From an uncultured virus (IMG/VR IMGVR_UViG_3300025913_000028) (lineage: Duplodnaviria; Heunggongvirae; Uroviricota; Caudoviricetes): a stretch of DNA of 20,000 bases. The position numbers and the translations under genes were made by a program. Shown here piece by piece: positions 1 to 20,000 of this stretch (the first letter of the stretch is position 1; each line of letters opens with the position of its first letter). The notes beneath the pieces were generated by a model that ran no database searches, was not told where the DNA came from, and saw only the letters and a list, made by a program, of their open reading frames with translations. Location: the IMG/VR virus record IMGVR_UViG_3300025913_000028; one strand, 5' to 3'.

Positions 1-31
1 CTTCGGTGACGAAGACTTCCCGCCGGGCTGA
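1..31 (+). CDS. 3' end of a CDS truncated by the window edge (...FGDEDFPPG*)
   Basis: Open frame from position 2 with GC3-rich codons, ending TGA 29-31, 2 nt before the ATG at 34. Confidence 0.4.
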   Translation, partial: FGDEDFPPG

Positions 32-33
32 AC

Positions 34-384
34 ATGCGCCACATCACGATCGACCTCCGGAAGAAGCCGGAGGACACGGACCCGAAGGAGCTGGAGGCCG
101 ATCTCATCATCGAGATCGACCTCTACGACGACGGCTACATCGCGGGCTACCACCGACGCGTCGAGGCTGGGAAGTACGAGCCCTACAACGTCTGGAACCG
201 CATCGATCGCGCCGAAATGGTCAAGCACCACGTCAGCGTCATCCGTGATGTGAAGCCCAAGACGGTCGTGATCCGGACGGGGAAGTACTCGACCGGCCAC
301 ATCAAGGACATCCCGATCCACCCCTCGGTGGTCGCCAACATCATCAACGGTACGTTCGACGCCGACAGTCTCACGCTCGGCTAG
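34..384 (+). CDS. Hypothetical protein (116 aa)
   Basis: ATG in AACATG context, strong GC3 bias, natural composition. Confidence 0.75.
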   Translation: MRHITIDLRKKPEDTDPKELEADLIIEIDLYDDGYIAGYHRRVEAGKYEPYNVWNRIDRAEMVKHHVSVIRDVKPKTVVIRTGKYSTGHIKDIPIHPSVVANIINGTFDADSLTLG

Positions 385-403
385 CAAAGAAAGAGAGAAG
401 CCC

Positions 404-817
404 ATGGCCCAGGTTCAGGATCCCACGCGTGTCGGTCACTACCCCGAAGGTCGGCCCAACCGCATCATCTCCATCACGCCCGCGCAGCACGTCATGGTCC
501 GCTACGTCAACCCGGACGGGAAGGAGACGATGGCGTTGATCATGGCCTTCGGTGAGGCCAACTACGGCAAGGGCGGGCAGGGAGGCCCGGTGCTCCCCGG
601 CATCTTCATCCTCGCCAACGAGCAGCAGCTCGGCGCACAGCTCCGTCTCGCCCCGATCGATCACGCGAAGTCGATCATCGCGGCGATGGAGGAGAAGGGC
701 CTCATCGTCGACGGCAAGCTCGCCGGATCGACTCCGGCGGCTCTCCCGCAGCTTCCGGACGTCAGCGACGTCTTCAAGCTCGACGGTGAGGAGGAGAAGG
801 CCGACAAGAAGGGGTGA
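404..817 (+). CDS. Hypothetical protein (137 aa)
   Basis: Purine-rich leader (aaagaaagagagaag), GC3-biased codons, charged C-terminus. Confidence 0.8.
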   Translation: MAQVQDPTRVGHYPEGRPNRIISITPAQHVMVRYVNPDGKETMALIMAFGEANYGKGGQGGPVLPGIFILANEQQLGAQLRLAPIDHAKSIIAAMEEKGLIVDGKLAGSTPAALPQLPDVSDVFKLDGEEEKADKKG

Positions 818-822
818 GCTTC

Positions 823-877
823 TGCACGGTCCTCGTGCAACTTCGCCAGGTCCCATGCCTACGTAGGTGTGGGACCT
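823..877 (+). promoter_or_regulatory. Two tandem stem-loops in the leader of the Toprim gene
   Basis: TGCACG-gtcct-CGTGCA (823-839) and AGGTCCCATGCCT-ACGT-AGGTGTGGGACCT (848-877; 13-bp stem with two G.U pairs), followed by SD AAGGA (882-886). Confidence 0.5.
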
Positions 878-893
878 CAACAAGGACACGAAC

Positions 894-1916
894 ATGAACT
901 ACACGTACTACGACGGGTACAAGCCCAAGCCCGACGCGCGGAATCTGCTGGACACGATCATCACGATCGTCCTGGATTACCAGCGCCAGGGCTTCAAGCT
1001 CACGCTCCGTCAGCTCTACTACCAGCTCGTCTCGAAGGACCTCATCGCCAACAAGAAGGAGGAGTACGACCGCATCGGCAACCTGGTGTCGCGTGCTCGC
1101 CTCGGTGGGCTGATGGACTGGTCGTCGATCGAGGACCGCATCCGTGTCCCCGAGAAGCCTCCCGAGTTCAGGTCGCTCGACAGCCTCGTGAATGCCGCCT
1201 TCAGCAGCTTCCGGCTGCCACGGCTGATGGGGCAGGAGCGCTACGTCGAGCTCTGGGTGGAGAAGGATGCCCTCGCCGGCGTTCTCGCCCCGATCGCGGA
1301 CGAGTACCACGTCACGCTGATGGTCAACCGCGGGTACAGCTCGACGTCGGCGATGCGCGAGTCCGGGCTTCGTGTTCGCTCCGAGTGCGACAAGATCGGT
1401 GCGACAGAGGCGGTCATCCTCTATCTCGGCGACCTCGACCCCTCGGGCGAGGACATGGTTCGAGACATCGACGATCGCCTCTCGCAGTTCATGAACCATG
1501 GTCTGGACATCACGTACTCGGCTGGCCGTCCGTATCGTGGTGGAGAAGTCACGGTCGAAGAGCCTGTCGCTCAGCGCGAGCGCATGCCGATACTCGGCCT
1601 CGAAGTGAAGAAGGTCGCTCTCACTCCCGAGCAGGTCGAGGAGTACGACCCTCCGCCGAACCCTGCGAAGATCACAGACAGCCGTGCCGAGAAGTACATC
1701 GCGATGCATGGCGAGAACTCGTGGGAGGTGGATGCTCTCCCGCCGCGAGTGCTTCGCGAGATCATCGAGACCGAGCTGAGGGAGATCATCGACCCGGATC
1801 TCGTCGAGGTGATCAAGGAGAAGGAAGAAGCTGACAAGCAGCGCCTCCGTGAGGCCCTCCTCAGTCTCGAACGGAAGTCGGAGCCCGAGAAGCCCAAGGG
1901 CAAAAAGAAGAAGTGA
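894..1916 (+). CDS. Topoisomerase VI subunit A/Spo11-like winged-helix + Toprim domain protein (DUF2399/JetD-related fold)
   Basis: N-terminal LTLRQLYYQLVS (WHD with Tyr), Toprim motifs ELWVEKDAL, RGYSS, LYLGDLDPSG (DxD), and the family C-terminal ALTPEQVEEY..PPNPAK.TDSR and WEVDALPP; start placed at ATG 894 after AAGGA. Confidence 0.85.
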   Translation: MNYTYYDGYKPKPDARNLLDTIITIVLDYQRQGFKLTLRQLYYQLVSKDLIANKKEEYDRIGNLVSRARLGGLMDWSSIEDRIRVPEKPPEFRSLDSLVNAAFSSFRLPRLMGQERYVELWVEKDALAGVLAPIADEYHVTLMVNRGYSSTSAMRESGLRVRSECDKIGATEAVILYLGDLDPSGEDMVRDIDDRLSQFMNHGLDITYSAGRPYRGGEVTVEEPVAQRERMPILGLEVKKVALTPEQVEEYDPPPNPAKITDSRAEKYIAMHGENSWEVDALPPRVLREIIETELREIIDPDLVEVIKEKEEADKQRLREALLSLERKSEPEKPKGKKKK

Positions 1917-1967
1917 CCTCGACGCGGGTCGTGGAAGCTCCTATCAGGAAGACGAGGAGACAACATC

Positions 1968-2621
1968 ATGTGGGATTTCATCAAGAGCTGGAAGTTCATG
2001 GCCATCATCATCGGCATCTTCACCGCCGTCGTGATCGGTCTCATCGTCTACGGCGTCACGACGCACACGGAGGCTGGTCTCGACCCGCACTTCAACCTGA
2101 TTCCGGATGACGTGACGGCTGGTCGGCTCACTGTGCCGGTTGGGGTCTGCGCGAACACGTACACGACCGATCTACACATCGCCGAGGTGCTTCAGCATGT
2201 GGCCGGGATCGGGGAAGACGAGAACGCCTGGACCAACGCGACGCACGAGGATGCCCAGGCCGTCGCGGATGCCGTCAACACCATCAACCAACGCCTCGGC
2301 CGTCAGGTGCTGCGTGCTGGCGACCAGTGTTCGATCCACATCATCGTCGGTGTCCCTCTCGATCCGAGCTGGCGCCACGAGCCGGGAGGACGGGCCTGGC
2401 GCTGCCACGACTCCTGCTGCATCGAGACCGCCAACACGGGGACGACAGAGATGTTGGACCTCGCTCTTCAGCACGAGCTCGGGCACTGCCTCGGCTTGGC
2501 GGACGAGACCGACGTCAACGACGTCAGCATCATGTCACCGGACCTGCATCCTACGGGAGGCGGGTTCCCTCCACACATCACGGACTCCGACCGGAGCCTT
2601 CTGCTCAGCATCTACCACTGA
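1968..2621 (+). CDS. Membrane-anchored metzincin (matrixin/snapalysin-like) zinc metalloprotease
   Basis: N-terminal TM (FMAIIIGIFTAVVIGLIVYGV), zinc motif HELGHCLGLAD (HExxHxxGxxD, 2472-2504), Met-turn SIMSP, SD GAGGAG. Confidence 0.8.
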   Translation: MWDFIKSWKFMAIIIGIFTAVVIGLIVYGVTTHTEAGLDPHFNLIPDDVTAGRLTVPVGVCANTYTTDLHIAEVLQHVAGIGEDENAWTNATHEDAQAVADAVNTINQRLGRQVLRAGDQCSIHIIVGVPLDPSWRHEPGGRAWRCHDSCCIETANTGTTEMLDLALQHELGHCLGLADETDVNDVSIMSPDLHPTGGGFPPHITDSDRSLLLSIYH

Positions 2622-2633
2622 CGGGTACACAAC

Positions 2634-3026
2634 ATGAACACGTTCCAGCTCCACGATGGCCGCACGGTGCGCGTCATCGGCAACAACATCCTGGTCGAGC
2701 GGGTCAAGCTCCCCGAGACCTACAAGAACACCAAGATCATCATCGACCGTCAGAAGGAGGACGCCACCGCGATCGGCATCATCCGGGCGGTGGGTACGCT
2801 CGCAGTCGTGAAGCCTGGCGATGGTCCCCAGCGCATGCCCCTCTTCGGTCTGGAGCCGGGGATGAAGTGCGCCTTCCTCTGGTTCTACGCGGAGCGGCAC
2901 ACGAACCTCCAGATCCAGGAGCGGCTCGGCCAGAGCCTCATCGTCCTGAAGTGGGAGGACATCTCCTTCGTCTGGCCGGGCAACGAAGAGCACGACGTCT
3001 CGGGCATCTGCTCGATGGGCGCCTGA
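2634..3026 (+). CDS. groES: GroES/Cpn10-like co-chaperonin
   Basis: Aligns by eye to GroES: VRVIGNNILVER (cf. IRPLHDRVIVKR), mobile loop KIIID, GIIRAVG (cf. GEVLAVG), LEPGMKCAF (cf. VKVGDIVIF), IVLKWEDI (cf. LIMSESDI). Confidence 0.72.
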   Translation: MNTFQLHDGRTVRVIGNNILVERVKLPETYKNTKIIIDRQKEDATAIGIIRAVGTLAVVKPGDGPQRMPLFGLEPGMKCAFLWFYAERHTNLQIQERLGQSLIVLKWEDISFVWPGNEEHDVSGICSMGA

Positions 3027-3029
3027 CCC

Positions 3030-3038
3030 TGCTACGCT
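3030..3038 (+). promoter_or_regulatory. Putative extended -10 promoter element (TGcTACGCT)
   Basis: Intergenic TGnTAnnnT about 15 nt upstream of ATG 3054, with GGAG at 3045-3048. Confidence 0.4.
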
Positions 3039-3053
3039 AGGACTGGAGCCGCC

Positions 3054-3356
3054 ATGGACTTGAACATCGTCGCCTACCTCTCAGCTCTCGTGCTTCTCGC
3101 CGCCGTCGGTGCGTGGATGCACGTGCGCCTCTCCGCCATCAGGGTGAAGAGCAGGACCGTCGACTTCAACTTCGAGCGGCTTCAGTTCGCGCGGAAGCAG
3201 CACGACTTCGCGGAGCAGCAACACAAGGACATGATCACGATGCGCCGCGAGCACATGCGCACGATGGGGAATCTCCCGAGCCCAATGATGGGTCCGGGAG
3301 GTCCTCTCGGTGGTCCGCCTCGCCGGCGTGGCCCGGGAGAGGACATGGACTCATGA
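3054..3356 (+). CDS. Hypothetical membrane protein (N-terminal TM, helical segment, Pro/Gly tail)
   Basis: Hydrophobic IVAYLSALVLLAAVGAWM; GGAG SD; ATGA overlap with next gene. Confidence 0.75.
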   Translation: MDLNIVAYLSALVLLAAVGAWMHVRLSAIRVKSRTVDFNFERLQFARKQHDFAEQQHKDMITMRREHMRTMGNLPSPMMGPGGPLGGPPRRRGPGEDMDS

Positions 3357-3583
3357 TCACCTTTCGCATCGTGACGCCTCGCGTCACCAAGGACATCGTC
3401 TTCGAGGATCACGCCAAGGGGAACGAGTGGCTGAAGAAGCTCTACTCGGTCATCGGGCGGGCGAAGGAGTTCCGCATCCACGACGTCGACAAGAGCATGC
3501 ACACCGTGCACATCGACATGCCCATCAAGGACCTCTCCGACAAGGGGATCTCCTTCTTCGGGGCCACCACGGTGGCTCGCTGA
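3353..3583 (+). CDS. Hypothetical protein (76 aa, MITFRIVTPR...)
   Basis: ATG 3353 overlaps the upstream TGA (ATGA); GC3 bias. Confidence 0.7.
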   Translation: MITFRIVTPRVTKDIVFEDHAKGNEWLKKLYSVIGRAKEFRIHDVDKSMHTVHIDMPIKDLSDKGISFFGATTVAR

Positions 3584-3601
3584 TTCTTTGCCCCAAGGAA
3601 C

Positions 3602-3904
3602 ATGAACATGACGAAAGCAGAGCAGCTCAGTGATGACTTCCGTGCGTCGTGGCGTGAGCTCGCCAAGACGATGTATGAAGCCTACGGCGACAGCGTCGAC
3701 TGGAAGGCCGTCAGCGGGCATCCGATGCCGAAGTTCGAGGACGTCGGCGTCCGTGTCGAAGGTGCGTGGTGCGTCGCGGCCAGTGCTGCGGTCGGGGCGC
3801 TCACCAAGATGAACCCGGCTGGGGCGGTGGAGGAGGCTCGTGCTCTCGGGCGCGAGATGGCCGACAGCTTCCTGGCGCGGATGAACGAGGCTACGAAGGA
3901 CTGA
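3602..3904 (+). CDS. Hypothetical phage-type protein (100 aa)
   Basis: AAGGA SD, AACATG context; YEAYGDSVDWKAVSGHPMPKFED resembles motifs in small phage proteins. Confidence 0.75.
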   Translation: MNMTKAEQLSDDFRASWRELAKTMYEAYGDSVDWKAVSGHPMPKFEDVGVRVEGAWCVAASAAVGALTKMNPAGAVEEARALGREMADSFLARMNEATKD

Positions 3905-4284
3905 TGGAACAGCTTCTCGCTCACGTGTTCGGCGACTACATCCTCCAGAGCGACTGGATGGCGCTGAACAAACGCAAGTCGTACATGGTCGCGTTCATCC
4001 ACGCCGTCACGTACTCGCTGCCCTTCGTGCTGCTGCACCCGTCGTTCGTCGCATGGTTCGTCATCATGCAGACGCACGCTCTGATCGACCATCTCGCGGT
4101 GGCTCGCTACGTCTGCTTCGCGAAGAACTTCCTGGCCCCTCCGAGTGCGTGGCCGGTGTGGGCGAAGACGAACGCGACCGGGTACGATGAAGAGAAGCCG
4201 ACGTGGATGAGCACGTGGCTTTTCATCATCGCCGACAACGCGCTACACCTCGCCATCAACTACGCAGCCCTTCGCTGGCTGTAA
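3904..4284 (+). CDS. DUF3307 family membrane protein
   Basis: LLAHVFGDYILQSDWMALNK, HAVTY, THALIDH, ADNALH motifs match the DUF3307 His/Asp pattern; TGATG coupling. Confidence 0.85.
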   Translation: MEQLLAHVFGDYILQSDWMALNKRKSYMVAFIHAVTYSLPFVLLHPSFVAWFVIMQTHALIDHLAVARYVCFAKNFLAPPSAWPVWAKTNATGYDEEKPTWMSTWLFIIADNALHLAINYAALRWL

Positions 4285-4294
4285 GGAGGATCCC

Positions 4295-5056
4295 GTGAGC
4301 AAGAGCATCCATCGCAAGTACACCTGGCGCCCCGACGTCCCCGATCACCGGGATCAGTACTTCATCGACGGCGCGGTCGCACTGCCCCCGGCGGTCGACC
4401 TCCGCAGCGAGTGCCCGCCGGTCTACGACCAGGGACAGCTCGGAAGCTGCACCGGCAACGCGATCGCGGCGGCCCTCGCGTTCGCCGACCACAAGGAGCA
4501 CCTCGGGCTCTTCTTCACACCGTCGCGGCTCTTCATCTACTACAACGAGCGCAGCATGGAGGGCACGGTCGCCTCCGACGCTGGCGCTCAGATCCGGGAC
4601 GGCATCAAGAGCGTCGTGAAGCTCGGGGCGTGCGCGGAGACGACGTGGCCGTACCGCATCACGAAGTTCAAGCTGAAGCCCACGGCGAAGGCGTACAAGG
4701 AAGCCGCCCTCCATCAGGCGCTCTCATACAAGCGCATCGTCAGCACCAGCCTCAGCGCGATGAAGAGCTGCCTCGCGGCGGGCTTCCCGTTCGTCTTCGG
4801 CTTCTCCGTCTACGAGAGCTTCGAGAGCGCCGAGGTCGCCAAGACCGGCGTGCTCAACCTTCCGGCGGTCGGCGAGCAGATGCTGGGCGGTCATGCCGTC
4901 CTGTGTGTCGGCTACGACGACAGCACCGAGCGCTTCATCGTCCGCAACTCGTGGGGCTCGGCGTGGGGCCAGGCCGGCTACTTCACGATCCCGTACGGGT
5001 ATCTCACCAACCCGAACCTCGCGGACGACTTCTGGACCGTCCGCACCGTGGAGTGA
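4295..5056 (+). CDS. Papain-like cysteine peptidase, family C1A (xylellain-like)
   Basis: WRPDVPDHRD N-terminus, LPPAVDLR, DQGQLGSCTGN (oxyanion Gln, catalytic Cys 4448-4450), GGHAV (His 4892-4894), RNSWG..WG..GYF; SD AAGGAGG. Confidence 0.95.
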   Translation: MSKSIHRKYTWRPDVPDHRDQYFIDGAVALPPAVDLRSECPPVYDQGQLGSCTGNAIAAALAFADHKEHLGLFFTPSRLFIYYNERSMEGTVASDAGAQIRDGIKSVVKLGACAETTWPYRITKFKLKPTAKAYKEAALHQALSYKRIVSTSLSAMKSCLAAGFPFVFGFSVYESFESAEVAKTGVLNLPAVGEQMLGGHAVLCVGYDDSTERFIVRNSWGSAWGQAGYFTIPYGYLTNPNLADDFWTVRTVE

Positions 5057-5058
5057 AC

Positions 5059-5295
5059 ATGAACACGTTCACGAAGGGTGACATGGCGATCCTCAAGAGC
5101 GGCGGGCCGCGGATGACGGTTCGTCGTGTCGAGGCCGACATGATCACCTGCACGTGGTTCGAGACGAAGCCAGGTGGCGTGGACATGTTCACGCTCGGCG
5201 CGGCGTACGGGGAGCTCCGCAGTGCGGATTTCCACAGCGCCATGCTGGTCGCCATTCCGCCCAAGACCGAAGGGGGCGAACATGAAGTGGGCTGA
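5059..5295 (+). CDS. YodC/DUF2158 family small protein
   Basis: FTKGDMAILKSGGPRMTV...ITCTWF is the DUF2158 signature; GGAG SD. Confidence 0.85.
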   Translation: MNTFTKGDMAILKSGGPRMTVRRVEADMITCTWFETKPGGVDMFTLGAAYGELRSADFHSAMLVAIPPKTEGGEHEVG

Positions 5296-5992
5296 CAAGC
5301 CGACGGCACATCACACGCACAGCGTCTTCAAGCTTCCCAGCGAGGAGGTGGTGTGGCGTCCGCCCACCGACGAGATCGGCCAGGACGGCTACCCGCGGAT
5401 CTTCCCGTGGAGGACGTGCAGCTACTGCGGGAGTATCCATCCGGAGGATCTCGTCGAGCTCGCGAAGACGATCCCGTTCTGCGACACCTTCGAGTCGTAC
5501 GAGTTCAAGACCGGCAAGCCCCACATGGAGCTCGCCGACATGAAGTACGGCTTCCCGCACAAGATCTACGTCGACACGCAGATCACGCTCAAGCCCGACG
5601 TGGAGTTCAAGCACGGGTCGCGCACCGAGAACGGGGTTCAGATCCCGCTCATGGGCAAGGGCTACAAGCCCTTCATCAAGTTCTACACCGTTCACACGAA
5701 CGATGAAGGGATCGACGACGAAGCTTTCGCCGCGATCGCGAAGGTGATGCACGACCACGCCGGCGTCATCCTCGAACGAGACGACAAGGGCGTGAAGTGG
5801 AGAGGCAGGCCCCGCATGATGAAGAAGAACGCCGACAACACCCCGACCTTCAGCCCCGGCGAGCGCGTGAAGGTCGCTGGCCAGGAAGGCAAGGTCACGG
5901 GCACCGCCGAGGACGGCCGCGTCCAGATCACCTTCGACGACAGCAACGTCCCGGCGCAGGTGATCGAGCCCGACAAGGTCGAGCGGACGTGA
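5282..5992 (+). CDS. Hypothetical protein with CxxC/His motif and C-terminal KOW/SH3-like domain
   Basis: RTCSYCGSIHP, KYGFPHKIYVD, KFYTVH; C-terminal FSPGERVKV..QEGKVTG...GRVQITFDD. Confidence 0.75.
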   Translation: MKWADKPTAHHTHSVFKLPSEEVVWRPPTDEIGQDGYPRIFPWRTCSYCGSIHPEDLVELAKTIPFCDTFESYEFKTGKPHMELADMKYGFPHKIYVDTQITLKPDVEFKHGSRTENGVQIPLMGKGYKPFIKFYTVHTNDEGIDDEAFAAIAKVMHDHAGVILERDDKGVKWRGRPRMMKKNADNTPTFSPGERVKVAGQEGKVTGTAEDGRVQITFDDSNVPAQVIEPDKVERT

Positions 5993-6450
5993 GCCCTGAG
6001 CAGGCGATGCTCGCGTACAGCCCGAGGGCTCTTCCCTCGGGCTGGTCGGCCCTCACGGGCGGACGCATCGTTCGTCGAGAAGGGCCCGTCAAGTTCCCGC
6101 TCGATGGTCTTCGAGAAGACCTCTGGCCTAGCTCGCCAGGTCCCGTGTTCGTCTTGCCCTACGCCGGCTTCGGTCTTCGTGTGACCGCTGACCTTCGACG
6201 TGTGAGCGACGCTCTCGGAGGCGGCTGGATCTACGGCGCGAGCATCAGGCGTCGCGATGGTGGTGTCGTTCGAGCCGAGGACGCCAAGCCGGCGGTGTTC
6301 GGGCTCTATCGCAACAGCTACTGGAAGGACGAGCTTCGAGAGATCTGGTACGGGCTGGTCGGCAGCACGACTCGGCAGTGGAACCAGGATCTCTCCTTCG
6401 CCACCGAGCGGATCCCGCTGGACCTGAGCTCGCTGCCCGGCGTACGCTGA
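5989..6450 (+). CDS. Hypothetical protein (~153 aa)
   Basis: GTG 5989 overlaps the upstream TGA (GTGA); fills the space up to the terminator. Confidence 0.6.
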   Translation: MSPEQAMLAYSPRALPSGWSALTGGRIVRREGPVKFPLDGLREDLWPSSPGPVFVLPYAGFGLRVTADLRRVSDALGGGWIYGASIRRRDGGVVRAEDAKPAVFGLYRNSYWKDELREIWYGLVGSTTRQWNQDLSFATERIPLDLSSLPGVR

Positions 6451-6487
6451 ATCCTCACGCCCCAGGAGCACTTGGCTCGCTAGGGTA

Positions 6488-6528
6488 GAAGCCCTCACGT
6501 CAGGCGCGACGTGGGGGCTTCGTCTTTC
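6488..6528 (+). terminator. Rho-independent terminator-like hairpin
   Basis: GAAGCCCTCACGTC-aggcgc-GACGTGGGGGCTTC (14-bp stem, one G.U) followed by GTCTTTC. Confidence 0.65.
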
Positions 6529-6540
6529 GGGGTGTGTCGG

Positions 6541-6548
6541 GCTATCCT
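6541..6548 (+). promoter_or_regulatory. Putative -10 element (gcTATCCT) for a leaderless transcript of the structural block
   Basis: TATCCT at 6543-6548, 6 nt before ATG 6555; no SD in between. Confidence 0.4.
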
Positions 6549-6554
6549 GCCGGC

Positions 6555-8372
6555 ATGCCGGCACAGTTCCGCATCGACCAGGTCACCCCCGGCGCAGGGG
6601 TAGCGGGACGCTCGCGCCACGATCTCATCCCCGGCGAGATCATCACGCTCAACGCGACGAGTCCGGCTCCGGGAGCTGGTGTCACGTACACGTGGGAGAT
6701 CATCGACAAGCGCGGCTCCTCCGCAGTGCTGTCGAGCAGCACCGGGCAGACGGTCACGATCGGCATCGCTGGGCTGATCGTGCGCCCGAGCTCGTTCTTG
6801 ATCGAGCTCACCGTCAACGACAACGGCGTCATCACGAAGTCTCGTCGCATCGCCTCGGTGCGCACGTTGAACGCTCAACTTCGTGTTCCGGTCTACGTCG
6901 AGACCGCTCCGGAGGCGAACAAGCTCAGCGTCCACGATGCTGACCTCGCCACCGACAACGCTCTCTACCCGAACCGCTCAGGCCTCGGCGTCTCCGAGCA
7001 GAACTGGGCGGGCTGGTCGGAGTGGGCGTGGGAGATCGTGCAGGCTGTCGAGAGCTCGATCGGCTCCTCGGGCCCTCCATCCGGTCCGGCTGGTGGTGAC
7101 CTCGCCCTGACGTACCCGAACCCGCGGGTCGCCAAGCTCTACGGCATCGCGATCGACCCTTCAGCGGCGTCGCCGGCGACGGGCTCAGTGCTGAAGTACG
7201 ACGGCACCAACTACAAGCCCGTCCAGGTCAGCGGCAAGAAGTACAACAAGGTCGTGGTGGGCTGCTCGGGTCAAGGAGACACGGCTGCTGACTGCGACTT
7301 CCTCGACAACGGGAACTGCCTCGGCATCGTCGCCGCACTCGCTTCTCTCGGTGGCCAGGGTGGTGACGTTTTCGTTCGCCCAGGCAACTACACGTTGAAC
7401 GCAAGTGACAGTGCTTCCACGCCGCTCGTCATCAACAATGCCCGCCTGATCTTCGCCAGTAAGGCAAGCTGCACCCTCACTGCCCGGATGACCCCGGGGG
7501 TCGGCCAGTCGATGTCGATCTTCAACATCCAGGGCGGGTCCGTCGAGAACCTCACGATCTTCATCGACGCCCCAGGCTCCATGAACGGAGGCTCTGAAAC
7601 CACGTTCGTCGATGTGAGCAGCGTCAGCCGGATCAAGAACATCGACATCTACATGGGGACGATCCTGACCGGAGCTTCGGTGAACTTCGGCAACATCCAC
7701 AGCGTCGTTCAGTTCGCGGGAGGGGCGATTCTCGAAGACGTCGTGATCTACGGGCCGCCCAGCTTCATCACTTCGGGTAGCGGCGTCCTCACCTGCTTCT
7801 ACGGAACAGGAACTTCGGGATTCGACCCGTTCTACGTCATCCGCTGCCGTACCAGCACCTTCGACATCACGCGCGGAGGAGACATCGGCTTCTCTTCCGA
7901 CTACGGCCCGGGCTACTTCGTGGAGTGTGCACCGACGGATGCACTGGAGACGGGCTTCCTCCTCTACCGACAGGCGCAGGGAGTGCAGATCATCTCTCCG
8001 ACGGTGGTGTGGACGGCCACTGATGCCTTCGGTCGAGCTGCCTTCTCTTTCGGCGATGGTGACCCTTCCGACCGAGTCATCGATTGCAGCGTGCGGGGTG
8101 GCTACGTCGACGGGATGTCCTCGCTCGGCACGGGGGCAGTGCTCTTCGCCACCGATTCCGGGGGCAACCTGAATCGGAACAAGATCCACGGGCTGAGCAT
8201 CAGGAACTTCTCGAAGGCAGTGCTAGTTGCGAGCGGTGGGTTGGGCACCATCGACTCGAACGACATCCAGTTCTGCACCTTCAAGGGTGTCACTACCCCC
8301 TTCGACACAGACGGTACGGATACCAACACCGTGTTCGACAACAACATCAACGACACGGGTGGTGGAGCATGA
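6555..8372 (+). CDS. Putative tail fibre/tailspike: Ig/PKD-like N-terminus, fibre linker, C-terminal right-handed beta-helix (pectin lyase-like)
   Basis: ITLNATS..TYTWEII..GQTVTI (PKD-like); GPAGGDLALTYPNPRV and GSVLKYDGTNYKP linkers typical of phage fibres; AALASL..GGDVFVRPGNYTL beta-helix cap; VENLTI/IKNIDI/LEDVVI coils. Confidence 0.7.
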   Translation: MPAQFRIDQVTPGAGVAGRSRHDLIPGEIITLNATSPAPGAGVTYTWEIIDKRGSSAVLSSSTGQTVTIGIAGLIVRPSSFLIELTVNDNGVITKSRRIASVRTLNAQLRVPVYVETAPEANKLSVHDADLATDNALYPNRSGLGVSEQNWAGWSEWAWEIVQAVESSIGSSGPPSGPAGGDLALTYPNPRVAKLYGIAIDPSAASPATGSVLKYDGTNYKPVQVSGKKYNKVVVGCSGQGDTAADCDFLDNGNCLGIVAALASLGGQGGDVFVRPGNYTLNASDSASTPLVINNARLIFASKASCTLTARMTPGVGQSMSIFNIQGGSVENLTIFIDAPGSMNGGSETTFVDVSSVSRIKNIDIYMGTILTGASVNFGNIHSVVQFAGGAILEDVVIYGPPSFITSGSGVLTCFYGTGTSGFDPFYVIRCRTSTFDITRGGDIGFSSDYGPGYFVECAPTDALETGFLLYRQAQGVQIISPTVVWTATDAFGRAAFSFGDGDPSDRVIDCSVRGGYVDGMSSLGTGAVLFATDSGGNLNRNKIHGLSIRNFSKAVLVASGGLGTIDSNDIQFCTFKGVTTPFDTDGTDTNTVFDNNINDTGGGA

Positions 8373-8965
8373 CGGCCAAGTCCCTCCCGGCCCAGCAGAA
8401 CCGCTTCTGGCCGCCCTCCACCACGGACTACGGTACGGCTGCGGCTGAACCACTTCTGCGACAGGGCGACATCTACTACAACACGACGAGCTTGCTCTAC
8501 CGCAAGTGCGACAGCGCGACGTACCCGGCGACGTGGTCGGATGTCGGCACCGCAGCGAAGGGCACCTTCGTCGGGGCGCTGAATCAGGACATCTCGCTCA
8601 TCAACGTCGAGGTCGTCATCGGAGGCTTCATCTTCGACGGCAGTACGAAGCAGACGAGCGTCTTCCACATGTTCGGCCGCTTCAGTCCTGCGACCTCGGG
8701 CGATGCTCGTGTTCGCCTCTACGACACAGGGCCCGTGGGTGGAGCCGCCATCACGCCGGTCCTTCGGTCGACGCTCTCCATCAACTTCTCGGCGGGCTCG
8801 AACATCCTCGACCGTCAGCAGGGTCTCACCAAGACGGCGTCTCCGGGTGTCAACACCAACACCATCTTCAACACCGCTCGGGTATACGAGCTCCGTGCTA
8901 TTTTGGATGCCGCCACCCTCGGTGATCTCGTCAAGATCCACTGGGCAGGCATCGAGGTGAGCTGA
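8369..8965 (+). CDS. Putative virion structural protein (198 aa)
   Basis: ATGA overlap; QGDIYYNTTSLLYRKC...TWSDV resembles fibre segment motifs; beta-rich C-terminal domain. Confidence 0.6.
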   Translation: MTAKSLPAQQNRFWPPSTTDYGTAAAEPLLRQGDIYYNTTSLLYRKCDSATYPATWSDVGTAAKGTFVGALNQDISLINVEVVIGGFIFDGSTKQTSVFHMFGRFSPATSGDARVRLYDTGPVGGAAITPVLRSTLSINFSAGSNILDRQQGLTKTASPGVNTNTIFNTARVYELRAILDAATLGDLVKIHWAGIEVS

Positions 8966-9957
8966 TGACGGTCTCGACACATTCGCTCGTGAATCAGGTG
9001 GCGGCCACCATGGGCGTGTCTTGGTACACCCTCGTCACCGCGCTTCTCTCCGTGGGCTGGACGCAGCAGGGCTCAGGGGACGGCACAACGTTCTCGAACA
9101 GCGCGGCTGGGCCTGTGGTTTCCGGTGGCACGGGTACCGGAGGACTCGACGGCACGAACCGCTGGGTGCGTCTACGTGACCCGAGCGGGAACCGCGAGAT
9201 CATCATCAAGCGCGAGAGCTCGGCGTCAGTCTGGAGCCTCTACTACAGCTACTCGGCTCGCTTCACGGGTGGCTCTCCAGGAGCCTCCGCTCGTCCGACG
9301 GCAACGGATGAGGTCACCATCATCAGCTCGGGCAACTTCAACACCAGCGCGTTGATCTACACGCATGCCGTCGTCGAAGACACCGCCATCAACGGTGTGT
9401 GGGGCTTCTGGCTCATCCGGACCATCCAGAGCACGAGCACTCGCGCTGACTTCATCTGCTGCGATCCGCTCTCTTCACGAACCGACGAGAGCCGCTACGC
9501 GAGCTTGGGGAGTGTGATCGACCCGTGCGTCTGGCATGCCTTCCAGGGCACGGCTTCTCCCGCGGGGTCGAGCTCTTCGCTCTCGGTCACGATGCAGCTT
9601 CTCTACTCGCCCACCCTGAGCACTCGCACGCTCATCCCCATCATCTGCGCTCGGTTCGGGACCAACAACGGCTCCGGCAACACGATCAGCGATGCGAGCG
9701 GCATCAGCGCCGGAGGTATGGGGGCGAACGACTACGACGGTGGTGACGACATCATCGCTGTGAGGTACATGCGCTTCCTGAATCAGGGCAGCGGCAACCC
9801 GGGGCTCTTCTTCGGGCTCTCGCATCACCTGTCCGAGAAGACGATCATCGCTCGTAACTACCCGGACGTCGTGCAGCACCCGTCGAGCGACCTCGCATGG
9901 GTCTACTACAACGGTTTCGCCATCCCGTGGCCCAAGGGCACGACGCCGAGCCCGTGA
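8965..9957 (+). CDS. Gly/Ser/Thr-rich putative virion (tail-associated) protein, paralog A
   Basis: TGATG coupling; shares ordered motifs with 9968-11017; low charge, beta-rich. Confidence 0.65.
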   Translation: MTVSTHSLVNQVAATMGVSWYTLVTALLSVGWTQQGSGDGTTFSNSAAGPVVSGGTGTGGLDGTNRWVRLRDPSGNREIIIKRESSASVWSLYYSYSARFTGGSPGASARPTATDEVTIISSGNFNTSALIYTHAVVEDTAINGVWGFWLIRTIQSTSTRADFICCDPLSSRTDESRYASLGSVIDPCVWHAFQGTASPAGSSSSLSVTMQLLYSPTLSTRTLIPIICARFGTNNGSGNTISDASGISAGGMGANDYDGGDDIIAVRYMRFLNQGSGNPGLFFGLSHHLSEKTIIARNYPDVVQHPSSDLAWVYYNGFAIPWPKGTTPSP

Positions 9958-9967
9958 GGAGGACGAA

Positions 9968-11017
9968 GTGGCGAAGATCACGACACGCTCCATCGACAGT
10001 GCGAGCTCCATCAACTTTCCGAACCCGCAGCCTTCGGGCTCCGGTGTCGTCGAGTTCCTGTGGAACATCATCCAGACGCTTCTCACCGCGGGCTGGACTC
10101 ACTTCGCCTCGGGAACAGGTACCGGCGGAACGTTCTCTACGACGCCTGGCAACGTGAACAACCAGATCACGGGGACGGGAACGGGCACAGGAGGTTTCGA
10201 TCGGAACAACGCATGGATCGTTCTGCGCTGTCCGGCGAACAAGCGGCAGATCCTCATCCAGCGCGGCACGAGCAACACGCAGTGGCGTATCTACTACTCC
10301 GCCCTCGATACGTTCATCGGCACTGGGTTCGGTGCGATCAGCGCGACCGTGCCTCCCAGTGCCACTGATCAGGGTCAGGTTCTCGGCGCTGCGAACGCGT
10401 TCACCAGCGTCACCAACCCGTCCACCACTTCGGGTACGCGTTTCCACTGTCTCGCATACTCCGATGCCGCGAACACGGACTGCTACACGTTCTACGCATG
10501 GGCCACGGGCCCATCGAACTCTTCGATCTCTATGGTCGTCATGTTCGAGACCCTCCGCTCGTTCAACGCCCTCGATGCCGACCCCATCATCATGACCTGG
10601 TTCCCGGCCAGTGGTGGTCCGCTGAGCGCAACCTCTCTCTTCAACAGCACGACCTGGTTCGGCTGGTACAAGATGAACCTCACGTCGGAGAGCTTCGACG
10701 AGTGGGTGTTGGTGGCGCAAGGAACGAACTCCTCTTCGACGTACGTTCCGGCTTCGGGCTTGAACACGCTGACGGGGGTAGGGCCGGATCCCAACGATCT
10801 GGCAGAGCCAAGCATCGAGCTCGCGTGGGTTCGTCCCGCATCGAGCTATGCCGCTCGCCAGGGAACGAAGGGGACCTCTCTTCGACTTCGGGGAAGTGGC
10901 GTCGCCTTCCGCTCGTGGCCGGCTCGTCACGACCCGACGAACGCCACGGAGGCCCGTGTCTTCGTCGATTGCCTCTTGGTCCCCTGGCTCGCCAACACCC
11001 TTCCCAGCCTCGGGTGA
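9968..11017 (+). CDS. Gly/Ser/Thr-rich putative virion (tail-associated) protein, paralog B
   Basis: SD GAGGAGG before GTG; GWT..SG.G, GTGTGG, W..LR.P, W..YYS, P.ATD, PW motifs shared with paralog A. Confidence 0.65.
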   Translation: MAKITTRSIDSASSINFPNPQPSGSGVVEFLWNIIQTLLTAGWTHFASGTGTGGTFSTTPGNVNNQITGTGTGTGGFDRNNAWIVLRCPANKRQILIQRGTSNTQWRIYYSALDTFIGTGFGAISATVPPSATDQGQVLGAANAFTSVTNPSTTSGTRFHCLAYSDAANTDCYTFYAWATGPSNSSISMVVMFETLRSFNALDADPIIMTWFPASGGPLSATSLFNSTTWFGWYKMNLTSESFDEWVLVAQGTNSSSTYVPASGLNTLTGVGPDPNDLAEPSIELAWVRPASSYAARQGTKGTSLRLRGSGVAFRSWPARHDPTNATEARVFVDCLLVPWLANTLPSLG

Positions 11018-11020
11018 GCC

Positions 11021-11305
11021 ATGGCTCTGACGACGCTTTCAGTTCGGTGGGCCCCGCTGGAGTTCTGGACGCTTCGCGCGAACCAAGAGCCGGCCTTCTC
11101 GTTGTCGGTAAGGTGGGCTCCTCGCGAGTTCTGGAGGAACCCTTCCGTCTTCGCTGTGGAGAATCGCGTCTACGACTCCGTGGCCACCAAGTTGGTGTCG
11201 TGGACCACGCTCTATCCCGACACCACAGGCAAGAGCTACCCTGGGCCCGGTGTAGCTCTTGTGACGACGTCGGACTACTGCATCTCCAAGATCTTCCGGT
11301 CGTGA
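11021..11305 (+). CDS. Small hypothetical protein with a duplicated LSVRWAPxEFW motif
   Basis: Repeat conserved in amino acids but with synonymous codon changes; fills the gap between neighbours. Confidence 0.7.
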   Translation: MALTTLSVRWAPLEFWTLRANQEPAFSLSVRWAPREFWRNPSVFAVENRVYDSVATKLVSWTTLYPDTTGKSYPGPGVALVTTSDYCISKIFRS

Positions 11306-11309
11306 GGCT

Positions 11310-12773
11310 GTGATGAACGAAGTACTCGCCCATGCCCTGCTTCACCAGGTGCCGATCGCGATCGGTGTCTGGGATGCCGAAGGCGCAACCTCCCCGCAAG
11401 ATATGAAGTTGGTCTTCATGAACGAGTGGGGCGTCAAGAGCATCGTCTCGGGATACGGCATGGCTCGCGAGCACGTGGAAGGGAAGACCTTCCGCGAGAT
11501 CACGGCCGAGCAGGGCAAGGAGCCGAACGCCGACTTCGTTCAGACGCTCTACGAGACCGCTCAGTCACAGAACCCGAAGCAGGTGGAGCTCGGGACGATC
11601 TTCGGAAGGACGTACCGCATGTACTTTCTGCCGATGGGGACTCGCGTCGCTGCGTCGATGTTCGAGGACATCACGGAGGTCCACGACACCAACCGCCGCC
11701 TCTCGCTGGCGTTGGAATCTGCCAAGGCTGGGATGTGGTGGTTCGACTACGTCATGAACATGCAGAGCTGGGACGCTGGCGTCGGACAGATGCTCGACCT
11801 CGGAGCTGCATCCACGTCTCTGGGAACGTCGCTCGACCTCTTCTACTCGAAGATCTCACCGGCGGACGTAACGGACGTTCGTGCGCTCATGGAACGTGCC
11901 CTCGCGAACCCGGAGGTCTCCAACGTCGAGTTGGAGTTCTCGCTGGTGAAGCCGGATGGCCGTGTGGTGGCCGTGATCGATCGAGCACAGATCTATCGCG
12001 AGGGTGGGAAGCTCGTGCAGATGATGCACGTCCTCATCGACATCGACGACAAGGTCCAGCTCACCAAGAAGCTTCAGCAGTCGAACTCCGACTTGAAGAA
12101 CTTCGCCCACGTCGCTTCGCACGACCTGCGCGAGCCCCTGCGAGTCATCAGCAACTACACGCAGCTCCTCTTCGAGGAGTACGGGCACCTCTTCGAGAAC
12201 GTTCCGGAGGCCCAGCAGTATCGAGGCTTCATCGAGACAGCCTCGAAGAGGGCGATGGACCTCGTCGACGACCTTCTTCGGTTCAGCCGGGCCGGCAACA
12301 ACATGAACCCGCAGGAGAACGTGTCGCTGGAGCGGCTCGTTCAGATCGCGAAGGAGAACCTTCGCGTCTCGATCAACGAGTCGAAGGCGGAGATCACGAC
12401 GGAGAACCTTCCCTCGGTGACATGCGATGCCGGCATGATGGTGCAGGTCTTCCAGAACCTGCTCAGCAACGCCGTGAAGTTCACCCCTAAGGGTGACAGT
12501 GAGGCGCCTCCGCACATCCGTGTGACGGCGAGCGACGCGGGTCGCATGTGGTTGATCAAGGTTACAGACCGAGGACTCGGGATCGAGCCCGCCTTCCTCA
12601 CGAAGATCTTCACTCCCTTCTACCGCCTCTACACGACGGCGGAGTATGATGGGACCGGCATCGGGCTCTCGCTGTGCCAGAGAATCGTCCGAGCTCACGG
12701 CGGTGACATCTGGGCGGAATCGGGAGGCAAGGGCCACGGAACGACCCTTTCTTTTACCCTCCCCAAGGCATGA
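11310..12773 (+). CDS. Soluble PAS-domain sensor histidine kinase (HisKA + HATPase_c; Cph1/COG4251-type kinase core)
   Basis: H-box FAHVASHDLREPLRVI (His 12120-12122), N-box QVFQNLLSNAVKF, G1 DRGLGI, F IFTPFYRL, G2 GTGIGLSLC; PAS-like segments ending FEDITE and LIDIDD; no TM helix. Confidence 0.95.
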   Translation: MMNEVLAHALLHQVPIAIGVWDAEGATSPQDMKLVFMNEWGVKSIVSGYGMAREHVEGKTFREITAEQGKEPNADFVQTLYETAQSQNPKQVELGTIFGRTYRMYFLPMGTRVAASMFEDITEVHDTNRRLSLALESAKAGMWWFDYVMNMQSWDAGVGQMLDLGAASTSLGTSLDLFYSKISPADVTDVRALMERALANPEVSNVELEFSLVKPDGRVVAVIDRAQIYREGGKLVQMMHVLIDIDDKVQLTKKLQQSNSDLKNFAHVASHDLREPLRVISNYTQLLFEEYGHLFENVPEAQQYRGFIETASKRAMDLVDDLLRFSRAGNNMNPQENVSLERLVQIAKENLRVSINESKAEITTENLPSVTCDAGMMVQVFQNLLSNAVKFTPKGDSEAPPHIRVTASDAGRMWLIKVTDRGLGIEPAFLTKIFTPFYRLYTTAEYDGTGIGLSLCQRIVRAHGGDIWAESGGKGHGTTLSFTLPKA

Positions 12774-13177
12774 CCGTGCAGCACCGCGTTCTACTGGTCG
12801 AGGACAACGCTCCCGACGTCGTCCTCGCCAGGAAGGCGTTCTCGGCGCTCGATCGCGTAGAGATGCGTGTAGCGGTGACAGCCGACGAAGCCAGCAAGAT
12901 GCTGGAGCACGAGCTCGTCGACCTCATCTTGCTCGACTTGAACTTGCCGAAGATCAGCGGCTTCGAGCTCCTCGCGAAGTTGAAGGTCGAGGAGCTCACG
13001 AAGTCGATCCCCGTGGTCGTCATCACGAGCTCGTCGTCACTCGATGACATCGAACGAGCGTATCGAGCTGGAGCTTCGGGTTACCTCATCAAGCCGATGT
13101 CGCTCACGACTTTTCGGGACATGGTAGCTATCCTGGGCGCGTACTGGTTCCAGGTCTCGAAGCTACCGGCGAGGTGA
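12770..13177 (+). CDS. Single-domain response regulator, Rcp1-like
   Basis: LLVEDN, LILLDLNLPKISG (Asp 12935-12937), PVVVITSS, DIERAY..GA.GYLIKP, C-terminal YWF..SKLP typical of the Rcp1 family; ATGA overlap with kinase. Confidence 0.95.
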   Translation: MTVQHRVLLVEDNAPDVVLARKAFSALDRVEMRVAVTADEASKMLEHELVDLILLDLNLPKISGFELLAKLKVEELTKSIPVVVITSSSSLDDIERAYRAGASGYLIKPMSLTTFRDMVAILGAYWFQVSKLPAR

Positions 13178-13179
13178 AC

Positions 13180-13995
13180 ATGGCCATCCCCATCCACGTG
13201 CTTCTCGTCGAGGACAGTGCTCCCGACGCCGCCTTCATCGAGTCGAGGCTCCTTCAGGCCACGTTGCTGCGGGTCGGAGTCGAGGTTGCGACCTGGCTGA
13301 AGACGGCCACCATGCTCCTGTCGAACAAGAAGTTCGACGTCGTGCTGCTCGATCTCGGACTTCCGGACAGCCAGGGCATCGACACCCTCGTCGAGGTGTT
13401 GAAGGTGTCGCCGAACGTTCCGGTCATCGTGCTCTCGGGCCGCGAGGACATGGAGACGGCGATTCTGGCAGTTCGTGCCGGAGCTCAGAGCTACCTCGTG
13501 AAGAAGCCGGGCCTGACCCCCGAGCAGCTCGAACGCGAGATCTTCTACGCCCGAGAGCGGAAGATCAACGACCTCACCGCCAAGAAGCTCACGCGAGCCT
13601 CCATGGCGAGTCTTCGGACCATCGAAGAGCGCCCCGGACGGTCTTCGACACCGCCGCCGGTCGACACGGGGATCCTGTCTCGGCACATCTCGACGATCGA
13701 GGAGGCGATCGCGAAGGTGCGGCTGCATCTCATGAAGAACGCTCCATCGCAGGCGGAGGCGGTTCAGGACATCCTCACGAACGACGGGGCGTACATCGCG
13801 TTGCGGGAGATCCGCAGCTACCTCCAGCTCGACGACGAGTCTCCGCCCCGAACGAAACCGATTTCGGAGGCGGCGCTGAAGGCGGTACGGGAGGCTTCGG
13901 TTCCTCCGGGCATGCCGATGCCCACGAACCTCTCGGAAGCTCGCGCCGCGGTGCTAGACATGATCAGCGAGGAGGAGGCCGACCGTGTCGGGTGA
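13180..13995 (+). CDS. Response regulator: N-terminal receiver plus unrecognised ~145-aa C-terminal domain
   Basis: LLVEDS, VVLLDLGLPDSQG (Asp 13351-13353), PVIVLSG, GAQSYLVK; SD GAGGTG; alternative GTG start at 13174. Confidence 0.9.
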   Translation: MAIPIHVLLVEDSAPDAAFIESRLLQATLLRVGVEVATWLKTATMLLSNKKFDVVLLDLGLPDSQGIDTLVEVLKVSPNVPVIVLSGREDMETAILAVRAGAQSYLVKKPGLTPEQLEREIFYARERKINDLTAKKLTRASMASLRTIEERPGRSSTPPPVDTGILSRHISTIEEAIAKVRLHLMKNAPSQAEAVQDILTNDGAYIALREIRSYLQLDDESPPRTKPISEAALKAVREASVPPGMPMPTNLSEARAAVLDMISEEEADRVG

Positions 13996-14395
13996 AGACT
14001 TCATCACCAAGCTTCGTGAACTGGAGCAGCGGGTGCGCCGCGGCTTCTCGGGCTTCAACTTCATGCTCACTGGGCTGACGACCCGCGTCGAGCACGTCGA
14101 GAGCTCGCAGAAGGATTTCACCAAGAAGGCCGACGACATCGAGAAGGACGTCAGTGCGATCGCTGTTCGTCTCGCCAAGCTCGAAGGGCACCAGGAGGGT
14201 GTTCGGGATGGACGAGAGGACACGGCACGCACGCTCGCCGAGGTCAAAGAGGTGCGTACGCAGCACCACGAGGAGAAGAAGATCGGCCTGGAGTGGTGGA
14301 AGACCACCGCCCCGATCATCATCGCGGTCGTCACGGGCATTTTCGGACTGATCACTGGCATCGTGGCCCTGCTTCAGTCCATCCTTGGGCACTGA
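13985..14395 (+). CDS. Coiled-coil protein with C-terminal TM helix (possible holin/XhlA-like phage membrane protein)
   Basis: SD GAGGAGGAGG; heptad-like N-terminal region; WWKTTAPIIIAVVTGIFGLITGIVALL TM; function inferred from architecture only. Confidence 0.6.
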   Translation: MSGEDFITKLRELEQRVRRGFSGFNFMLTGLTTRVEHVESSQKDFTKKADDIEKDVSAIAVRLAKLEGHQEGVRDGREDTARTLAEVKEVRTQHHEEKKIGLEWWKTTAPIIIAVVTGIFGLITGIVALLQSILGH

Positions 14396-16047
14396 TGACC
14401 GCCGATCCGAACATGAAGTGCGTGTGTGGGTACCGGAAGTTCCGGGACCAACGAATCACGCTCATCGAGCCGGCGACGCAGTGGGTGCTCTTCGACAACG
14501 GCGCCTACGGTGGTTTCGGGTCGACGCCGTACGGCACCTACTTCGGTTCGGGAGCTTCCGGCACCTGGGGGCAGTTCGAGGTCGATGTTGCACGGACCCA
14601 CAAGCAGATCGTCTGCGAGAGCTGTTCGAGGGTGCGAAGCGACGTCGTCCTGAGCGGCATCGGCTTCTTCGGCAGCTACGTCCTCGGTGACAGCATCTTC
14701 GTGTTGGTGACCGACACGACACTGCTGGGGTGCGTCCGCATCCGCTTCGAGAACGCTACCTTGGGGATTCGTGTGGACGTCAGCCCCACGATCTACAGTG
14801 GCGACCCCCTTCCTCTCGCAGCTCCGACCCCGGACGTCACCGCGGAGAGCCCGGGAACTCCCGTGGCCGGGATCCTGCGAGCTCTCCTGCCCGATGTGGA
14901 CTACGACGGCACCTTCGTGGTCTCCTTGGTCGACGTGTGCTCGGGGACGTCCTCCCCGCTCGCCAACATCCTCTTGGAGTCCGCCGTGCAGATTCACTAC
15001 CCCCACGAAGCAGATCTCAACGGCCTTCCTCCGATCGTCGTCGAGGAGAACCTGCGCGCTGCGAACCCGGTCTCGCAGCCCGGCACGAGCGCGATCTCCA
15101 CGATCCCGTTCGACAAGTGCGACGTCGTCATCGAGTACGACGCTCGCTTCGGGCAGTTGCCTCTGGCGGCGGGGTTCACGGGGTTCGGAAGCGGAGGTGT
15201 GTACACGCTGATCGACGGTGGCGTCCTCTCCATCACCACCACGGTCGCTGATGCATTCCTGAAGGAAGTCACGCTCGGCTCTGCCTTCACCGAGATCCAC
15301 CTGTATGCGCAGGTCCGTACCGATTCTTCCTCGGTGGTCTCGGATGAGAAGGGGTTCGGTCTGCTTGCAGATGGTGCTCCTGGGGCATCCGCGAACTACC
15401 ACGGCATAAAGATGCGCTCTCGTGCGGGGCTGCTCAACATGCAGACTCTCACCGGAAGCACACTTCACGACGTCACTTCTCCACCGCCTTCGGCGTGGGT
15501 GACCTTCTACGCGGGCCTCAAGATCGGGGCCTCGGAGGGTGTGCTTGCTATCCCGATCCTGACGGGCCCTGTTGCTCCGTCGAACTGGGGTTCTGGAGAA
15601 CCTGGCGGAGCGAGCCCGACGTTCCGCATGGCCTTCGGAGATTTCGAGGGCTCGACGCTTCAGTCGTACCTGCGCAACATCGTCGCGAGCATCGGCGGGC
15701 GGTTCGTGCGGGCGTTCTTCCGCAGCTACGCGTCTGCTGCCGCCCCCGTGCTTCGTCTCTCGTTCTCGGGCGACGCTGATGCTGGCCCGGGCACGACCGT
15801 TCGTTTCCGTGTCCGCTACGGTTCCCTGGGCCCGGGCACGAACCCGTACAACTTGGGGTCGGCGACGATCGTCGAGGCGACAGCGAACTTCTCCGCGAAG
15901 AACGTCATCGTCGAGGTTCCCTTCCAGCTCAGTGGGCTGGTTGCGAACGCCCCCTTCTGGTTCTCGGTGGAGCGGGCTTGGGAGAACATCAACGACACGA
16001 TGCCTGGTACGGCGCATCTGATCGCTGCTACCGTCCGCTCGTCATGA
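14395..16047 (+). CDS. Large beta-rich putative virion structural protein (550 aa) with N-terminal CxC...CxxC
   Basis: TGATG coupling; KCVCG...VCESC flanking the Gly/aromatic segment GAYGGFGSTPYGTYFGSG; remainder beta-strand rich. Confidence 0.6.
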   Translation: MTADPNMKCVCGYRKFRDQRITLIEPATQWVLFDNGAYGGFGSTPYGTYFGSGASGTWGQFEVDVARTHKQIVCESCSRVRSDVVLSGIGFFGSYVLGDSIFVLVTDTTLLGCVRIRFENATLGIRVDVSPTIYSGDPLPLAAPTPDVTAESPGTPVAGILRALLPDVDYDGTFVVSLVDVCSGTSSPLANILLESAVQIHYPHEADLNGLPPIVVEENLRAANPVSQPGTSAISTIPFDKCDVVIEYDARFGQLPLAAGFTGFGSGGVYTLIDGGVLSITTTVADAFLKEVTLGSAFTEIHLYAQVRTDSSSVVSDEKGFGLLADGAPGASANYHGIKMRSRAGLLNMQTLTGSTLHDVTSPPPSAWVTFYAGLKIGASEGVLAIPILTGPVAPSNWGSGEPGGASPTFRMAFGDFEGSTLQSYLRNIVASIGGRFVRAFFRSYASAAAPVLRLSFSGDADAGPGTTVRFRVRYGSLGPGTNPYNLGSATIVEATANFSAKNVIVEVPFQLSGLVANAPFWFSVERAWENINDTMPGTAHLIAATVRSS

Positions 16048-16057
16048 AGAGGGCCGC

Positions 16058-16318
16058 ATGAGGATCGTGGAGCTGATCGACGGGGCGTTCGAGATCCGCT
16101 GGACGTGGCTGCCTCTCTGGCTCGCGACGAACCCGCTCTTGAAGTCGTCGCTGGAGAACGAGCTCAAGACGATCATCGCGATGAATGGCGTCACCGACAC
16201 CGCTGCCGATCTCGACGCCATCCACGAGCATGTAGTGCGTCGTCTTCAGGAGATGTTCCCCGAGGTGAAGGGCCTCGACAGCTACCTGAACGGGATGCAC
16301 GCGCTCGAACTCGCTTGA
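16058..16318 (+). CDS. Hypothetical protein (86 aa)
   Basis: GAGGG SD, GC3 bias. Confidence 0.7.
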   Translation: MRIVELIDGAFEIRWTWLPLWLATNPLLKSSLENELKTIIAMNGVTDTAADLDAIHEHVVRRLQEMFPEVKGLDSYLNGMHALELA

Positions 16319-16346
16319 CGAGGCGCTGTATGCTCTCGTATGCTCT
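16315..16346 (+). promoter_or_regulatory. Sigma70-type promoter TTGACG-N18-TATGCT with overlapping GTATGCTCT direct repeats
   Basis: -35 at 16315-16320, -10 at 16339-16344; repeats at 16328-16336 and 16338-16346; ATG 7 nt after the -10. Confidence 0.65.
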
Positions 16347-16351
16347 GGGCC

Positions 16352-16585
16352 ATGGCTCCCAAGCCCAAGCCCAAAAAGAAGGCTCCTGAGAAGACAGAGC
16401 CTCTCGACACGATGTCCAGCCCACGGACGATCCGTCTTCCTCGCGATGACGAGCAGTGGCTGGAGTCCCTCGCGAAGGCCGAGAACCACCCGAAGGGGTT
16501 CACGGGGGTGATGCGGGACGCCGTCAAGTTCTACCGCGCCCACAAGGACCGGGAACGCCAGATCGTCCTGGAGGCCATCCGATGA
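16352..16585 (+). CDS. Ribbon-helix-helix (CopG/Arc-like) DNA-binding protein
   Basis: RTIRLP beta-ribbon, helix DDEQWLESLAKAE, helix FTGVMRDAVKFY; Lys/Pro N-terminal arm. Confidence 0.7.
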   Translation: MAPKPKPKKKAPEKTEPLDTMSSPRTIRLPRDDEQWLESLAKAENHPKGFTGVMRDAVKFYRAHKDRERQIVLEAIR

Positions 16586-17091
16586 AGCGTCTCCACACCG
16601 AGCCGCTGCCGAACACGATGTCGGCGTTGCTTCAGTACGTGAAGCGTGCCGTCTCGCAGCCGAAGGTCCACGAGGTCGTGATCACCGAGAAGGGGATCCT
16701 CGTTTCGCGTGAGATGGCGGACGAGCAGACCCCCGTCGTTCCCGAGGGACAGAACGAGGTCGACCACACCTTCCTGCTCAACCACCTGGAGATCGAGCAG
16801 TACCCGTTCAATCCGAAGGAGCACGGCATCTACACGCTCTACGGGGCGACGCAGAAGATGTCGGAGAAGAAGCTCCTCACGTTCGAGCTCGTGGTCCCGG
16901 GATGGCCTCTCTTCGCGGCATGGCTCGGCGTCGAAGAGACGCAGCAGCCACCAACCCACGTCTTCGGCATCAAGACGGCGTACGTGTCTCCTCTCGTCAC
17001 GAACGAGCGCGTCATTGTCTTGGGAGCTCCACCCTCTTCCCTCTTCCTCACCGACGTCACCTTCGGGCTGGCGATCGACCTCGGAGTCTGA
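16582..17091 (+). CDS. Hypothetical protein (169 aa)
   Basis: ATGA overlap, GGAGG SD, GC3 bias. Confidence 0.75.
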   Translation: MKRLHTEPLPNTMSALLQYVKRAVSQPKVHEVVITEKGILVSREMADEQTPVVPEGQNEVDHTFLLNHLEIEQYPFNPKEHGIYTLYGATQKMSEKKLLTFELVVPGWPLFAAWLGVEETQQPPTHVFGIKTAYVSPLVTNERVIVLGAPPSSLFLTDVTFGLAIDLGV

Positions 17092-17092
17092 G

Positions 17093-17542
17093 ATGCGTGT
17101 CGATCAAGCGTTCGCGAAGGCTGGCTTCGAGATCGTCGATGCGAAGGCCGACGGCAAGGAGATCGTCATCTCCGTTCGTGTGAGGCCGGAGAACCCTCTG
17201 GTCCCCGCTCGTTGGCGGGCGCTGGTCGACCACATCCTCATCACCGCGGAGGAGGCGAAGACCTGGAGCATCGACATCAGCAAGCGCTTCTATGCGCAGC
17301 GCGGGAGCGTCCGTTGGATGTGGCGCATCATCATGCGCGGCAACCTGAAGGACTGTCAGATCTCGCTGACGCAGGCGACCATCAACACCCTGCGCATCGG
17401 CAACGAGGTCAACGAGGTCCCTCTCGTGGGTCAGTCGAATCTCGTGCCCGACCCGAAGAACGGCAAGTTCAAGGGCGCCTACCCGCGCGACGATGAGGAC
17501 CGTGGGTCGCAGGCAGTCGCCAGCGCCTTCATCGCAGGTTGA
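17093..17542 (+). CDS. Hypothetical protein (149 aa)
   Basis: ATG 1 nt after the upstream stop, GGAG SD. Confidence 0.75.
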   Translation: MRVDQAFAKAGFEIVDAKADGKEIVISVRVRPENPLVPARWRALVDHILITAEEAKTWSIDISKRFYAQRGSVRWMWRIIMRGNLKDCQISLTQATINTLRIGNEVNEVPLVGQSNLVPDPKNGKFKGAYPRDDEDRGSQAVASAFIAG

Positions 17543-17556
17543 GGAGAAACACGAAC

Positions 17557-18270
17557 ATGGAATCGACGAACGTGAAGGGCTCGGTCAAGGCGGACGGCAC
17601 GTCCGGCATCGGCGAGCTCACCGGGGACGCCTCGATCTACGACATGGTCGCGGTCGGGGAGAAGCTGAAGGTCACCCCCGAGGTCGAAGAGCAGGTTCAG
17701 CGCCTCATGGGGGCTCTGAAGACCGAGAATCACACCTCGAAGTTCCTCTTGGAGGTCTACTTCAACGAGGAACGCTCGAAGTTCCGCCCGTTCAGCGGCT
17801 TCCTCATGGCCTGGACGAATGGTGGCTTCGCGCACGGCGGAGGGGACGAGAAGGTCTACTTCTGTCCGAACGTCATCGAGGTCGACGGTCAGCGCCGGCG
17901 GTGTGCGGCTCCGATGCCTCCGGCGCTCATCAAGCACAGGATGGGGATCTGCCTGTCATGCCGGACTCCCAGCCGCGACCGCGACCTCGTCGGCGAAGTC
18001 TTCTTCAAGCTGCCCATGGAGAACTGGGCGCCGGTCATCGAGCGCTACTTCTTCAGGCTCGAATGCAATGCGGACATCCGCATCGGCATCATGCGCGGCG
18101 ATCTGATGAAGACGACGCAGCAGGAGCAGGAGCGCGAACACCGTGGTGAGAAGCTGGAGCTCGTGCGTTCCAGTCGCGAGTGGGTCCGCTACAACCTGAA
18201 GGATCTCATCAGGGATGGAGCTTCCGGTGCTACACTGGAATCTCGACTCAACGCCTTCCTGCGCGCGTGA
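17557..18270 (+). CDS. Hypothetical protein with putative Zn-binding insert (C-x12-C...CxxC) and a GGFAHGGGDEK motif
   Basis: SD GAGGAG, AACATG context; YFCP...RCAA...ICLSC. Confidence 0.8.
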   Translation: MESTNVKGSVKADGTSGIGELTGDASIYDMVAVGEKLKVTPEVEEQVQRLMGALKTENHTSKFLLEVYFNEERSKFRPFSGFLMAWTNGGFAHGGGDEKVYFCPNVIEVDGQRRRCAAPMPPALIKHRMGICLSCRTPSRDRDLVGEVFFKLPMENWAPVIERYFFRLECNADIRIGIMRGDLMKTTQQEQEREHRGEKLELVRSSREWVRYNLKDLIRDGASGATLESRLNAFLRA

Positions 18271-18275
18271 ACAAG

Positions 18276-18701
18276 ATGACCACACCGAAGACGATCGCCG
18301 AGGTCTTGGAGCTCATCTCCAAGTTGAAGTCGAGGAAGGCCGTGTACGGCGTCTCGATCTCCCACCTGCGTGCGTTCTACCGCAAGACCGACGCGGGTCC
18401 CGCCGAACTCGTGATGCAACGCGAGGACATGGGTTCCGTTCCCGAGGAGCACATCGAGCTCTCCCTCATCGAGATGGAGCAGCGCATCGACGAGATCGAT
18501 GCCGAGCTCGAAGAGCTCCAGAATCAGCCCGTGGGCGGAGGAACGCCTCCCGCGGCTGAGCAGCCGAACACCGCCGGCGAGCAGCCGGCAGCCAAGGTTG
18601 CCGAAGACGCTGCCATCGCCGACGCGGCGAAGAAGACGGCAGCAGAACAGAAAGGAAATCCCAGTGGGAAGTCCCGCCCTCAAGGTGGTCGTCCGAGTTG
18701 A
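18276..18701 (+). CDS. Hypothetical coiled-coil protein with low-complexity tail
   Basis: EMEQRIDEIDAELEELQ heptads; Ala/Pro/Glu-rich C-terminus. Confidence 0.75.
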   Translation: MTTPKTIAEVLELISKLKSRKAVYGVSISHLRAFYRKTDAGPAELVMQREDMGSVPEEHIELSLIEMEQRIDEIDAELEELQNQPVGGGTPPAAEQPNTAGEQPAAKVAEDAAIADAAKKTAAEQKGNPSGKSRPQGGRPS

Positions 18702-18879
18702 TCCCCCCGAGCTCGATCGAGCCAACATCGATCGGCTGATGGACGGTGAGATCTCGGAGTTCGAGAAGTACCTTCAGCAGAAGCAGCGTGAGCAGGGCCT
18801 CAGCGGGAACGACCGCCTGATGACCCCCGAGCGCGGCATCCTGAAGGCCTTTCTCATCTACGCGAAGACGAAAGGTTGA
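18664..18879 (+). CDS. Hypothetical protein (71 aa)
   Basis: GTG 18664 preceded by AAAGGA; natural composition from VGSPALKVVVR onward. Confidence 0.6.
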   Translation: MGSPALKVVVRVDPPELDRANIDRLMDGEISEFEKYLQQKQREQGLSGNDRLMTPERGILKAFLIYAKTKG

Positions 18880-18881
18880 TC

Positions 18882-19139
18882 ATGAGCGACGTGATGGTGA
18901 TGAAGCGACAGTGCGAGCGGTGCCCGGCGGTGAAGGAGATCCCGGTGACCGCCGAGGACATCAAGAACAACAAGTACGCGCCGCCGAAGGCGGACGCTCC
19001 GCCGCGGTATCAGATCAGCAGCAACGGGAAGGTGGTCGTGGCGTACACGAACCTCTGTGACCCGTGTGAGCAGCAGGTCTCGAAGGCGATCGCGGAGATC
19101 TCGAAGAAGCGCGAGAAGAAGAGCTCGACGCGAGGCTGA
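18882..19139 (+). CDS. Small putative Zn-binding protein (CERC...LCDPC) with basic tail
   Basis: Two CxxC pairs; AAAGG SD. Confidence 0.75.
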   Translation: MSDVMVMKRQCERCPAVKEIPVTAEDIKNNKYAPPKADAPPRYQISSNGKVVVAYTNLCDPCEQQVSKAIAEISKKREKKSSTRG

Positions 19140-19144
19140 GCAGC

Positions 19145-19180
19145 AAAAGAAGAGGGACCGGCATCAGCCAGTCCCTCTTC
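19145..19180 (-). terminator. Rho-independent terminator between convergent genes
   Basis: Minus strand: GAAGAGGGACTGGC-tgat-GCCGGTCCCTCTTC-TTTT (14-bp stem with one G.U, then U-tract). Confidence 0.85.
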
Positions 19181-19184
19181 GCGC

Positions 19185-19583
19185 TCAGTCCGAATCCTCC
19201 GCATCCGCGATGTCCGGATGGTCCTCCGGCGTCGTCGGGGTCCAGTAGTAGAAGCCCGTGCGCTTCCCGTCCGCGAGGTCCTTCACGGCCTGGAGGCCGA
19301 TCTCGTAGCTGGGAAGGATCTTCTCGCGAACGAGCTCCTGGAGCTCCGCCCGCGTGCTTGCGATGTACTTGTAGGCGCCGTCGTGCAGGCCCTTGCGAGG
19401 CATGAAGACGTCCGCCGTGAGCTGGAACTTCGCCCACTTGCTGGGCGGCTCCCCCTCCTCTTCGTCCCAATCTTCGTCGAGCTCCTCGTGATCATTCTCG
19501 CTGATCTTCGTGATGAAGACGTTGCAGGTGATGTTCGCGTCGTCGTGCTCGGACAGCTCTTCTTCCCCGATGCTCTTGATCAT
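19185..19583 (-). CDS. Acidic hypothetical protein (132 aa)
   Basis: ATG at 19583 one nt after the upstream stop; GC3 bias; ends 4 nt before the terminator. Confidence 0.75.
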   Translation of the reverse strand: MIKSIGEEELSEHDDANITCNVFITKISENDHEELDEDWDEEEGEPPSKWAKFQLTADVFMPRKGLHDGAYKYIASTRAELQELVREKILPSYEIGLQAVKDLADGKRTGFYYWTPTTPEDHPDIADAEDSD

Positions 19584-19584
19584 C

Positions 19585-20000
19585 TCACTCTTCTTTCTCC
19601 GGACGCAGGATGTCCGGTCCGAACGTACCCAGCCAATCGTTGAACCACCCCTCCACCATGGAGAAGTGCGGATCGAGATCGGCCGGAGTAAGCCCGAACT
19701 TGCTGTAGAGCACGAGCACGAAGATCTCTTTGCGGGGATGGTGCAACGCAACTGCTGCCGTCGCGAACTCCCGGATGAGAATCTCGTGCATGTGGAGGTG
19801 GTACGCGAAGGCAGTGAAGACCACGGCCCCCTGATGGTCGTAGACGAAGGGGGCGTGCTTCCCCGTGCTGAGGGCGATCTGCCTGATGCTTCCCGCCAAC
19901 TGCAAGGACGTGATGCCCTTCTCCTCGTACATACGACGAGCTTCGGTGCCCACGGACAAGAGGAACTTGTCCCAGAGGATGTCATTCTTGAGGGGATCGG
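19585..20000 (-). CDS. Hypothetical protein, 5' end outside the window
   Basis: Frame stays open beyond 19959 to the window edge (...DPLKNDILWDKFLLSVGTEARR...). Confidence 0.7.
   Translation of the reverse strand, partial: DPLKNDILWDKFLLSVGTEARRMYEEKGITSLQLAGSIRQIALSTGKHAPFVYDHQGAVVFTAFAYHLHMHEILIREFATAAVALHHPRKEIFVLVLYSKFGLTPADLDPHFSMVEGWFNDWLGTFGPDILRPEKEE

Follow-up and report, generated by a model that had tools for sequence, protein, structure and literature searches.

A four-gene histidine kinase, receiver and membrane protein cassette in large tailed phages, with a possible role in lysis timing

We describe a cassette of four coupled genes, encoding a histidine kinase (HK), two receivers (REC1 and REC2) and a small membrane protein (TM protein), in the 195-kb genome of an uncultured tailed phage, and consider it almost certain that this is a real, selected phage module. 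The four intact genes travel together between phage lineages; the virus maintains a full signalling circuit whose output parts are its own and unseen elsewhere, and the circuit moves between unrelated large phages. We tentatively propose a phage-owned, branched two-component switch with the membrane protein as its output, for which regulation of lysis timing is the leading candidate role. No description of the four-gene cassette was found in the open-access literature.

Cassette layout and genomic setting

The analyzed window is a 20,000-nucleotide stretch of this genome (IMG/VR IMGVR_UViG_3300025913_000028). Window positions are given first, followed by genome positions on C1.

6555..11305, + strand: upstream variable block (605, 198, 330, 349 and 94 aa), context outside the module
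11310..12773, + strand: soluble histidine kinase HK, 487 aa; Pfam PAS_3, HisKA and HATPase_c
12770..13177, + strand: single-domain receiver REC1, 135 aa; Pfam Response_reg
13180..13995, + strand: receiver REC2, 271 aa (ATG start); Pfam Response_reg, tail without Pfam match
13985..14395, + strand: TM protein, 136 aa; hydropathy scan and weak PHROG matches
14395..16047, + strand: downstream 550-aa gene, right edge of the slot; clade-wide orthologs, no family match
C1:58.0-61.1 kb, + strand of the window: the four-gene cassette
C1:146-171 kb: recognisable head, sheath and terminase genes
C1:27-28 kb: baseplate gene
C1:14764-16093: holin-like/spanin-like trio, 42 kb from the cassette

The four co-directional ORFs are joined by 4-11-nt overlaps or 2-4-nt gaps across 11310-14395, as the original prediction had described, and the next gene begins at 14395, within the TM stop codon. 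REC2 has an alternative in-frame GTG start at 13174 that would yield 273 aa. Coupling of the membrane gene to the cassette is likewise genuine, with the TM gene overlapping the REC2 stop by 4-11 nt in 10/10 loci (the window, the eight other loci with the REC2 tail and Microcoleus phage My-WqHQDG). A terminator had been reported absent, and a consensus scan indeed returned none on the + strand from 5500 to 17000; this negative is weak because the scan overall found fewer terminators than shuffles did (2 versus a mean of 5.8).

The contig is viral, as claimed. Terminase, capsid, sheath and fused beta-beta' RNA polymerase genes are present, the PHROG/Pfam scan of the genome matching TerL (phrog_675, E 1e-48), MCP (phrog_2522, E 1e-8), sheath and baseplate. 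Cellular core genes were not found, and Pfam matches of 177 non-window genes of at least 100 aa and 28 window genes included no ribosomal protein. A single 2065-aa gene encodes both the beta and beta' polymerase subunits, which are also encoded by the mReC phages (PMC7481178). We found no cultured close relative, the best terminase match being 26%. The GC content of the cassette (0.59-0.65) is in keeping with the phage, and its GC3 (0.81-0.84 versus a genome median of 0.84) reflects phage-typical codon use.

The original prediction had embedded the cassette in a structural operon between tail-fibre-like genes. Neither part was confirmed: the recognisable head, sheath, terminase and baseplate genes lie at the separate C1 positions listed above, and the genes at 6555-11017 and 14395-16047 yielded leads without a significant Pfam, PHROG or NCBIfam match. 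The upstream block probably consists of virion or receptor-binding genes. Its 605-aa gene at 6555 has one below-cutoff Pfam match (E 0.006), and in the L189 phage a homolog of that gene adjoins one for a baseplate wedge. The block is replaced in L014, L020 and L158, with a weak End_tail_spike match (E 1.5e-4) in the L014 replacement. Orthologs of the 550-aa gene, 35-77% identical, occur in relatives with or without the cassette; ESM Atlas yielded no more than leads (score 0.83), to Laminin_G_3 and to viral clusters.

Kinase and receivers

HK comprises two N-terminal PAS-like domains (PAS_3 at 154-239 above the Pfam cutoff; PAS_7 at 61-127 weak, E 0.0019) followed by a Cph1/bacteriophytochrome-type HisKA-HATPase core, in which the phospho-His candidate H271 sits in SHDLREP. 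The predicted intact H/N/G1/F/G2 boxes were borne out, with H271, N387, D420/G422/G424, F434/F437 and G448/G450/G452 invariant in 6/6 aligned kinases. The best PDB match was 8f71 (E 1e-40), with bacteriophytochromes next. A phytochrome identity is ruled out by the absence of the PAS-GAF-PHY photosensory module: HK has no Pfam match to GAF or PHY, and only PAS domains precede HisKA, in ~250 residues. Among orthologs, the sensor region of the cassette kinases is variable or, as in L016, L017 and L019, missing. Among cellular kinases, even the nearest reach no more than 47% identity. The window HK did not join the other cassette kinases in a tree that includes four long-branch rows, with weak support (87/83 and 95/65).

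Both receivers retain the claimed acidic pair, phospho-Asp, Thr/Ser and Lys residues (E11-D12, D56, T86 and K108 in REC1; E11-D12, D58, S86 and K108 in REC2). Judged by its sequence, REC1 is a stand-alone receiver of the Rcp1/bacteriophytochrome-regulator type, with best PDB matches to 6xvu, RcpA 1k68, RcpB 1k66 and Rcp1 1jlk; its phospho-Asp and Lys-Pro are retained in 10/10 loci. Within the REC2 family, D58 is conserved in 57/58 and K108 in 58/58 sequences.

REC2 is divided into a receiver (1-127), an extended helix to ~147 and a domain at ~160-270 that AlphaFold models as a helical hairpin (pLDDT 87). We propose that it is an effector receiver with an unclassified helical tail. A profile of the tail matched 54 cluster representatives among 1.84 billion, of which 49 were 234-318-aa proteins with a domain start at 121-148; the remainder were three short pieces and two large, unrelated-looking repeat proteins. 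Wherever genomic context was readable, the tail domain resided on phage contigs only, and the sole GTDB match bearing it is itself a phage contig. The family was found in 0/29 non-phage GTDB motif loci and in 0/79 of the best metagenome loci (of at least 602 stretches); the metagenome scan therefore serves as a cell-like control only, as no family member was among the matches listed. Two supported groups were resolved in the REC2 tree, with L020 outside the group of the window, L014 and L158.

Fold searches with the tail returned no Foldseek match at E <=0.001 and no usable feature match in ESM Atlas (TM <=0.42), blanks that signal neither novelty nor absence, and an uninformative best VIA match to generic hairpins (Z 6.5, rmsd 2.2, 57 aligned). 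Matches to full-length REC2 were dominated by the receiver domain. We also considered the tail as a degenerate HisKA_3/DHp or HPt domain, which was unsupported by the tail profile, the fold search and the conservation of H169, present in just 39/58 family sequences; Pfam and tail-profile searches gave no Hpt or HisKA match. The original term phosphorelay is too strong, because no HPt step was found and the arrangement is one kinase with two receivers.

The membrane protein

The TM protein consists of a ~105-aa N-terminal coiled coil, one C-terminal transmembrane helix that is conserved in alignments, and a very short tail. Its gene is one of just two small C-terminal-TM genes among 247 called, according to a hydropathy scan. 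The architecture appears holin-like on weak PHROG matches (phrog_5225, E 4.5e-7; holin phrog_689, E 0.0017; hemolysin phrog_1193, E 0.005), and phrog_689 also matched 7/8 scanned orthologs at E 6e-7 (P0127) to 0.03. These matches could reflect the coiled-coil-plus-helix shape alone, and the Pfam and NCBIfam holin models gave no match, so that the original designation as a holin was not confirmed. No endolysin was detected in the window proteins scanned (28 by Pfam, 25 by PHROG), where a divergent one could be missed, or among the seven genes after the TM gene in L019. The same genome encodes the separate holin/spanin-like trio, and the TM protein is therefore unlikely to be the only holin. Complex prediction for REC2 with the soluble part of the TM protein scored 0.02 and 0.01, where the mark is 0.32, which is evidence neither way.

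Recurrence, selection and a shared genomic slot

The order HK-REC1-REC2-TM recurs, across several phage lineages, in 9/9 phage loci with the REC2 tail (window, L014, L016-L020, L158 and L189), including an independent complete genome (L014) and distant phages, and is fixed at ~30% identity. Independent TM matches come from L158 (80 bits) and L189 (48 bits) alone, since the sequences of the window, L014 and L016-L020, together with eight database proteins, had gone into the TM profile. Neither the L189 contig nor G002 showed a terminase with a terminase query and phrog_2; the L189 contig was taken as phage on other evidence.

Substitution patterns against a close relative indicate purifying selection (dN/dS 0.12 for HK, 0.12 for REC1, 0.09 for REC2 with 0.11 for its tail, and 0.15 for TM) rather than a recent, drifting insertion. 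Values for the flanking 605- and 550-aa genes were higher (0.19-0.22), and for L016 versus L017 the cassette gave 0.22-0.44.

In the window, L014, L020 and L158, the cassette occupies one slot in a long co-directional run, and in L018 it follows head genes. In L016, L017, L189 and My-WqHQDG (4/10 loci), it stands alone as an island, encoded on the other strand from both neighbours, among non-structural genes and unconnected to any late or lysis operon. The originally suggested coupling to late structural genes is thus not general. Among eight related records, four contain the cassette and the other four lack any receiver, holding in the same slot a membrane protein unrelated to the TM protein. 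In all three distinct cassette-less clade lineages, this substitute is a single-pass coiled-coil membrane protein that is absent from the present genome and has weak spanin and bacteriocin-related PHROG matches only. Because the slot is swapped with another membrane protein, the TM protein looks to be the key part.

Receivers beside membrane proteins in other phages

Receivers fused to membrane helices were identified in three further phage loci (L060, L035 and L045). The C-terminal part of L060 matches phrog_2990, which the TM family also matches. Compared by profile, the TM family matched the L060 fusion with a probability of only 17% and the L035 fusion with one of only 8%. In a tally made by hand, with some loci related and six cell-type groups dropped by eye, 21 distinct receivers from other phages were counted that lack a cellular output; 15/21 adjoin a small TM protein or are fused to one, compared with 110/759 genes in the same loci (Fisher p 1e-8), and without the fusions 11/17 adjoin one (Fisher p 5e-6). 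An endolysin-family gene lies within three genes of the receiver in 4/17 loci scanned. Two cultured phages with receiver matches (PhoP-type or unannotated) showed no lysis context.

Proposed mechanism and alternatives

We consider it probable that the output of the switch runs through the TM protein; that its purpose is lysis timing is possible, and we put this forward with reserve. The membrane-protein and endolysin neighbours of other phage receivers, the weak PHROG matches and the slot swap give the link to lysis indirect support. By analogy with two-component biochemistry, soluble HK would autophosphorylate on H271 and then pass phosphate to REC1 and REC2. REC1, lacking an output, would probably serve as a phosphate sink or competitor and so impose a threshold or a delay. 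Orthologs without a sensor speak less for a ligand sensor than for a timer or binding-partner input. Since REC2 carries no DNA-binding or catalytic domain, phospho-D58 probably repositions the helical hairpin through the long alpha-5 helix, which would alter how REC2 binds the co-translated TM protein at its cytoplasmic coiled coil. In the least certain step, the TM protein would be a holin-like factor or lysis regulator, and the switch would therefore set the time of inner-membrane breach. A broader version, which we regard as doubtful, is a widespread His-Asp phosphorylation control of phage lysis, in which permeabilisation is gated by a receiver that either binds a single-pass coiled-coil membrane protein or is fused with it. 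Small phages would rely on a lone receiver, with host kinases or acetyl-phosphate supplying the phosphate, to which large phages would have added their own kinase and a sink receiver, creating a self-contained lysis timer or sensor.

The kinase and receivers might instead cross-talk with host Cph1/Rcp1-type circuits, draining or feeding phosphate to affect motility, c-di-GMP or development, with the TM protein only anchoring REC2 at the membrane or cell pole. Hosts have compatible partners, because the same HK-REC1-REC2 front end connects to hybrid kinases in cell-like contigs, for example L075, L087, L090 and L118; sensor-less kinases would suit a constitutive source or sink, and the stand-alone islands also favour such rewiring. 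One receiver would be enough for a pure sink, yet four genes persist in fixed order at ~30% identity, phages alone have added the tail domain and the TM gene, and the slot swap highlights the TM protein; we consider this explanation unlikely. Defence against competing phages would have HK sense superinfection, REC1 buffer leaky signal and phospho-REC2 trigger the TM protein, causing depolarisation or blocked DNA entry. The cassette is patchy in its clade, moves between lineages and varies in its sensors, as conflict systems typically do. The tail family was missing from the non-phage GTDB and best metagenome loci given above, although cells are where defence systems are usually common. The Detocs system shares the three-part layout and has variants with membrane-spanning effectors, as described in the preprint (bioRxiv 10.1101/2023.01.24.525353), but Pfam revealed neither a TPR sensor nor a PNP, nuclease or hydrolase effector in the cassette, HK and the TM protein had no PADLOC match, and the receivers matched PDC-M60B/C over their first 63 residues only. 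We rate defence as slightly less likely still.

An assembly checkpoint, raised as a second option in the original prediction, would couple virion assembly to membrane or host state through co-expression of the module with tail genes; it would suit the slot in the long co-directional run and the position after head genes in L018. It is made improbable by complete relatives that build the same virion region without the cassette, by the loci in which the cassette is an island unlinked to structural genes and by flanks that match no tail-fibre family. Absence from half of the related records is what might be expected if the cassette had recently been taken from a host and were drifting with no function, or if the assembly were chimeric; given the dN/dS values, the phage-typical codon use, the distance to any cellular kinase and the same arrangement in L014 and distant phages, we find this scarcely credible. 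Should the TM protein prove to be the output and to gate lysis, the cassette would represent a phosphorylation-controlled lysis decision and a new answer to burst timing in large lytic phages; were it to act in defence or host rewiring, both the signalling system and its receiver-output domain would still be new for phages.

Comparison with known systems

The HK core and REC1 are of the same type as Cph1-Rcp1 and bacteriophytochrome pairs (PDB 1jlk, 1i3c, 1k68, 1k66, 6xvu and 8f71), but the phage kinase lacks the GAF/PHY photosensor and the cassette resides on phage genomes. Chromosomal kinase, Rcp1-like and REC-hybrid operons in cell-like contigs follow the same kinase/REC1/REC2 order, whereas the third phage gene has a helical tail replacing the catalytic output and is followed by the coupled membrane gene. 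With the cellular output replaced by a tail from phage contigs and cellular kinases no closer than 47%, the simple capture of a chromosomal cassette that had been inferred is unsupported. Detocs DtcA/DtcB/DtcC, in the preprint's account (bioRxiv 10.1101/2023.01.24.525353), likewise combines a kinase, a stand-alone receiver and a receiver-effector in one operon without a transcription factor; the phage cassette differs in having no TPRs or PNP/nuclease/hydrolase effector, in its separate membrane gene and in being virus-encoded. PADLOC 2.0.0 returned no Detocs-named match for the cassette, from a library that may hold no Detocs models.

Among phages, phiCDHM1 carries agrBDC including a histidine kinase and, as far as the source describes, no regulator (PMC3901668), and Stenotrophomonas phage Bhz63 is annotated in GenBank with a kinase beside a 239-aa PhoP-like regulator; by these descriptions, a pair of receivers without output is absent from both, as is a membrane partner. 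Phage kinases in the cited papers, to the extent of their accounts, are without a regulator or thought to feed host pathways. The closest layout is that of Microcoleus phage My-WqHQDG (OR578706), with the same kinase-REC-REC-membrane order and an 8-nt REC2/TM overlap, but its REC2 is 171 aa without the tail domain and its TM protein is not detectably homologous; the main text of the describing preprint makes no mention of the cassette.

Single-pass holins and lysis regulators (holin phrog_689 and XhlA-like 'hemolysin' PHROGs) are, like the TM protein, small single-pass membrane proteins with a soluble domain potentially open to regulation. The 'Receiver domain' of N4 is the authors' label for a pinholin stretch, for which the source, as far as its account goes, claims no CheY-like fold (PMC12642591). 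According to the same account, lysis inhibition in T4 and N4 provides a precedent for phages regulating holins to delay lysis, there through direct protein contacts and no kinase, in contrast to the phosphorylation-based control proposed for the present cassette.

Genome context of the cassette

The window lies at C1:52395-72394, on the minus strand of a single 195,355-bp phage record (G000; 62.5% GC) in which no terminal repeat was found and our script called 247 genes. Pfam searches of 28 window genes and, outside the window, of the 177 among 215 genes that encode at least 100 aa, together with PHROG searches of 89 selected genes, detected a large terminase, major capsid protein, tail sheath and baseplate genes as well as DNA polymerase A, a primase and helicases. 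Ribosomal proteins were absent from the Pfam-scanned genes. G000 is a myovirus-like, lytic-type phage, and contig classification on these virion genes and the lack of ribosomal proteins agrees with the original prediction of a phage. Like the mReC phages (PMC7481178), it has a beta/beta' RNA polymerase, a resemblance at the level of the enzyme:

C1:175833-182030 (L010:4837-11031), minus strand: single fused RNA polymerase beta-beta' gene, 2065 aa (Pfam, NCBIfam)

Other genes of G000 include a tmRNA (C1:129513-129899) and an amber-reading tRNA with anticodon CUA (C1:43675-43747; both ARAGORN), with genes terminating normally under table 11. Gyrase B is encoded in full (C1:166770-168719), and the scanned genes gave no match to gyrase A. 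Close to the head genes, an 839-aa protein carries a ferritin-like domain (C1:153761-156280); an inorganic-pyrophosphatase-like domain occurs in a 722-aa protein (C1:139892-142060). Window genes encode a phrog_6247 'DNA topoisomerase' (867-1916), an HExxH matrixin-like protease with an N-terminal membrane helix (1968-2621; Pfam M10, E 0.02; homologs in locus L154 and the L189 contig, look-alike in L017), a GroES-like protein (2634-3026; E 0.001) and a papain-family cysteine protease (4295-5056; E 2e-16).

Composition of the cassette

The four predicted genes are present, and the active-site residues of the kinase and both receivers are intact:

Window 11310-12773, plus strand: kinase
Window 12770-13177, plus strand: REC1, single-domain Rcp1-type receiver
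Window 13180-13995, plus strand: REC2, receiver with helical tail domain
Window 13985-14395, plus strand: TM gene, coiled coil and C-terminal membrane helix

These are the sole kinase and receiver genes in G000. The kinase core is nearest to bacteriophytochrome-type kinases and REC1 to DrRR, RcpA/B and Rcp1. The proposed phosphorelay holds as to its kinase and two receivers, the layout being one kinase with two receivers. An AlphaFold model of REC2 predicts a receiver whose alpha-5 helix is long, along with a flexible linker and a helical hairpin accompanied by additional short helices. The REC2 tail has conserved motifs (NAP and REIR) and no invariant catalytic residue, H169 being present in 39 of 58 family sequences; it resembles a binding surface. 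As to the 'holin-like' label of the TM gene, its family weakly and recurrently matches one holin PHROG and 'hemolysin' PHROGs, but no curated holin model in Pfam or NCBIfam.

The surroundings had been described as a structural operon with tail-fibre-like flanks. Neither description holds up well: Pfam, PHROG and NCBIfam gave no tail-fibre match for the flanking genes, and recognisable morphogenesis genes lie 30 to 110 kb from the cassette. The upstream block (window 6555-11305), however, is exchanged between related phages, as is common for receptor-binding regions.

Conservation and origin

Full-length REC2 relatives share 29-74% identity, several on 164-196-kb contigs. A profile of the C-terminal tail recovered 54 cluster representatives among 1.84 billion proteins, 49 of them 234-318 aa long with the tail directly after a receiver-length N-terminus. 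DNA context was available for nine tail-family members (window, L014, L016, L017, L018, L019, L020, L158 and L189). The predicted synteny of kinase, REC1, REC2 and coiled-coil/TM gene recurs in all nine, the TM gene start overlapping the REC2 stop by 4-11 nt, in differing gene neighbourhoods. Four loci have the layout of the window phage; the cassette follows head genes in L018 (SU10-type capsid) and in L016, L017 and L189 it stands as an island whose two neighbouring genes both run on the other strand. Kinase sensors range from PAS-PAS (window, L014, L020) through one PAS (L018) to none (L016, L017, L019). Against L014, dN/dS was 0.12 for the kinase, 0.12 for REC1, 0.09 for REC2 and 0.15 for the TM gene, and 0.03-0.22 for six neighbouring genes; the neutral drift considered in the original prediction fits the cassette values of 0.09-0.15 poorly.

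A motif present in 22 of the 58 family sequences matched 30 loci in 185,579 GTDB genomes, of which one (L189) has the tail domain and whole cassette. Its 183-kb contig carries capsid, portal, prohead protease, sheath, baseplate and tape-measure genes and is therefore a phage binned into a genome. This myovirus-like contig (G001:C445) was binned in a Phycisphaerae genome, and HNH-like inserts that may be inteins are present in its genes for thymidylate synthase and portal. In the cell-like metagenome loci that carry the nearest receivers (best 79 of at least 602 stretches), tail and TM gene were absent, and in many a REC-hybrid kinase follows the kinase and REC1. Kinase relatives comprise five proteins at 55-87% identity, followed by others at 47% or less in diverse bacteria and haloarchaea. 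These comparisons mark the front end as cellular in type; within the limited sensitivity of the scans, the output parts were seen only on phages.

The cassette slot and its occupants

We compared eight clade records, each at least 90% complete or the window's own. In four of them the cassette occupies one and the same slot (G000, G006, G010, G011), and four lack receivers genome-wide (G007, G008, G009, G012); since G008 and G012 are alike at the locus, these represent three distinct cassette-less lineages. All three have a gene pair directly before the ortholog of the 550-aa gene (window 14395-16047) at the right edge of the slot: a 111-168-aa protein that combines an N-terminal membrane helix with a coiled coil, and a 57-86-aa ORF (the G009 slot was read across both ends of its linear record). 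Homology is clear between two of these membrane proteins (E 1e-10 to 1e-17) and weak for the third; none has a counterpart in G000. With or without the cassette, every clade record compared thus has a single-pass coiled-coil membrane protein in this slot, and the substitute may be a functional replacement. In G009 (L211), the 550-aa gene's ortholog has only 196 aa and keeps the N-terminal Cys-containing part.

Other phage receivers near membrane and lysis genes

Two viral scans (33 and 23 loci) also gave receivers outside the tail family, collapsed by hand into 27 groups, six of which were removed by eye as cell-type with DNA-binding or catalytic outputs (L021, L029-L031, L032, L036, L041, L066). 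Fifteen of the remaining 21 adjoin a small membrane protein or form a fusion with one; in three it lies two genes away and in three there is none. Small membrane genes make up 110/759 genes in the same loci and 16/247 in G000 (Fisher p 1e-8, or 5e-6 without four fusions, a significance inflated by related loci). The TM ORFs of L057 and L061 came from a plain ORF list, the gene caller having missed or shortened them. For 17 of the 21 groups the neighbouring genes were scanned, and in four of these a gene of an endolysin family lies no more than three genes away (L023, L046, L047, L057). At L060:9818-12304, one chain unites receiver, coiled coil and C-terminal membrane helix, and a membrane-anchored kinase and second receiver follow; it is a compact version of the same idea as the window cassette.

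In a group of related, putatively Mu-like phages (L027, L033, L038, L040, L042; about 9300-11100), a lone 150-184-aa receiver lies one or two genes downstream of a small protein with an N-terminal TM helix, at an apparent lysis-to-packaging junction. Lone 167-170-aa receivers without a membrane neighbour occur on large phage contigs of 350 and 106 kb (L022:9974-10486, L025:9980-10483). In Pseudomonas phage Komp_PAO1_1 (L212:2501-2821), a receiver-like plus-strand match lies beneath a CDS annotated on the minus strand, which may be the wrong strand.

Possible functions

One kinase would serve both receivers, with REC2 acting on the membrane protein co-produced with it. REC1 would most likely buffer or delay the signal, by analogy to the buffer receiver DtcB of the anti-phage system Detocs (bioRxiv 10.1101/2023.01.24.525353). 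As the purpose of the cassette we tentatively favour lysis control, because of the slot swap and the receiver-membrane fusions, because some lone receivers lie near lysis genes, and because the TM protein has a holin-like build. This reading is weakened by the stand-alone islands, the lack of an adjoining endolysin and a separate holin/spanin-like trio elsewhere in G000, listed here next to a 309-aa protein from another part of the genome:

C1:14764-16093 (L001), minus strand: three membrane genes, holin-like, inner spanin-like (phrog_1327, E 9e-4) and outer spanin-like
C1:125743-126672 (L007:2747-3673), minus strand: 309-aa protein, homolog in L016

The holin call rests on hydrophobicity and position, and no endolysin was found beside the trio. 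The 309-aa protein has no Pfam, PHROG or NCBIfam match; a motif in it may resemble one of lysozyme-like endolysins.

Among the alternatives to lysis control, a hijack of host signalling is conceivable although rather unlikely, and a Detocs-like defence against competing phages is unlikely. An assembly checkpoint fits poorly and is improbable; neutral capture, which the dN/dS values speak against, is very improbable.

Comparison with known systems

Phage phiCDHM1 carries agrC without a regulator, according to PMC3901668, and in Stenotrophomonas phage Bhz63 a PhoP-like pair is annotated. A jumbo-phage survey (PMC7824862), in the sections available, mentions nothing in this respect beyond a divergent cREC domain that never occurred together with kinases. 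Searches of an open-access library turned up no description of a phage module of kinase, two receivers and membrane protein. Microcoleus phage My-WqHQDG (OR578706), a metagenome-derived genome whose preprint mentions no kinase or regulator in the main-text part available, shares the four-part plan, but its REC2 is shorter and its TM protein unrelated. The cassette is a real, selected, phage-restricted two-component variant with a putative function: kinases in phages were already known, and what is new are its output parts, the REC2 tail and the TM gene.
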